Assembly: GCA_039924845.1 (NCBI GenBank)
Contig: JBDTAC010000054.1
Span: 41,308 to 105,307, forward strand
Direction of reading: 5' to 3'
Origin: Bacteroidia bacterium
GTDB lineage: Bacteria; Bacteroidota; Bacteroidia; DATLTG01
Length of the DNA: 64,000 nucleotides
Shown here: one piece after another, positions 1 to 64,000 of the stretch
Position numbering within the stretch: the stretch's first letter is position 1
Layout: each line of letters begins with the position of its first letter
The notes under the pieces: model-generated
Database searches by the model: none
The model's input: only the letters and a program-made list of their open reading frames with translations
What the model was told of the DNA's origin: nothing
Program-made: the position numbers and the translations under genes

Positions 1-541
1 TTCCCATATCTCCCCAAACCCATTCGTCGGAAGTGGTATTAAAATCAAAAATACTGGCGTCGGAAATAATGCTTCCTGTAATTTTTTTAATACCTTTTTT
101 CTGAATAATTTTTGCGAAATCGTCCATCAAATCGGTGCTGTCATTTTTCTTTTTAAAATATTCAGAACCTAAAGAAGGATCTCCTCCGCCTTTGATATAA
201 AGGTTTCCGTACAAAACGCCAGCTTTTATAAAACCATCGTATTCTATTTTTGTTTTAAAACGATAATCCGTTCCGAGTATTGATAAAGCTGCGCCAGTGG
301 TCATAATTTTCATCGTGCTTGCTGGAATCAGAGACATGTTATCGTTGTAAGATGCCATCACATTTCCCGTATTTACATCCATCACGCACACGCTCCAAGT
401 ACCGTGAATAAGGGAAGAATCGGTATTTAGTTTTCGAATTTCACTGTTTAAGTGAAGTAAAGAAGAATCCAAATTTTGTTGCGCCATCAATAAAAAAAAA
501 TGTCCGAAAAAGCAGACGCAAAAAAATATTTTTTTGATCAT
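1..541 (-). CDS. D-alanyl-D-alanine carboxypeptidase/endopeptidase (PBP4, peptidase S13), N-terminal part; the gene continues past the window edge
   Basis: Reverse translation of 1..541 gives MIKKYFFASAFSDIFFLLMAQQNL...IPASTMKIMTTGAAL...YIKGGGDPSLG. It has a signal peptide, the SxxK active-site motif (STMK) and other PBP4-type motifs. The ATG at 539-541 (reverse strand) overlaps the stop of the upstream gene (ATGA overlap). The ORF is open to position 1. Confidence 0.7.
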   Translation of the reverse strand, partial: MIKKIFFCVCFFGHFFLLMAQQNLDSSLLHLNSEIRKLNTDSSLIHGTWSVCVMDVNTGNVMASYNDNMSLIPASTMKIMTTGAALSILGTDYRFKTKIEYDGFIKAGVLYGNLYIKGGGDPSLGSEYFKKKNDSTDLMDDFAKIIQKKGIKKITGSIISDASIFDFNTTSDEWVWGDMG

Positions 542-783
542 TTAGAATAGCTGTTTAAAATTAAATCAATTTCAGCCGCCATTTTTCTATCTTTTTCTGT
601 TACGCAAATCCCTGCGTCGTGCGTACATAACTGGATATATACGTTATTGTATATATTGCTCCATTCGGGATGATGATTCATTTTTTCCGCGAGCAAAGCC
701 ACTTGCGTGATGAATGCAAAAGCTTGCGAAAAATCCGCAAACGAAAATTTTTTTTTCAAACGATTGTTTTCTTCTATCCACAT
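538..783 (-). CDS. 4a-hydroxytetrahydrobiopterin (pterin-4a-carbinolamine) dehydratase
   Basis: The 81-aa product has the PCD/DCoH signature EKMNHHPEWSNIY and the typical size. Confidence 0.8.
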   Translation of the reverse strand: MWIEENNRLKKKFSFADFSQAFAFITQVALLAEKMNHHPEWSNIYNNVYIQLCTHDAGICVTEKDRKMAAEIDLILNSYSK

Positions 784-877
784 TTTTTTAGGTTTTGCAT
801 AAAATTACAATTTTTTTGAGATTGATTTTTTAATGCTTCAAAAAAATATTTTTTTAAACGTATTTTTTAGAATTATT

Positions 878-1480
878 TTATTCGTTATTTTCTGCTTTAC
901 TGTATTCGTAAAACGTCAAAACCGTTTCAATGGCTTGTTGCATGGCTTTGTTAATCGGATAAAAATCTTTCGCCAAGTTCATATCAATTGATAAAAGTTT
1001 CATATAATACTGATTCATAATCGGAATAGAAGTTCCTGTTTTCAAGTCTTCCACAATTTTATCGTATTCTTTTTTCTGATTTTCTTTAATGATTTTACAC
1101 GTTGCCAATTGGGGATTCCCATTTTTATCCGTGCTGGCGCTGAAACCGAACAAACGACAAATCAAACCTCGGTAATTGTAATTGGAACAACCACTTCCGA
1201 AACTCCCAATTTTAGTGGTGGTAAAGAGTGCACAAATTGTATCGTCCGGATTTTTTTGCAAACGTTCCAAACTTTCGTAAGCCAAATTATTTTCGTACAA
1301 ATGATAGGCGAGGGGCAGAAATTCTAAAATCGTTGCTTCGATATCTGGTTTTTTGCAACATTGCGAACAGCCCGTCAAACAAGACAATCCGCTGATTTTT
1401 TGAAATTTTTCAATTTCTGATGAAAGCTCTTGAAAAATAAATTCTACTGCTTTTACTTTTTCAGGAATACTTAAATTCAT
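878..1480 (-). CDS. YkgJ/UPF0153-family putative Fe/Zn-chelating protein (CxxCxxCC-type)
   Basis: Cys cluster CLTGCSQCC plus downstream GSGCSNYNYRGLICRLFG. I place the start at the internal ATG (MNLSIPEK), because the track start is a TTG reading through an A/T palindrome. Confidence 0.55.
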   Translation of the reverse strand: MNLSIPEKVKAVEFIFQELSSEIEKFQKISGLSCLTGCSQCCKKPDIEATILEFLPLAYHLYENNLAYESLERLQKNPDDTICALFTTTKIGSFGSGCSNYNYRGLICRLFGFSASTDKNGNPQLATCKIIKENQKKEYDKIVEDLKTGTSIPIMNQYYMKLLSIDMNLAKDFYPINKAMQQAIETVLTFYEYSKAENNE

Positions 1481-1580
1481 GGGTTCAAAAAAATATTTTT
1501 TCAATTATTTATTTACTGTCGCGCAGATTCTGTATCAAAAACAAGTAGCGTTTTTTTATTTTTCAACCAAAATTTCCAAA

Positions 1581-2861
1581 TCAATAATCATATTTTTTAC
1601 CCCATTTTTTTTTCAAATTTTCGCGAATTTCTTTTTCTTTCGGATTATTCCCAGGTTCGTAAAAAATGCTTCCTGCAATGGATTCAGGCAAATATTCTTG
1701 TTCCGAAAAATTATTTTCGTATTGATGCGAATAGGCATAATTTTTTCCGTATCCCAAATCTTTCATCAATTTTGTAGGTGCATTTCGGATGTGTAAAGGA
1801 ACACTCAAGTTGCCAGTATTTCTAACTGTTTCTTGCGCTTTTGCAATGGCTACGTACGCGGCATTGCTTTTCGCGGAAGCGGCTAAATAAGTGGCTGTTT
1901 GCGATAAAATAATACGCGATTCTGGAAAACCAACCGCGTTTACTGCCTGAAAACAATTGTTGGCAATTACCAAAGCAGTCGGGTTGGCATTTCCAATATC
2001 TTCGGAAGCCAATATTAACAATCTCCTCGCAATAAAAAGCGGATCTTCTCCACCTTCAATCATCCGCGCCAGCCAATATACAGCAGCATTCGGATCGCTT
2101 CCTCGAATGGATTTTATAAATGCAGAAATAATATCGTAATGTTGCTCTCCGGCTTTGTCGTACAATGCCATATTTTGCTGCACATTCGCAATAACCAAGT
2201 CGTTCGTAATTTCTATTTTTTCAGTGTTGATGGTATTTACAACCAATTCGAAAATGTTCAATAATTTGCGTGCATCACCGCCCGAAAGTTGCAGTAGCGC
2301 TTCGCTCTCTTTCAAAAAAATATTTTTTTGACGAAGAATTTCATCGTTCTTCATCGCGATTTGCAGTAATTCTAAAAGCTCTTCTTTCTCCAATGATTTC
2401 AATACATATACTTGACAGCGCGAAAGCAAAGCGCTGATAACTTCAAAGGAAGGATTTTCGGTTGTAGCGCCAATTAAAGTAACAATGCCTTTTTCAACAG
2501 CTCCCAGTAAAGAATCTTGTTGCGATTTGCTGAAACGATGAATTTCATCAATAAATAAAATGGGATGATTGGTGTTGAAAAAGCTTTTTTCTTTCGCTTT
2601 TTCAATAATATCACGAATGTCTTTTACGCCTGAATTAATCGCGCTAAGGGCATAAAATGGACGTTTTAATTGCTGAGAAATAATTCCGGCAAGTGTTGTT
2701 TTTCCCACTCCGGGCGGTCCCCACAAAATAATGGAAGGTAACAATCCTGATTCTATTGATTTTCGGAGAATAGCACCTTCGCCCACTAAATGTTTCTGCC
2801 CGATGTAATTATCTAAATCGGAAGGACGAAGTCGTTCGGCAAGCGGCGCAAGTGTTGTCAT
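1581..2861 (-). CDS. rarA: Replication-associated recombination protein A (AAA+ ATPase RarA/MgsA)
   Basis: [14 protein letters not shown]-terminus, Walker [10 protein letters not shown], a DEIHR box and a C-terminal MgsA helical domain. Length 426 aa. Confidence 0.9.
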
Positions 2862-2863
2862 TT

Positions 2864-4321
2864 TTAATGTTGATAAGCACCAATGTCGGGCGGGCTGATG
2901 CGCGGTTTATTGTTCAAATCCATAGGATACCAATTTCCAATAATTGAATTTCCTTTGCCAATAACGGCAGAAGAGCCGCCAATTGTATAATCTTCTTTTG
3001 TTACATTATTAAATTGAGGGTCTTGGTTGACAATATTATTGCTGTAATGATAGCCGTTTGAAACAGGTAAAGTTGTTCTCATCAAACAATTTTGAAAAAA
3101 CACATTAAAATTTCCGTTCCCACCGTAGGTAGAATCATACCCAATTTCATTGTTTAGATTTCCGTAAAAAATACAATTTCCGAAATAGGCACTGTCAATG
3201 GCACGTTGCTGAATATTCCCATTTACATCTTGATACCAATTATTTATCAGCAATAGCGGAGTTTGTCTGCCGGTAGCAGTATAGCTGGAAGACCAATAAT
3301 CGGCAAACGTACATTGCTTAAAACTATATTTTCCGCCATATTGAAAAGCTGCAGAATAACTTTGGCAATCGGCGAAAACACAATTAAAGCCAGTAATGTA
3401 GGAGCCTAATCCCGCAATAGCAAGGTTCGACATGTTTTTAATAATCGTATTACTTATTTTAAGCGTAGGTCCTGAGGACATCGGCTGACCAAGTGTATCT
3501 GCCTCAACACCAACGGTTCCATTTTTAATTATTGCCCAATCAATCGTATTGTTTAAACTTCCGGGCGAAAGCCAAATCTTACCCCATTGTCCGGCAACTG
3601 TGCTATAAGCTGGATCCAAACGATCACCCTGAAAAGTAACTGGATTGGAATACGTTCCTTGAACTTTTAATGTTCCTCCAGAGTTTACATACAACACGCC
3701 ATTGTTATGCACGTACACCTGCGTCCCGGCATTGATGGTGAGTGTACAACTACTATTCACAACAGCATATCCAAGTATCACATGTGGTTTATCATTGTTC
3801 CAAACATCGTTACAATTTAACACAATGTAAGGCGGGCTGCCATCTGTCGGAAATACGTTGGGCTTATAAAAATAAGCATCTTGTCCGTAAGCCATTAAAT
3901 CCACAGTTTGCGTATTGCCATTAGTAAGAAACATAACGGAATCTTGAATCAAGATAGGATTATTGTGGTTGGTCGGATTGATGGTAGCTGCCACAAACAC
4001 AAAAAGACTGTCTTTGGATCGAATCAATACATTCGTAATGCCGGATGCTGGAACGGGTACGCCATCTACATTTATCCGAAAATTGGACGTATTCCCAAGC
4101 GCCAGTTTAATGGATGAAATTGTTATATCTTGGCTGTTGCGGTTATAAACAGTGAAGGATTGAGTAACTGTTCCAACCGTAGTGAGAACAGTATCAAAGT
4201 AAACAGTAGATTGAGAGAAATTTAATTTTACGTTGGTGTTTGGACTGAAAATATCTTTTTTACAAGAAAAAAGCAAACAAATAATGGTTAAACTAAGGAT
4301 AAAATTTCGAAAATAATTCAT
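2864..4321 (-). CDS. Putative lipoprotein with parallel beta-helix-like repeats (hypothetical)
   Basis: Lipobox LLFSC after the signal peptide. The body is rich in N/G/T/V repeats (e.g. VILGYAVVNSSCTLTINAGTQVYVHNNGVLYVNSGGTLKVQG), suggestive of a beta-helix. The stop abuts the rarA start, so the two genes are probably co-operonic. Confidence 0.45.
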   Translation of the reverse strand: MNYFRNFILSLTIICLLFSCKKDIFSPNTNVKLNFSQSTVYFDTVLTTVGTVTQSFTVYNRNSQDITISSIKLALGNTSNFRINVDGVPVPASGITNVLIRSKDSLFVFVAATINPTNHNNPILIQDSVMFLTNGNTQTVDLMAYGQDAYFYKPNVFPTDGSPPYIVLNCNDVWNNDKPHVILGYAVVNSSCTLTINAGTQVYVHNNGVLYVNSGGTLKVQGTYSNPVTFQGDRLDPAYSTVAGQWGKIWLSPGSLNNTIDWAIIKNGTVGVEADTLGQPMSSGPTLKISNTIIKNMSNLAIAGLGSYITGFNCVFADCQSYSAAFQYGGKYSFKQCTFADYWSSSYTATGRQTPLLLINNWYQDVNGNIQQRAIDSAYFGNCIFYGNLNNEIGYDSTYGGNGNFNVFFQNCLMRTTLPVSNGYHYSNNIVNQDPQFNNVTKEDYTIGGSSAVIGKGNSIIGNWYPMDLNNKPRISPPDIGAYQH

Positions 4322-4461
4322 GTGGAAAAGAGTTCTTTGTACGACAAATATAGGTTAAATCAGAGTAAACGAGAAAAAAAGAAAAATATTATATTAAATC
4401 TCATTTGCAGAACTCGGAAGAAATACTTACTTTTGCCGTCCTAAAATTAATTCATAACAGT

Positions 4462-4719
4462 ATGAAAAAAGAAATTCATCCAGAAGGATATCGTTTTGTG
4501 ATATTTAAAGATATGTCGAACGATTACACTTTCATGACCAAATCGTGCGTGGAAGCAAAAGATACCATTAAATGGGAAGACGGCAAAGAATATCCTTTGT
4601 ATAAAATGGAGATTTCAAATATGTCGCATCCTTTTTACACCGGAAAAATAAAATTGGTAGATACTGCAGGTCGTGTCGATAAATTCAGAACACGCTATCA
4701 GAAAAAAGAAGCCAAATAA
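4462..4719 (+). CDS. rpmE: 50S ribosomal protein L31 (type B)
   Basis: MKKEIHPEGY... start and ~85-aa size typical of L31. The track ORF begins at an upstream TTG; the ATG at 4462 is preferred. Confidence 0.85.
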   Translation: MKKEIHPEGYRFVIFKDMSNDYTFMTKSCVEAKDTIKWEDGKEYPLYKMEISNMSHPFYTGKIKLVDTAGRVDKFRTRYQKKEAK

Positions 4720-4744
4720 TAGTTGGATTTAAAATTCATTAAAA

Positions 4745-4784
4745 AAACGCTTCGGAAAATTAATTTTCCGAAGCGTTTTTTTTA
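4745..4784 (+). terminator. Rho-independent terminator downstream of rpmE
   Basis: Perfect ~15-bp inverted repeat aacgcttcggaaaat / attttccgaagcgtt followed by a run of 8 T. Confidence 0.8.
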
Positions 4785-4849
4785 GAGCAAAAGATGGGTT
4801 CAAAAAAATAATTTTTCAGGATGAGGTTCAGCGCCTCGTCCTAAAAAAA

Positions 4850-7255
4850 TCATTTTACAATGATCAATTTACCATTTCCAGCCATTCCAAAATCGTTCAT
4901 CAATCGATAGAAATAAATGCCACTTTGCAATGTTCCTTTACTGATGATAGTTTGCGTATTCTTGATTGTGATTGCTTGCACTTGCTGACCAAGTATGTCG
5001 TAAAAATACAACACAGGATGATTTTTTATAGAACCTACAACAATATTTACGTCATTGCCTGAAGGATTTGGATACAATGAAATACCAGATGAGATTCCGT
5101 TAAGCACAGCTATTCCAGTAGAAACATTTACTGTATCCGTTTCAACTATCGAACATCCATTCGCATCAATAATAGTGCAAGTATAAATTCCACCAGCTAA
5201 TCCGGTAGCAGTTTCTGTAGTTTCTCCACTTGGCGACCATGAATAGGTATAAGGAGAAGTTCCGCCAGAAGGGTTTGTAGAAGCCGTTCCGTCGTTTATT
5301 CCTGAACCGCTTGAATTAGTGCTTGATGTAGTAGCTGTTAATGCTAATGGTTGCGTAATTACAACACTTTCCGTGGAAGTACATCCTTTTGAATCGGTGA
5401 TTGTACACGTGTATGTATTGGCAGCAAGTCCACTTGCTGAAGCTGTATTACCGCCACCAGATGACCAAGAATACGTATATCCAGCAGTACCTCCAGAAAC
5501 GGCAACCGAGGCAACACCATTGTTATCGCCATTACAAGAAACATTGGTTTGAGTTGTAGTAGCTGTTATTGCAGAAGGTTGAGTAATAATGACACTTTTT
5601 GTTGCTGTACATCCTTTTGAATCGGTGATTGTACACGTGTATGTATTGGCAGCAAGTCCACTTGCTGTTGCAGAAGTTCCGCCACTTGGCGACCAAGAAT
5701 ATGTATAACCTGGTGTTCCACCTGTTGCAAAAATATTCGCACTACCATTGCTGCTTCCGTTACAAGAAACATTGGTTTGAGTTGTTGTAGTTGTTATTGC
5801 AGATGGTTGGCTAATAATGACACTTTTTGTTGCTGTACATCCTTTTGAATCCGTGATTGTACACGTGTATGTATTGGCAGCAAGTCCACTTGCTGTTGCA
5901 GAAGTTCCACCACTTGGTGACCAAGAATAGGTAAAACTTGGTGTTCCACCTGTTGCAGATATATTCGCACTACCATTGTTGCTTCCGTTACAAGAAACAT
6001 TGGTTTGAGTTGTTGTAGTTGAGATGGCTAATGGTTGCGTAATTGTAACTGATGCAGTTTGTGTACTTGAAGCAGCATCTTTTACTGTTACAGTATAGGT
6101 TCCAGCAGCAAGTCCTGTTGCAGTGGCAGCTGTTCCGCCACTTGGAGACCATGAATAGGTATAAGCTGGAGTTCCACCGGATGGTGTAACTGTTGCAGAT
6201 CCATTGTTTCCTCCATTACAAGATATATTCGTTTGTGTTGTGGTAGCAGACAATGTTGTTGCTGAATTACTTGTAGCCAACCAAATAGTAGTATTGACAA
6301 TAATAGTTTCCTCTTCGGTACTTGGCGCGCTTGTGGGATCTCCCGTATAGCCGTTGTAAACACCAGTACTGGCAACACCATATCGATCACCTGTTCCATC
6401 GTCAGCTGGAGAACTATCGCCTTCAAAGGCAAATTTTCCAGAACCATATCTTCCATGACCGGCCATAACACCTGTATTTCCAACTGCACCCATAAATACA
6501 TCTCCCGTTATGGACGAATTTTCAGCAGGATAAAGTGTAAACGTAGTTCCATTATGCCACTGCATGCCTGGACAATTACCTTCTGGACCATGAATAATAG
6601 AATCTGTTAAAGAAGGATTTACATTAGCCGATGTTGGTGAAATATTCACCGAATCAAGTTTAAAACCGAACGCTGTATTGCTTACCGGATTATGGGTAAT
6701 AAAGTCTTCCCAAACTCCACGTGCATCCCATCCATTATTGGTACGAGAAGCATTTATATGATCTGAAATTATAAATAATCCGCCTCCATTATGAATAAAA
6801 TTCATGAGTGCCAATTTTGTATGTGCCGAAAATGGAAATTGCGGCTCATCCACAATAAAAACTTTGTAATTACTTAAATCTTGAGGATTACTGAAATTGC
6901 CATAAGTAATAGAATCAAATGTTGGCAATGTTTCTACAGCATACCCTTTTTTTACCATGTCAATTCCCCAATTAGACAAAGCGCCTGTCCAATATGTTTC
7001 TGGCGTTGAAGCTGTAATGCCTGATTGAGCTGGAGTTGGAATTCGTTGAGCATTATCTTGTTGCACGGTAGAAGTTACTTGTACGGGCAATCCACCAGTA
7101 CCGGTGTATTGCACGTTATGTGCATCCGCATCTATCACCCAATCAGCATTTCCTGCAGTTTGACCTTCCGTGGCATCAAATAAAATTTTTACTTGTGCAA
7201 AAGTGCTGTGCGCCATCAATAGAAAGCAACTGGCTGTTAGTAGTATTTTTTTCAT
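4850..7255 (-). CDS. Secreted cell-surface protein with five tandem SprB repeats and a T9SS (Por) C-terminal sorting domain
   Basis: Signal peptide, then five ~76-aa repeats of the form CNGxxNGSA..GGTPxYTYSWSPSGGT..GLAAxTYTCTITDSKGC (SprB-repeat pattern). The C-terminus (SLYPNPSGNDVNIVV...GIYFYRL...GKLIIVK) is typical of a T9SS sorting domain. Confidence 0.8.
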   Translation of the reverse strand: MKKILLTASCFLLMAHSTFAQVKILFDATEGQTAGNADWVIDADAHNVQYTGTGGLPVQVTSTVQQDNAQRIPTPAQSGITASTPETYWTGALSNWGIDMVKKGYAVETLPTFDSITYGNFSNPQDLSNYKVFIVDEPQFPFSAHTKLALMNFIHNGGGLFIISDHINASRTNNGWDARGVWEDFITHNPVSNTAFGFKLDSVNISPTSANVNPSLTDSIIHGPEGNCPGMQWHNGTTFTLYPAENSSITGDVFMGAVGNTGVMAGHGRYGSGKFAFEGDSSPADDGTGDRYGVASTGVYNGYTGDPTSAPSTEEETIIVNTTIWLATSNSATTLSATTTQTNISCNGGNNGSATVTPSGGTPAYTYSWSPSGGTAATATGLAAGTYTVTVKDAASSTQTASVTITQPLAISTTTTQTNVSCNGSNNGSANISATGGTPSFTYSWSPSGGTSATASGLAANTYTCTITDSKGCTATKSVIISQPSAITTTTTQTNVSCNGSSNGSANIFATGGTPGYTYSWSPSGGTSATASGLAANTYTCTITDSKGCTATKSVIITQPSAITATTTQTNVSCNGDNNGVASVAVSGGTAGYTYSWSSGGGNTASASGLAANTYTCTITDSKGCTSTESVVITQPLALTATTSSTNSSGSGINDGTASTNPSGGTSPYTYSWSPSGETTETATGLAGGIYTCTIIDANGCSIVETDTVNVSTGIAVLNGISSGISLYPNPSGNDVNIVVGSIKNHPVLYFYDILGQQVQAITIKNTQTIISKGTLQSGIYFYRLMNDFGMAGNGKLIIVK
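5317..6000. repeat. Intragenic 228-bp tandem DNA repeat (three near-identical copies) encoding SprB repeats 2-4
   Basis: The antisense shadow ORFs 5359..5544, 5566..5772 and 5794..6000 all begin MFLV and share QQVDLLPIHTRVQSPIQKDV, offset by exactly 228 nt. The sense-strand repeats R2-R4 are nearly identical at the protein level. Confidence 0.8.
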
Positions 7256-7578
7256 AATAATAGATTGGATCTTATAGTGGTATTTGAAAAAATATTTTTC
7301 TGTTTGGATAAATAAATATTTGTGTTAAAACTGCAATGTTCGGATATTTTTTTTAAAAAACCTAATCCAGTTATTCGTTTTTTTTAACAGTTATTCCATT
7401 TTTAGAACGGTTATTAATATAAATAAGACATTCTGTTTTTTTGAGGAATATGGCATTTACTTATTTCATAATCACAAAAAATAATTTTCAGAAGGCAAAA
7501 AGATCTCGAGAAATAAAAACAACGCATTTATTATTTTTTTAACTTAGCAGCCTTAATTTCAGCAGTAATTTTTTTACG

Positions 7579-8448
7579 GTGTCCGATAAATATTCAAAAA
7601 GAAAACTCCAATCCTCCTCGTTTACAACGATTATAAGCATTTCGTTGGTGCTTTTTATGCTCGGGTTAATTGCGATTTTATTACTCAATACACGCAATTT
7701 GACAAATGAAGTAAAAGAAAATTTAGGTTTCCAACTGATTCTCAATGATAATGCAAAAGATGCCGACATTCAAAAATTACAAAAAACATTGGATGCTTCG
7801 GACTACGTAAAATCCACAGAATACACGACTAAAGAAGAAGCTGCTCAAAAATTACAACAAGATATGGGCGAGGATTTCTTGAAATTTTTGGGGTATAACC
7901 CTTTACTGGCTTCCATTAATGTCCGCTTGAAAGCTGATTATGCGAATAACGACAGCATTAATTGGATTGAAAAAGACATGACGTCCAACCAAATTGTGAA
8001 AGAATTTGTGTACCATAAATCACTGATTAATTTGGTGAATGAAAACGTGAATAAACTTAGTTTAGTGATTTTAATTTTCAGCGGATTACTGCTATTTATC
8101 TCGCTTGCGCTGATTCACAATACGATTCGTTTATCCATTTATTCCAAACGATTTCTCATTAAAACCATGCAATTGGTGGGTGCTACGCAATATTTTATCC
8201 GAAAGCCTTTTGTTTTAACCGGCATTCGACATGGCGTATATGCCGCAGGAATAGCACTTGCGATGCTCGCCGGAGTCATGTATTTGGCAGGAAAACAATT
8301 TCCTGATTTTATAAAAATGATGGACCTAAAAATACTTGGAACACTTTTTATTGCTGTTATTTTAATGGGAATAATTATTTCTTGGATAAGCACTTCTCTT
8401 GCTGTACGCAAGTATTTAAGATTAAAATCAGATGAATTATATTACTAA
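7579..8448 (+). CDS. ftsX: Cell division protein FtsX (permease-like)
   Basis: 289 aa, with an N-terminal TM, a periplasmic domain and three C-terminal TMs. The conserved FtsX C-terminal region KTMQLVGATQYFIRKPF is present. GTG start. Confidence 0.85.
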   Translation: MSDKYSKRKLQSSSFTTIISISLVLFMLGLIAILLLNTRNLTNEVKENLGFQLILNDNAKDADIQKLQKTLDASDYVKSTEYTTKEEAAQKLQQDMGEDFLKFLGYNPLLASINVRLKADYANNDSINWIEKDMTSNQIVKEFVYHKSLINLVNENVNKLSLVILIFSGLLLFISLALIHNTIRLSIYSKRFLIKTMQLVGATQYFIRKPFVLTGIRHGVYAAGIALAMLAGVMYLAGKQFPDFIKMMDLKILGTLFIAVILMGIIISWISTSLAVRKYLRLKSDELYY

Positions 8449-8460
8449 AAAATAAAAACA

Positions 8461-8712
8461 ATGAGCAATTTAAAAGAAACAAAAAAGCCAAATGAATTCT
8501 TATTCAGTGCTACCAATTACAAAATTTTAATTGCAGGTGTGGTTATTTCTGCCATCGGATTTATGTTTATGAGCGGCGGCGGATCAGCCGATCCAAACAA
8601 ATTTAACGCTGATGAATTGTTTAGTTTCCGCAGAATTACATTGGCGCCAATTACTGTTTTAGCAGGATACGCAACGGTTTTATACGCTATTTTGAAACGC
8701 AAAAAAGCGTAA
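8461..8712 (+). CDS. DUF3098-family small membrane protein
   Basis: 83 aa with two TM segments, immediately downstream of ftsX as is usual in Bacteroidota. Confidence 0.65.
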   Translation: MSNLKETKKPNEFLFSATNYKILIAGVVISAIGFMFMSGGGSADPNKFNADELFSFRRITLAPITVLAGYATVLYAILKRKKA

Positions 8713-8745
8713 CGAAAAAATTATTTTTTCAAGCCAATAATTTTC

Positions 8746-9456
8746 ATGCTCGACATTTCGAACGCAGCACACGTTATTTTGCTTGATAAACCGTATCGTT
8801 GGACGTCCTTCCAAGCGGTTAATAAATTAAAATATTTATTCCGACAAAAATACGGCACGAAAATAAAAATCGGTCATGCCGGAACCTTGGATCCTTTGGC
8901 AACAGGACTTCTCATCATTTGCACGGGGAAATTTACGAAAGAAATTTCCACTTATCAATCACAAGAAAAAGAATACATCGGAACTTTTTTTTTAGGCGCC
9001 ACAACGCCTTGTTTCGATAAAGAAAAAGAAATTGATTTTCATTTTCCCACCGAACACATCACTGAAAAAAAAATTCTGGAAGCCACAAAAAAATTCATCG
9101 GAGAAATCCAGCAAATTCCACCTATTTTTTCAGCCGTAAAAGTAAACGGAGAAAGAGCTTACGATAAAGCTCGCAGAGGCGATGAAGTGGAAATAAAACC
9201 CAGAATAGTTACGCTCAGCGAATTTGAAATTACGCGCATTCAATTACCGGAAGTGGATTTCCGAATTGTGTGCAGTAAAGGAACATATATCCGTTCCATC
9301 GCACGCGACTTTGGATTAGAACTAAATAGTGGTGCACACCTCACCGCACTTTGCAGAACACGTATCGGCGATTTTAAGCTCGAAAATACTTTGTCCGTCG
9401 AGGAATTTGAAAAAAAAATTTCCGAAGAAACACTCCCTAAAATCTTCTCGAAATAA
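8746..9456 (+). CDS. truB: tRNA pseudouridine(55) synthase
   Basis: VILLDKPYRWTSFQ and the catalytic-Asp motif GHAGTLDPLATGLL. Confidence 0.9.
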   Translation: MLDISNAAHVILLDKPYRWTSFQAVNKLKYLFRQKYGTKIKIGHAGTLDPLATGLLIICTGKFTKEISTYQSQEKEYIGTFFLGATTPCFDKEKEIDFHFPTEHITEKKILEATKKFIGEIQQIPPIFSAVKVNGERAYDKARRGDEVEIKPRIVTLSEFEITRIQLPEVDFRIVCSKGTYIRSIARDFGLELNSGAHLTALCRTRIGDFKLENTLSVEEFEKKISEETLPKIFSK

Positions 9457-9557
9457 TCTTTTTTCAAAGGACTTAAAAAAAAATATTTTTTTGCAGATAT
9501 TTGCTTAGCTTTGCAGGCTTAAAAAATACGTATTTCAAAAAAATTCAACTCCGCCTC

Positions 9558-10607
9558 ATGAAACTATCCCAGTTTAAATTTAATCTTCCGAAAGAATTAT
9601 TAGCAGAAAATCCTACGCAAAATCGTGATGAATCGCGCTTGATGGTGATTGACCGAAAAACAGGAAAAATCGAGCATAAAATATTTAAAGACATTCTTAA
9701 ATATTTTAACGATGGAGATGTGATGATTTTGAACGACACGAAAGTTTTTCCAGCTCGTTTATATGGAAATAAAGAAAAAACAGGCGCGAAAATAGAAGTG
9801 TTTTTGTTACGCGAATTGAATCGAGAAAGTCGTTTGTGGGACGTATTAGTTGATCCTGCCAGAAAAATAAGAATTGGAAATAAATTGTATTTCGGTGACG
9901 ATGATACGTTGGTGGCGGAAGTAATCGACAACACGACTTCTCGTGGAAGAACACTCCGTTTTTTATTTGACGGACCTTACGAAGAATTTAAACAAGCGGT
10001 TGAAAATTTAGGAGAAACACCGCTTCCAAAATACATTAAAAGAGAAGTAAAACCAGAAGATAAAGAACGTTATCAAACTGTTTACGCAAGTAAAGAAGGC
10101 GCAGTTGCCGCGCCAACAGCAGGTTTGCATTTCAGTAGAGAATTACTAAAACGCCTCGAATTAAAAGGTGTCAACTTTGCAAATGTTACCTTACACGTTG
10201 GTTTAGGAACTTTCCGTTCGGTAGAAGTAGAAGATTTGACGAAACATAAAATGGATTCGGAGCAAGCGGAGATCACCGAAAAAGCCGCACTTATTGTAAA
10301 CAAAGCAAAAGACGCGAACAAACGGATTTGTGCGGTTGGTACCACTTCGATGCGCACCATAGAAACTTCCGTTTCTACAGATGGACATTTGAATCCGTTT
10401 AATGGTTGGACCAATAAATTTATTTTTCCGCCGTATGATTTCAGCGTTGCCAATTGCATGGTAACAAATTTCCATACACCTGAATCTACTTTATTGATGA
10501 TGGTTTGCGCATTTGGCGGATACGATTTAATCATGAAAGCTTACAAAGAAGCTATCAAAGAAAAATATCGTTTTTACAGTTATGGCGATGCCATGCTAAT
10601 TCTCTAA
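9558..10607 (+). CDS. queA: S-adenosylmethionine:tRNA ribosyltransferase-isomerase
   Basis: [31 protein letters not shown]-terminus typical of QueA; ~350 aa. The start is trimmed to the internal ATG. Confidence 0.9.
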
Positions 10608-10614
10608 TACAGAA

Positions 10615-11307
10615 ATGACAGCGGTTCTTCCTACCAAAAGATACAGTATCATTGTTGCCGGAGGTAGTGGAATACGTATGAACAATGCCATTCCGAAACA
10701 ATTTTTAAAATTAGACGGAAAGCCGGTGCTGATGCACACTATCAACAAATTTGTAGAAGCTGATCCCAATACAGAAATTATTTTGGTTTTGCCGAAATCT
10801 CAAATGGAGTATTGGGAAAAACTTTGCATTGAACATTCCTTTACTATTCCTTTGCAAATTGCCGAAAATGGAGAAACGCGTTTTCATTCCGTAAAAAATG
10901 GATTGGCATTAATTCAGGAGCAAGGTTATGTGGCAGTGCACGATGCGGTGCGTCCTTTGGTGAGCATCAAAACAATTATCACCACTTTTAAAGCTGCCGA
11001 AATGTACGGAAATGCCGTTCCTGCGGTACCTCTAAACGATTCCATCCGACAAATTGAATCTACGCGCAGTATTGCCGTGGATCGATCGCGTTATTGCATT
11101 ATTCAAACGCCGCAATGTTTCCAAACCGATATTATCAAAAAAGCCTACGAACAAGAATATAAATACACCTTTACGGATGATGCTACTGTGGTGGAATCTG
11201 TGGGAGAAAAAATACATTTGATTGACGGAAATCCAGAAAATATTAAAATTACTCGCCCCAAGGATTTGCTGATTGCCGAAGTACTTCTTAAAAATAAAAC
11301 TGTTTAA
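10615..11307 (+). CDS. ispD: 2-C-methyl-D-erythritol 4-phosphate cytidylyltransferase
   Basis: IIVAGGSGIRM..PKQFL motif; 230 aa. Confidence 0.9.
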   Translation: MTAVLPTKRYSIIVAGGSGIRMNNAIPKQFLKLDGKPVLMHTINKFVEADPNTEIILVLPKSQMEYWEKLCIEHSFTIPLQIAENGETRFHSVKNGLALIQEQGYVAVHDAVRPLVSIKTIITTFKAAEMYGNAVPAVPLNDSIRQIESTRSIAVDRSRYCIIQTPQCFQTDIIKKAYEQEYKYTFTDDATVVESVGEKIHLIDGNPENIKITRPKDLLIAEVLLKNKTV

Positions 11308-11391
11308 TTGTTTTGAAATTTTATTGAGAGAACCTTTTTTAAAGATATTTTAATAGGGTAGAGCGATAAGAAAAACGTATTGGTATATATT

Positions 11392-11434
11392 AATAGTTAT
11401 TTATGTAAACTATTGTATATAATAACTATTTTTG
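11392..11434. promoter_or_regulatory. Candidate MarR operator (9-bp inverted repeat) overlapping a Bacteroidota-type -7 box upstream of the marR-RND operon
   Basis: aatagttat (11392-11400) and ataactatt (11422-11430) form a perfect inverted repeat. tatttttg (11427-11434) matches the -7 consensus TAnnTTTG, ~23 nt upstream of the ATG. Confidence 0.4.
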
Positions 11435-11456
11435 CGCCTGAAAAATTAATTTTTCG

Positions 11457-11963
11457 ATGGATAAAAATAATATCATGTGTTTAAAAATGCCGATAGGTAA
11501 GCAGTTGAACGTCTTATCCAAGTTGTATTTCGGCGCGCTTACCCACAAACTCGAACATTTAGAAATAGAACGCTATTTTTCGATTCTGATACTTATTGAA
11601 AATTCAGGTAATAAATGCACGCAGCAATATATTGCAGATTGTATGGAAGTAGATAAAACTGCTATGGTACGTATTATCGACTATTTGGTTAAAAAGGATT
11701 TTATTAAACGCGTGATGAATCCCGATGACAGAAGAGAATATTGGGTACAACTTACCCAAAAAGCGCTAAAAAAAATGAAAGAAATTAATCGTGCGGTACA
11801 AACCATGAATACCGCGACTACTAAAAATTTCAGTAAAACAGAATTAACTATTTTTTACAAAATACTTGAAAAAATGCAGGCAAACCTTATTGAGATGCCT
11901 GCTAATAAAGTATTTGTAAAGGCGTACGTGCATGAAAAATTTAAAAAGCAGGTGAAAAAATGA
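11457..11963 (+). CDS. MarR-family transcriptional regulator
   Basis: Winged-HTH region (QQYIADCMEVDKTAMVRIIDYLVKKDFIKRVMNPDDRRE). Its stop overlaps the start of the efflux adaptor gene. Confidence 0.75.
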   Translation: MDKNNIMCLKMPIGKQLNVLSKLYFGALTHKLEHLEIERYFSILILIENSGNKCTQQYIADCMEVDKTAMVRIIDYLVKKDFIKRVMNPDDRREYWVQLTQKALKKMKEINRAVQTMNTATTKNFSKTELTIFYKILEKMQANLIEMPANKVFVKAYVHEKFKKQVKK

Positions 11964-13018
11964 AAAGTAAGAACCGTATTGCGATTCTCATTGCAGTTGT
12001 TATAATTGCGCTTTTAATTTGGATAAAGCCAAAAAATCCGAATGAAAATTCAACACAAAAAGAGATAGTGAAACACGAAGCAGTTTTGGTGTCCACGTTT
12101 ATTGTGAAACCATTGTCGTTAGACGAAAATATTCAAACGGCAGGAAGCGTATTGGCGAATGAAGAAGTGGATTTAAGAAGCGATGCTTCGGGAAAAATTA
12201 CCAATCTTTTTTTTACAGAAGACAGCAGAGTTACCAAAGGGCAAGTGCTGTTAAAAATTGATGACTCCGAATTACAAGCACAGTTATTAAAAGATGAATC
12301 GGCTGAAAAGCTTGCTGTGATTACGGAATCCAGACAGAAAAAATTATTGACGATAAACGGTATCAGTCAGCAGGATTACGACATCGCGCTAAACGCACTG
12401 AACAGTGTGAAAGCAGACATTGATTTATTGAATGCGCAAATTGTAAAAACAGAAGTAAAAGCTCCTTTTAACGGTATTGTTGGTTTGAGAAATGTAAGCG
12501 TAGGCAGCTATGTTTCACCTGCTGTTTCCATCGCAACTATTCAGGAAATAGAGCCTGTAAAAATTGATTTTTCAATTCCTGAAAAATACATGGACGCCGT
12601 ACATAAAGGCGATTCGATTCTGTTTAAAATACAAGGTATTCCGAAAACATTGTATGCTATCATTTACGCCATTGAACCGAAAGTGGATATGAATACGCGT
12701 ACCGTTCATGTGCGTGCCTTGGCGCCAAACAAAGATGACAAAATTTTTCCGGGTGCTTATGCGGAAGTCCATCTAATTTTAAATCATACAAACAATGCAT
12801 TGATGGTGCCAACACAAGCCATTGTTCCAGTTTTAAAAGGACAACAAGTTTTTTTATTCAAATCAGGTAAAGCATTTGCTAAGGACGTAAATATTGGAAT
12901 TCGGAATGATTCGGAAGTTCAGGTTACCAGTGGATTACAACCCGGTGATTCAATTATTACCACTGGTATTATGTCTATTCGAGACGGCGCGTCTGTAAAA
13001 ATCGATTCGAAAAAATAA
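11960..13018 (+). CDS. RND efflux membrane fusion (periplasmic adaptor) protein
   Basis: N-terminal TM, then lipoyl/beta-barrel HlyD-like domains. Directly precedes the RND pump gene. Confidence 0.85.
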   Translation: MKSKNRIAILIAVVIIALLIWIKPKNPNENSTQKEIVKHEAVLVSTFIVKPLSLDENIQTAGSVLANEEVDLRSDASGKITNLFFTEDSRVTKGQVLLKIDDSELQAQLLKDESAEKLAVITESRQKKLLTINGISQQDYDIALNALNSVKADIDLLNAQIVKTEVKAPFNGIVGLRNVSVGSYVSPAVSIATIQEIEPVKIDFSIPEKYMDAVHKGDSILFKIQGIPKTLYAIIYAIEPKVDMNTRTVHVRALAPNKDDKIFPGAYAEVHLILNHTNNALMVPTQAIVPVLKGQQVFLFKSGKAFAKDVNIGIRNDSEVQVTSGLQPGDSIITTGIMSIRDGASVKIDSKK

Positions 13019-13040
13019 TTTTTCAAAGCTAAAAAACAAT

Positions 13041-16000
13041 ATGAGTCTTGCCTCCATAAGTTTAAAACGTCCAGTATTAGCATTTGTAATGTCTATTACA
13101 ATTGTACTTTTTGGTGCTATTGGTTTTAAATCGCTTGGTATCCGAGATTATCCAGCCATTGATCCGCCTATCATCACCGTCCGTACCAGCTATACAGGTG
13201 CTAATGCCGATGTCATTGAATCCCAAATTACAGAACCCTTGGAGGAATCCATCAATGGAATTGAGGGGATTCGTACTATTTCATCCTCCAGCAATCAGGG
13301 TTCCAGTTCCATTACGGTAGAATTTAATTTGGATGCAGATTTAGAAACTGCCGCCAATGATGTGCGAGATAAAGTATCGCAAGCGCTCAAACAATTACCG
13401 ACTAACATTGATGCGCCACCGGTGGTTACCAAATCAGATGCCAATTCGCAAGCCATTTTAGCCCTGACAGTACAGAGCAGCACAAAAAATCAATTACAGG
13501 TATGCGATTTCTCAGAAAATGTAATTGAACAACAATTACAAACAATACCTGGCGTAAGTACGATACAGGTTTGGGGAGAGCAAAAATATGCCATGCGTTT
13601 GCGTTTGAATCCATCTAAAATGGCATCATGTGGCGTCACTGCATTAAATGTACAAAATGCTCTTACCGCTCAAAATGTACAACTCCCTGCAGGACAGATT
13701 GAAGGCAATACAACAGAATTGACGGTACAAACAAAGGGTTTGTTAGTAACGGAAGAAGATTTTAACAACTTAATTATCAAAACGGATTCGACAAATGTAA
13801 TACGACTAAAAGACATTGGTTATGCACAATTGGGTGCTGAGAATGAAGAAACTATATTAAGGGCATCCGGTACTCCGATGATTGGATTGGGCGTAGTTCC
13901 GCAACCGGGAGCCAATTATGTGGACATTGCCAATGCGTTTTATAAACGTTTAGCACAAATAAAAAAAGACATGCCGAAGGATTATACCTTCAATGTGGCA
14001 CTGGATGAAACAAAATTTATAAAACAGTCTATTAGCGAAGTAGAAGAAACACTATTAATCTCTTTCGGATTAGTAATCCTGATTATTTTATTGTTTTTTA
14101 GAGATTGGATCATTGCGCTTCGCCCTCTAATTGATATTCCTGTATCCTTGATAGGCGTTTTTTTTGTGATGGATGTTGCAGGCTTTTCAATCAATATTCT
14201 TACCTTACTGGCAGTGGTGCTGGCAACTGGTTTAGTGGTAGATGATGGAATTGTAGTTACCGAAAATATTTACAAAAAAATTGAAGAAGGAATGCCTGCG
14301 ATGGAAGCGGCACAAAAAGGATCAGAAGAAATTTATTTTGCCGTTATCTCTACTTCACTCACGCTTGCCGTAGTATTTTTACCGATTGTTTTTCTTCCTG
14401 GGTTTACAGGAAGATTATTTCGTGAATTTGGAATTGTAGTAGCAGGAGCTGTATTAATCTCTGCCTTTGTATCGCTTTCATTAACGCCTGTTCTCAACGT
14501 ACTTCTCACTCGGAAAGTTAAAAGAAGAAATAATTTTTACGAAAAAACAGAGCCGTTTTTTGTTTGGATGAATACTTTTTATCACCAAACATTGACAAAA
14601 TTTATGAAAAAACGTTGGCTTGCCTTTGTGATTATTGCTTTCTGTTTTGGTGCTATTTATTTTATCGGAAAAAAATTGCCAACAGAACTTGCTCCCTTAG
14701 ATGACAAAAGTGTACTGCGTATTATTTCCACCGCTCCAGAAGGGTCTTCGTATGAATACATGGATCATTACATGAAACAGCTAACGGAACTTGTGATGGA
14801 TTCTATTCCTGAAAAGAAATTTTTTCTAACCGTTACAGCACCTGGTTTTACAGGCTCAGGATCTGTTAATACGGGCTATGCTCGATTAATGTTAGTTGCC
14901 CCAGAAGATCGTACGCGGACGCAAGATCAAATTGCTAATTATCTTTCCAAACAGCTTAAAAACATGCCCGATGCGAGGTCGGTTGTGATTCAAGAGCAAA
15001 CTATTGCTGTGGGCAGTGCAAAATTCGGAATGCCTGTACAATATGTTTTACAAGCTCCTAATTTTGAAAAACTAAGAGAACAATTGCCTCCATTTCTAAA
15101 AGCGGTACAATCGGATCCTGTGTTTCGAATGGTGGATGTGGATTTAAAATTCAATAAACCAGAATTAGATATTTCTGTTAATCGAGATAAAGCTCGCAGT
15201 TTGGGCGTTTCTATTATGGATATTTCGCAAACTATACAAGCCGCTTTGAGTGGGCAGCAGTTCGGCTATTTTATTATTAATGGAAAACAATATAAAATTA
15301 TCGGTCAATTGGATCGCGCATACCGCGATAAACCACTCGATTTAAAATCGCTTTACGTCAATAATTCACAAGGCGTAAGCATTCAATTAGATAATTTAGT
15401 AACCGTTAAAGAAGAAAGTGCACCTCCTCAATTATATCATTACAATCGGTATGAATCAGCTACTGTTTCCGCAGGATTAGCTCCCGGAAAAACTATTGGA
15501 GATGGCATTGCAGAAATGGACAAAATTGCTAAAAAAGTATTGAGCCCGGATATTACAACGGCTTTAAATGGCGCTTCACGCGATTATGCGGAAAGTTCTT
15601 CCAGTATTTCATTTGCTTTCGCATTGGCTCTTGTGTTAATTTATTTGCTTTTGTCGGCACAATTTGAAAGCTTTATTGACCCTTTAATCATTATGGTTAC
15701 CGTTCCACTTGCTATTGCTGGCGCATTAATCGCACTTTGGTATTTTAATCAAACACTCAATATTTTTAGTGAAATCGGAATTATTGTCCTCGTGGGATTG
15801 GTAACTAAAAACGGAATTTTAATTGTGGAATTTGCCAATCAACGTAAGGAACATGGTTTGTCTGTAATGGAAGCTGTAATTGAAGCAGCTACCGGACGAT
15901 TACGACCTATCTTAATGACTACCTTAGCAATGGCGTTGGGTGCATTGCCGATTGCCTTAGCATTAGGCGCAGGATCTAAAAGTAGAGTTTCGATGGGAAT

Positions 16001-16130
16001 TGTAATTATTGGCGGATTGTTATTTGCGCTCCTACTTACCTTGTTGGTGATTCCTGCCATCTATTCTTTTTTCTCGAAAGAACACAAAAAAGAAATAATC
16101 CCACTATCTGAAAATAAGTTAAAAGCATGA
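13041..16130 (+). CDS. RND efflux transporter permease (AcrB/HAE1 family)
   Basis: 1029 aa with 12-TM topology, two large periplasmic loops and conserved AcrB motifs (GANYVDIANAF; VVDDGIVVTENI). Confidence 0.9.
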   Translation: MSLASISLKRPVLAFVMSITIVLFGAIGFKSLGIRDYPAIDPPIITVRTSYTGANADVIESQITEPLEESINGIEGIRTISSSSNQGSSSITVEFNLDADLETAANDVRDKVSQALKQLPTNIDAPPVVTKSDANSQAILALTVQSSTKNQLQVCDFSENVIEQQLQTIPGVSTIQVWGEQKYAMRLRLNPSKMASCGVTALNVQNALTAQNVQLPAGQIEGNTTELTVQTKGLLVTEEDFNNLIIKTDSTNVIRLKDIGYAQLGAENEETILRASGTPMIGLGVVPQPGANYVDIANAFYKRLAQIKKDMPKDYTFNVALDETKFIKQSISEVEETLLISFGLVILIILLFFRDWIIALRPLIDIPVSLIGVFFVMDVAGFSINILTLLAVVLATGLVVDDGIVVTENIYKKIEEGMPAMEAAQKGSEEIYFAVISTSLTLAVVFLPIVFLPGFTGRLFREFGIVVAGAVLISAFVSLSLTPVLNVLLTRKVKRRNNFYEKTEPFFVWMNTFYHQTLTKFMKKRWLAFVIIAFCFGAIYFIGKKLPTELAPLDDKSVLRIISTAPEGSSYEYMDHYMKQLTELVMDSIPEKKFFLTVTAPGFTGSGSVNTGYARLMLVAPEDRTRTQDQIANYLSKQLKNMPDARSVVIQEQTIAVGSAKFGMPVQYVLQAPNFEKLREQLPPFLKAVQSDPVFRMVDVDLKFNKPELDISVNRDKARSLGVSIMDISQTIQAALSGQQFGYFIINGKQYKIIGQLDRAYRDKPLDLKSLYVNNSQGVSIQLDNLVTVKEESAPPQLYHYNRYESATVSAGLAPGKTIGDGIAEMDKIAKKVLSPDITTALNGASRDYAESSSSISFAFALALVLIYLLLSAQFESFIDPLIIMVTVPLAIAGALIALWYFNQTLNIFSEIGIIVLVGLVTKNGILIVEFANQRKEHGLSVMEAVIEAATGRLRPILMTTLAMALGALPIALALGAGSKSRVSMGIVIIGGLLFALLLTLLVIPAIYSFFSKEHKKEIIPLSENKLKA

Positions 16131-17449
16131 AAAAAAGAGGGCTTGAAAAAATATTTTTCCAAATCACTTTTTTGATGATTGGAATTTCTGCACAACTAAA
16201 AGCGCAACAAATACTCAGCATTGACAGCGCGATTGCGACGGGTTTGAAGAATAATTTTTCGATTCTCATTGCAAAAGGTGATGTGGAAATTTCAAAAAAT
16301 AATAACAGCTATGCAAATGCTGGGTTCTTGCCACAAGTGAGTTTAAATGCTTCTAAAAACCTTACCAATAGCAATATTAATCAGCAATATGCCAGCGGAT
16401 TGGATTTGAATAAAACAGGAGTTGCTTCCAACGCTTTTAATGCGAGTGCTGCTTTAAATTGGACCCTTTTTGATGGATTTAAAATGTTTGCTACACGCGA
16501 AAAGTTGCGTCAATTAAATGATATGGGGGAATTGAATGCAAAGGCGACCATCGAAAATACCGTGATGAATATTATTACGACGTACTACAATGTGGTACAA
16601 CAAAAACAATTGACTAAAGTTGCTACGAGTGCTATTTCGCTGTACGATGAACAAGTAAAAATAGCACAAGAAAAATTTGAAATTGGCTCTGGTTCTAAAT
16701 TAGATTTATTGCAAGCAGAAGTGAATAGAAATGTAGAAAAAGCCAATTTACTCAAAGACAATGTAGCTTTGAATAACGCGAAAACAACATTAAACCAATT
16801 ACTCGAACAACCCGTGGATATGGATTTCGACGTAAGCGATAGCATTGTTATTACCTATAACCCAACCCTCGATCAACTTGCAACAGATGTCAAAAAACAG
16901 AATTACGATTTAAAAATAGCACAAACAAATTTGCTTATTTCGCAATCTGTTGTGAAAGAAAAACGCTCGGAAGCCTATCCACAAGTGGGATTCGATTTAA
17001 ATTATAATCTTGCGCGTTCCAACAGTTCCGCCGGATTTTTATTACAAAGTCAAACTTTGGGCTTAACAGGAGGATTCACAGCATCGTGGCTCATCTTCAA
17101 TGGTTTCTCGGCTCGCAGAGATTATCGAAATGCTGTGATCGGTTCTTACGAAAGTAGTTTGCAATTAAAAAATACCGAAACTACGGTCAGTGCTTCTGTT
17201 TTACAAGCCTATAAGCAGCACGCAGCCGATTTGGAAATGCTGCAATTGCAAGAAGATAATTATGGTGTAGCACAAGAAAATATCAATGTTGCTTTGGAGC
17301 GATTCAAATTAGGAATTTCTTCCGGGTTGGAATTGAAACAAGCTCAAGATAGTTTTGAAAATGCCGGCAATAGTTTGGTTTCAGCGCGTTATCAAGCAAA
17401 AATAAGCGAAACGCAATTGATGGAATTAAATGGAATGCTGGTGAAATAA
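16127..17449 (+). CDS. TolC-family outer membrane efflux protein
   Basis: Signal peptide and a duplicated OEP repeat organisation. Its start overlaps the RND pump stop (ATGA overlap). Confidence 0.85.
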   Translation: MKKRGLEKIFFQITFLMIGISAQLKAQQILSIDSAIATGLKNNFSILIAKGDVEISKNNNSYANAGFLPQVSLNASKNLTNSNINQQYASGLDLNKTGVASNAFNASAALNWTLFDGFKMFATREKLRQLNDMGELNAKATIENTVMNIITTYYNVVQQKQLTKVATSAISLYDEQVKIAQEKFEIGSGSKLDLLQAEVNRNVEKANLLKDNVALNNAKTTLNQLLEQPVDMDFDVSDSIVITYNPTLDQLATDVKKQNYDLKIAQTNLLISQSVVKEKRSEAYPQVGFDLNYNLARSNSSAGFLLQSQTLGLTGGFTASWLIFNGFSARRDYRNAVIGSYESSLQLKNTETTVSASVLQAYKQHAADLEMLQLQEDNYGVAQENINVALERFKLGISSGLELKQAQDSFENAGNSLVSARYQAKISETQLMELNGMLVK

Positions 17450-17479
17450 AAAATATCTTTACAAAAATTTCAATACAAA

Positions 17480-18184
17480 ATGGCAACGCATCGCATATTG
17501 TTAGTAGAAGATGAGCCACATTTGCAAAAAGCCATCCGGCTAAATTTAGAAATAGAAGGATATTCGGTAACACTTGCAAGTACAGGAAAACAGGCAATAC
17601 AAGAATTTAAAGCAGCTCGTTTTGATTTAATTATTTTAGATGTGATGCTCCCAGAAATGGATGGTTTTGAAGTATGTCAAATTATCCGATTGGAAAATAA
17701 AAACATTCCCATTCTTTTTTTAACGGCTAAAAATTCCAGTCAAGATAAAATCCAAGGATTAAAAATAGGAGCAGACGATTACCTCACAAAACCTTTTAAC
17801 TTAGAAGAATTTTTACTACGCGTGCAAGCTTTGTTGAGGCGTTCTACAAAAATAATTCTGGTGGAAAATGAAATGAATAATTACATTTTCGGAAACAATA
17901 AAATTAATTTTTTGACGTACGAAATCTTTGATTTTAAAGGACAAAAACAGCAAATTTCTAAAAGAGAAATACAACTTTTAAAACTGTTGATTGAAAATAA
18001 AAACAACGTAGTGTCACGCGAAATTATTTTAGAACGCGTTTGGGGATACGACGTGTATCCGTCCACTCGAACCATTGATAATTACATTTTAGCTTTCCGA
18101 AAATATTTTGAACCGCATCCCAAAAATCCAATTTATTTTCATTCTGTGAGAGGTGTTGGTTATAAATTCACAAACGAAAATTAA
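17480..18184 (+). CDS. OmpR-family response regulator (receiver + winged-helix)
   Basis: Receiver motifs LLVEDEP and DLIILDVMLP, a phospho-acceptor Asp context, and a C-terminal trans_reg_C domain (RGVGYKF). Confidence 0.85.
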   Translation: MATHRILLVEDEPHLQKAIRLNLEIEGYSVTLASTGKQAIQEFKAARFDLIILDVMLPEMDGFEVCQIIRLENKNIPILFLTAKNSSQDKIQGLKIGADDYLTKPFNLEEFLLRVQALLRRSTKIILVENEMNNYIFGNNKINFLTYEIFDFKGQKQQISKREIQLLKLLIENKNNVVSREIILERVWGYDVYPSTRTIDNYILAFRKYFEPHPKNPIYFHSVRGVGYKFTNEN

Positions 18185-18191
18185 TTTTTCG

Positions 18192-18884
18192 CTACTCTTT
18201 TAGTACGTGAACTTCCGTTCTCCTATTTTGTTGACGACCTTCCTCTGTATCGTTTGGCGCCACCGAATCAGCGTCTCCATAACCTTTTGCCGTAAGTCTG
18301 GCAGCATCTACACCTTTCGCAATTAAATAATTACGAACTGCATTTGCACGATCTTCCGATAATTTTTGATTGGCAGTTGTATTGCCCACATTGTCGGTAT
18401 ATCCTGCAATTTCAATTACCAATGTTTTTTTCAATTTCATGTATTCCGCCAATTGATCAAGCGCATTATTTGATTCTTTTTTTAAGGTTGATTTTCCAGT
18501 GTCGAAAAAAACATTTTTCAAAGTATATACTTTCGGTAAGGCTACTTTAATGGTATAATTAAATTTTAAAATACCTTCTACCATTGGTATATTAATGGTT
18601 TTGTAATCCTTGTCGTCCGAAAATGCTTTGTATTTTACTTTGTATTGATCGCCTTTCGGAATCAGAATTTGGAACGTTCCGTCTGCTTTAGTTACACCAG
18701 AATATATTTTTTTTGTTTTCAAAGATTCAAAAGAAACAGATTCACCTTCTTCGGATTTATTTGCCGGATTCACCACTTTTACAGTCAATAAAGCTTCTGC
18801 TCCGTTGGGCTCTAAATCCTGTGCGAATAAAGAAAAAGATAAAAATGTTGAAAATAAAGCGAGTAGAAAAAATATTTTTTTCAT
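18192..18884 (-). CDS. OmpA-family outer membrane protein
   Basis: Signal peptide MKKIFFLLALFSTFLSFSLFAQ. C-terminal OmpA peptidoglycan-binding domain (GYTDNVGNTTANQKLSEDRANAVRNYL). Confidence 0.8.
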   Translation of the reverse strand: MKKIFFLLALFSTFLSFSLFAQDLEPNGAEALLTVKVVNPANKSEEGESVSFESLKTKKIYSGVTKADGTFQILIPKGDQYKVKYKAFSDDKDYKTINIPMVEGILKFNYTIKVALPKVYTLKNVFFDTGKSTLKKESNNALDQLAEYMKLKKTLVIEIAGYTDNVGNTTANQKLSEDRANAVRNYLIAKGVDAARLTAKGYGDADSVAPNDTEEGRQQNRRTEVHVLKE

Positions 18885-18929
18885 GGTAGTTTTTTTAAAT
18901 TAATTCTATGTAAAATTAGGAAAAGAAAT

Positions 18930-21773
18930 TTAACGATGACAAATCGTTTTGAAATCACAGTATTGACAAATTTCTAAATCTTCTGTTTGTTTAAACGGAA
19001 TTTCGGGATTGTAAATTTCTAAAAATAAATTTTTCAAAACCATTTCGAATTCATCCAATGTGTTTTTTTCAATGAATTTATTTTGCGCTACACTTACTGG
19101 TTTCAACCAAGCACTTAGCTGTCGAAAAGAAATTACGGCAGACTGAATTTTTTTATTTTCTTCTGGATTCGAATGTTGATACATCAAGGCATACATCAAT
19201 AATTGGAAACTTTTTGCAAACGTTATATTATTGCCAATTTCAGTCAAATTATCCATCCTCAATTCCTTGTCTTCCGCCTTTCCCGTTTTGTAATCAATAA
19301 TTCGCGTACATCCACCGACGCTATCAATTCGATCCGCAATTCCTTTTATTTTTATTTTTTTATTTTCCAGAAAAAGAGTTGCTTCAATTGATTTTTCAAG
19401 CGCTTGAATAAATAAAAATTGATTTTCATTTTCTTGTTTTTTGATATTCTCCAATTCTTTATTCAAAAAATCACGAATATATTTTTCAGCCATTTTTAAG
19501 GTGATGAAATTTTTTCCTTGTGCCAAATCTGTTGGATGATAATATTCGGAAAGTGCTTTAAATACAACAGATTCAACCTGTAATTTCATGTTTTTAATTT
19601 CGGATTCAGAAATTTTATTTCCGATATGTGGTGTATATAAAACTTGCAAAACCTTGTGGATAGCTGTTCCTAAGGTATCGGCTTCAATGGTTTCGGACAC
19701 TTCTTCCTCTTTTTTTAATCCTGCAATTAATTGAAAATAAAATTGCAGCGAACATCTTTTGTAAGTATTCAGGAGCGAAGGTGAAAATCCGGATTCTGCT
19801 TTTTTATCCAGCCTTTCAAGTATATCGACTGTTTTTTCTACAACGATTTTTTCTTCGGTTGAAAAATTATTTTTTGAAGTGTCTAACTTTCGTTCTTCAA
19901 TTTCTATTGCTTTACTTTTTTTGACCAATTCATACATCAATTGCGTAATAAACCTGCTTTTTTCGCCATTTCCAAACGTATCAGCTTCCGTGTTGTAAAG
20001 TAAATAAACCGTTTTAGCACGTTGTAAAAGTCGGTAAAAAAGATAAGCGTAAACGGCGTCTCGGTCTGCGTATGTTGGCAATCCGAATCTTTTTCGCAAA
20101 TCAAAAGGAATAAAAGAATTACTTGATTTTTTGGAAGGCAAAATATTTTCGTTTGCAGAAAGTAAAATGATTGTTTCGAAATCCAAGTTTCGAGTTTCCA
20201 GCATCCCCATTATTTGCAATCCTTTCAGCGGTTCTCCGTAAAATGGTAATTGGGTGGAGTTCACTGTTTGTCGAAATATAGTTTGTAAAGTTTTTGGTTC
20301 GTTTAAGAAAGAATATTTCTCACGTAAATTTTGTGTTTGAAAAATTATTTTTTTGAAGGCAGATAAAAACTCGGATTCCAAATTAACGCGTTCATTATTT
20401 TCTTTGTCATCAACAATTTCACTTGTTAATTCCACTAAATAATTCAAACAATTTAAAACATCAGAACCATTTTTCCATTCCTTAAAAAGAGGTTGTAAGG
20501 ATTGAAAATACTTTTTTTGATCGTCGTTTAATACTGCACTTATTTTTTCGACAGATATAAAAACAAAATTTTCTTTTTTGATTAAATCAATAATTGAATA
20601 ATGTGCCTCAATATTTTTTTTGCGAGCGCTAAAACTCTTTAAATACGGATGGCTTAGCAAATTTAAGACATCCTTAAAATAAAATTTTTCAGCACGCTTA
20701 AAAGTGATATCATGTAATTTAAAAATCAATTCGAACAAAGTATTAAACGATGTATTTTTAAGTGGATAACCCATCGTAATATTCACATCGCACACATTTT
20801 CAGGCAAGGAATTGAGTACCGGAAAAATTAAATTTTCGTCTGCCAATACCAATACTGTTTTTTCAAAATCTTGTTCGGAGAATGTTTTTTTTTCAGAGAG
20901 AATACCTCCTGCAATCTTTGCCTGTGCTACATTTTTCGGAACACCGAGCAATGTGATTTTTTTTGCTGTTTCTGACAATTGATTTTCTGAAAATAAAAAT
21001 TTCTCAGGATGAGTTTCGTAGCCAAACTTTTTTTTGTATTCGCGAATAAATTTTCCAGCTTCTTGCATTGGATCGTCGGTATAATAGGTGTCGACATCCC
21101 AAAAAAGTTCTCCTTTATTTGATTTTACAAGCGTTTCTATAATTTTTTCTTCCGCAGCATTGAAGGCATTAAATCCTGCAAAAATAAATTTGTGCGCGTT
21201 TTTACTTGTTATTTTTTGCGTAATATTTTCGGCAACAACTCGATATGCTAAGCCTTTGTACGCTTTATTTTGTTGAAGTAAATTTAGTTTCAATGCTTCG
21301 TAATACTTCCCAAAATCCTCCCAGAAAAAACTGTATTTTTTTTGCATTTCCGTTAGCGAATCAGCACCAAAACTCCAGTTTTCAATTTCTTTTACATCGG
21401 ATAAATTTTGAAAAAGTTTTTGTGTATCCGCTAAATACGTATCAATTTCACTAAAGTCTTGAAGTAAAATTCCTGCCCATTTACTGTAATTTTCAAAGGA
21501 TTCAAAATTCTTTTTTTTGAGTGTTTTGTGGATGAGGTATAATTCAGAAAGCAATTCGGTTGTATCAATGATTTGAAGCGATGAAAGCTCTAAAATAAGA
21601 TCTTCTGAAGAACTAATTTCGGGTAACCAAGCAGTTTTTTGGAGGATTTTTGCCAATTCATTTTTGAAAAATAATCCAGCTCTTTTATTCGGAAAAACAA
21701 TGTATAATTCATTTAGCTTTTCTGCATATTGCTCGTGTAAATGTTGCGCTAATTTTTGTAAAAAACTTTCCAT
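18930..21773 (-). CDS. PD-(D/E)XK nuclease superfamily protein, AddB-like (degenerate helicase fold plus RecB-type nuclease with C-terminal Cys cluster)
   Basis: 947 aa. The C-terminal nuclease motifs are ...RIDSVGGCTRIIDYKTGK... and a terminal ICQYCDFKTICHR cysteine cluster, as in AddB/RecB-family iron-sulfur nucleases. There is no Walker A in the N-terminal part. Confidence 0.65.
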   Translation of the reverse strand: MESFLQKLAQHLHEQYAEKLNELYIVFPNKRAGLFFKNELAKILQKTAWLPEISSSEDLILELSSLQIIDTTELLSELYLIHKTLKKKNFESFENYSKWAGILLQDFSEIDTYLADTQKLFQNLSDVKEIENWSFGADSLTEMQKKYSFFWEDFGKYYEALKLNLLQQNKAYKGLAYRVVAENITQKITSKNAHKFIFAGFNAFNAAEEKIIETLVKSNKGELFWDVDTYYTDDPMQEAGKFIREYKKKFGYETHPEKFLFSENQLSETAKKITLLGVPKNVAQAKIAGGILSEKKTFSEQDFEKTVLVLADENLIFPVLNSLPENVCDVNITMGYPLKNTSFNTLFELIFKLHDITFKRAEKFYFKDVLNLLSHPYLKSFSARKKNIEAHYSIIDLIKKENFVFISVEKISAVLNDDQKKYFQSLQPLFKEWKNGSDVLNCLNYLVELTSEIVDDKENNERVNLESEFLSAFKKIIFQTQNLREKYSFLNEPKTLQTIFRQTVNSTQLPFYGEPLKGLQIMGMLETRNLDFETIILLSANENILPSKKSSNSFIPFDLRKRFGLPTYADRDAVYAYLFYRLLQRAKTVYLLYNTEADTFGNGEKSRFITQLMYELVKKSKAIEIEERKLDTSKNNFSTEEKIVVEKTVDILERLDKKAESGFSPSLLNTYKRCSLQFYFQLIAGLKKEEEVSETIEADTLGTAIHKVLQVLYTPHIGNKISESEIKNMKLQVESVVFKALSEYYHPTDLAQGKNFITLKMAEKYIRDFLNKELENIKKQENENQFLFIQALEKSIEATLFLENKKIKIKGIADRIDSVGGCTRIIDYKTGKAEDKELRMDNLTEIGNNITFAKSFQLLMYALMYQHSNPEENKKIQSAVISFRQLSAWLKPVSVAQNKFIEKNTLDEFEMVLKNLFLEIYNPEIPFKQTEDLEICQYCDFKTICHR

Positions 21774-21820
21774 TCCGAAAAAAATATTTTTGATAAATTT
21801 AGCGTTTATTTGTAATACTT

Positions 21821-22072
21821 ATGGAAGCAAAACGCGAGATTACATATCCTCAATACCGAAAATATTTACACGGAAAAACATTTTTCAAAATCCATTCGGC
21901 AGATTATTTTGAGGAAATACAATGGATGGGAAGCCGCTGTACAGTCCATCAATTTCAAGCAAAAATTTTACCTGATCGAAATTTTATTTTCGACATGACT
22001 TTTGATTACGAAAAAAATTGGATAGAAATTTCGGAAGCAGAATATCTTTTGGCTAAAAGTAAATGTGGCTGA
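21821..22072 (+). CDS. Hypothetical small protein (83 aa)
   Basis: Intergenic ORF with no recognisable motifs, so its coding status is uncertain. Confidence 0.25.
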   Translation: MEAKREITYPQYRKYLHGKTFFKIHSADYFEEIQWMGSRCTVHQFQAKILPDRNFIFDMTFDYEKNWIEISEAEYLLAKSKCG

Positions 22073-22302
22073 TGTTGCTTTATCTTTTGAAAAAAATAAA
22101 TCCCAACACTACAAAAAATCCCCACAAGAAAAGTAAAATTACTAAGGAAAAACAACCTGTTATAGCCGTTTTGAAGAAACAACCTTGATATTGTTTTTTA
22201 TCTGTTCCTTCAATTTGTTGAATTGGTTTAATTTCGTTTTCTTCCATCGGCTCAAAGGTATTAATTATTTTCAGCAAGTTATTTTTAGACTGTTGTTAAA
22301 TA

Positions 22303-22335
22303 AAAAAACTCCTCTTTTTAGGGAGGAGTTTTGGA
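22303..22335 (-). terminator. Rho-independent terminator downstream of the M13 peptidase gene (minus strand)
   Basis: On the minus strand: aactcctc-cctaaaaa-gaggagtt followed by a run of 7 T. Confidence 0.6.
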
Positions 22336-22355
22336 GGTTCGAAAAAATATTTTTT

Positions 22356-24401
22356 CTACCAGATTTCTGCTCTGTCTGCATCTGTGCGATAAAGTGCATC
22401 GCCTGGTTTTATATCAAATGCTTTGTAAAATTCCGGCATATTTGATAATGGACCATTCACTCTAAATTTACTTGGCGAGTGTGGATTGGTTTTAATTTGT
22501 TGTTTCAAAGCTTCTGGACGAATATTGTTTCTCCAGCCTTGTGCCCATGAAATAAAGAAACGTTGATCGGGTGTAAAACCATCTATTGTTCCTTCCGGAT
22601 GTTCTTGCAATGCCTTTTGGAACGCATGATACGAAATTGTTAATCCACCTAAATCGGCAATGTTTTCACCCAAAGTGAGTGCGCCATTAACATGCATGCT
22701 GTCAATTGCAATATCATTGTCAAATTGTTTTACTAAAATATTTGTTTTCTTTTTAAATTTAATACTGTCCTCTTTTGTCCACCAGTTGTTCAAATTTCCT
22801 TGCGGATCATATTGGCAACCTTGGTCATCAAAACCATGTGTAATTTCGTGTCCGATGATAGCTCCCATAGCTCCATAATTCATTGCGTCATCGCGATTAG
22901 GATCGAAGAATGGTGGTTGCATAATTCCGGCAGGAAAAACAATTTCGTTCATCGAAGGATCGTAATAGGCATTGATGGTTGGAGGTGTCATACCCCATTC
23001 GGTGCGATCAACTGGTTTGCCTAATTTATTGGCATCGCGTTTAAACGCATACACATTGGCTCTCATGTCGTTTTCAACATAGGAATCTTTGGTAATATTG
23101 AGCGATGAATAATCTTTCCATTTATCAGGATAACCTAATTTACGCATGATAACATCTAATTTTGCAATGGCTTTCTTTTTCGTTACATCACTCATCCAAT
23201 CGCGAGAATTGATACGCTCTTTGTAGGTTGCAATTAAATTGTCCACCATTTCGTTGACACGCTTTTTAGCATCTGCAGTAAAATATTTTTCTACATACAA
23301 TTTACCTAATGCATCGCCCAAAGCGCCATCAGTAGAACCTAACACGCGTTTCCATCTGGGTTGCATTGTTTTAACTCCGTATAAAACTTTACCATAAAAA
23401 GCGAAGTTTACGGCTTCAATGCTATCGCTCAAATAACGTGCTTCACTGTGTAATAAATCGAAGCGCAAATAAGCTTTCCAGTCGTTTACAGGAACAGATT
23501 TAAACATGTTATTCAGTTCGGAATAAAAATTTACTTGGGCAACAATTACATTGTCTGCATTTTTTATATCAACAGCAGATAAGTATGCGTTCCAATCAAT
23601 ATTAGGTGTGAAAGCAATTAATTGTTGCAATGTCTTTTTATTGTATTGAGCTTCTACATCACGCATTTCTACACGTGTCATAGATGCTTTTGCAAGTTGT
23701 GTTTCTATTTTAATAACAGTTGCAGCTTCATTTTTGCAAGCTTCTGGTGTATCGCCCATTAAGCCAAACATTTTTTCTAAGTAAGCAGCATATTCTTTTA
23801 CCAAACCAGCAGCAGCAGGATTCAAATAATAGTCTCTGTCTGGCAAACCTAATCCGCCTTGATACAACTGAGTAATCATTTGATTGCTTGCTTTTGGATC
23901 TTGACCAACACCAAAATTAAACATGGTATTTACGCCATTCACTTGTTCTTGCGCAACTACTGTAATTAAATCTTTGGTGTTTTTGATGTTATCAATCATT
24001 GCAAACTCCTCTTTCAAAGGAGACATGCCGTCTTTATTTAATTTAACAGAATCCATTCCGCTGGCATAATAATCACCCAGTTTTTGTGCATCACTTCCCG
24101 GTTTGGTATTTTTATCAGCAGAAAGGCTGTCTAATATTTGATGAAGCTCTTTTTGGTTACGATTTTCCACTTCGTTAAAACTGCCCCAAGAAACTTCTGC
24201 GGCAGGAATGGGATTGTTTTTTAGCCAATTACCATTCACATAATCATAGAAATCGTTTTTGGGACTAATCGTCGTGTCGAAGTTAGCTTTCACAATTTCA
24301 TCTTTGTATTGATCGGATGAATCTGTGGTTTTAGAAGCATTGTTACAAGCTGCCAAACCTATGATGGCAGCGAGCATCAGGAAAGAATTTGTTTTGTTCA
24401 T
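22356..24401 (-). CDS. M13-family zinc metallopeptidase (neprilysin/PepO-like) lipoprotein
   Basis: Lipobox LAACNN, the HEITHGFD zinc motif, a downstream ENIADLGG motif, and the NAYY and GxMQPPFF motifs of M13 peptidases. Confidence 0.9.
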   Translation of the reverse strand: MNKTNSFLMLAAIIGLAACNNASKTTDSSDQYKDEIVKANFDTTISPKNDFYDYVNGNWLKNNPIPAAEVSWGSFNEVENRNQKELHQILDSLSADKNTKPGSDAQKLGDYYASGMDSVKLNKDGMSPLKEEFAMIDNIKNTKDLITVVAQEQVNGVNTMFNFGVGQDPKASNQMITQLYQGGLGLPDRDYYLNPAAAGLVKEYAAYLEKMFGLMGDTPEACKNEAATVIKIETQLAKASMTRVEMRDVEAQYNKKTLQQLIAFTPNIDWNAYLSAVDIKNADNVIVAQVNFYSELNNMFKSVPVNDWKAYLRFDLLHSEARYLSDSIEAVNFAFYGKVLYGVKTMQPRWKRVLGSTDGALGDALGKLYVEKYFTADAKKRVNEMVDNLIATYKERINSRDWMSDVTKKKAIAKLDVIMRKLGYPDKWKDYSSLNITKDSYVENDMRANVYAFKRDANKLGKPVDRTEWGMTPPTINAYYDPSMNEIVFPAGIMQPPFFDPNRDDAMNYGAMGAIIGHEITHGFDDQGCQYDPQGNLNNWWTKEDSIKFKKKTNILVKQFDNDIAIDSMHVNGALTLGENIADLGGLTISYHAFQKALQEHPEGTIDGFTPDQRFFISWAQGWRNNIRPEALKQQIKTNPHSPSKFRVNGPLSNMPEFYKAFDIKPGDALYRTDADRAEIW

Positions 24402-24575
24402 GGAGTTTTTTTGTTTTTTCAGGATGCAATTTAGTCAAAAAATAGTACCAAATACATTCTATTAAAAATGAATGAAAAAGAGATTCCGAAAATTAATTTT
24501 TCAAACCGCTCTTTCCTCCTCAATAATGGGTGTGCTTACAAGCAGGTGTATTGATAATAAAGGAAGCGTTCCTTA

Positions 24576-25575
24576 TCAGTGAAGGATTATAATTTTATCT
24601 GCTTTTACTAAATTGCCTTCGCCATCTGTTATCCTGTAATAATACAATCCCGAAGTTAAATTGTTAGTGGAAAGAGTAGTAATATTACCTGATAATTCCT
24701 CACATTCCACTGCTTGCCCGGTGGTATTATATAAACAAATACTTCCTGATTTCAGTTGTTGCATATCTACAGCTACATTCAATAAATTAGTTGCTGGGTT
24801 TGGATATACTTTAACACTCACCTTAACAGGCTTTATTTCATTTACTCCTGTAAATAAACTATCCGCATAAATGCTATCTGTACTCACAATCACATCATCT
24901 ATGTAGTAATAGGCGTTTGTCCAATTATTTGATGATGAAGCTGAAGAATTAACAAAAACGGTATCTACATGTGCATCATCCACAAAATTGCCAATCACAA
25001 TATATTGTTCTCCTCCTACTGCCACAAAACTGCCGTTAACTTTCATCCAATTTACTTTATCTGTTAGTGGATTATGTGCCGTATCATTGCTTATTTGTGG
25101 GCTATAGTTGATGACAGTATCGCTGGTGAAAACTGTATTAATACTTGAAAAATAAGCGCCTATATTATTGCAAGCATATTTTTCGTTATCCGCCAAACTG
25201 ACATAAAACGTAACATAATATCTTATTCCACCTATCAGTGGACCTATCAAACTATCCTGTATATAATCTCTATTCTCAGGATAAGTTATAAGATAGGTGT
25301 AAATACCGGCATAAGACACTCCTGTATGAGCATATTGGTACCCATATCCATTTGAAGGAACACTCACAATGGCATTACCCGTGCATTGAGTAAAGTAACT
25401 GGGTCCCCCCCCCTCCTCCAGTCCAATATTTGGTGTAGCCAAAAAATTGGTCTGAAGTTGATGGACATTGAAGTTGGTTTTCAAAAGAATAATTAGGCAC
25501 TAAATTTTGCGCTTTTGTTTTCACTGAAAAGGAAAACACACAAAAGTAAAAAGAAAGAAAAATTATTTTTCTCAT
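24576..25575 (-). pseudogene. T9SS C-terminal-domain secreted protein disrupted by a +1 frameshift at a G9 homopolymer (phase-OFF or homopolymer miscall)
   Basis: A signal-peptide-bearing 66-aa ORF (25375..25575) and a 302-aa ORF (24576..25484) carrying a T9SS CTD are in frames offset by 1 nt. They meet at ggaggaggggggggg (9 G on the coding strand, 25405-25413). Removing one G fuses them into ...YTKYWTGGGGGPSYFTQCTGNAIV.... Confidence 0.7.
25405..25413. repeat. G9/C9 homopolymeric tract inside a coding sequence
   Basis: cccccccc-c run on the plus strand, in a genome region that is otherwise strongly AT-rich. Confidence 0.9.
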
Positions 25576-25776
25576 AAGTGGTAAATGAGTACCAAAGATA
25601 TGATTTTTATGATGTTCATTTTAAACCTTAGCTGATTTCTTTCCAAAGAAGAAGGAAAAAGTTGCTCTTGCATTTGCTGTATCAAGTAGTGGATAGCGAT
25701 TTTCTGCCTGTTCAATTCTTTCTTTTCAATTTTAATCATTTTAAAGAGAACTTACCTATTATAGAGCTGTTAGCAT

Positions 25777-26000
25777 GACACTAAGAACTGTGAGTGAGGC
25801 ACTAAGAACTATAAGTAAGGCACTAAGAGCTGTGAGTAGGACACTAAGAACTCTTAGTATGACACTAAGAACTGTGAGTGAGGCACTAAGAACTGTTAGC
25901 ATGACACTAAGAGCTGTGAGGTAGACACTAAGAACTGTGAGTGAGGCAGTATGAATTGTGACTGAGGCAGTCTAAGCTATGAGTAGGACACTCACAACTC
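25777..26000. repeat. Imperfect 21-bp tandem repeat array (~11 units, consensus CACTAAGAACTGTGAGTGAGG)
   Basis: ctaaga recurs at 25780, 25802, 25823, 25844, 25865, 25886, 25907 and 25928 (period 21, first unit 22), with two or three further degenerate units. The array lies 200-430 bp upstream of the frameshifted T9SS gene start and downstream of the M1-like gene stop. Confidence 0.85.
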
Positions 26001-26222
26001 ATTTATTGACAGTTTGAGTATCCGTTTCCGTACCCGAAGTGTCGTCCGTGGTAGTTGAAGAAGTAATTTCTTTCTGAAAAAATATTCGAATCGTTTTCCA
26101 ACGCGCGGATTCTGAATCAAGTTCAGAATCACATTTGCGCTTGCATTTTCTTATTGGTACATCTGCACATTCTCAAATTTCCAAATCAATTCTCCATTCT
26201 AAATTTTCAATTCTGCATTAAG

Positions 26223-29200
26223 TTAAAACGCTCTTTCTACTGCAATGATCCATCTAAATTGAAAAAAGCCTTGATCAGTTGCCGGTGGATGATTCAAAAA
26301 CAAAGGCATATCAAAACGTATTGTCAAAGGATAAACTGTTTGTAAGGGTCCCCAACGTTGTATGGTAAGTGCTGTCCCTACACCTGCATCTGCACGTAAA
26401 TTGCCAAATGCAAGAGTGTTTTGAATTTCATTATCGTTGATAAATCCGGCATCTCCGAACAAATAAGTTGCCAAGTGAAAATAGTTTTTTAGAAAACGGG
26501 GATTGAATTTTACCACATTATTAAACTCTAATTCCGCATTTACAGCCGCACCAGAAGTGCCTTTATAGGTATAAACAATGTTGCCATTTTTATCCATTTC
26601 GGGCGCTAAATAATCCGCATAACCGCGTAAATTAAGTCCGCCACCAGCTTGGAACGGACCCATTGAAGAACCGAAACCTGCCATACTCTGAGAAAAAGCT
26701 CCCGCAGAACGCGTAAATTTATCGTCCATCATTTCTTCTGGATTGGCGCCTGCTAAATACAAAGCGGATTCATCGGGCGTATTGGTGCCCATGCCGTATT
26801 GTGCAATCAAACGCGTAAGCAATTTAAGTTTCCAAATGTTTTTTTTATTGATGTTGGTGATGTTCAAATTGCTGTAATTGTAATCGTTGGTGAGCGCGCT
26901 CGCTTTTAACTCGGCAATGATAGTTCCGCTGTATCCGTGCGTATTGTAGGTGTGTTCGATTCCGAAATTAAGGGTATTATTGAATTTCTGCACTTCCCAT
27001 TCTTGCGGATCTAAGAGGTAATTAAGCGAATATTCGCTTGGACGATACATTGTTTTAAAATAAACATACACGCGATTTTTTAAAGAATTATCTTTCTTCT
27101 CGAAACCTATTTTAGCGGCATTTAAACCATCCAATACTTTCGCAGATAAAAACACATCCGAATGCGGCATAAAGTTATCCGTAGCTGTTTTGTAAGAAAG
27201 TGTAAATGAAATTTTATCAAATTTATTGATACCGGAATCCGAAACTTGTCTTTGAAACATACCTGTATTAAACCAAAAAGTAGCATCAAAAACATGATAG
27301 TAATTGAGGTAATCTCCGTGTAAATGCAAGCCTGCTTTTAATCCATCGTAATTATTGTACCAGGCATCGGGGCGCGCTAAAAAAGTATATTTTGTCCAAT
27401 CGGGCGTGTTGTAAATTTTCGAATCAAAGGCGGATTTAACAGGCTTTTTATAACTGTTATCAAGCATGTAAACATCTGCTAAACGATGTGAAGGATCAAT
27501 TTGTACATCTGCAATTCCATTCGGAATAGTTACCGTTGCTTGATACGTTGGTTCTATTTTGGTTCCCCAGCCAATCCAATGTTTCAACACTATAGCTTTT
27601 GTTTTTTTAGTGAACCAAGTATTCGGAATGTAAAAATGAAAAACGCTGTCGTTGTTATTAATCACATCAAAATCAATCGGCATTTGCATTTCGCCTTTTC
27701 GTTTAAATGTGATAATATATTGATTCGGTGATTTCCCTTTTTTTACGGAAGATACCGCATAATCAATGGTTTTAGTAGTCGTCATCCATTCATCAAAAAA
27801 CCAATTCAAATCTACGTGCGTGTAATTAATAACCGAATTTCTGAAATCCATTAAATACGGATGACAAAATTTCCATTGATTAAAATAATGCTGCATTGCT
27901 TTTAAAAACAAACTGTCACCAAGCACATATTGCAAATTGTACAACATCGTAGCCGTTTTAAAATACACCTGACTGTATCCGCCGCCGTGAGCAACTGCGC
28001 CGTTAAAATCGTCCGAATGCGTATTGAGGGTTACTGGGAATCCGAAAATATTATTAAACATATACCCATTGTAAACATTGGTATTTCGAACCAATGTAGA
28101 ATCTCTATAACGATTTACATACGCTGATTTTTCAGGATTTTGAATGTCGTGTAAACCATCAATGTGTTCTAAGTCCCAGGAAGTCATAAACTGCGTAAAG
28201 CCTTCGTCTAAAGCCGCGCGGTAAGTTTCATTATTGGAAACCATTGCAAAAAACCAGTTATGACTGATTTCATGCGCCAACAAACTTCGATAACTCGGAT
28301 CAAAACCACCATCCAGCGTAAGCATCGGATATTCCATGCCATCGCGTGCATCCGCCACAATCATTTTCGGATACGCATACATTCCAATACTTTCCGAATT
28401 TGTTTGAATTACTTTTGCCGTAAATTCAGCTGCATTTTGCCAGCCCGAAGCGTGTTGTTCCTGTGCTAACGCGATGCATTTAATTCCGTGCCAATCGACT
28501 TCTCCAATACGAAAAGTTGGATCCGCAACAAGCGCAAAATCAAAAACATTTTCTGCATGAAATTTCCACGTTTTATAAGTTCCATCCGGTTTTATGATTT
28601 CAGATGGCGCAGATTCCCACGGTTTATCTTTAAAATTTTTGATATCCAACTTTTCGCGTAAATCGCCTGGATACATTTCTTTTTCGTTTAACAATGTTCC
28701 CGTTGCACCCACAATATAATTATTCGGGAAAGAAATTTCTGCATCAAACGTTCCGAAATCACCGTAAAATTCGTGTCCGAGATGCTGATCTGTTTGCCAA
28801 CCAAATTTACGATCGTACACCGCAATACGCGGATACCAATGCACTAAATCGTATTGTTTGTAACCAAAAGCATTGAAACTTTTCATTCGGCGACGCATTG
28901 TTCCGTGATCGAAATACGTTTTAAATTCAATGTGAAAAGTAACCGATCCGCCTGTTTTTAAAGGCGTTAAAAGCAATGCCTTCATAATCGTATTGTCTGT
29001 TTCTGTTTTTAATTCGATTCCGTTTATCGTAATTTTTGAAACAACCAATCCTAATTTTTCTTTTTCATAACGACCGAAAGAAAGCTTCTGACCATTGTTT
29101 TTAGATAGATTGGCATAATAGGAATTCGGCTGAAAAGCATCTTGATACAAATGAAAAAAAACGAAAGCCAAGGTATCGGGCGAATTATTCCAATACGTTA

Positions 29201-29426
29201 AATCTTCCGAGCCATCCACAATATCTGTGGAATCATTCAACGTCGCTTTTATTTTATAATACACATATTGCTGCCAATAATCAGCAGACGGTTTTTTATT
29301 TTTCCAGTAATAAGGATTTTCCGACGTTCGATACGTGTTGGGCGGAAAAGAAAAATTTGTTTGCGAATGTATTTTCGGTAAAAAAAGAAGTAGTAAAAAA
29401 AGCGATAGTAAAAATATTTTTTTCAT
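26223..29426 (-). CDS. M1-family (gluzincin) metallopeptidase domain fused to a ~450-aa C-terminal domain that ends like an outer-membrane beta-barrel
   Basis: Signal peptide, then HEISHNWFFAMVSNNETYRAALDE, i.e. HExxH-(18 residues)-E, the M1 zinc signature. The long C-terminal extension is rich in alternating aromatic/polar stretches and ends ...FRWIIAVERAF, with a terminal Phe as in OMP barrels. Confidence 0.7.
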   Translation of the reverse strand: MKKIFLLSLFLLLLFLPKIHSQTNFSFPPNTYRTSENPYYWKNKKPSADYWQQYVYYKIKATLNDSTDIVDGSEDLTYWNNSPDTLAFVFFHLYQDAFQPNSYYANLSKNNGQKLSFGRYEKEKLGLVVSKITINGIELKTETDNTIMKALLLTPLKTGGSVTFHIEFKTYFDHGTMRRRMKSFNAFGYKQYDLVHWYPRIAVYDRKFGWQTDQHLGHEFYGDFGTFDAEISFPNNYIVGATGTLLNEKEMYPGDLREKLDIKNFKDKPWESAPSEIIKPDGTYKTWKFHAENVFDFALVADPTFRIGEVDWHGIKCIALAQEQHASGWQNAAEFTAKVIQTNSESIGMYAYPKMIVADARDGMEYPMLTLDGGFDPSYRSLLAHEISHNWFFAMVSNNETYRAALDEGFTQFMTSWDLEHIDGLHDIQNPEKSAYVNRYRDSTLVRNTNVYNGYMFNNIFGFPVTLNTHSDDFNGAVAHGGGYSQVYFKTATMLYNLQYVLGDSLFLKAMQHYFNQWKFCHPYLMDFRNSVINYTHVDLNWFFDEWMTTTKTIDYAVSSVKKGKSPNQYIITFKRKGEMQMPIDFDVINNNDSVFHFYIPNTWFTKKTKAIVLKHWIGWGTKIEPTYQATVTIPNGIADVQIDPSHRLADVYMLDNSYKKPVKSAFDSKIYNTPDWTKYTFLARPDAWYNNYDGLKAGLHLHGDYLNYYHVFDATFWFNTGMFQRQVSDSGINKFDKISFTLSYKTATDNFMPHSDVFLSAKVLDGLNAAKIGFEKKDNSLKNRVYVYFKTMYRPSEYSLNYLLDPQEWEVQKFNNTLNFGIEHTYNTHGYSGTIIAELKASALTNDYNYSNLNITNINKKNIWKLKLLTRLIAQYGMGTNTPDESALYLAGANPEEMMDDKFTRSAGAFSQSMAGFGSSMGPFQAGGGLNLRGYADYLAPEMDKNGNIVYTYKGTSGAAVNAELEFNNVVKFNPRFLKNYFHLATYLFGDAGFINDNEIQNTLAFGNLRADAGVGTALTIQRWGPLQTVYPLTIRFDMPLFLNHPPATDQGFFQFRWIIAVERAF

Positions 29427-29554
29427 AGAAGAATTAGCTAACGGTTAATGTTATGCGAAAATAAGCAAATCTGCGAAATGAATTTTAGATTGGAAGAATT
29501 AGGCTTCAAAAAAATAATTTTTCAAACGAGAATTTAGTATGTCAAAAAAAGCTA

Positions 29555-30481
29555 CTAATTGGACATTTTAGCATTTCCGTGTTTGGCATGGCTGATACTG
29601 GCGTTGAGTTCAAATCCCAACAAAATATTTATAGAATTAAAATAAATCCACATCATAATCACAATCAGCGTCCCGATGGAGCCATAGAGTTTATTGTATT
29701 TCCCAAAATTATTCACATAATAGGTAAATCCGATACTCGTAACAATACATAAAAAAGTAGCGAAAGTAGCTCCAGCACTAATAAACCTCCATTTTTTATT
29801 GTTCGCCGGACCTAAAAAATAGGTGAGCGAAATCAGTAAAAAAAACAAAATAAAAACAATTATCCATTGCCCAATTTTGATAAGATAAAATGCCAAAGCA
29901 CGCTGAAAATGGAGTTTATGGAGTAGAAAAACGGTGAATACAATCAATGCAATTGCAATAAAAATAATAATGGATTGAACGATAAAAAGAAACAATGCAA
30001 CCAAACGCTGCATCAAAAAACTACGTGTTTCTGTAATTAAATAGCTGGTGTTAAAAGCGGTAATCATTGCATTTACTCCGTTGGTAGAAAAATAAAGCGT
30101 CGCAAAAAAGCCAAACGAAAGCAATCCACTGTGATGATGTTTGACAATATCCGTAATGGTTGCCTGAGTTGCTTTGAAAGCATCCGTCGGAAGAATATCT
30201 TGTAAAATGTCAATTAAATTATCCTGAAAATGAGCAATGGGAACGTAAGGAATGAGCGTGAAAATAAAAATGATAGAAGGAAAAATCGCTAAAAAAAAAT
30301 TAAACGCAATGGAAGAAGCGCGCGTAGTGATGTATCCTTTTTGAATACTTTTAAAAAAGAAAAGTAATACTTTGTACAACGGGATTCCTTCAAAACCGGG
30401 CAGTACAACTTTTTTTAGATAAAAAATAAGCGCTTCGCTTAGTGGGTGTTTGCGTAAATAAAATTCAATTTTTTTTAGCAT
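29555..30481 (-). CDS. YihY/virulence factor BrkB-family inner membrane protein
   Basis: RASSIAFNFFLAIFPSIIF motif and 6-TM topology typical of YihY/BrkB. Confidence 0.8.
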   Translation of the reverse strand: MLKKIEFYLRKHPLSEALIFYLKKVVLPGFEGIPLYKVLLFFFKSIQKGYITTRASSIAFNFFLAIFPSIIFIFTLIPYVPIAHFQDNLIDILQDILPTDAFKATQATITDIVKHHHSGLLSFGFFATLYFSTNGVNAMITAFNTSYLITETRSFLMQRLVALFLFIVQSIIIFIAIALIVFTVFLLHKLHFQRALAFYLIKIGQWIIVFILFFLLISLTYFLGPANNKKWRFISAGATFATFLCIVTSIGFTYYVNNFGKYNKLYGSIGTLIVIMMWIYFNSINILLGFELNASISHAKHGNAKMSN

Positions 30482-30482
30482 A

Positions 30483-31349
30483 TTAAATCGCCTTGAGGCT
30501 CATGTCAAGACTTTTTACACTGTGTGTTAGTGCGCCTACCGAAATAAAATCAACACCACAAAGCGCATAGCTGCGAATGTTTTTTTCTGTAATTCCGCCT
30601 GAAGCTTCGGTTTCAAATTTCCCATTAATTAATTTTACAGCTTTTTTTAAATCAACAATGGAAAAATTATCCAACATGATTCGGTCAATTCCTCCTGCGG
30701 AAATTATTTTTTTAACCTCTTTTAAATCGCGCGCCTCTACTTCAATTTTTAATTTCTTCTTGTTTTTTTTCAGATATAAATGCGTTGCCTTTATCGCTTT
30801 TTCAATACCTCCGGCATAATCCAGATGATTGTCTTTGAGCATAATCATATCGTATAAACCCATCCGATGATTATCTCCGCCACCAATTACAACCGCCCAT
30901 TTTTCCATAAAACGTAAGCCCGGACTTGTTTTTCTTGTATCAATAATGGTTGATTTTGTTCCTTTGCATTTTATTTTTAATTGATGTGTTGCTGTCGCAA
31001 TACCGCTCATACGTTGCATACAATTAAGTACCAATCGTTCTGTTTTTAATATAGAATGGACGCTTCCTTCCACAATAAAAGCAATATCGCCTTTCCTAAC
31101 AGCAGTTCCATCCGAAATGTGTTCTTTAAAAAAAAAGTTTTTATCCGCTGTTTGAAAAATTATTTTTGCGAGCGCTACTCCAGCTAAAATTCCGTTTTCT
31201 TTAATTAGAAGATGTGCTTTCCCTTTAGCAGAAAGCGGAATACTCGCTAAAGAAGAATGGTCTCCATCGCCAATATCTTCTCGCAAGGCATTTTTTATAA
31301 AAGAAATTAATTTTTTTTCGGAAATGGGCAAATGCTTAGTTGTCCTCAA
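30483..31349 (-). CDS. nadC: Nicotinate-nucleotide pyrophosphorylase (quinolinate phosphoribosyltransferase)
   Basis: QPRTase motifs (RMGLYDMIMLKDNH; DRIMLDNFS; GGIT). 288 aa. Confidence 0.9.
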   Translation of the reverse strand: MRTTKHLPISEKKLISFIKNALREDIGDGDHSSLASIPLSAKGKAHLLIKENGILAGVALAKIIFQTADKNFFFKEHISDGTAVRKGDIAFIVEGSVHSILKTERLVLNCMQRMSGIATATHQLKIKCKGTKSTIIDTRKTSPGLRFMEKWAVVIGGGDNHRMGLYDMIMLKDNHLDYAGGIEKAIKATHLYLKKNKKKLKIEVEARDLKEVKKIISAGGIDRIMLDNFSIVDLKKAVKLINGKFETEASGGITEKNIRSYALCGVDFISVGALTHSVKSLDMSLKAI

Positions 31350-31725
31350 GATCGATGTGGAATTGTTGAATGTAAAATTTGTTGTTTACTTTATTCAATA
31401 AAAAATAGGTTCTGTATTTGCCGTGCGATGTGATAAGTGTGCCAATAATGTATTGCGAATCTACTTTCACGCTACTTTTGTGCACTACTACAAATGATTT
31501 AACGCTGTGTTTCGCGAAAAAATCTTTAATAATTAATTCTGCCTGCGATTTGCTGTAAACTCCTTCTTGTTCTAATATTTTCAAATCTACACTGCTATTA
31601 AAAAAGGCAGAAATTTTCTGAGCATTTCCTTCTTTTACTGCTGCATTTACTTCATCTGCGGTATCTGCATAAGCGCCAATTCCTGATACAAAGAGCAGAA
31701 ACATCGCTAAAATTATTTTTTTCAT
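31336..31725 (-). CDS. DUF4783-like secreted protein
   Basis: Signal peptide MKKIILAMFLLFVSGIGAYA, ~130 aa, co-operonic with nadC (14-nt overlap) as commonly seen in Bacteroidota. The family assignment is from memory of this arrangement. Confidence 0.45.
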   Translation of the reverse strand: MKKIILAMFLLFVSGIGAYADTADEVNAAVKEGNAQKISAFFNSSVDLKILEQEGVYSKSQAELIIKDFFAKHSVKSFVVVHKSSVKVDSQYIIGTLITSHGKYRTYFLLNKVNNKFYIQQFHIDLEDN

Positions 31726-31841
31726 TTTTTCATATTTTTTGATATTTATAAGCAATAATCAAGCCAAAAATTCAAAAATAAAATACCTTTGTTCTTGTAT
31801 TCATTTTGCAAAAGTAAGATTTTTATTTTTTAACTACTCGA

Positions 31842-32315
31842 ATGAAAATTACATTTATCGCTATCGGAAAAACAACCGACGAATATATCAAAACAGGATT
31901 TCAATTGTATGAAAACCGTTTGAAACACTATTTGAATTTTGATTTTAAAATTTTACCTGAATTAAAAAATACAAAAAATGTTAGTTTAACAGAACAAAAA
32001 AAAGCAGAAGGGAATTTATTGCTCAAAGAACTCAAACCGACTGATTTATTAATACTTTTAGACGAAAAAGGGAAATCGTTTAGCTCAGTCGAATTTTCCA
32101 CTTACCTTCAACAAACCATGAATAAAGGATTTAAGAATGTGGTATTTGCTATTGGTGGACCTTACGGATTTTCGGATGAAGTGTATGCAAAGGCGAGTGA
32201 CAAAATTGCTTTATCACGTATGACTTTTTCGCATCAAATGGTGCGATTGATTTTTGCAGAACAACTATACAGAGCCATGACCATTCTTAAAAAAGAACCT
32301 TATCATCATATTTGA
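31842..32315 (+). CDS. rlmH: 23S rRNA (pseudouridine1915-N3)-methyltransferase
   Basis: MKITFIAIGKT...ILLDEKGK...FAIGGPYGF, the SPOUT RlmH pattern. 157 aa. Confidence 0.9.
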   Translation: MKITFIAIGKTTDEYIKTGFQLYENRLKHYLNFDFKILPELKNTKNVSLTEQKKAEGNLLLKELKPTDLLILLDEKGKSFSSVEFSTYLQQTMNKGFKNVVFAIGGPYGFSDEVYAKASDKIALSRMTFSHQMVRLIFAEQLYRAMTILKKEPYHHI

Positions 32316-32321
32316 TTTTTT

Positions 32322-33680
32322 ATGAATGAGATAAAAAATACGGCATACATCGAGAATCTTGAATTCACGCAGTATCTACTATTTGCGATATCTGTATTTT
32401 TTATTTTTCTGATTTCATGGTTGATACAAAAACGGAAAATAAAAACCAACCCTCTTTACAAATATTATACAAGAGGGGTGATGACAAAAATTTTTGGAGC
32501 TTTCGTTTTTTGCATGGTGTACATTTTTTATTACCACGGTGGAGATACGATTTCTTATTTTGAAACATCCCGAGCTTTAACAAATTTGATGGTGCAAAAT
32601 CCGAATGATTTTTTAACTGTAATTAGCCAAAAAGCAAGTATTGAAAATTATTATTTATTTGATGGTCATACAACTGGATATCCTTGGCCTTATATGTATT
32701 ACGACTCGAAAACCTTTTTTGTAGCTAAATTATTGGTTCCGTTTCTATTTATATCTTTTAAAAGCTATTTGCTTGCCAGCGTCCTATTAGCTTGGGCTTC
32801 CTTTGTAGGTATTTGGAAAATGTTTTTAATGTTCGGGAAATTATATCAAGAAATATCTGTTCAATTAGCCATTGCAGTTTTATTTATTCCTTCCGTTGTT
32901 TTTTGGGGATCAGGGATTTTAAAAGATACGATAACGCTATCTGCTTCCTGTTGGTTTATTTATGCTTTATACAATTCTCTCATCATAAAAAATAAACGAG
33001 CTAAAAATTTTTTCATATTATTTTTAAGTGGCTATGTGATTTTTGCCATCAAGCCATATATTTTATTTGCCTTGCTTCCAGGTGGTTTAGTATGGATTAT
33101 CTACGCACGTATTTTAAAAATTAAAAATAAATTTTTCAGATACTCTGTTATTCCCTTGATATATTTGATAAGTTTTGGAGGCGGATACGCCCTTTTAAAT
33201 TCAATGAAAAACTCTATGAGCATTTCCGGCTTATTGGAAGAAGCATCTGTGAAACAAAACGATTTAAAAAGCACTGATTACGAAGGACATTCATTTGATA
33301 TTGGAAGTTATGATCCCTCAATAGCAGGAGCTTTGAAAGCTTCTCCGGCTGCAATTGTTGCAGGATTGTACCGACCATTTATTTGGGAATCAAGAACTGT
33401 AATGATGTTATTATCTGCACTGGAAAACACGGTTTATCTCGGATTAACCTTGTGGATATTACTACGTATCAATGTGTTTCGCTTGTTACGTATTATTCTC
33501 GATAATCCTTTGATACTTTTTTGTTTATCTTATGTTTTATTTTTCGCACTAATAGTGGGTTTGTCCACTTCTAATTTTGGCTCCTTGGTGCGATTTAAAA
33601 TTGCCTACGCTCCCGAATTTTTAAGCGCATTATTCATCATAAATTATTTTAGAAAAGAGAAACGGAAGCTAAAAAACTAA
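32322..33680 (+). CDS. Hypothetical polytopic membrane protein (>=10 predicted TM helices)
   Basis: 452 aa, highly hydrophobic, with no recognisable catalytic motif. It borders the polysaccharide locus. Confidence 0.45.
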   Translation: MNEIKNTAYIENLEFTQYLLFAISVFFIFLISWLIQKRKIKTNPLYKYYTRGVMTKIFGAFVFCMVYIFYYHGGDTISYFETSRALTNLMVQNPNDFLTVISQKASIENYYLFDGHTTGYPWPYMYYDSKTFFVAKLLVPFLFISFKSYLLASVLLAWASFVGIWKMFLMFGKLYQEISVQLAIAVLFIPSVVFWGSGILKDTITLSASCWFIYALYNSLIIKNKRAKNFFILFLSGYVIFAIKPYILFALLPGGLVWIIYARILKIKNKFFRYSVIPLIYLISFGGGYALLNSMKNSMSISGLLEEASVKQNDLKSTDYEGHSFDIGSYDPSIAGALKASPAAIVAGLYRPFIWESRTVMMLLSALENTVYLGLTLWILLRINVFRLLRIILDNPLILFCLSYVLFFALIVGLSTSNFGSLVRFKIAYAPEFLSALFIINYFRKEKRKLKN

Positions 33681-34549
33681 ATCTTTTTTTCGTAAAATCC
33701 TTTGATGCTGTCACCCATTTTAAAAAGAGACAACAATGTGTTGATCGAATTTTTTATCACTTTCAAAAGTATATTCTGTTCTATTTTACCTCGTAATTCC
33801 TGATCTTCATCAACTTGGGCATTCGAAAAATTATTTTTTTGAATGCTTTTTTTAAAGCGTTTTATACTGATTCCAGTTGTGTCTAATTTTATTTTCCGAA
33901 AATTATTTTTTTGAAAAAATACATTAATCGTTTTGGGTGTGTAATACGAAAGATGTTCGGGATACTCTATCACATTCCAATTCTGTTTTAAAACCAATCG
34001 ACTTATCGAATTAAAATTAGGCGTTGTAAAATAAAAAAGTCCGCCAAGCCTCAGAATTTCACGAATATTTTCCAGTTCACTTTGCGGATTATTGATATGC
34101 TCAATCACTTCAAAAGAAGTAATCACATCAAAATTATCTTTGGAATAATTGGCAGAATTTAAAATTCCTTGATGGATTGTAATTCCTTTTTTTACACAAG
34201 TTTCCATCGCTTCATCCGTAAATTCAGTACCGAAAGTTTGCCAACCTCTTTTTTTAGCGACTTCCAAAAAATAACCATCTCCGCAACCGATGTCTAATAT
34301 TTTATTTGTTTTTCGATATTTTTCAAACGCGTCAAGTAATTCTTCGTAACGCTTTATCGTAATGGCAGAAATCTCTCCACCACGTTTATATTTTTGATAA
34401 TGTGCAATAAGTTCAGTTGTTTCAGGAATACGTTTTCCGAAAACAAAATTACATTTTTGGCATTGCACCAAATACGCATGTTGGTAATTTTCCAATTCTA
34501 CCAAACAATCGGAATTGCATAACAAACAAGCAGAATGAGTTGCGTACAT
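33677..34549 (-). CDS. Class I SAM-dependent methyltransferase with an N-terminal Cys4 zinc-ribbon
   Basis: CLLCNSDC...CQKCNF ribbon and motif I ILDIGCGDGYF. Confidence 0.75.
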   Translation of the reverse strand: MYATHSACLLCNSDCLVELENYQHAYLVQCQKCNFVFGKRIPETTELIAHYQKYKRGGEISAITIKRYEELLDAFEKYRKTNKILDIGCGDGYFLEVAKKRGWQTFGTEFTDEAMETCVKKGITIHQGILNSANYSKDNFDVITSFEVIEHINNPQSELENIREILRLGGLFYFTTPNFNSISRLVLKQNWNVIEYPEHLSYYTPKTINVFFQKNNFRKIKLDTTGISIKRFKKSIQKNNFSNAQVDEDQELRGKIEQNILLKVIKNSINTLLSLFKMGDSIKGFYEKKI

Positions 34550-34553
34550 TTTA

Positions 34554-35579
34554 TTATTCAGCTAAATTTTGTTCCCATTTCCAAGCCGTTTCCATCATCG
34601 CATCCAAATCGAATTTCGGTTTCCAACCCAATTCTTTTTCTGATTTCGAAGTGTCGGAATAAATCGCTTCTACATCGCCATCACGCCTTTCGCCCATTTC
34701 AAAATTTAATTTTTTACCACTTATTTTTTCAAAAGAATGAATGGCTTCCAAAACACTTACGCCATTTCCTGTTCCTAAATTATAGGTGGAAAAATTTTCA
34801 GAAATGTCATCGGAAATTATTTTTTTCAACGCAATAACATGAGCCGAAGCAATATCGCAAACATGCACGTAATCACGAATACACGTTCCATCACGCGTTG
34901 GATAATCGTGTCCGAAAACAATCATTTTTTTTATCTTTCCGATAGCCGTTTGCGTAATTACAGGAACCAAATTATTGGGCTTGTTAATCGGAAATTCTCC
35001 AATTAAAGCGGATTTATGTGCGCCCACCGGATTAAAATAACGTAAAGCAATTACTTGAAGTCCTTTATTGGCAATAGTATAATCGCGTAAAATAGTTTCA
35101 CCAATTTGTTTCGTGTAAGCATAAGGAGATTCCGCTTTTCCGAGTAGTGTGGTTTCTTGAACAGGCAGTTTATCAATATTTCCATAAACAGAACAAGAAG
35201 AAGAAAAAATAATTTTTTCGATATTGAATTTGTTGGCAGCATTTAAAATACTGAGTAAGGAATTAATATTATTGTGATAATATTTTGCCGGATTTTCAAC
35301 CGATTCAGGAACCGATTTAAAAGCGGCAAAATGAATGATACCAATAATATTTTTTTCAGTTTCAAAAACTTTTTCTACTTCCGATTGATTGCATAAATCA
35401 ATGTTGTAATTTTTTACTTTTTTGCCCGTAATTTTCTCAATTCGATCAAAAGTTATTGCGGATGAATTGGAAAAATTATCTATTGAAATCACTTCAAAAT
35501 TAGTATTTTCGAGTAACTCAATAATCGTGTGCGAACCAATATAACCCGCACCTCCCGTAACAATTATTTTAGATTCCAT
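34554..35579 (-). CDS. galE: UDP-glucose 4-epimerase (SDR family)
   Basis: VTGGAGYIGSH Rossmann motif and the catalytic YAYTK (YxxxK). Confidence 0.85.
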   Translation of the reverse strand: MESKIIVTGGAGYIGSHTIIELLENTNFEVISIDNFSNSSAITFDRIEKITGKKVKNYNIDLCNQSEVEKVFETEKNIIGIIHFAAFKSVPESVENPAKYYHNNINSLLSILNAANKFNIEKIIFSSSCSVYGNIDKLPVQETTLLGKAESPYAYTKQIGETILRDYTIANKGLQVIALRYFNPVGAHKSALIGEFPINKPNNLVPVITQTAIGKIKKMIVFGHDYPTRDGTCIRDYVHVCDIASAHVIALKKIISDDISENFSTYNLGTGNGVSVLEAIHSFEKISGKKLNFEMGERRDGDVEAIYSDTSKSEKELGWKPKFDLDAMMETAWKWEQNLAE

Positions 35580-36771
35580 AAATTTGTTTATACACTTTTT
35601 CAGCGATTTCAAAATTACGATACTTTTCGGCAATCGGTCTAATTTTATTATACAACTCGTTTCGCGAATTATTTTTCAATAAAGCATCTATTTCTTTAAT
35701 TGATTTTAGATACGCTTCTGGATTTAGTTCTTCCAACACACTCCCAATTTTATTTTCACGAATAATATCTGAATCTTCCGAAATATTTTTTGTAATGACA
35801 ATCGGCAAACCTAAAGCCCAATATTCACCATCTTTTATAGGAGTGCAATATTTTTTTGTCGACACTGATTTTACAGGAGTGATAGCGAAATCAGCCAATC
35901 CAATATAATTAGGAATTTGTTTATGTGGAACAAATTGGTGTACAATTGTTTCCTTTTGTAATCCTGATTTTTCAATCATGGTATTAATTTCATCTTTACT
36001 TTGCGATGAAAGCAATAGCACTCGAAAATTATTTTTCCAGTAATTTTCTGCCACTTTAAAAAAATCAAACACTTCATTTTCTAAATAAATTCCACCAAAT
36101 TTCCCAGCATAAACACATACTATTTTATTTTTAAAATTTAAATCATTTAGTAATTTTTCATTTTTGATATTTTTGTCGGAAAACATATATAAATCAACAC
36201 AAGCAGGCTTCACGAAAAAATTATCTTTTTGATAATTGTATTTTTCTTTCGCATATTTTTTCATCTCTTCTGTAGCTGAAATTAAATACAATGCACGATT
36301 TGCTTGTAACTTCTCGAGTTTAAAAAGTAACTTAAAGGCAATACTACTTTTTTTCCAAGAGCCATTTTCGACCATCGCTTCCGCATGTGGTTCAAAACTA
36401 TCAATAATTAATTTTGTTCCTGTCAAAACAGATAATATATATCCCATTCCTCCAGCGGGAGTGCACCAAGCATGGATAATAGAAATTTTTTGTTCGCGAA
36501 TTAATAGAATTAATTGGAATACTGTTCTTATCCACATAATTAATCCTCGCCAGCCTAAAGGCTGGTATAAAATACTGATATTTTCAATATTATTTTCTGT
36601 CCGAGTTGTTTCTTTTTGAGATTTTTTTTTATCAAGTGTAACTAAAAATAATTTGTTTTCGGAGGAAATTTGTTCAGCAATTATTCTCACATAAGGAAGC
36701 GTATAAGTTTGTATCAAAGCATCTTGATAATCCCAATAAGTTAGAATTAAAATATTTTTTTTCGGAATCAA
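35569..36771 (-). CDS. Glycosyltransferase, GT4/GT1-like (GT-B fold)
   Basis: 400 aa with two Rossmann-like halves and a C-terminal nucleotide-sugar-binding region typical of GT4. Confidence 0.75.
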   Translation of the reverse strand: MIPKKNILILTYWDYQDALIQTYTLPYVRIIAEQISSENKLFLVTLDKKKSQKETTRTENNIENISILYQPLGWRGLIMWIRTVFQLILLIREQKISIIHAWCTPAGGMGYILSVLTGTKLIIDSFEPHAEAMVENGSWKKSSIAFKLLFKLEKLQANRALYLISATEEMKKYAKEKYNYQKDNFFVKPACVDLYMFSDKNIKNEKLLNDLNFKNKIVCVYAGKFGGIYLENEVFDFFKVAENYWKNNFRVLLLSSQSKDEINTMIEKSGLQKETIVHQFVPHKQIPNYIGLADFAITPVKSVSTKKYCTPIKDGEYWALGLPIVITKNISEDSDIIRENKIGSVLEELNPEAYLKSIKEIDALLKNNSRNELYNKIRPIAEKYRNFEIAEKVYKQIYGI

Positions 36772-37658
36772 AATACCAAATGTTTTAGTATTGCAAAAAA
36801 ACGTCTCGAAAAAATAATTTTCTGATTAACTTTTATTCCTTTTAATAAATAATAGATAGCAGTTATTTTATTTTTTTTCACAAGTGCTAAATGTAAGGCA
36901 ACATAGGTATAACAGCTCGATTTGAATTTATGCAAATCATTTTTATAATACGAAACGATTTCTGAATTCTGTAAAACCATTTTCATAAATAAGTCTATTC
37001 TTTCTATTAATTTATTTTTATCGGTTTGTAAAACGCTGCGCTCATCGTGATTAATAATAGCAGAAGTAATAACATTGTTGCAATGTATTTTGTATTTACA
37101 AGCTAAACGCAGCCATAATTCCCAATCTTCCATGACAGCTAATTCTCTATCTTCACTAAATAAATTTTGTTGTGCAATTCCTTTTCGCAAAAAAACGCCT
37201 TGACAACTCATTAAATTACCTTCAATTAATTTTGTGTTGATATTACCCTCACACACAGGCATTTTTCGAATAACATCTCCATTTGTTTTTTTTATTTCGT
37301 AACGAAGATGAATAATTTCAGGAAAATTATTTTTTCTAATGATTTCGTTCGCAACCTCTAAATGGTTGGGATAAAAAACATCGTCTGAATCTAGAAAAGT
37401 GATATAATTTCCTTTTGCCAATTTTGTTCCAAAATTTCTTGCTGCGCCGCGCTCTGCGTTTGATTTTTTATAATATACAATTCTTTTGCTGTTGATCGAT
37501 TTTATAATTTCTTCGGTATTGTCGGTACTGCCATCATCAACAACAATAATTTCATAATAAGCATAAGTTTGTTCAAGTGTACTTTTTAAAGTGTTTTCAA
37601 TTAAATGCGCTCGATTATAAGTAGGGATAATTACTGTAAAAAAAATATTATTCTCCAT
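36768..37658 (-). CDS. Glycosyltransferase family 2
   Basis: N-terminal TVIIPTYNRAHLIENTLKS...VVDDGSTDNT; DxD present (DSDD). Confidence 0.85.
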   Translation of the reverse strand: MENNIFFTVIIPTYNRAHLIENTLKSTLEQTYAYYEIIVVDDGSTDNTEEIIKSINSKRIVYYKKSNAERGAARNFGTKLAKGNYITFLDSDDVFYPNHLEVANEIIRKNNFPEIIHLRYEIKKTNGDVIRKMPVCEGNINTKLIEGNLMSCQGVFLRKGIAQQNLFSEDRELAVMEDWELWLRLACKYKIHCNNVITSAIINHDERSVLQTDKNKLIERIDLFMKMVLQNSEIVSYYKNDLHKFKSSCYTYVALHLALVKKNKITAIYYLLKGIKVNQKIIFSRRFFAILKHLVF

Positions 37659-38763
37659 AAAGCTTTTCTAATTTAGTAATCATTACATCCATCGAAAATA
37701 TTTTTTTTATACTTTTTTTTCCTTCTTCAATTATTTTTTCTTTTAAGGGTAAATTTTCTATCAGTTGTATTATATTCGTTGCAATTTGTTCTGAATTTTT
37801 AAATGGAACAACAAGTGCGTTTTCATTGTGTTTTATATAATCAGCTGCAATGCCTGACAATGACACAACCGATGGAACTCCTGCCGCCATTGTTTCAATA
37901 TATACTTGTCCGAAGGCTTCACTTTTTTCATCGATCGGAGCATGAACAAAAATATCAAAGAGTTGGTAGAGCGCGAATATATCTTCTTCAAAATTTATTT
38001 CTGTGTAATTATTTTTTGGTAGCTCGCTTAATAATGTTTCAATTTCATTTTTATACGGACCGCCTGCATTTGCCAATACCAAATGTGCATTGGGATATAT
38101 TTCAATTATTTTTTTAAATGCGGGAATAATATATTGGATTCCTTTCCAATGAATGTACCTTGAAATTACTCCAATTACGGGAGATTTCGGTTTCAAACTA
38201 AAATTTCGCGCAATTACATTTTCAATTCTCTCTTGCGAAATATTTTCAAATTCTTCTAATTGGAATCCGTGATGTATCAATATTATTTTACTTGGATTCA
38301 CATGTTCCATTTCTACCAAAATGTTTTTTACATTTTCGCTAATGGCGATAATATCAGTAGAAATTGAATTGATGTATTTATCGTATTTAACTGCTTGTGG
38401 ATGATATTGATGATGAATGGTTGCGTTGTGCCGCGTGTGAATTCTTTTTTTTATGCCCAATATTTTTGCCGCAGTAAGGCCAACAATGCACGCATCAAAT
38501 AAATGACAATGAACAATATCTATTTTTTTCTGCTTTAATATTCTCATTATTTTAAAAATAGCAAGCGGAATATCATTTTTGTTTTTATAATTTACACGAA
38601 ACGTAGGAATATCTTTTTTGATTAAAAAATTTTCTAAAGGCGAATTTTGATTATTTAAAAGTATAAAAAAAAGTTCAAACTTAGATGAATCAATATCCTC
38701 AGCAATCCATTCAAAAGCAACGGATTTATTGACAGAGGAAATTATGTAAGCTATTTTTTTCAA
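37648..38763 (-). CDS. Glycosyltransferase, GT4-like
   Basis: 371 aa GT-B architecture with the C-terminal EX7E-like region (AFGQVYIETMAAGVP). Confidence 0.75.
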   Translation of the reverse strand: MKKIAYIISSVNKSVAFEWIAEDIDSSKFELFFILLNNQNSPLENFLIKKDIPTFRVNYKNKNDIPLAIFKIMRILKQKKIDIVHCHLFDACIVGLTAAKILGIKKRIHTRHNATIHHQYHPQAVKYDKYINSISTDIIAISENVKNILVEMEHVNPSKIILIHHGFQLEEFENISQERIENVIARNFSLKPKSPVIGVISRYIHWKGIQYIIPAFKKIIEIYPNAHLVLANAGGPYKNEIETLLSELPKNNYTEINFEEDIFALYQLFDIFVHAPIDEKSEAFGQVYIETMAAGVPSVVSLSGIAADYIKHNENALVVPFKNSEQIATNIIQLIENLPLKEKIIEEGKKSIKKIFSMDVMITKLEKLYGE

Positions 38764-38862
38764 ACTTAGTTTGGTGTCAAAATTCTATATGATAATTAAA
38801 AAAGTTGATGTAATTTATTTTTCGTTTCAGAATTATAAATGGTTAATTTAAGAGTTCCTATT

Positions 38863-39771
38863 TTACAATTCCAAGCTCAATGCCGCAATCGTGCTTCCGT
38901 AAAATTTGTATCTTATTTGTTGAGGCAGAATCTTAAACAAACTGGAATTTTCAATAAAATTAACAGAAAAATTTGACTTCAATATTTGATAAATTAGTTT
39001 ACGTAAAAAATTAATTTTATAATCCGTTTCTTTTTTGAAAAAGCTTTTATAATCTGGATTGTCTGCAAAAATTTTTTTTTTCGATTCGATATAACATCTT
39101 TGCCGTTTCGCATAATACCTTAACGTAATCTTATCATTATGAATAGATGTTATATTTAAATCAAAATACGATGGAATGTTTTTACACAAAGCGCGCAATC
39201 CAAATTCAAAATCATAACCATCTCTAAGTGTTTCATCAAAATTACCTATTGCTTCAAAAACTTCTTTTGTAAAAGACATATTAGCGGTAGTAATAACAAA
39301 ATTTTCAAAATTCACTTTTAAAGGCTCTGTTCCATTATTGGTAATTTTTTTCCACTCATTTTCCATGTGTATTTTATATTTCTCTATATCTGTTGAAATG
39401 GAATCTTGAACTGTATTTGCCGCACCAGATAATAAACATTGCGGATATTTTTCGTGATGTTCAATGTGTTTTTGAATCAAATTATCTGAAGCAATAATGT
39501 CGTCATCCAATAAAATTATCAAGCCTTCCTTTATTCTTGATAGCGCATTATTATTTGCTTTTGATGCTCCCGAATTTACTTGTGTATAAATATCTATCTT
39601 GTATGGATAAGTGTTTTTAATATGCTGGATTTTTTGAAAAGTATCATCCAGAGATCCGTCATCCATTACCAAAACATTAAAATTCGAACAAGTTTGATTT
39701 TTGAGCGAATCAAGTGTTTGGATTAATTTTCCAACGCGATTGTAAGTAGGAATTACAACAGTAATACTCAT
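38863..39771 (-). CDS. Glycosyltransferase family 2
   Basis: ITVVIPTYNRVGKL...VLVMDDGSLDDT; DDD motif. Confidence 0.85.
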   Translation of the reverse strand: MSITVVIPTYNRVGKLIQTLDSLKNQTCSNFNVLVMDDGSLDDTFQKIQHIKNTYPYKIDIYTQVNSGASKANNNALSRIKEGLIILLDDDIIASDNLIQKHIEHHEKYPQCLLSGAANTVQDSISTDIEKYKIHMENEWKKITNNGTEPLKVNFENFVITTANMSFTKEVFEAIGNFDETLRDGYDFEFGLRALCKNIPSYFDLNITSIHNDKITLRYYAKRQRCYIESKKKIFADNPDYKSFFKKETDYKINFLRKLIYQILKSNFSVNFIENSSLFKILPQQIRYKFYGSTIAALSLEL

Positions 39772-40781
39772 ATTTTTTTTCGTGAAAATTTATTTTTTAG
39801 TCTAAATTTATTAAAATAATATTTGGAACAAGCCTCTGAAATATAGAGGTTTGATTGTCTATATTTTTGCAAAGTTTTGAATCCTTTTGATGCAAAATCG
39901 GTACAAATTTCGAACCAGACCCAAGCTAATACATTGTTAAAATCACTTATCGGAAACAAAGTTATTTTATTATTTGCATTCTTTAATTTCAACAACCAAT
40001 TCTCAACACTTGTTAAAAATTCAGGCTCATAGCTGTAATCAATAAAAAATATTTTTTGATGAATGTACGATTCTTTTTTATTAGGATTAATTCCCATCTT
40101 TGAAAATAAATTGGAATGAACATCAAATACCGATGCTAATTGAGTTTCCCTTTTTACTACCGAAATTTGCTCAGCATGTTGTCTATAACGCAACATCATT
40201 TCGGGAATTAACGCGTAATCCGTGCTATCAAAAGCGTTTATCCAAAAAGCATAATCTTCTGCATGAGGATAATTTTTATCGTAATTCAGATTTGATTTTT
40301 TTAGAATATCCGAACGAAACATAATGGTTGGATGCGATAAAATATTATCAAAAAATAATCTTGCTTTAATTTCATTTGAATTTAAAATACGCTTACGATA
40401 CACTTGTTTTTTATTTTTCTGAATATAAGTACCTACAATTCCAACTCGAGGATTATTCTCAAGCAGTTGTACTTGCTTGAGAATTCGCTGAGGCATACTG
40501 TAATCATCTGCATCCATCCTTGCAATGTATTTACCTTTTGCCTTTGTTAATCCATCATTCAATGTTTCAATAATTCCACGATTCTCTTTATAGCTAATAA
40601 CCCGAATTCTCGAATCTTTATAGTTGTTTATAATTGTTAACGAATTGTCTGTAGAACCATCATTTATAATCAAAAAATCAATGTTTTTATATGTTTGATT
40701 CAATATACTTTCAATCGCTTCTTCTAAAAATGAAGATGCGTTGTAAGCGGGCATTAAAACAGTTACTAAAGGCTGATCCAT
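39768..40781 (-). CDS. Glycosyltransferase family 2
   Basis: VTVLMPAYNASSFLEEAIESILNQTY...LIINDGSTDNS; DADD motif. Confidence 0.85.
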   Translation of the reverse strand: MDQPLVTVLMPAYNASSFLEEAIESILNQTYKNIDFLIINDGSTDNSLTIINNYKDSRIRVISYKENRGIIETLNDGLTKAKGKYIARMDADDYSMPQRILKQVQLLENNPRVGIVGTYIQKNKKQVYRKRILNSNEIKARLFFDNILSHPTIMFRSDILKKSNLNYDKNYPHAEDYAFWINAFDSTDYALIPEMMLRYRQHAEQISVVKRETQLASVFDVHSNLFSKMGINPNKKESYIHQKIFFIDYSYEPEFLTSVENWLLKLKNANNKITLFPISDFNNVLAWVWFEICTDFASKGFKTLQKYRQSNLYISEACSKYYFNKFRLKNKFSRKKI

Positions 40782-41656
40782 GATGCTGGGTATATAGTCG
40801 AATCAAAATTATTATCCGGTTTTTTAAACCACTTTTTAGGTGCTACAACAATTTTATTCGGATTTGTATTGAGCCATGCACCCCACCAAGAAAATGTGCT
40901 GTTGGCAATTATATTGTGCGAACAATTTTGCATTAAAAATAATTCTTCCACTTCCCCTAAATTTTCATGGCTGACAAAAATTGATTCGGTTTCAAATTTC
41001 AAATTTTCACGACACCACGCTATGTCGTCCGAAAAAATAAATATTCCAAAAGCATTTTCTTTGCTGTAATTTATTATATATTCTAATGCTTTATCGTAAT
41101 AATCGGAAGAAAGAATTGTGTAAAAGTGATTATATTTATTAATATAATCACCCCTTCTAACATGTACAGCAATTGAATTTTTATATTTTTTAATTTTACT
41201 TAACAGATCTTGTGCAAAAGGTGTTATTGTTTTTTTTAAATGCAAGTCTTGCCTTAACTGTATTTCAATTTCTTTAAAATACAAATATGATTGCCAAAAG
41301 CCTTCTAAATAAGAATTTACTGGAATTTTAACCATATTTGAATCAAAACCTTTTTTAGATTCGATAACGTAACTGTTTTTGTAATAGGGTAATAAATTCC
41401 TTTCCAGAAATCGTTTCAATTTGGAAACGATTTGCGGGTTTAAAATTTCTTCTGAAGATTGTATTCTTGGAATTTGCTGTATTGTAAACTCATCTAAATA
41501 TAAAACACGTTTTGTTGCTCCGGCACTTGTAAATTCAGAATCATAAAAAGATACATCAATAGCAATTTGTGCGTTTAATTTTTTCTTTATGCTTAACGCC
41601 AATGCGTACTGAAAAAGCTGATTTCCTAAGCCTCCTTGAAAACGAACTACAATCAT
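40766..41656 (-). CDS. Alpha-1,2-fucosyltransferase (GT11 family)
   Basis: N-terminal RFQGGLGNQLFQYA, the GT11 motif I hallmark; ~296 aa. Confidence 0.85.
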   Translation of the reverse strand: MIVVRFQGGLGNQLFQYALALSIKKKLNAQIAIDVSFYDSEFTSAGATKRVLYLDEFTIQQIPRIQSSEEILNPQIVSKLKRFLERNLLPYYKNSYVIESKKGFDSNMVKIPVNSYLEGFWQSYLYFKEIEIQLRQDLHLKKTITPFAQDLLSKIKKYKNSIAVHVRRGDYINKYNHFYTILSSDYYDKALEYIINYSKENAFGIFIFSDDIAWCRENLKFETESIFVSHENLGEVEELFLMQNCSHNIIANSTFSWWGAWLNTNPNKIVVAPKKWFKKPDNNFDSTIYPASWISL

Positions 41657-42408
41657 TTTTTACGAGCAAGTATGTGAAATCCGAAATTCAATAATTCTTC
41701 CGATCCTTTATTTTTTTTAGAAAATTTCACAAGCATTTTATACACAATTCCAATCGCTTTGCTTTCTATAAAAGATTTTTTTTGATTGGTATATTTTTCA
41801 GCTATCGAAGTCACCCTACTCATTTCCTGTTTTAAAAATTCGAAATAATTTCCATTGGCAGTAATTTCGAGAATTTCAAATTCATTTTCGATAAGGTGTT
41901 TTTCATAAAAATATTTATTAAACCCTGAATAATAATGGTAAGGTGCAAAATGAGTCATACTGCAAAAAGGCGCAGTAATAATTAAATAGCCTCCTTTTTT
42001 TAATAATCTGTCAAATTCTTTAATGGCAGCAATCGGATTCGGTATATGTTCAAAGACTTCTGTACACATAATAGCATCAAAACTTTTGTCTGGCTCAGGA
42101 ATATCAACAATATCCGAAACAATATCCAATTTCCCATAATCCCATTGATGCATTTGCAAGCCATTTTTGACTTCATCAGGTTTGTATTGGGCAAAATCTT
42201 GCGACATATAATTTAAATGTGCACAAAAATTTTTAAACTGCTGTTCTCCTGCACCTGCATCAAGAATACGCAAACCGGAAGGGATTTTTTCCAATGTTTT
42301 TTTTAACCAAACAACTCGATTAATCTCATTTATATTATTTTGTTGATCATCCATGATTTTCCCATTTATTCTTTTTAACAAAAATTGTGTTGATGTAAGT
42401 ATCAGCAT
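41653..42408 (-). CDS. Class I SAM-dependent methyltransferase
   Basis: Motif I LRILDAGAGEQQF and a downstream acidic motif (IVSDIVDIPEPD). The true start may be the internal MDDQQ. Confidence 0.7.
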   Translation of the reverse strand: MLILTSTQFLLKRINGKIMDDQQNNINEINRVVWLKKTLEKIPSGLRILDAGAGEQQFKNFCAHLNYMSQDFAQYKPDEVKNGLQMHQWDYGKLDIVSDIVDIPEPDKSFDAIMCTEVFEHIPNPIAAIKEFDRLLKKGGYLIITAPFCSMTHFAPYHYYSGFNKYFYEKHLIENEFEILEITANGNYFEFLKQEMSRVTSIAEKYTNQKKSFIESKAIGIVYKMLVKFSKKNKGSEELLNFGFHILARKK

Positions 42409-43078
42409 ATACTATGTATCCTTGCTGTTCCAAAAAGCTAATAATATTATCGTTTTTTATACCTTTTCCTTTTTCCGAAAATGAAATTGTTTCGACGCAA
42501 ATAACTATTGGATAATTACTTTTATAATTAATCGAGTGCAATATTTCATCATCCATCCCTTCAACATCTAATGATAAAAAATCCGGAAATATACCATTGT
42601 GATAAATTTCTATAATATTTTTTAAAGTACTTATTTTAATTTTTTCCTTTCCAATAATTTTATAGCCATTTTCCTTTTGATATTCCTCCGCAGCTTCTTT
42701 AGAAAAGGTGTTAAGGGAGGATGCGGACAATTTGTAATAATCTAAATTTCCTTCTTTCAAACCAATACCAATATTCAAATTAATATCTTTTTGTCGAGAT
42801 TTTTTAAACAATTTTATAGATTCAGGATTTGGTTCAATATTAATTCCTCGGCTTCCTAACTTATAAAAAATAGCTGTATTATTAATATGAAAAGGATGGT
42901 GTGCCCCTATATCAATATAAGAAGGTTTATTAATTCCAATGGTATCAAAAATAAATTTCATGATTAAATCCTCTCCAGACTGAGAATAGGATCTTTTCAC
43001 AAATAATTCTTTAACTGTTTTCTTAAATAATGACATTATTTTTAAAAATATTTTATTTTTCAACTTGATTGTAGTCAA
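42347..43078 (-). CDS. FkbM-family methyltransferase (probable)
   Basis: YIDIGAHHPFHINNTAIFYKLGSRGINIEPNP resembles the FkbM-domain N-terminus. It is a paralog of the adjacent gene. Confidence 0.6.
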   Translation of the reverse strand: MTTIKLKNKIFLKIMSLFKKTVKELFVKRSYSQSGEDLIMKFIFDTIGINKPSYIDIGAHHPFHINNTAIFYKLGSRGINIEPNPESIKLFKKSRQKDINLNIGIGLKEGNLDYYKLSASSLNTFSKEAAEEYQKENGYKIIGKEKIKISTLKNIIEIYHNGIFPDFLSLDVEGMDDEILHSINYKSNYPIVICVETISFSEKGKGIKNDNIISFLEQQGYIVYADTYINTIFVKKNKWENHG

Positions 43079-43775
43079 TTTTATTTACATATAACTGATC
43101 TCCAAAAGATTGAGAACATTCGTTTTTATAAAGAAAAAAATTATTCTGATGCATATATTTTTCGATATCCTTCTTTAAACCTTGTTTTTTATAAAGTTCT
43201 ATGGTAGAAACCTCTAACCAAATAACTTTAATTTTATTGATCATTTGAGAAGCACCTTCCAATACTTTTAATTCTGCCCCTTGCACATCCATGTGCACAA
43301 AATCAATTCTTTCGATATTATTTTTTTTACAAAAAGCATTTATCGTATTCGCGTTGACTTCTATCGTTTTATTGAATTTTAGCCAAGCATGCGTTTGATT
43401 AACCTTTTTCGGTGGGAGTATTGAACTAGATTTATTGCCATAATTCCAATCTTCTTCTTTTTCAATATTATCAGGTATTCCTGATGACACATAAAAATTT
43501 ATTTTTCCAATTGTATCTGATAATGCTTCTTCAATTATTTTTACATGAAGTTTATCATAAGTTTTAAAATTCTTTTTTATCAACTTGATATTTTCCGGAT
43601 TCGGTTCAAATGAATAAATGTCAGCTTTTGGAAAAAGATTGGCATATCTGATAGAATCTTCACCCTCACAAGCCCCAACATCAAAAACAATTAATTTGTC
43701 TTCCGAATTAAATAATCTGAGAAGCTCGCTTTTTATAGGAATATCCGAATTTATATATTCACTTCGATCGCTCAT
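43053..43775 (-). CDS. FkbM-family methyltransferase
   Basis: FDVGACEGEDSIRYANLFPKADIYSFEPNPEN, the characteristic FkbM pattern. Confidence 0.75.
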   Translation of the reverse strand: MSDRSEYINSDIPIKSELLRLFNSEDKLIVFDVGACEGEDSIRYANLFPKADIYSFEPNPENIKLIKKNFKTYDKLHVKIIEEALSDTIGKINFYVSSGIPDNIEKEEDWNYGNKSSSILPPKKVNQTHAWLKFNKTIEVNANTINAFCKKNNIERIDFVHMDVQGAELKVLEGASQMINKIKVIWLEVSTIELYKKQGLKKDIEKYMHQNNFFLYKNECSQSFGDQLYVNKIDYNQVEK

Positions 43776-44977
43776 TCCTGTAGTATTTTATTGTTCATCC
43801 AGTCCGAATCGCAATTAATAAGTCCGGTATTATTTTCAATATAATTTTTCGTCCCGTAATTTAAAATTTCTAATTGAGACACGTCTGAATTATGATAATA
43901 ATTAAAATTGCCATTTGCAACCCCAATTGATAGGATATAAAGACCGGCTCTTAAATTGTGATTTATTTTAGTACCCACTTCCAATATGTCGCCCGTATTC
44001 ATATTCGCTTTCTCATTATTTCGTACTGTAAAAACGGGTGTATAATCGGAGGTTGTTAAGCCCAAGCCAATGGATACATTTTGTAGCTTTTCTTTCGCTT
44101 TAATCACTATTTTTATTTCAATGGTTTGATCAAATTCTATAACAAAACTATTTTCAACCGCATTTAGTAATTCAATAGATTCGAGATGAATAAATTTATT
44201 GAGACCATCTTGAAAAAAAATTTTTGAAGGACTTTCAATTTTAAAATTCAAATAATTATTAATTATTTTGACGGATTCGCCCTTTTCTTTCACTTGTCCT
44301 TTCTCTAAATATATAACTTGAGAGCATAATTGTTTTACGGCTCCCATATTGTGACTTACAAATAAAATCGTTCTGCCGCTTTTGCTCACTTCGTCCATTT
44401 TGAGCATACATTTTTTTTGAAACTCAGCATCGCCAACCGCTAGCACTTCATCAATAATTAAAATCTCATTTTCTAAAAATGCAGCTACGGCAAAAGCTAA
44501 ACGTAATTGCATTCCGCTACTGTAATGTTTTAAAGGCGTGTCAATAAATTTTTGAACGCCTGAAAAATCAACAATCGCATCAAAATTTTTCTGAATTTCA
44601 GCACGTTTCATTCCTAAAATAGAACCATTTAAAAAAACATTTTCTCTGCCAGAAAGTTCTGGATGAAAACCTGTTCCTACTTCCAATAAACTGGCAATTC
44701 TACCTCGAGAAATTATTTTTCCAGAAGTGGGTGGAGTAATTTTGGAAAGTATTTTCAAAAGAGTAGATTTTCCTGCTCCATTTTTTCCAATAATTCCAAT
44801 GCTTTCGCCTTGCATCACATCAAAATTGACATTTTTTAAGGCAAGAAAATCTTCTCTTTTATTTTTATTCTTCTGAAAAAAAGTACCAAGGGAATCACGC
44901 AAACTTAAATAAGCTTGCTTTTCGTCTTCTATGCGAAATTTTTTTGAGATGTTTTGTATTTCTATAATCGGCTTCAA
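43772..44977 (-). CDS. wzt: Polysaccharide ABC exporter ATP-binding protein (Wzt/KpsT-like) with ~150-aa C-terminal extension
   Basis: Walker A GKNGAGKST, the LSGGMQ-like signature YSSGMQLR, and Walker B ILIIDEV. The C-terminal beta-rich extension fits a glycan-terminus-binding domain. Confidence 0.85.
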   Translation of the reverse strand: MKPIIEIQNISKKFRIEDEKQAYLSLRDSLGTFFQKNKNKREDFLALKNVNFDVMQGESIGIIGKNGAGKSTLLKILSKITPPTSGKIISRGRIASLLEVGTGFHPELSGRENVFLNGSILGMKRAEIQKNFDAIVDFSGVQKFIDTPLKHYSSGMQLRLAFAVAAFLENEILIIDEVLAVGDAEFQKKCMLKMDEVSKSGRTILFVSHNMGAVKQLCSQVIYLEKGQVKEKGESVKIINNYLNFKIESPSKIFFQDGLNKFIHLESIELLNAVENSFVIEFDQTIEIKIVIKAKEKLQNVSIGLGLTTSDYTPVFTVRNNEKANMNTGDILEVGTKINHNLRAGLYILSIGVANGNFNYYHNSDVSQLEILNYGTKNYIENNTGLINCDSDWMNNKILQE

Positions 44978-44999
44978 AAAATAATTTTTTTTAATGTCA

Positions 45000-46190
45000 T
45001 TACAAAGACCAATTTAATAGTGGAAGGTTTTCTTTTTTTAGGTCATTCAAACTGCCAAAGTCAATCTTATTCTCTTTGCAAAAAGATTCGATTATATATC
45101 TCACCTGAACATTATTTCCTTTGTTAATAATAAATTTGATATAAGATTTCAAAGAATGTTCTCCGTAAATTTTCAAAATATAATTCAAACTTTTATGAAG
45201 TGAATATAAATTATCTTGCGTTAAATTAATCGCGTATAAATAGAATAAGGTGATTTCCTTTTTTACTTCTAATCGCTGTGCCCACAAGGTCAGCATAAAT
45301 GACAATCTTTTTGATTCAAAGGATTTTAAATTCCACGCCACTATTTTTTCGTCTATTTTTTGCACCAAACTTTCAAAAGTTTCTTTTTCATAAGCTTGTT
45401 GTTTCGCATGATCGTCAATTTGCTTAAAAATTTGAATGCTTTTTTTTATCAATTTATCAGAATCAATGGCAGGGACATCAAGAAAATATTTTTCAAGTTC
45501 TTCAACACTAAGCGTACCTTCATACATAATTGGAGAACTTGTAAAGCGGAAGACCAATGCCATAGTAACATCATTCTTGATATTCTGTAATCCTTCGTGA
45601 TCTGTATTCCCCAGCCAAAGCAAAAACTCACCAAGTTTTAAATCAGGCTTAACAGTCTTTTTTAACGAATGTAAAAAAGTAGCTACAATCTTTATTTTTT
45701 TTATAATTTTTCTCATCAAAAAATTATCTTTCTTGTGTGTTTTTTCGATAATACTTATCGGTTGATAAGTGCATTCATTTAAGGGAGTCCAAGTGGTATA
45801 AAAATGCTTAATGTAATCATATCCGTCTTTATGTTCTGGACCAATTTCCGAAGTGTCAAAAGGAAAATGAATTATTGGGTAAGGAAGTGTACAAAAGTTT
45901 ATTTCAGAGGATAATTGGTATGTGCTTTTTAATTTTTGGCAAATAGATTTAGCAAGTTTTATGCTAGACGGATCGTATCTCAAGAAAGATCTTACAATTG
46001 CTTTTACAAGTTCTATATACTCTATTAAATTATCATCAAATGTCGAAATAGAAACATGAAACTCTTTTTGAACTTCTAACAACGTTGTTTGTAAAAAATA
46101 ATTTTTCCTCTCAAGTAATAAGCTAAATATTTCCTTCTGAAGTTCATGTTCAGCCGAAGACCAGCCATATTTTTTCAATCTCGTTTCCAT
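45000..46190 (-). CDS. Hypothetical protein (396 aa) inserted between wzt and wzm
   Basis: No recognisable motif and no TM segment. The ORF is continuous and co-oriented within the operon. Confidence 0.5.
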   Translation of the reverse strand: METRLKKYGWSSAEHELQKEIFSLLLERKNYFLQTTLLEVQKEFHVSISTFDDNLIEYIELVKAIVRSFLRYDPSSIKLAKSICQKLKSTYQLSSEINFCTLPYPIIHFPFDTSEIGPEHKDGYDYIKHFYTTWTPLNECTYQPISIIEKTHKKDNFLMRKIIKKIKIVATFLHSLKKTVKPDLKLGEFLLWLGNTDHEGLQNIKNDVTMALVFRFTSSPIMYEGTLSVEELEKYFLDVPAIDSDKLIKKSIQIFKQIDDHAKQQAYEKETFESLVQKIDEKIVAWNLKSFESKRLSFMLTLWAQRLEVKKEITLFYLYAINLTQDNLYSLHKSLNYILKIYGEHSLKSYIKFIINKGNNVQVRYIIESFCKENKIDFGSLNDLKKENLPLLNWSL

Positions 46191-46194
46191 CCTT

Positions 46195-47013
46195 TTATGC
46201 TAAATCGGCAAAATAACTTTCTGTTTTCCTGAAATAAAATAATCCAATTATAAATAAAATAAAAGATGAACAAATACTGATAAATATTAAATTCATGTTC
46301 AACGGTTGCGTTACAATTGCATTCCGAAACAATTCAATAGCGGCATACATCGGATTTAATGCCATTATATATTTCATCCATTGATGCGTTAGAATAGAAA
46401 CCGGATAAATGACGGGAGTTAAAAACAAAAGTGCTTGTACTAAAAACGGAATGATGTAACGAAAATCTCGGTATTTGATATTTAAAGCTGCCAAAAATGA
46501 ACCTAAACCAAAAGTGGAAATACTTGCAATAACTAATCCTGCCGGAATAAAAACGATAAATTTTAAAACAGCTACCTGCGTATGAAAATACAAGAGTATT
46601 CCGATAAAAATCAGGAAACTCATTAAAAAATCGAACAAAGCAACTAATACCGCAGAAACTGGGATAATTAATCTCGGAAAATAAATCTTTTTGATAATAT
46701 TCGCATTGTTTATCATACTATTTCCAGCAGCGGTCAAGCCGGATGCAAAAACATTCCACAGCAACAATCCGGAAAAAACAAAAACAGGATAAGGTAAATT
46801 TTCGGATGGTACTTTTAAAGCTCTTCCAAAAAAAACGGAAAAGATAATCATCATAAAAAAAGGTTGTAAAACTGCCCACAGAAAACCTAAAACAGTTTGT
46901 TTGTATTTTACTTTTATATCGCGCCAAGTAAAAAAATAAAACAACTCTCGATATTGCCAAAGTTCAGCAATACCAAGGCTTAATTTTTCTTTTGGTTTTA
47001 TTTCGTATTCCAT
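46195..47013 (-). CDS. wzm: Polysaccharide ABC exporter permease (ABC-2, Wzm/KpsM-like)
   Basis: WQYRELFYFFTWRDIKVKYKQTVLGFLWAVLQP N-terminal motif and 6 TM. Confidence 0.85.
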   Translation of the reverse strand: MEYEIKPKEKLSLGIAELWQYRELFYFFTWRDIKVKYKQTVLGFLWAVLQPFFMMIIFSVFFGRALKVPSENLPYPVFVFSGLLLWNVFASGLTAAGNSMINNANIIKKIYFPRLIIPVSAVLVALFDFLMSFLIFIGILLYFHTQVAVLKFIVFIPAGLVIASISTFGLGSFLAALNIKYRDFRYIIPFLVQALLFLTPVIYPVSILTHQWMKYIMALNPMYAAIELFRNAIVTQPLNMNLIFISICSSFILFIIGLFYFRKTESYFADLA

Positions 47014-47014
47014 T

Positions 47015-47902
47015 TTATTTATTCCAAAATGCTAAATCTTTACCTATCATTTTTGACAATTCTTCGTTATACGGCTTATAAAATTCGAGTAAAAAGGTGC
47101 GCACATCCTCATCCATTGAAAGATGCTTTTCATTTATCTTATTTATTTTTCGTAAAGCTTCTCCATAATGATAAGAAGCGTGTCCAGAAATTAATTTTTT
47201 CAATCCCTTTTTTAAAGGGTTTTCATTGTGCAATAATCGTCTTAAAACGCGCGCATACAAAAATGAGCGTGTTTTTTGTGTGGGATTATAAATCACAGTT
47301 ACATTCGGCACAAAATGATCATCCACATTTATTTTTTTGAATATTTTTTCACAAATGTTTTTCGCATCTTTTTTTAAATCTTCGTAGAAAAGTAAGGTAA
47401 CTTGTTCTTTCGAGAAATAGTGATAAATATTTTTCAAATGCTTCTCGTACAAACTGTAATCAATAAAATAATCGAAACCCCAATAGAGTTCTTCGTCTTT
47501 GTGTTTTGTATATAAATCGGGTAAATCAGAAAATTCAAATTTGGCAGAACCTGCATTTTTTTCCATCAAATAGGAGGAATACGTACGCTCTACCGGATTT
47601 CGCATGATAAAAACAATTTCGCATTTCGGATTGTGCTCTTTCAAACGAATCAAGGCTTCTTCATTCGCATATAGATTTGCATTCTTGCAAATTAATTTTG
47701 TTTCTTCGGTATATTCTTGATGCGAAAAAAAAGTTTTCAATGCCTTCTCAAAACCACGACTGTATTCTTTATCATCATAAAAATAACTAAATTCTTTTTG
47801 GGAATGGCACAAACACGCAGGATGCTCTCCAAGATAGCGCAACAAGGAAGAAGTACCTGACTTTTGAGCTCCCACTATCATCACATCAATTTTTCTCTCC
47901 AT
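47015..47902 (-). CDS. PAPS-dependent sulfotransferase
   Basis: 5-prime-PSB motif GAQKSGTSSL and 3-prime-PB-like motif FIMRNPVERTYSSY, the sulfotransferase fold signatures. Confidence 0.8.
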   Translation of the reverse strand: MERKIDVMIVGAQKSGTSSLLRYLGEHPACLCHSQKEFSYFYDDKEYSRGFEKALKTFFSHQEYTEETKLICKNANLYANEEALIRLKEHNPKCEIVFIMRNPVERTYSSYLMEKNAGSAKFEFSDLPDLYTKHKDEELYWGFDYFIDYSLYEKHLKNIYHYFSKEQVTLLFYEDLKKDAKNICEKIFKKINVDDHFVPNVTVIYNPTQKTRSFLYARVLRRLLHNENPLKKGLKKLISGHASYHYGEALRKINKINEKHLSMDEDVRTFLLEFYKPYNEELSKMIGKDLAFWNK

Positions 47903-47972
47903 ATAAAAATAAAAAAATCCGTCTATAATTTATAATCTCAATCTTCTGTACTTTTGGACAAAAATCACATTT

Positions 47973-48566
47973 ATGGAATTCGTTTTTGCCAGCGGCAACA
48001 AAGATAAAATAAAAGAAGCACGTTTACTGATTTCATCTCAAGTAAAAATTTTAAGTTTAACGGATATTTTTTGTACAGGAGATATTCCTGAAACATCTGA
48101 TACCATTGAAGGGAATGCGCTACAAAAAGCAAATTATGTGTTTGAGAAATACGGCTACAATTGTTTTTCAGACGATACGGGCTTGGAAATTGAAGCTTTA
48201 AACGGAAAACCAGGCACTTTTTCGGCTCGTTATGCGGGCAATGAAAAAAATACAGAAGCAAATATCCAAAAAGTATTGTTCGATCTGAATGAAATAAATA
48301 ATCGAAAAGCGCGTTTCAAAACCGCTATTGCGTTAATTATGGGTGATGAAAAAATAATTTTTGAAGGCATTGTTACAGGTACTATTTTAAGTGAAAAGCG
48401 CGGTAATAATGGCTTTGGTTACGATCCGATTTTTGTGCCTGATGGATACGATAAAACATTTTCCGAAATGAGCCTTCTCGAAAAAAATAAATTGAGTCAC
48501 CGTGCAAAGGCTTTTCAAAAACTGATGAATTATTTGAATGAACACGCTCATTTTGCTTCAAAATAA
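47973..48566 (+). CDS. rdgB: Non-canonical purine NTP pyrophosphatase (RdgB/Ham1 ITPase)
   Basis: MEFVFASGNKDKIKE...FGYDPIFVPDGYDKTFSEMSLLEKNKLSHRAKA. Confidence 0.9.
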   Translation: MEFVFASGNKDKIKEARLLISSQVKILSLTDIFCTGDIPETSDTIEGNALQKANYVFEKYGYNCFSDDTGLEIEALNGKPGTFSARYAGNEKNTEANIQKVLFDLNEINNRKARFKTAIALIMGDEKIIFEGIVTGTILSEKRGNNGFGYDPIFVPDGYDKTFSEMSLLEKNKLSHRAKAFQKLMNYLNEHAHFASK

Positions 48567-48603
48567 TATATCTTTGCTACATACAAAACAACCTGTTTTT
48601 TAG

Positions 48604-51315
48604 ATGAAAATGAAGATTGGAATTATTTTTGGAGGCTTTTCAAAAGAGCGTGAAATTTCTTTTGCAGGTGGCAGAACGGTTTACGACAATCTGAATAAAT
48701 CCTTATTTGAGCCGATTCCTATTTTTATTGACAGTTTTGGAAATTTTATTTTGCTCGATTGGCAATATGTTTACAAAGGCAGCATTCGCGATTTTTATCC
48801 GCCCGCCGAATTAATTCCAAAAAAAGAAGGCGGTTTTCAAATTTATGCCGAAAGTTTAGGCAATTTGAATTCGCAACAGCAAGAAGAATTGATTTTAAAA
48901 ATTGGAAAAAAAATTCTGATAGACGAATTAAAAAATATTTTCGATTTTGCTTTTTTGTGTTTGCACGGACCTTACGGAGAAGATGGGAAAATTCAAGGTT
49001 TGTTCGAATCGCTTGGCATTCCGTATTCTGGATCTGGCATACTTCCTTCTGCCATTGGCATTGATAAAGCAATCCAAAAAAAGCTGATGAAAAATGCCGG
49101 ATTTCCTTCTCCAAAATTCGGAATTATTAAAAAAGAAGAGTGGCTAAAAACGCTCGACAAAAAATATTTTTTCGAAAAATTAAAAAAAGAAATTGGTGAC
49201 AATATCGTTGTGAAATCTGTTTCACAAGGTTCTTCTATCGGCATTTCTGTTTTACAAAAATCTAATTTTGATGATTTTATAAAAGCCGTAAATAAAAGTT
49301 TTTTCATCACAGATATTTCTATGTCTGAATGGAGAAAAATGGACGATGCACAAAAAAATGTTTTTGTGCGCACACTTACAGATATTCGCGAAGGCATTGG
49401 AATTCCTGTGAGAATAGCAAATTCATCTTCAAAAATTTCGGACATTATTTATCATCCGCAAGATTTAATTTTTCATCTCAATAAAATTTCTGCTACCGAA
49501 AAAAATATTTTGCTGGAGTCTTTGGACGGCGAACATTTATCGCTCATCGAAGAATTTATTTCTGGAAAAGAATTTTCCTGCATCGTTTTACAAAATGAAG
49601 ATGGAAATGCAGTTGCATTGCCGCCTACAGAAATAATAAAAGGTGGAGAATTGTTCGATTATCGTTCGAAATATTTGCCCGGTTTATCTCGAAAAATTAC
49701 GCCCATTAATTTACCCGATTCGCAAATTCAGGAAATTCGCAAAGCTTGTGAACATCTTTTTACCGAATTTAATTTTGATGTGTATGCGCGAATTGATGGA
49801 TTTATAAATGAAAAAGGCGTTATTTATTTGAATGATCCGAATACGACTTCGGGAATGATGCCATCTTCTTTTTTCTTTCATCAAGCAGCTGAAATTGGAT
49901 TAAATCCTTCTCAATTTTTAACTTTTATTATTCGCACTTCGCTTTCGCAACGGGCATTATCAACAAAAAACAGTTTAGTAATTACAAAATTACTAAGGCA
50001 TTTAGACGAAGAAATAAAACATCAAAAAAATGCTTCTACAGAAAAAATAAAAGTCGCAGTTATTTTAGGCGGCTATTCTTCGGAGCGACATATTTCGGTG
50101 GAAAGTGGTCGGAATATTTATGAAAAATTAGCGTCATCTTCCAAATACAAACCTGTTCCGATTTTCCTTACGAGGAATGAAAATGAACACATCATGTATC
50201 GCATTCCAGTGAATATTTTGTTGAAAGATAATGCAGATGATATCAAGGAAAAAATTGCACATTATAAAATTCATCCGATTGTAAAAAAAATAATGGAAGA
50301 ATGTGTCGCTATTACTGAAAAATATGGTGAATCTGGAAGTTTAGATCATCCAGAAAAATTAAATTATTCTGATTTACCAAAGTTGGCGGATGTTGTCTTT
50401 ATTGCGCTGCATGGTCGTCCGGGCGAAGATGGAGCGGTGCAAGAAAAACTCGAAAAAATAAATTTGCCTTACAACGGTTCTGATACAAGTAGCTCGCAAA
50501 TTACAATTGATAAATTTCGCACCAATGAAATTTTAAAAGAAAATGGATTTTTAATTGCCGAGCATTTGTTGGTTTCTAAAAATGACTGGAATACTAATAA
50601 AAATGAAGTGCTGGAAAACATCCGTCAAAAAATTAATTTTCCATTCATCGCAAAACCAGTAGATGACGGGTGCAGTTCTGCCGTCAAAAAAATAAAAAAC
50701 GAAAAAGAGTTGGAAGCCTTTGCCACATTGATTTTCAGAAACTCAGAAGAATTTAATAAAAATGCTGCCGAAACGCTTCATATAAAAGTAAAAGAAGAAT
50801 TCCCTCAAAAAAATATTTTTTTGATTGAAGAATTAATCTCGAAAAAAGATGCTCCTCATTTTTTAGAAATTACTGGCGGAATGCTCACCAAATATGATAG
50901 AAATGGAAATGTTGAATATGAAGTTTTTGAAGCATCAGAAGCTTTAAGCGAAGGAGAAGTTTTATCCTTGGAAGAAAAATTTTTGGCGGGACAAGGTCAA
51001 AACATAACACCTGCAAGGTATTCTGTGAATTATGAAGATCGAAAAAAAATTTCTGAGAAGGTAAAAAACACACTTGGTGCTGCGGCAAAACTATTGCACA
51101 TCAATGGTTATACGCGCATTGATGCCTTTGTTCGAATTTACAATCCTGACAAAGTTGAAGTTATTTTTATAGAAGTGAATTCATTGCCGGGCATGACTCC
51201 CGCTACGTGTATTTTTCATCAAGCGGCAATTAATAATTACAAGCCGTATGATTTTATTGATAAAATAATTGATTTTGCATTCGCGAAAAAAAAGAAAGAA
51301 TTACAAACTAATTAA
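48604..51315 (+). CDS. ddl: Tandem-duplicated D-alanine--D-alanine ligase-like protein (two Ddl/ATP-grasp modules in one 903-aa polypeptide)
   Basis: Module 1 starts MKIGIIFGGFSKEREISFAGGRTVYDNL and module 2 restarts KIKVAVILGGYSSERHISVESGRNIYEKL. Both have the Ddl N-terminal pattern (hGxxxGGxSxEhxhSxxSG) followed by ATP-grasp regions. Module 2 ends with NSLPGMTP, as in Ddl. Confidence 0.75.
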   Translation: MKMKIGIIFGGFSKEREISFAGGRTVYDNLNKSLFEPIPIFIDSFGNFILLDWQYVYKGSIRDFYPPAELIPKKEGGFQIYAESLGNLNSQQQEELILKIGKKILIDELKNIFDFAFLCLHGPYGEDGKIQGLFESLGIPYSGSGILPSAIGIDKAIQKKLMKNAGFPSPKFGIIKKEEWLKTLDKKYFFEKLKKEIGDNIVVKSVSQGSSIGISVLQKSNFDDFIKAVNKSFFITDISMSEWRKMDDAQKNVFVRTLTDIREGIGIPVRIANSSSKISDIIYHPQDLIFHLNKISATEKNILLESLDGEHLSLIEEFISGKEFSCIVLQNEDGNAVALPPTEIIKGGELFDYRSKYLPGLSRKITPINLPDSQIQEIRKACEHLFTEFNFDVYARIDGFINEKGVIYLNDPNTTSGMMPSSFFFHQAAEIGLNPSQFLTFIIRTSLSQRALSTKNSLVITKLLRHLDEEIKHQKNASTEKIKVAVILGGYSSERHISVESGRNIYEKLASSSKYKPVPIFLTRNENEHIMYRIPVNILLKDNADDIKEKIAHYKIHPIVKKIMEECVAITEKYGESGSLDHPEKLNYSDLPKLADVVFIALHGRPGEDGAVQEKLEKINLPYNGSDTSSSQITIDKFRTNEILKENGFLIAEHLLVSKNDWNTNKNEVLENIRQKINFPFIAKPVDDGCSSAVKKIKNEKELEAFATLIFRNSEEFNKNAAETLHIKVKEEFPQKNIFLIEELISKKDAPHFLEITGGMLTKYDRNGNVEYEVFEASEALSEGEVLSLEEKFLAGQGQNITPARYSVNYEDRKKISEKVKNTLGAAAKLLHINGYTRIDAFVRIYNPDKVEVIFIEVNSLPGMTPATCIFHQAAINNYKPYDFIDKIIDFAFAKKKKELQTN

Positions 51316-51323
51316 TTTACGAA

Positions 51324-52130
51324 ATGAGTGTTATTGATTTTATAAAAAGTAAAACATTTTTTAAACATCTCGCCTTAGCGATTGTATTGGTAAGTGTTTT
51401 GCTTTGGGGAGTTTTGCAAATATTGGACACGTATACCTTGCACAATCAATCCATTACCGTACCTGATTTTAGCGGATTAAAAACACAAGAAATTGATCAT
51501 TTTATTTCCGATAAAAATCTTCATTATACCGTTATTGATTCCGTGTATGATGCAAAATCTCCGAAAGGAATTGTGATTAAACAAGAACCGGAAAAAGGCA
51601 TTCAAGTTAAAAAAGGAAGAACGATTTATTTATACGTTACGTCGATTTTACCTCCACAAATAGAAATGCCGAAACTCACAGATCAATCGCTGCGCCAAGC
51701 AGCTTCCGTGATTGAAACTTACGGTTTGAAAATGGGAAAAATAAAATACGTTCCCGATGTATGCGCCAATTGTATTTTGAAACAACTCAATAATGGAAAA
51801 GAAATAGAAGCCGGCACAAAAATTCCAAAAGGTTCGGTGATTGATTTAGTTGTGGGAAAAGGATTGGGCGATGAAGAAGTGGCTATTCCAAATCTTATCG
51901 GACTCACCAAACAGCAAGCACTTGCTAAATTGGCAGAAAGTTCCTTAAATGAAGGTGCGCTTGTGTTCGATGCGCCTGTTGATTCTGCGAGAGAAAAAAT
52001 ATACATGCAGAAACCTAGTTATTCCTCTTCTGCAACATTAAATATCGGGAGTCCGATTGATCTTTTTTTTACGAACGACAACAGTAAAATTCCTGTTGTT
52101 AAACAAGACACCATTTCTAACGCTGAATAA
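51324..52130 (+). CDS. PASTA-domain protein
   Basis: N-terminal TM followed by three PASTA-like repeats (VPDFSGL...; MPKLTDQSL...; IPNLIGLTKQQA...). Confidence 0.75.
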   Translation: MSVIDFIKSKTFFKHLALAIVLVSVLLWGVLQILDTYTLHNQSITVPDFSGLKTQEIDHFISDKNLHYTVIDSVYDAKSPKGIVIKQEPEKGIQVKKGRTIYLYVTSILPPQIEMPKLTDQSLRQAASVIETYGLKMGKIKYVPDVCANCILKQLNNGKEIEAGTKIPKGSVIDLVVGKGLGDEEVAIPNLIGLTKQQALAKLAESSLNEGALVFDAPVDSAREKIYMQKPSYSSSATLNIGSPIDLFFTNDNSKIPVVKQDTISNAE

Positions 52131-52132
52131 CC

Positions 52133-54106
52133 ATGATGCAAAAAAATATTTTTTTGAGTGTGTTTTTATTGTTGCTTTTTTCTTTCGCAGGACACGCGCA
52201 ATATGAAATTTTATCACCTTTACACTACAATCCTGCGGTAGCTGCTAAATGGCATGAACAAATGGTGCGTAAACATCATCAAACAAATTACACACAAGGC
52301 TTAACAACATTTAAAGATACGGTTGTACACCCAACATTAGATTCTGTGCCCTTAGTCCCGAACGATACTCTCAGTTTACCTTTTTTAGATGATTTTTCGA
52401 AAGACACCGTTTATCCCGATCAACATTTGTGGATGGATAAGTACGCTTATGTAAATCCAGATTTCCCGATTGCTCCTGTAACCATTGGCGTTGCAACGCT
52501 TGATGGATTAAATGCACAAGGATATCCTTACAATTTTAATTCCGTTTCTGGATCATTTGCTGCCGACCAATTGACTTCGAACCCTATTAATCTTGGCACT
52601 CCGCTTACTGCGGCAGATTCTATTTATTTAAGTTTCTATTATCAAGCACAAGGAAGAGGTATTTCTCCTAAAACAAGCGATTCTATTTTATTGGAATTTA
52701 AGGCACCTAACCAGCCCACCCAGCCTTGGAAAGAAGTGTGGTTTCATTTAGGTTATTCGCCTGCGCCAACGGATAGTGCTTTTCACTTAGTAATGGTTCC
52801 GATAACAGATACCGCTTATTTGCACAATGGTTTTCAATTCCGATTTCAAAATTATGCCTCATTAAATGGCCCGTTTAATCAGTGGAATATTGATTATGTG
52901 TATCTCAATAAATTGAGAAGTCAAACCGATACTGTTTTTAAAGATGTGGCGTTTGTGTATAAGCCGCAATCACTTATTCAGCCTTATGAATCCATGCCTT
53001 GGGAGCAATATACAACTGCCAATATGCGAACATCTGTCAATACTTACATTCGTAATAACGACAATGCGGTGGATAATACTTCGTACTATTACGACATACG
53101 AGATGCCTACAAAAATGTACTTTATACTTATCCGGTAGGGAGTATCAACGTTAATCCATACAGTGCAGGAGGATATGACAATTACGCGCCGCAAGCGCAT
53201 CCGCCGGTTTCCTATCAATTTCCGTTGCTTATAGATAGTACCAATTATCAAGTGGAACATGTTTTAAATACAACGCCGGATTTTGATCGCTCGAACGATA
53301 CAATACGCGCATACCAAGTGTTTAAAAATTATTATGCGTACGACGATGGCTCTGCCGAATTGGCGTATGGCTTAAATCAAGCTTTTGCGAAATTAGCCTA
53401 TCGTTATGTGCTAAATGTAGCAGATACATTACTTGGCGCACAAATTTATTTTGATCCTGCGGGAGTAAATACAGCTATTTATTCTTTCCGCTTGGCTATT
53501 TGGGCAGATGCAGGCGGAATTCCGGCAAGTACACCATTTTATATAGATAGCAGCAATGTGCCAATTTATCAGCCAAACGGCTATTTTATGTTTGATACGT
53601 ATAATTTAAAAAGGGGTGATAGTTCACGTACTTATTTGCATTTGAACGCGGGGACTTATTATATAGGGATGATTCAAGAATTTGCGCAACCATTAAATAT
53701 TGGTTTCGATGAAAATACAGATAGCCACACCAATTTGTATTACAATGTTACTGGTACTTGGCAGCAATCAGGCTTTCAAGGTTCGTTGATGTTTCGCCCT
53801 GTTTTTGGAAATTTTGATACAATACCCGCACTTGGCGTGAAAGAATTATCCATGAACTCTAATTTGATTTCCCTTTTCCCGAATCCCGCAAATACATTTA
53901 TTCACATTAATTGCAGTTCTTCTTTATTGTTGAATACATTAAACATTACTATTTACGATGCTTTCGGAAGAAATGTGTTGAGTAATTCTGCCTTTAAAAT
54001 AAATGAGACATTGGATATTTCTGCGCTCTCAGCAGGAATTTATTTTGTGAAAATACAAGATGAAAAAAATAATTTTTCGGTGAAGAAATTAGTGATTACG
54101 CGATAA
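52133..54106 (+). CDS. Secreted protein with T9SS C-terminal sorting domain (function unknown)
   Basis: Signal peptide MMQKNIFLSVFLLLLFSFAGHAQ. C-terminus LFPNPANTFIHI...GIYFVKIQDEKNNFSVKKLVITR (type A CTD pattern). Confidence 0.7.
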   Translation: MMQKNIFLSVFLLLLFSFAGHAQYEILSPLHYNPAVAAKWHEQMVRKHHQTNYTQGLTTFKDTVVHPTLDSVPLVPNDTLSLPFLDDFSKDTVYPDQHLWMDKYAYVNPDFPIAPVTIGVATLDGLNAQGYPYNFNSVSGSFAADQLTSNPINLGTPLTAADSIYLSFYYQAQGRGISPKTSDSILLEFKAPNQPTQPWKEVWFHLGYSPAPTDSAFHLVMVPITDTAYLHNGFQFRFQNYASLNGPFNQWNIDYVYLNKLRSQTDTVFKDVAFVYKPQSLIQPYESMPWEQYTTANMRTSVNTYIRNNDNAVDNTSYYYDIRDAYKNVLYTYPVGSINVNPYSAGGYDNYAPQAHPPVSYQFPLLIDSTNYQVEHVLNTTPDFDRSNDTIRAYQVFKNYYAYDDGSAELAYGLNQAFAKLAYRYVLNVADTLLGAQIYFDPAGVNTAIYSFRLAIWADAGGIPASTPFYIDSSNVPIYQPNGYFMFDTYNLKRGDSSRTYLHLNAGTYYIGMIQEFAQPLNIGFDENTDSHTNLYYNVTGTWQQSGFQGSLMFRPVFGNFDTIPALGVKELSMNSNLISLFPNPANTFIHINCSSSLLLNTLNITIYDAFGRNVLSNSAFKINETLDISALSAGIYFVKIQDEKNNFSVKKLVITR

Positions 54107-54275
54107 ATTTTTCTACTAAAAAAACAGCTCTCAAAAAAATAATTTTTCAAACAAGAAATTTGAATCGTAACGCGGAAAAATAATTTTGCTGAAAAACACG
54201 GTTCAAAAAAATAATTTTCCGAAGCTCCTTTTTGAGCTCAAAATACATCGTTCGAAAAAATAATTTTTCAACCGA

Positions 54276-55145
54276 TTAAACGGTATCCATGAAATTTTTT
54301 TCGGTTCTGTTGAATAATAAAACTCCGAAGAAAAGGATTATTAACATAAAAATACTGCTGTAAGCCAAATACAGCCAGTGAAATTCGCCTTTCGGAAAAA
54401 AGGCATAACGAAATGTTTCTACAATCGAACTCATCGGATTGGCAAGTACTACCATTCTAAATTTGGTATCTTTTACTAAAGATAATGGATAAACAACTGG
54501 TGTGGCATACATTATTAATTGAACGCCAAAACCTACGAGGTACGTCAAATCGCGGTATTTAGTTGTTAAAGACGAAATAATAATTCCGAAACCGAGTCCT
54601 AAACCGCCCATTATCACAATGAGATACGGAATTAGTAACATGTACATATTGAAATGAAAAGAAATACTTTTGAATAAAATAAAATAAATAAATACAAGAA
54701 TAAAAAGTAAAAATTGTATCATTAAACTAATCATACTACTGATGATGGAAGAGACTGGGGCAGCCAATCGCGGAAAATAAACTTTCCCGAAAATAGCAGC
54801 ATTGGCAAGGAATGTAGAAGATGTTTTATTAAAACAGGTTGCAAAATAATTCCAAACCGTTAAACCGGAAAGGTAAAATAAGGCGCCAGGAATACCATCC
54901 GTCGGAATTTTAGCAATGCCTCCAAAAACAACCATAAACATAATGGTAGTGAGAATGGGTTGAATGACAAACCATGCTGGACCTAAAATAGTTTGTTTGT
55001 AAACGGAAACAAAATCTCTACGAACAAAAAGCATGATTAAATCTCGGTAACGCCAAACATCCGACAAGTGTAAATCAAACCATCCAGAAGTTGGTTTCAC
55101 TACCAAAGACCATTCTTCGTTTCCTTCTATTTTTTTATCCTCCAT
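54276..55145 (-). CDS. ABC-2 type polysaccharide-export permease (second Wzm/KpsM paralog)
   Basis: SGWFDLHLSDVWRYRDLIMLFVRRDFVSVYKQTILGPAWFVIQP, the Wzm/KpsM N-terminal motif, and 6 TM. There is no adjacent ATPase. Confidence 0.8.
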   Translation of the reverse strand: MEDKKIEGNEEWSLVVKPTSGWFDLHLSDVWRYRDLIMLFVRRDFVSVYKQTILGPAWFVIQPILTTIMFMVVFGGIAKIPTDGIPGALFYLSGLTVWNYFATCFNKTSSTFLANAAIFGKVYFPRLAAPVSSIISSMISLMIQFLLFILVFIYFILFKSISFHFNMYMLLIPYLIVIMGGLGLGFGIIISSLTTKYRDLTYLVGFGVQLIMYATPVVYPLSLVKDTKFRMVVLANPMSSIVETFRYAFFPKGEFHWLYLAYSSIFMLIILFFGVLLFNRTEKNFMDTV

Positions 55146-55162
55146 AAATTGTGTCCGAAAAA

Positions 55163-57526
55163 TTATTTTTTATCGCCGTAACCGTAGTTGCCTCCATAAC
55201 CGTATCCATAGCCGTAACCATAAGCATAACGGTTGTAATAATATTTTGATTTTTTACGTTTCACCCCGTTTAAAACGATGCCCAAATTATTGATTTTATT
55301 ATTGGTTACAATTTCATGCGCATTTGCAATGGATTCTTTGTAAGCAGATTTGGTATTAATCACATACAAATTAACATTTGCATATTTCATCAATGCAAGT
55401 GCATCGGAAATCAAACCGACAGGAGGAGTATCAATAATTATATAATCATAGTGCGCTTTTCCGTATTCGAATATTTCATTCATACGTTTAGAAAGAATTA
55501 ATTCGGAAGCATTCGGAGGTAGAGGACCCGATAAAAGCACATCTAAATTGTCGATGCTACTTTTCAGAATACATTCTTGTATAGTATTTTTTCCAATGAT
55601 AATGGTTGAAATACCTATTTCGGATGACATATTCAAGGCTTTGTGTACGCGCGGTTTGTGTAAATCTAACTCTAATAACAATACTTTTCGCTCCGATTTA
55701 GCCAAAATAGTTGCTAAATTAACGGAGCAAAAAGTTTTTCCTTCCCCCGGAACATTGGAAGTGATGAGAATTACTTTTGAACCTCCCTCGGTATCCATGT
55801 ATTGTAAATTGGTACGAATGGTTCGGAAGGATTCTATTATCGGCGATTTCGGATTATTTTCAACAGTAACGAGGATATCTTTTACGCTTTGATCAAATAA
55901 AATTTCTCCCAATATGGGTAAATCCGTTTTTTCTTTTAGCTCTTCTATACTTTCTATTTTTTCGAAAAATACGGTTCTAATAAAAATAATAATAAGACTT
56001 ATGATAGCGCCAACCCCCATAAACATATAACTTATTTTTGATTTTTGAGGCGCAACAACGCCCATGGAACGAGCAGTTTCAATCACTTCTGTTTCAGGGA
56101 TAATAGTAGCTTGGGCAATAGTAGTATTGGCTCTTTTTTGCAATAAAAACTCGTACATATTTTCATTTACTTGCATATTTCGCTCAATATCCACAAGTCC
56201 TCTTTGTTTGGCAGGAATGGTTTTTATGCTGCTTACATAAGCATCTACTTGTCCATTTACATCCTTAATTTGCGAATTCAATGCTACTCTAGAATTTCCG
56301 ATATAAATCAGCAAATTATTTTTCAATAATTTTATTTTTTCATTGGCATTTCTAATATTTTGATTTTTTTCAGTGGCATCCGTCAAAGTAGAATTAATGG
56401 AAATTTGCATACTGTACAATTCATCCACACTTTTTTTCAAAAAAGCATCGTTGCTGACAATATAAACAGCGGGGGGTAGAAATTCCGGATCTTTATTTTC
56501 AATAATGTATTTCTCTAAGGCGTCCAACGCTCCAATTTGCATTTGCAGCATGGATTTTGTCTTATCAAAATCACTCAATTTAGTAAAATAATCATCTTCT
56601 TCTTTTCCAAGATCTAAAATATTTTTGTTTTCCTTGTAATGTTGTAAATCATTTTGCACGCTGTCCAAAATGGTACTAACTTCTGCCATCTGCTTATCAA
56701 TATAGAAAAGCGTATTAGCATTTATTTTAATTTTGGATTTCAAAGAATTTTCCATGTATACTTCCGCGAGTGTATCCAAAAAAGCAATGGCTCTTTCTGG
56801 AACATTGTCTCGGAGACTTACTTGAAGAATATTTGTATAATCAATGATTGCAACGCTTAGAGCACCTCTATAACGATATACCAAGTTTTTCGGATTGTGT
56901 ATTTTTATCGTATAATCGGAGTTTTCTAAACTTCTTATTGTATTTCGATTGACTTGAGGAGATTTTGTAACTAATAATTTCATATCACTATTCACCGAAA
57001 ACTCATCAAACGTTCCGACAAATTTTTGCTCTTGATCGCCTTCGGTATAAGTAATTTGGTATTGGTGTACATTCAAAATTTTGAAATGCATCATATTTTC
57101 GTACAAACCCGAATTGATGTTTCCTACTTGTATTTTAAACGGAGAACCATCATACATTTCGCGAGAAGCAAATCTCCCTACAATAAAATACGAAATACCC
57201 AAATTCATCCTATCTACAGCTTTTTGAATAAGATCATAGGATTGCAAGACACGTAATTCGTTGGTGTTATCTACATAAGTTTGTCCAGATCCATAATATC
57301 CTCCAGCTCCTTCTGAAGAAATTAAATTTTTCGAATCGAAATTATCGTTTTTTAGCAAAATTTCGGTTTCTGCCGAATAAACATCTGGTATTTTGTATAA
57401 GTACACTTGCGAAATAACAAATGCCGCGGCTACTAAACAGACTAAAATATACCAGTTTTTAGAAAAAATCCGCAAAACGGCTTTTATATCCTGTATATCA
57501 ATGATAGCATTATTTTTTTGCGCCAT
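55163..57526 (-). CDS. wzc: Polysaccharide co-polymerase / BY tyrosine kinase (Wzc-like) with C-terminal Tyr cluster
   Basis: Two TM segments flank a large Wzz-like periplasmic domain. P-loop ITSNVPGEGKT, Walker B YIIIDTPP, and C-terminal tail YYYNRYAYGYGYGYGYGGNYGYG. The start is trimmed to the ATG at 57526. Confidence 0.85.
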   Translation of the reverse strand: MAQKNNAIIDIQDIKAVLRIFSKNWYILVCLVAAAFVISQVYLYKIPDVYSAETEILLKNDNFDSKNLISSEGAGGYYGSGQTYVDNTNELRVLQSYDLIQKAVDRMNLGISYFIVGRFASREMYDGSPFKIQVGNINSGLYENMMHFKILNVHQYQITYTEGDQEQKFVGTFDEFSVNSDMKLLVTKSPQVNRNTIRSLENSDYTIKIHNPKNLVYRYRGALSVAIIDYTNILQVSLRDNVPERAIAFLDTLAEVYMENSLKSKIKINANTLFYIDKQMAEVSTILDSVQNDLQHYKENKNILDLGKEEDDYFTKLSDFDKTKSMLQMQIGALDALEKYIIENKDPEFLPPAVYIVSNDAFLKKSVDELYSMQISINSTLTDATEKNQNIRNANEKIKLLKNNLLIYIGNSRVALNSQIKDVNGQVDAYVSSIKTIPAKQRGLVDIERNMQVNENMYEFLLQKRANTTIAQATIIPETEVIETARSMGVVAPQKSKISYMFMGVGAIISLIIIFIRTVFFEKIESIEELKEKTDLPILGEILFDQSVKDILVTVENNPKSPIIESFRTIRTNLQYMDTEGGSKVILITSNVPGEGKTFCSVNLATILAKSERKVLLLELDLHKPRVHKALNMSSEIGISTIIIGKNTIQECILKSSIDNLDVLLSGPLPPNASELILSKRMNEIFEYGKAHYDYIIIDTPPVGLISDALALMKYANVNLYVINTKSAYKESIANAHEIVTNNKINNLGIVLNGVKRKKSKYYYNRYAYGYGYGYGYGGNYGYGDKK

Positions 57527-57728
57527 ATTTCTCAATCAATTTTGCAGAGAGTATTTTCTTTTAAAGGATGAAAATAAGCGACAAATTTAAACATAAAATG
57601 ATAGTGTGTTAATAAATAATTTGTCGAATGCAAAAATAATAAGAAACTTTATTTGGTGAAATATCGTAAATACATTTGGATTTTCGAAATTACTTAGTTA
57701 TATTTGCAACACTTAAAAACGTAATATT

Positions 57729-60188
57729 ATGAAAAAATTATACGCTACGATCGGATTGTTGTTTTTTGTTTGCCTAATAACGGACGCAACTAATTATACA
57801 AGCAACGGAGGAGATTGGAATACAGCTACTACTTGGACTCCAAATGGTATTCCTGCCAATACGGATAATGTTACCATACTTTCTGGAAATGTAACCTTAG
57901 TGGCTAATGGCAAGGCTCTGAATGTAACTATAAACAGTGGTGCCACGCTAAGTAATAATAACCCTGGTAACGCAGCTAATTCTCTAAATATTTTTGGAGT
58001 TTTTACAAACAATGGGACTTACGCAGGTACAGGGAAAACTGGGCATAAAGGTACTGGGATTATAATAGTTGGGGCTGGGGCGAATACGAACTCTGGAGAT
58101 GTTTGGTTTAATGGCACTTCCCAAACAATTACAGGAACCGTGAATAAAGTAAATGGTGGAAATTTTTGGCTAAACGTTACTACGTATCCTTCCTGTTCAG
58201 TTACAAACCAAGGCCACGTTTCTACTCACAATGGATCCATTAAAGTAGATGGAACAACAGGCCCAGCAGTATGGACAAATGCTGCAGGTTCTTATGTGGG
58301 GTTTCAATTAATAGGATTTACAAACCAAGGCAACTTTACGATAAACACATCTGCTGTTAATGATACTGTGGATTATGAAAATAGTAATTACAATATTTCC
58401 ACCACTAATGGGAATACTTATTATACTTTAATTATCGGAGGGGCAGCAAAAACAGCTTCATCCAACTTAACAATCACTAATTTGAATATAAAATCAGCAG
58501 GTACACTAAATGTTAATGGTAAAAATTTAAATATTGCAGGTAATTGGCTTAACAATGGTACCATCACAAACAATACTGGTACGGTAACTTTTAACGGAAC
58601 TTCTGCGCAAACAATAAGCGGAACAGGAAGCAATCCTTTTAACAATCTGACATTGTCAAACAGTGCTGGATTAACTTTGGCAAGCACCTCTACCTTAACT
58701 GGTACACTTGGTATTACCGCAGGTAATTTTAATGCAGGAAGTTCTTTATTGACATTGATTTCGAATGCTACTGCAACTGCACGTATAGGTACAGTCCCAT
58801 CGGGCAGTTCCCTGTTAGGAAATTATATTATACAGCGTTACATAACTGGAACTAAAACCGACTATCAATGTTTAAGTACTCCCATTAAAAATATGACTTT
58901 AAGTGTTTGGGACAATGATCCAGGCTTTTACATGAGTGGGATTGGAGGAGTACACGGAAATGCTGGAAGTTACCATTCTGTTTATACCATTAATGAACCA
59001 ACAAATGCTTACGTAGCTGTAACAACAACCAGTTACGTTTTATCTCCAGCTTTGGGCTTGTATTTATATTTTGGAAATGGAAGTCCTGGCGGACCTATGG
59101 CATCTTTTGCTTTTGCTTCAAAAGGATTGCCTAATTTTGGCAATATCACGAAAAATATTACATATACAAGTGGGCAAGGAAATGGATTTAATCTTATCGG
59201 AAATCCATATCCATCTCCTATTTTATGGACTAATTTTCATAGCGACAATAGCAGTCTTATCACAGGAAGTTTTCAAATTTATGACGAAGCAACTGGAACA
59301 TGGGTGTCGTCAAATGGTACAACTGTAAGTAATGGAAGCAGTAAGTTAGCCGCAAATCCTAATGTTATTACTATGTGCCAGGGCTTTGAATGCACTCCTT
59401 CTGGAGGTTCCACAACCGTAACTTTTAAAGAAACTGAAAAAACAGCTACAGATATTCCTATCGTAGCTCAACAAGCTCCCAATCCATCAGACTGGATTAG
59501 AATGCAATTGAGCAACAATGTAAATTCTTTTTCTGACGGAACAGTATTACAGTTTACGCAAAACGCATCTGCAAACTTTAATGTAAATGAAGACGTATTG
59601 TTCAGATCCAGTTTTGAATCAACAGCTCCTGAATTATATACACTGAGCAGCGATAATCAACATCTTACCGTAAACCAAATGCCCGACCTAAGTGATGAAA
59701 TGACTATTCCATTAATTGCTAAAGGAGGCTTGGCTGCTACCTATACCATTTCTTTCGAAGGTATTAATAATTTGCAGAAATACGATTGTGTTACCTTAGA
59801 AGATCTTACTAACAATAAAACAATTTCTCTTGGAAATACAAATTCTTACTCTTTTCAAGTAAGTGATACATCTAAAATCAATCAATTCCTCATCCATTTT
59901 AAACATTCGGCAGGTAATTGCGCCTTGTCTATTGCAAACAATCCGTATTTGGAAAACAACGTGAATGTAACTTCTTCGGCAAATGGAGTATTTACTAATT
60001 TCAATTTCGCTCAACCTCAAACTGCCGTAATTTCTGTTTACAATGTACTTGGACAAAAAGTGATTTCTGACGAAACGGTAGAAGTATCTCAAAACAATGT
60101 GAGATTAAATATTGTTCCGAGCAATAATATTTACCTTGTGGTTATTCATACTAATAACCAAGTCATCACAAAGAAAATTTATTACTAA
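57729..60188 (+). CDS. Large secreted adhesin-like protein with T9SS C-terminal sorting domain
   Basis: Signal peptide and a T/N/G-rich beta-helix-like body. C-terminus ISVYNVLGQKVISDETVEVSQNNVRLNIVPSNNIYLVVIHTNNQVITKKIYY. Confidence 0.75.
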   Translation: MKKLYATIGLLFFVCLITDATNYTSNGGDWNTATTWTPNGIPANTDNVTILSGNVTLVANGKALNVTINSGATLSNNNPGNAANSLNIFGVFTNNGTYAGTGKTGHKGTGIIIVGAGANTNSGDVWFNGTSQTITGTVNKVNGGNFWLNVTTYPSCSVTNQGHVSTHNGSIKVDGTTGPAVWTNAAGSYVGFQLIGFTNQGNFTINTSAVNDTVDYENSNYNISTTNGNTYYTLIIGGAAKTASSNLTITNLNIKSAGTLNVNGKNLNIAGNWLNNGTITNNTGTVTFNGTSAQTISGTGSNPFNNLTLSNSAGLTLASTSTLTGTLGITAGNFNAGSSLLTLISNATATARIGTVPSGSSLLGNYIIQRYITGTKTDYQCLSTPIKNMTLSVWDNDPGFYMSGIGGVHGNAGSYHSVYTINEPTNAYVAVTTTSYVLSPALGLYLYFGNGSPGGPMASFAFASKGLPNFGNITKNITYTSGQGNGFNLIGNPYPSPILWTNFHSDNSSLITGSFQIYDEATGTWVSSNGTTVSNGSSKLAANPNVITMCQGFECTPSGGSTTVTFKETEKTATDIPIVAQQAPNPSDWIRMQLSNNVNSFSDGTVLQFTQNASANFNVNEDVLFRSSFESTAPELYTLSSDNQHLTVNQMPDLSDEMTIPLIAKGGLAATYTISFEGINNLQKYDCVTLEDLTNNKTISLGNTNSYSFQVSDTSKINQFLIHFKHSAGNCALSIANNPYLENNVNVTSSANGVFTNFNFAQPQTAVISVYNVLGQKVISDETVEVSQNNVRLNIVPSNNIYLVVIHTNNQVITKKIYY

Positions 60189-60228
60189 GAAGATAATTTG
60201 TATATTTTTGCGAAAACAAAATAATCGT

Positions 60229-60462
60229 ATGAAAAAAAATTGTAGAGCATTTATTTTATTTTTCCTATTCACATTAAGTCCGTTTTTTATAGACGTCGTT
60301 TTTTCACAACCTCCTCCTCCGGGTGGACCAGGAAACCCTCCATGTTGGCCTCCCCCATGCAGTGTGCCTTTAAATGGAGGAATTGTTTTGTTGATAGCAC
60401 TTGGTGTTATTTACGGTGGAAAAAAAATTTATGACAACTCTAAAAAGACATCTGAATTATAA
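60229..60462 (+). CDS. 77-aa secreted Pro/Cys-rich miniprotein with a sorting-signal-like C-terminus (candidate XrtF-associated substrate)
   Basis: MKKNCRAFILFFLFTLSPFFIDVVFSQ (signal peptide) / PPPPGGPGNPPCWPPPCS / VPLNGG / IVLLIALGVIYG (TM) / GKK.... A TAnnTTTG-like box, tatttttg, lies at 60203-60210. The track ORF was trimmed to the ATG at 60229. Confidence 0.5.
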   Translation: MKKNCRAFILFFLFTLSPFFIDVVFSQPPPPGGPGNPPCWPPPCSVPLNGGIVLLIALGVIYGGKKIYDNSKKTSEL

Positions 60463-60480
60463 TTCAGATGTCTTTTCATT
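60441..60480 (+). terminator. Hairpin terminator/attenuator overlapping the miniprotein stop codon
   Basis: Perfect inverted repeat aagacatctgaatta / taattcagatgtctt followed by ttcatttt, located 5 bp upstream of xrtF. Confidence 0.55.
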
Positions 60481-60484
60481 TTAA

Positions 60485-60997
60485 ATGAATACTTCTTTTC
60501 TTAAAAATCCTGTCGTTTTATTTTTACTGAAAGCGTTCGCACTATACATTTTGTGGTATGTGCTGTATGATTTTTGGTTACATCCAAAAGAAACCTGCGA
60601 TTTATTTGTCATTGACAAAACATTGGCGATGAGTAAAAAAATACTCGAATTAATGCACTACAAACTTTTTACAGGCGCAGATCGGCTCATCGGAATCGAT
60701 GGTACCAACGGACTTTGGATGGGCGATAATTGCAACGGCATCGAATTATTCGCACTTTTTTCCGGATTTATAATTGCATATCCTGGAGCATGGTTCAAAA
60801 AAATAATTTTTATACCACTCGGAATTTTATCCATTCAAATTCTCAATTCCCTACGTGTTGTGGCTTTGGCGATGATTGAAATTAAATCTATTAAATTAAC
60901 AGAATTCAATCACAGCTACACTTTTACGATTTTAATGTACGGTTACATCTTTTTTTTATGGATGCTTTGGGCAAATAAATTCTCGAAACAAAAATAA
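60485..60997 (+). CDS. xrtF: Exosortase family protein XrtF
   Basis: 170-aa polytopic protein with the exosortase active-site-type motifs DNCNGIELF (Cys) and LNSLRVVAL (NxxRV). The size matches the short XrtF class. Confidence 0.7.
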   Translation: MNTSFLKNPVVLFLLKAFALYILWYVLYDFWLHPKETCDLFVIDKTLAMSKKILELMHYKLFTGADRLIGIDGTNGLWMGDNCNGIELFALFSGFIIAYPGAWFKKIIFIPLGILSIQILNSLRVVALAMIEIKSIKLTEFNHSYTFTILMYGYIFFLWMLWANKFSKQK

Positions 60998-61001
60998 TTT
61001 C

Positions 61002-61478
61002 ATGAAAAAATTATCGCTTCGAAAAATTATTTTTTTGACAGTCATTATTGCACTTATTCTTTTTTTCGGTTATCTCCGCGACTTTATTTTTATTCACACC
61101 AACCGCGAAATCGGGATTCAATATTATAAAATGGCAAATGATGATTTACCAACGTCATTAAGGTGGATGAAGAATTTTAATTATCTTCAATTAATTAAAT
61201 TTAAGTGGCTATTTACATTTCTTTTTTCGGGTATTTTTTTATTGATTACGTTGCTCGTTACAAAACTATTATTCGATAAAAAAAACTTTTTGAAAATCAG
61301 TTTGTACGCTTACATCGCAGTATTTTCGATCGCTTTGGTATTTACCGGATGTGGATATTTAATTCCAATTTTCCGTGAAAATGGCTATGAATTATCGCGC
61401 TATTTTATGCACATCGCACAATCTCCTTTGATAATGATGGTGCTGATTCCCGCTTTTAAATTAAGTGAAAAGAAATAG
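61002..61478 (+). CDS. Exosortase F system-associated membrane protein
   Basis: 158 aa, 4 TM, immediately downstream of xrtF (4-bp gap), the arrangement described for XrtF loci. Confidence 0.55.
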   Translation: MKKLSLRKIIFLTVIIALILFFGYLRDFIFIHTNREIGIQYYKMANDDLPTSLRWMKNFNYLQLIKFKWLFTFLFSGIFLLITLLVTKLLFDKKNFLKISLYAYIAVFSIALVFTGCGYLIPIFRENGYELSRYFMHIAQSPLIMMVLIPAFKLSEKK

Positions 61479-61592
61479 TGTAATTTTTAGTTTCACACAA
61501 GCGGTTGAAAAATTATTTTTTCAATCCACTTATTCGAACTTGTTTTTAGAATATTCTTTTTACATTTGTGCCGCGAAAAATTATTTTTTACG

Positions 61593-62564
61593 ATGGCAAA
61601 AGTTACGATTGACGGAGTAGAGATAGAAGTGCCCGATGGAACAACCATCCTGAATGCTGCCCGAATGATTGGGGGAGCAATCGTACCGCCTGCCATGTGT
61701 TATTATTCCAAATTAAAATCAACAGGAGGTTATTGCCGCACGTGTTTAGTAAAAGTGGCACAAGGTTCAACAAAAGATCCGCGTCCGATGCCAAAATTAA
61801 TGGTTTCTTGTTCCACGCAAGTGCAAGACGGAATGGTGGTGCAAAACCTTACTTCACCAGATGTATTAGAAGCCAGAAAAGGTGTTGTTGAATTTTTATT
61901 GATTAATCATCCCTTGGATTGCCCTATTTGCGACCAAGCTGGAGAATGCGATTTGCAAGATTTAAGTTACGCACACGGTTTGGCAACCACTCGTTATCAA
62001 TTTAGAAGAAGAACTTTCGAAAAAATAGATATTGGAGAAAAAATAAAATTACACATGACACGCTGTATCCTTTGTTATCGTTGCGTTCGCGTAGCGGAAC
62101 AATTAACAGATAAACGCGTTCATGGAGTAATGTTCAGAGGCGATGTGTCGGAAATTTCGACCTACATAAAAAATGTTGTTGAAAATGATTTTTCGGGAAA
62201 CATGATTGATGTTTGTCCTGTTGGCGCGCTTACCGACAGAACATTCCGTTTCAAAAGTCGCGTTTGGTTTACCAAACCGATGGATGCACACAGAGATTGT
62301 AAGAAATGTTGCGGAAAAGTAGCTTTGTGGGAAAAAGGCGAGGAAGTTTTGCGCGTTACTGGACGAAAAGATAAAAATGGAGAAGTGGAAGAGTTTATTT
62401 GTAACGAATGTCGTTTTGATAAAAAACACATTAATGATTGGGTAATTGAAGGACCTCGTCATATTGATCGTCATTCCGTAATTGCTCAAAATCATTATGA
62501 AGTATTGCAAAGTTTGCGTATGGATGTGGGAAAACAACAGAAAAAATTAGCCGAGAAAAAATAA
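61593..62564 (+). CDS. nuoG: NADH-quinone oxidoreductase subunit G, short form (Fe-S N-terminal domains only)
   Basis: 2Fe-2S pattern C..C..C...C (CYYSK...CRTCLV...MVSC), HPLDCPICDQAGECDLQ (4Fe-4S) and CILCYRCVRV...CPVGALT. Start trimmed to MAKVTIDG. Confidence 0.85.
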   Translation: MAKVTIDGVEIEVPDGTTILNAARMIGGAIVPPAMCYYSKLKSTGGYCRTCLVKVAQGSTKDPRPMPKLMVSCSTQVQDGMVVQNLTSPDVLEARKGVVEFLLINHPLDCPICDQAGECDLQDLSYAHGLATTRYQFRRRTFEKIDIGEKIKLHMTRCILCYRCVRVAEQLTDKRVHGVMFRGDVSEISTYIKNVVENDFSGNMIDVCPVGALTDRTFRFKSRVWFTKPMDAHRDCKKCCGKVALWEKGEEVLRVTGRKDKNGEVEEFICNECRFDKKHINDWVIEGPRHIDRHSVIAQNHYEVLQSLRMDVGKQQKKLAEKK

Positions 62565-62570
62565 TTTTTC

Positions 62571-63617
62571 ATGACCGTATCTTATCTCATTTATAAATTA
62601 ATTTTAGTACTGATTGTTTTTGTTATTTCTTTATTTGTGGCAATGTATTCCACTTATGCCGAAAGGAAAGTAGCCGCATTTATGCAAGATCGTTTGGGAC
62701 CCAATCGCGCAGGACCTTTCGGAATTTTACAACCTTTAGCTGACGGAATAAAAATGTTCATGAAGGAAGAAATCATTCCGAACGTTTCGAATAAATTTTT
62801 ATTTATTCTCGGACCAAGTTTATCCATGCTCACGGCTTGTATGACGAGTGTTGTAATTCCTTGGGGAACACAACTTACTATTAACGGAAAACCGTATCCA
62901 CTGCAAATTACCGATGTAAACATTGGTATTTTATATCTTTTCGGAGTAGTTTCTATCGGGGTCTACGGCATTATGATTGGCGGTTGGGCATCTAACAATA
63001 AATATTCTCTGTTGGGTGCGCTTCGGGCTTCTTCACAAATGATTAGTTACGAAGTTGCGATGGGCTTGGCAATCATTGCTTTGGTAATGATGACAGGAAC
63101 GCTCAGTTTGAAAGAAATTGCCGCGCAACAAAATGGTTGGCGCTGGAATGTGTTTTATCAACCACTTGGATTTTTAATTTTTCTTATCTGCGCTTTCGCG
63201 GAAACAAATCGCGCACCTTTTGATTTGCCTGAATGTGAAACCGAGTTGGTAGGCGGTTATCATACCGAATACAGTAGCATGAAATTGGGATTTTATTTGT
63301 TTGCGGAATACATCAATATGTTTATTTCTTCTGCTATTATTTCTACTTTTTATTTTGGCGGATACAACATGCCCTGCCTCGGACGATTTGTACACGACCC
63401 CAATATGCTCGCAACTTTAGGCGTTGTATTTATGTTCGCGAAAATATTTTTCTTCATCTTCTTTTTTATGTGGATACGCTGGACATTGCCGCGCTTCCGT
63501 TACGACCAATTGATGAATTTAGGATGGAAAATATTAATACCTTTGTCGCTCATAAACATTGTGCTGACAGGCGTTTTTATACTGAGACAAGATATTATTC
63601 ATTACTTTATTAAATAA
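62571..63617 (+). CDS. nuoH: NADH-quinone oxidoreductase subunit H
   Basis: FMQDRLGPNRAGPFGILQPLADGIKM and GWASNNKYSLLGALRASSQMISYE, strongly conserved NuoH motifs. Confidence 0.9.
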   Translation: MTVSYLIYKLILVLIVFVISLFVAMYSTYAERKVAAFMQDRLGPNRAGPFGILQPLADGIKMFMKEEIIPNVSNKFLFILGPSLSMLTACMTSVVIPWGTQLTINGKPYPLQITDVNIGILYLFGVVSIGVYGIMIGGWASNNKYSLLGALRASSQMISYEVAMGLAIIALVMMTGTLSLKEIAAQQNGWRWNVFYQPLGFLIFLICAFAETNRAPFDLPECETELVGGYHTEYSSMKLGFYLFAEYINMFISSAIISTFYFGGYNMPCLGRFVHDPNMLATLGVVFMFAKIFFFIFFFMWIRWTLPRFRYDQLMNLGWKILIPLSLINIVLTGVFILRQDIIHYFIK

Positions 63618-63621
63618 AAAA

Positions 63622-64000
63622 ATGCTTACCAATAGATCTAAAATAGTAGCAAAAAAAGAATTGAGCTTAGCAGAAAAGCTCTATTTTCCTGCTATTTTGG
63701 CTGGTATGGCAATTACGTTAAAACATTTTTTCACTAAAAAAGTAACGATTAATTATCCTGAACAAAAAAGAGAACACAGTAAAGTATATCGTGGACAACA
63801 CGTTTTAAAGAGAGATGAAATTGGTGCGGAAAGATGTACTGCCTGCGGACTTTGCGCCCTTGCTTGTCCGGCAGAAGCCATTACAATGACAGCTTCTGAA
63901 CGAAAACCTGGAGAAGAAAAATTATACCGCGAAGAAAAGTATGCGTCTGTTTATGAAATAAATATGTTGCGCTGTATTTTTTGTGGTGATTGCGAAGAAG
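63622..64000 (+). CDS. nuoI: NADH-quinone oxidoreductase subunit I (5-prime part; truncated by the window end)
   Basis: The ATG at 63622 opens MLTNRSKIVAKKELSLAEKLYFPAI...ERCTACGLCALACPAEAI...CIFCGDCEE, two 4Fe-4S ferredoxin motifs. The ORF is open to the window end. Confidence 0.8.
   Translation, partial: MLTNRSKIVAKKELSLAEKLYFPAILAGMAITLKHFFTKKVTINYPEQKREHSKVYRGQHVLKRDEIGAERCTACGLCALACPAEAITMTASERKPGEEKLYREEKYASVYEINMLRCIFCGDCEE

Follow-up and report, generated by a model that had tools for sequence, protein, structure and literature searches.

The stretch 60229..61478 of the window (the whole 64-kb stretch of DNA that was analysed) holds an unremarkable example of a membrane sorting module of Bacteroidota, one that databases describe already. 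It contains genes for a miniprotein, an exosortase and a small membrane protein, and adjoins polysaccharide export and biosynthesis genes. The features of the locus are the following:

55163..57535, - strand: Wzc-like polysaccharide co-polymerase / tyrosine autokinase with a Tyr-rich tail (TIGR01007, 168.8 against a cutoff of 108)
57729..60188, + strand: RemA-like T9SS-secreted surface protein, 819 aa (T9SS type A C-terminal domain model TIGR04183)
60203..60210, + strand: putative Bacteroidota sigma-A type -7 promoter box TATTTTTG, starting 26 nt upstream of the miniprotein ATG
60229..60462, + strand: PID-CTERM miniprotein gene, 77 aa (NF046080, 35.1 bits), ending 22 nt upstream of xrtX
60443..60476, + strand: intrinsic-terminator-like hairpin with a perfect 15-bp stem and a 4-nt loop, overlapping the miniprotein stop codon
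60485..60997, + strand: exosortase X (XrtX), 170 aa (NF046081 score; candidate catalytic residues Cys83, Arg124 and His143)
61002..61478, + strand: XrtX-associated 4-TM membrane protein, 158 aa (best family NF046082, below its cutoff)

The enzyme scored 182.2 bits (E = 7e-54) with the exosortase X model NF046081, above its cutoff of 170 and over model positions 2-165 of 168. The exosortase/archaeosortase core signature TIGR04178 was also found (49.7 bits, cutoff 23), while exosortase Y (NF046083) reached only 57 bits against a cutoff of 160. XrtX was the best model for 7/7 genome homologs and 75/75 metagenome homologs. The motifs DNCNGIELF (with Cys83) and NSLRVV (with Arg124), from which the initial annotation had recognised an exosortase, are both present, and Cys83, Arg124 and His143 were invariant in two alignments, of 75 and of 53 XrtX homologs, implying that the enzyme has a substrate. 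A sequence search of the PDB with XrtX gave 0 matches at E <= 10, and a Foldseek comparison of its confident AlphaFold2 model (pLDDT 91, a helical membrane protein) with the PDB gave nothing below E = 3.5; XrtX is therefore without structural precedent.

The gene upstream of xrtX encodes MKKNCRAFILFFLFTLSPFFIDVVFS followed by QPPPPGGPGNPPCWPPPCS, VPLNGG, IVLLIALGVIYGG and KKIYDNSKKTSEL, that is, a signal peptide, a Pro/Gly-rich stretch, the CWPPPC Cys pair, VPLNGG, a transmembrane helix and a GGKK basic tail, as had been described from the DNA alone. Its two hydrophobic segments correspond to the signal peptide (5-26, called by inspection) and the C-terminal helix (43-67), and the end of the protein has the tripartite build of motif (VPLNGG), helix (IVLLIALGVIYGG) and basic cluster (KKIYDNSKK). 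NF046080 matched residues 46-70 of 77 with all of its positions (1-25 of 25) and a score above the cutoff of 26, and the precomputed Pfam match is PF28310 (PID_CTERM). PID-CTERM was the sole family in an NCBIfam scan at E <= 1, in which no PEP-CTERM or other named CTERM appeared. The VPLNGG motif is a minority variant, PLN being found in 5/182 miniproteins and PID in 119/182. The Cys pair was considered as a universal feature of the miniproteins and rejected, as it was present in 182/182 sequences of biased sets but in 22/140 of an unbiased set, drawn from a tail-only profile search; it marks only the subfamily of the window miniprotein.

The partner gene starts after a gap of 4 nt and its product has four hydrophobic segments, in agreement with the initial annotation. 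NF046082 was its only significant family, at 51.7 bits (E = 8e-14) where the cutoff is 75, and 10/10 tested homologs from the same position also stayed under it (41.8-73.7 bits). By the curated threshold the partner is a homolog in the expected position rather than a family member. Homologs of it were found downstream of xrtX at 57/88 loci, and one clade (L002) has no partner after xrtX.

Both the enzyme and the miniprotein exceed the curated cutoffs of current NCBIfam models, in which the XrtX, PID-CTERM and partner trio is already represented by consecutive entries (NF046080-82), together with Pfam PF28310 'PID_CTERM'. NCBI names the homologs 'exosortase X' and 'PID-CTERM protein-sorting domain-containing protein'. 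The idea of a missing substrate encoded beside the enzyme is already recorded in these HMMs, so it is sound but no discovery. A literature search for the XrtX system found no paper, and an experimental study is apparently absent. Looked up as exact sequences, the window miniprotein gave 0 records and the window XrtX a single 13.9-kb Logan contig.

Linkage of the miniprotein to exosortase X and to other genes

The order miniprotein, xrtX, partner was the common one among 88 loci, a count that overstates the number of independent observations because many loci are metagenome near-duplicates. Exactly one same-strand miniprotein with this tail was found at 77/80 informative XrtX loci. At 63 of these loci the distance from the end of the miniprotein gene to xrtX is at most 240 bp and mostly 7-96 bp, and at 14 only a same-strand Wzc-kinase gene lies between the two. 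The three XrtX loci L007, L078 and L086 had no adjacent miniprotein. When sampling started from the miniprotein, an exosortase was directly downstream in 5/7 looked-up loci that reached the next gene; one abundant lineage (L089, L090 and L092) had no xrtX within 5 kb of the miniprotein. The miniprotein is conserved at the protein level across loci whose XrtX share 45-88% identity. The central proposal of the initial annotation, that the 77-aa protein carries the sorting signal recognised by the exosortase beside it, is supported by the match to the PID-CTERM model and by the like-built miniproteins at these loci.

The signal is restricted to miniproteins. A profile of the Cys pair plus tail, built on a 42-aa alignment, gave 774 matches, and the best 120 of the 774 were all 42-81 aa long. 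A tail-only profile run against 1.84 billion representative proteins gave 1779 matches at E <= 1e-3; among the best 150 of the 1779, 146 were proteins of 36-117 aa that were matched at their C-terminal end. The other four, of 351-416 aa, were rejected as PID-CTERM proteins: only the helix-plus-KK half was matched, three times in each, and the PID motif was absent. No other ORF with a PID-CTERM tail was found in the 64-kb window or in the fetched flanking loci. This one-target pattern agrees with the 'dedicated system' case of Haft (bioRxiv 10.1101/2023.06.07.544157). We regard it as likely that the locus is a dedicated one-enzyme-one-target Bacteroidota exosortase system composed of exosortase X, the 4-TM partner and the PID-CTERM miniprotein.

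Two further genes recur near the module. The Wzc-like gene is divergently oriented in the window, and Wzc homologs were found at 37/88 loci. The large T9SS gene that had been noticed directly upstream carries a T9SS type A C-terminal domain (CTD), and a profile of 12 homologs matched the C-terminal ~400 aa of RemA (PDB 8gl6_D, E = 1e-13). In most of 32 loci a RemA-like homolog stops 17-67 bp short of the miniprotein gene, and an ORF with a T9SS CTD ends directly upstream of the miniprotein in 36/64 loci with enough upstream DNA. This arrangement also holds for three miniproteins without the Cys pair (L094, L096 and L097), and the pair of T9SS gene and miniprotein persists in the lineage where xrtX is not adjacent. 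The RemA-like protein could then be the primary partner of the miniprotein, which might serve as its tether or assembly factor and would only be matured by XrtX. We consider this rather unlikely: 28/64 loci are without such an upstream gene, compared with the 77/80 linkage to XrtX when sampled from the enzyme, and adjacency by itself is no proof of interaction. Such a partnership is compatible with a dedicated XrtX system and does not exclude it.

Transcription signals and proposed sorting mechanism

In 46/65 distinct loci a box with the Bacteroidota consensus TAnnTTTG (PMC9723704, PMC6847099) starts 12-60 nt ahead of the miniprotein ATG, compared with 0/65 control windows of coding DNA, and 36 of the occurrences were 21-30 nt upstream. 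In the whole window the box is not enriched (112 found, 107 expected), so only its fixed position across loci counts as evidence. From 60211 to 61560 the + strand contains no further TAnnTTTG box. A sigma-70 promoter scan gave 23 matches where 18 were expected, no informative excess.

The perfect 15-bp hairpin over the miniprotein stop codon was confirmed. It is preceded by an A-run and followed by the T-run CATTTTAAAT, its stem includes 4 G-C pairs, and it ends 8 nt before the xrtX ATG; it thus has the stable stem-loop and following T-run, placed where a gene ends, that define an intrinsic terminator. Its RNA folding has z = -5.2, and 0/200 shuffles fold as well. Stems of 11-15 bp starting 13-19 nt before the miniprotein stop codon were found in 21/55 distinct loci of the adjacent type, with three different sequences (GACATCTGAATT, GAATCCCGC and GCCGAAT). 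Strong hairpins are confined to the clades nearest to the window, and marine clades have 6-bp stems or none. The conservation of position with different stem sequences in different clades, together with the conserved -7 box, lends support to the attenuated read-through into xrtX that had been suggested initially.

For expression ratios, export, cleavage, transfer and acceptor we infer the following course. The miniprotein would be transcribed from its own -7 box promoter, and most transcripts would end at the stop-codon hairpin, with a minority reading through into xrtX and the partner gene, leaving the substrate in excess of the enzyme. The 77-aa precursor would be exported by Sec and its signal peptide cut off after VFS. 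The C-terminal helix would anchor the miniprotein in the inner membrane with the GGKK tail in the cytoplasm, placing the PID-type VPLNGG motif at the outer face of the membrane. XrtX, a polytopic Cys/Arg/His enzyme, would cleave at or near VPLNGG and, by analogy with archaeosortase A, hand the Pro-rich peptide of ~20 residues with its Cys pair to an acceptor, probably a lipid or the polysaccharide of the neighbouring locus.

At only ~20 residues the mature product would be an unusual case among sorted 'surface proteins', which counts against the explanation that we prefer.

Conceivably, although we consider it doubtful, this Pro/Gly-rich stub, which ends in a CWPPPC loop in the subfamily of the window, is the only cargo of XrtX-type exosortases. 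Freed of its anchor helix by XrtX and joined to a lipid or to the polysaccharide of the locus, it would act as a primer or anchor of the polymer, or else the RemA-like adhesin encoded directly upstream would dock on it. If true, this would link type IX secretion to an exosortase, and the stub's precursor would be a minimal natural substrate with which to work out exosortase chemistry and, by homology, to search for the XrtF target.

Conservation in the miniprotein is highest in the helix, with its Gly pattern, and in the YGGKK tail, its mature extracytoplasmic part would amount to only ~20 low-complexity residues, and at the 14 loci mentioned above it adjoins Wzc and not xrtX. These observations would fit a miniprotein that stays intact, as a small bitopic subunit or regulator of XrtX, the partner and the Wzc machinery, its 'sorting signal' being a conserved docking helix. 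Such a role is improbable: the order of motif, helix and basic tail is the standard tripartite signal that is cut by related enzymes (PMC9263693; bioRxiv 10.1101/2023.06.07.544157), the invariant Cys/Arg/His set of XrtX implies a substrate, and neither the window nor the fetched flanking loci offer another candidate with a PID-CTERM tail.

Assignment to XrtX or XrtF

The initial annotation described the gene pair as an XrtF / XrtF-associated arrangement and the miniprotein as a candidate for the missing XrtF substrate. XrtF (TIGR04128) is the second-best model for the enzyme, the literature still calls the XrtF targets unknown, and many close homologs are annotated as 'exosortase family protein XrtF' by JGI, which makes the label understandable. 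Some partner homologs weakly match the XrtF system-associated model TIGR04127 (E = 6e-5 to 6e-3), indicating that the XrtX and XrtF systems are related. The enzyme nevertheless reached 71.4 bits against the TIGR04128 cutoff of 90, while it passed that of XrtX, and the window partner reached 12.3 bits (E = 0.14) against the TIGR04127 cutoff of 35. XrtF scored above XrtX in 0 of the 7 + 75 homologs, the best XrtF E-value in the 75 metagenome homologs being 4e-27, compared with 1e-60 for XrtX, and none of the exosortases found beside PID-CTERM miniproteins reached the XrtF cutoff. An XrtF system is thus very unlikely here, and the label should be corrected to XrtX. The idea of a substrate stands; since the enzyme is XrtX, whose target family is already curated, the miniprotein does not supply the missing substrate of XrtF.

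That the 77-codon ORF, short and named 'hypothetical protein' in the source record, is one of the chance ORFs common in AT-rich DNA, with the hairpin as terminator of the upstream T9SS gene, has next to no probability and is refuted by its protein-level conservation across the loci and by both profile searches (1779 representatives match the tail), in line with the curated HMM cutoff that it passes and with the conserved promoter box in the interval from the T9SS stop codon to the ORF.

The pair of XrtX and its single target of ~75 aa (~20 aa when mature) is probably the simplest natural exosortase-substrate pair for work on the site of cleavage, the acceptor and the mechanism. As XrtF has XrtX for its closest relative, the search could be carried over to XrtF, which is still an orphan. 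Its object would be a small ORF that has a signal peptide, a motif-helix-basic tail and its own promoter and terminator, located near the enzyme, Wzc or a T9SS cargo gene.

Comparison with known systems

With the XrtX/PID-CTERM/XrtX-associated system (NF046081, NF046080 and NF046082; PF28310) the window module shares an enzyme and a miniprotein that pass the curated cutoffs, the common gene order and the Bacteroidia lineage. It differs from a typical XrtX system in its VPLNGG motif, of the PLN minority, and in a partner that scores below the NF046082 cutoff. PID-CTERM miniproteins also precede enzymes similar to exosortase Y (NF046083; 125 bits at L094), so the signal serves a small clade of related exosortases.

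The XrtF system (TIGR04128/TIGR04127), with Fjoh_1448/Fjoh_1449 of Flavobacterium johnsoniae, likewise has a small Bacteroidota exosortase followed by a small multi-pass partner, and in that species the formation of biofilms and the colonisation of surfaces depend on both genes (PMC10936215). In contrast, the window proteins fall below both of its cutoffs, and XrtF has no known target whereas the window XrtX has an adjacent dedicated one.

With XrtA/PEP-CTERM (EpsH) the module has in common a homologous enzyme core, a C-terminal signal in three parts and a position next to a polysaccharide locus that includes a Wzc-type kinase. PEP-CTERM systems, however, have many and often large targets per genome with the motif P-E-P, while the window has a single target of ~75 aa with P-[IL]-[DN]-G-G.

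Archaeosortase A (ArtA) and PGF-CTERM of Haloferax volcanii belong to a homologous family, in which the C-terminal helix is cut off by ArtA and a lipid is added as anchor (PMC9263693; bioRxiv 10.1101/2023.06.07.544157), and its Cys173, Arg214 and Arg253 were found to be critical by mutagenesis (PMC9263693). ArtA differs in being archaeal, with large S-layer glycoproteins as substrates and an archaeal lipid as acceptor. For the chemistry that we propose for XrtX it is, by analogy, the best model that has been studied experimentally.

Gene module and family assignment

Three co-directional genes were found in the module, encoding a miniprotein, an exosortase and a membrane protein partner, together with the following features:

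60203..60210, + strand: -7 promoter box TATTTTTG, of the TAnnTTTG consensus, before the miniprotein
60229..60462, + strand: miniprotein ORF, 77 aa
60340..60357, + strand: CWPPPC Cys pair within the miniprotein ORF
60443..60476, + strand: hairpin with a perfect 15-bp stem and 4-nt loop, overlapping the miniprotein stop codon and followed by CATTTTAAAT
60485..60997, + strand: xrtX, exosortase ORF, 170 aa
61002..61478, + strand: partner ORF, 158 aa

The miniprotein has two hydrophobic segments by Kyte-Doolittle hydropathy, at residues 5-26 (N-terminal, signal-peptide-like) and 43-67 (C-terminal helix), and its sequence is laid out as MKKNCRAFILFFLFTLSPFFIDVVFS / QPPPPGGPGNPPCWPPPCS / VPLNGG / IVLLIALGVIYGG / KKIYDNSKKTSEL. 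The enzyme carries the motifs DNCNGIELF, with Cys83, and NSLRVV, with Arg124, and is separated by 4 nt from the partner, which has four hydrophobic segments by the same method. The initial annotation had placed the ORFs, the enzyme motifs, this gap and the four-helix partner correctly. Cys83, Arg124 and His143 are invariant among the aligned XrtX homologs, and the AlphaFold2 model of XrtX is a confident helical membrane protein (pLDDT 91).

Family assignments were made with the NCBIfam release 20 models and their curated cutoffs. The enzyme passed the exosortase X model (NF046081, 182.2 bits, cutoff 170) and fell below the XrtF model (TIGR04128, 71.4 bits, cutoff 90), while the miniprotein passed the PID-CTERM sorting domain model over residues 46-70 (NF046080, 35.1 bits, cutoff 26). 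For the partner, the XrtX-associated membrane protein model NF046082 was the sole significant family (51.7 bits, E = 8e-14, under the cutoff of 75), and the XrtF-associated model gave 12.3 bits (cutoff 35). The XrtF and XrtF-associated pair originally proposed was thus not sustained, and the enzyme is identified by sequence as XrtX. NF046082 was also the best family for ten further partner homologs (loci L010, L012, L028, L037, L044, L051, L058, L063, L069 and L081), some of which also match the XrtF-associated family weakly. Scores on NF046082 across the homologs tested were 41.8-73.7 bits, and since every partner tested falls under the curated cutoff of 75, this model is apparently narrower than its family. 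In the clade of locus L002 there is no partner directly after xrtX.

The NCBIfam accessions of XrtX, PID-CTERM and the XrtX-associated protein are consecutive, a precomputed Pfam match in a large protein collection is PF28310 'PID_CTERM', and homologs carry the NCBI names 'exosortase X' and 'PID-CTERM protein-sorting domain-containing protein'. NCBIfam and Pfam already curate the pairing of XrtX with PID-CTERM, so it is known, and by its matches to these models the locus belongs to that system as an ordinary member. Many proteins with 50-68% identity to the window enzyme (P0127, P0135, P0144 and others) are named 'exosortase family protein XrtF' by JGI/IMG, which explains the initial XrtF label. 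These JGI/IMG 'XrtF' loci are exosortase X by the current NCBIfam models, so the XrtF labels given to Bacteroidota metagenomes in public records cannot be relied on. Papers on XrtF give its targets as unknown, and this gap stays unfilled, because the enzyme is XrtX and its pairing with PID-CTERM is already curated. A full-text literature search found no paper mentioning PID-CTERM or XrtX, and no XrtX experiment was found in the literature; a PDB sequence search and a fold search with the AlphaFold2 model found no XrtX structure.

Linkage of the miniprotein to xrtX and distribution of the tail

Relatives of the enzyme were collected from seven genome loci (all from Bacteroidia or Bacteroidota MAGs) and 80 metagenome loci, and all of those fetched were XrtX by HMM. 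Miniproteins were sought with a 23-residue tail HMM over every six-frame ORF, and misses were inspected by eye. Eight of the 88 loci, window included, were without relevant upstream DNA, and 77 of the 80 informative loci have a single miniprotein of this build on the strand of xrtX, counts that overstate the independent observations because many loci are near-duplicates. In 63 of these 77 the gap from the miniprotein end to xrtX is at most 240 bp, and mostly 7-96 bp; in 14 the miniprotein lies ~2.5 kb upstream, with only a same-strand Wzc-like tyrosine-kinase gene intervening (L004, L005, L027, L028, L032, L033, L036, L041, L043, L046, L057, L066, L084 and L085). No miniprotein was found nearby in L007, L078 and L086.

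For the reverse test nine miniproteins were looked up, two of them in loci that ended before the next downstream gene. An exosortase lies directly downstream in five of the seven usable loci; in the other two, from one abundant lineage, the miniprotein is followed by glyA. No xrtX or partner was found within 5 kb of the miniprotein in this lineage (L089, L090 and L092). It is Flavobacteriales-like, with a T9SS protein homolog, then the miniprotein (5001..5237 in L089, indexed in 258 blocks of the collection) with its own terminator hairpin, then glyA. Together with the PID-CTERM match, the linkage to xrtX upholds the earlier proposal that the miniprotein is the target of the enzyme, its processing being assigned by analogy.

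No long ORF with a PID-CTERM tail was found in the 64-kb window or in the flanks of any fetched locus. A search profile that combined the Cys pair with the tail gave 774 proteins at E <= 1, the best 120 all of 42-81 aa. A second profile, of the tail alone (32 positions, without cysteines), was run against 1.84 billion representatives and gave 1779 proteins at E <= 0.001. Among the best 150, 146 measure 36-117 aa and match at their C-terminus. The remaining four of these 150 (P0275, P0281, P0327 and P0373; 351-416 aa) were rejected as PID-CTERM proteins, since each has three matches that cover just the helix-plus-KK half, and the PID motif is absent. They contain three copies each of a segment such as AGAAYGGKKLYD, and are probably unrelated repeat proteins.

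The Cys pair lies 1-2 residues before the motif in every miniprotein beside the closest XrtX relatives (67/67, L001-L087), usually as CWPPPC and also as PCGGPFPPC or CIPPPC, and in 182/182 after adding the matches of the profile that itself contains the pair, which makes this a biased set. It was present in just 22 of 140 miniproteins from the unbiased tail-only search, which overturns it as a universal feature of the signal; in most Cys-less miniproteins of that search the stub is acidic and rich in Pro, DPDVPIDGG being one example. One Cys-less miniprotein lies beside a bona fide XrtX (L098, 178 bits), and others adjoin XrtX-like or XrtY-like enzymes, all under their own cutoffs. The Cys pair thus characterises a subfamily rather than the signal itself; it may form a disulfide loop or serve as a modification site. 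The VPLNGG of the window is a minority variant (PLN in 5/182 miniproteins versus PID in 119/182). In the clade of L002, L003, L009, L010, L014 and others, a (GM)n repeat, e.g. VGMGMGMGMG, replaces the Pro-rich stub before PCGGPFPPC. Judging from these sequences, the mature region is of low complexity and free to vary, and the tail is conserved.

Expression signals and neighbouring genes

The -7 consensus of Bacteroidota sigma-A is TAnnTTTG (PMC9723704, PMC6847099). Such a box precedes the miniprotein ATG in 46 of 65 distinct loci, its start lying 12-60 nt upstream (21-30 nt for 36 occurrences), and none of 65 control windows taken within coding DNA has one. Since it is not enriched across the window (112 found versus 107 expected), only its positional conservation counts as evidence. 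A scan of the window found no further + strand box after the one preceding the miniprotein until 61561.

The hairpin over the miniprotein stop codon, reported in the initial annotation, is present, and in RNA folding no shuffled version did as well (z = -5.2; 0/200). Of 55 distinct adjacent-type loci, 21 have a stem of 11-15 bp that starts 13-19 nt before the stop codon. The last five or six miniprotein codons form its 5' arm (KKTSEL for the window clade, KKNPA for the L002 clade), and its 3' arm is non-coding; the lineage without adjacent xrtX has a third stem sequence, GCCGAAT, which codes for KKAE. In more distant marine clades the hairpin is weak or absent. That the structure is kept while the stem sequence changes argues for function. 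As no further box precedes 61561 and the xrtX ATG lies 8 nt past the hairpin, xrtX and the partner are plausibly transcribed by read-through, and the suggestion that its attenuation sets the substrate/enzyme ratio is likewise plausible, given the conserved position with differing stems. Translation initiation in Flavobacterium is sensitive to local mRNA structure, so the hairpin may additionally damp xrtX translation.

Upstream of the module the window contains:

48604..51315: 903-aa ORF with two D-Ala-D-Ala ligase N-terminal matches and several C-terminal matches
51324..52130: PASTA-domain protein, next after the 903-aa ORF
52133..54106: second T9SS CTD protein, after the PASTA-domain protein
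55163..57535, - strand: Wzc-like tyrosine autokinase, divergent, upstream of the T9SS gene
57729..60188, + strand: T9SS type A CTD protein, 819 aa, directly upstream of the miniprotein

With its repeated ligase matches, the 903-aa ORF looks like a tandem Ddl fusion. Past the Wzc-like gene lie two Wzm/Wzt-type ABC exporter sets, a sulfotransferase and an FkbM methyltransferase, and the nuo operon is downstream of the module. Exosortase genes are typically placed beside a polysaccharide locus, as is this module.

The large T9SS gene already noted upstream does end with a T9SS type A sorting domain. Among 64 loci with sufficient upstream DNA, 36 have a T9SS-CTD ORF directly before the miniprotein, including loci with Cys-less miniproteins and the lineage without adjacent xrtX, and in most of 32 loci the miniprotein starts 17-67 bp after the end of a homolog of the T9SS protein. 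The upstream protein is of ~800-1000 aa in the window, L002, L010, L028, L069, L089, L094, L096, L097 and others. Its C-terminal half resembles the gliding adhesin RemA: a profile built from 12 homologs aligns with the C-terminal ~400 residues of RemA (PDB 8gl6_D, E = 1e-13), and 8 of these 12 have a G8 domain. This recurrent neighbour suggests a link between the exosortase target and type IX secretion cargo.

Proposed processing and related systems

In archaeosortase A the conserved Cys and Arg are essential, and the C-terminal helix is removed while a lipid is attached (PMC9263693; Haft, bioRxiv 10.1101/2023.06.07.544157). By analogy, the miniprotein precursor would be exported by Sec and its signal peptide removed after VFS; the C-terminal helix would retain it, the PID-type motif would lie on the outer face, and XrtX would cleave the precursor, passing the ~20-residue stub to a lipid or polysaccharide acceptor. 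Archaeosortase A serves here as the analogue for the proposed chemistry of XrtX. Haft (bioRxiv 10.1101/2023.06.07.544157) described a one-to-one 'dedicated system', in which a sorting enzyme has its target encoded by a consecutive gene, and the pattern of XrtX and its miniprotein, with a signal almost confined to miniproteins, fits this case.
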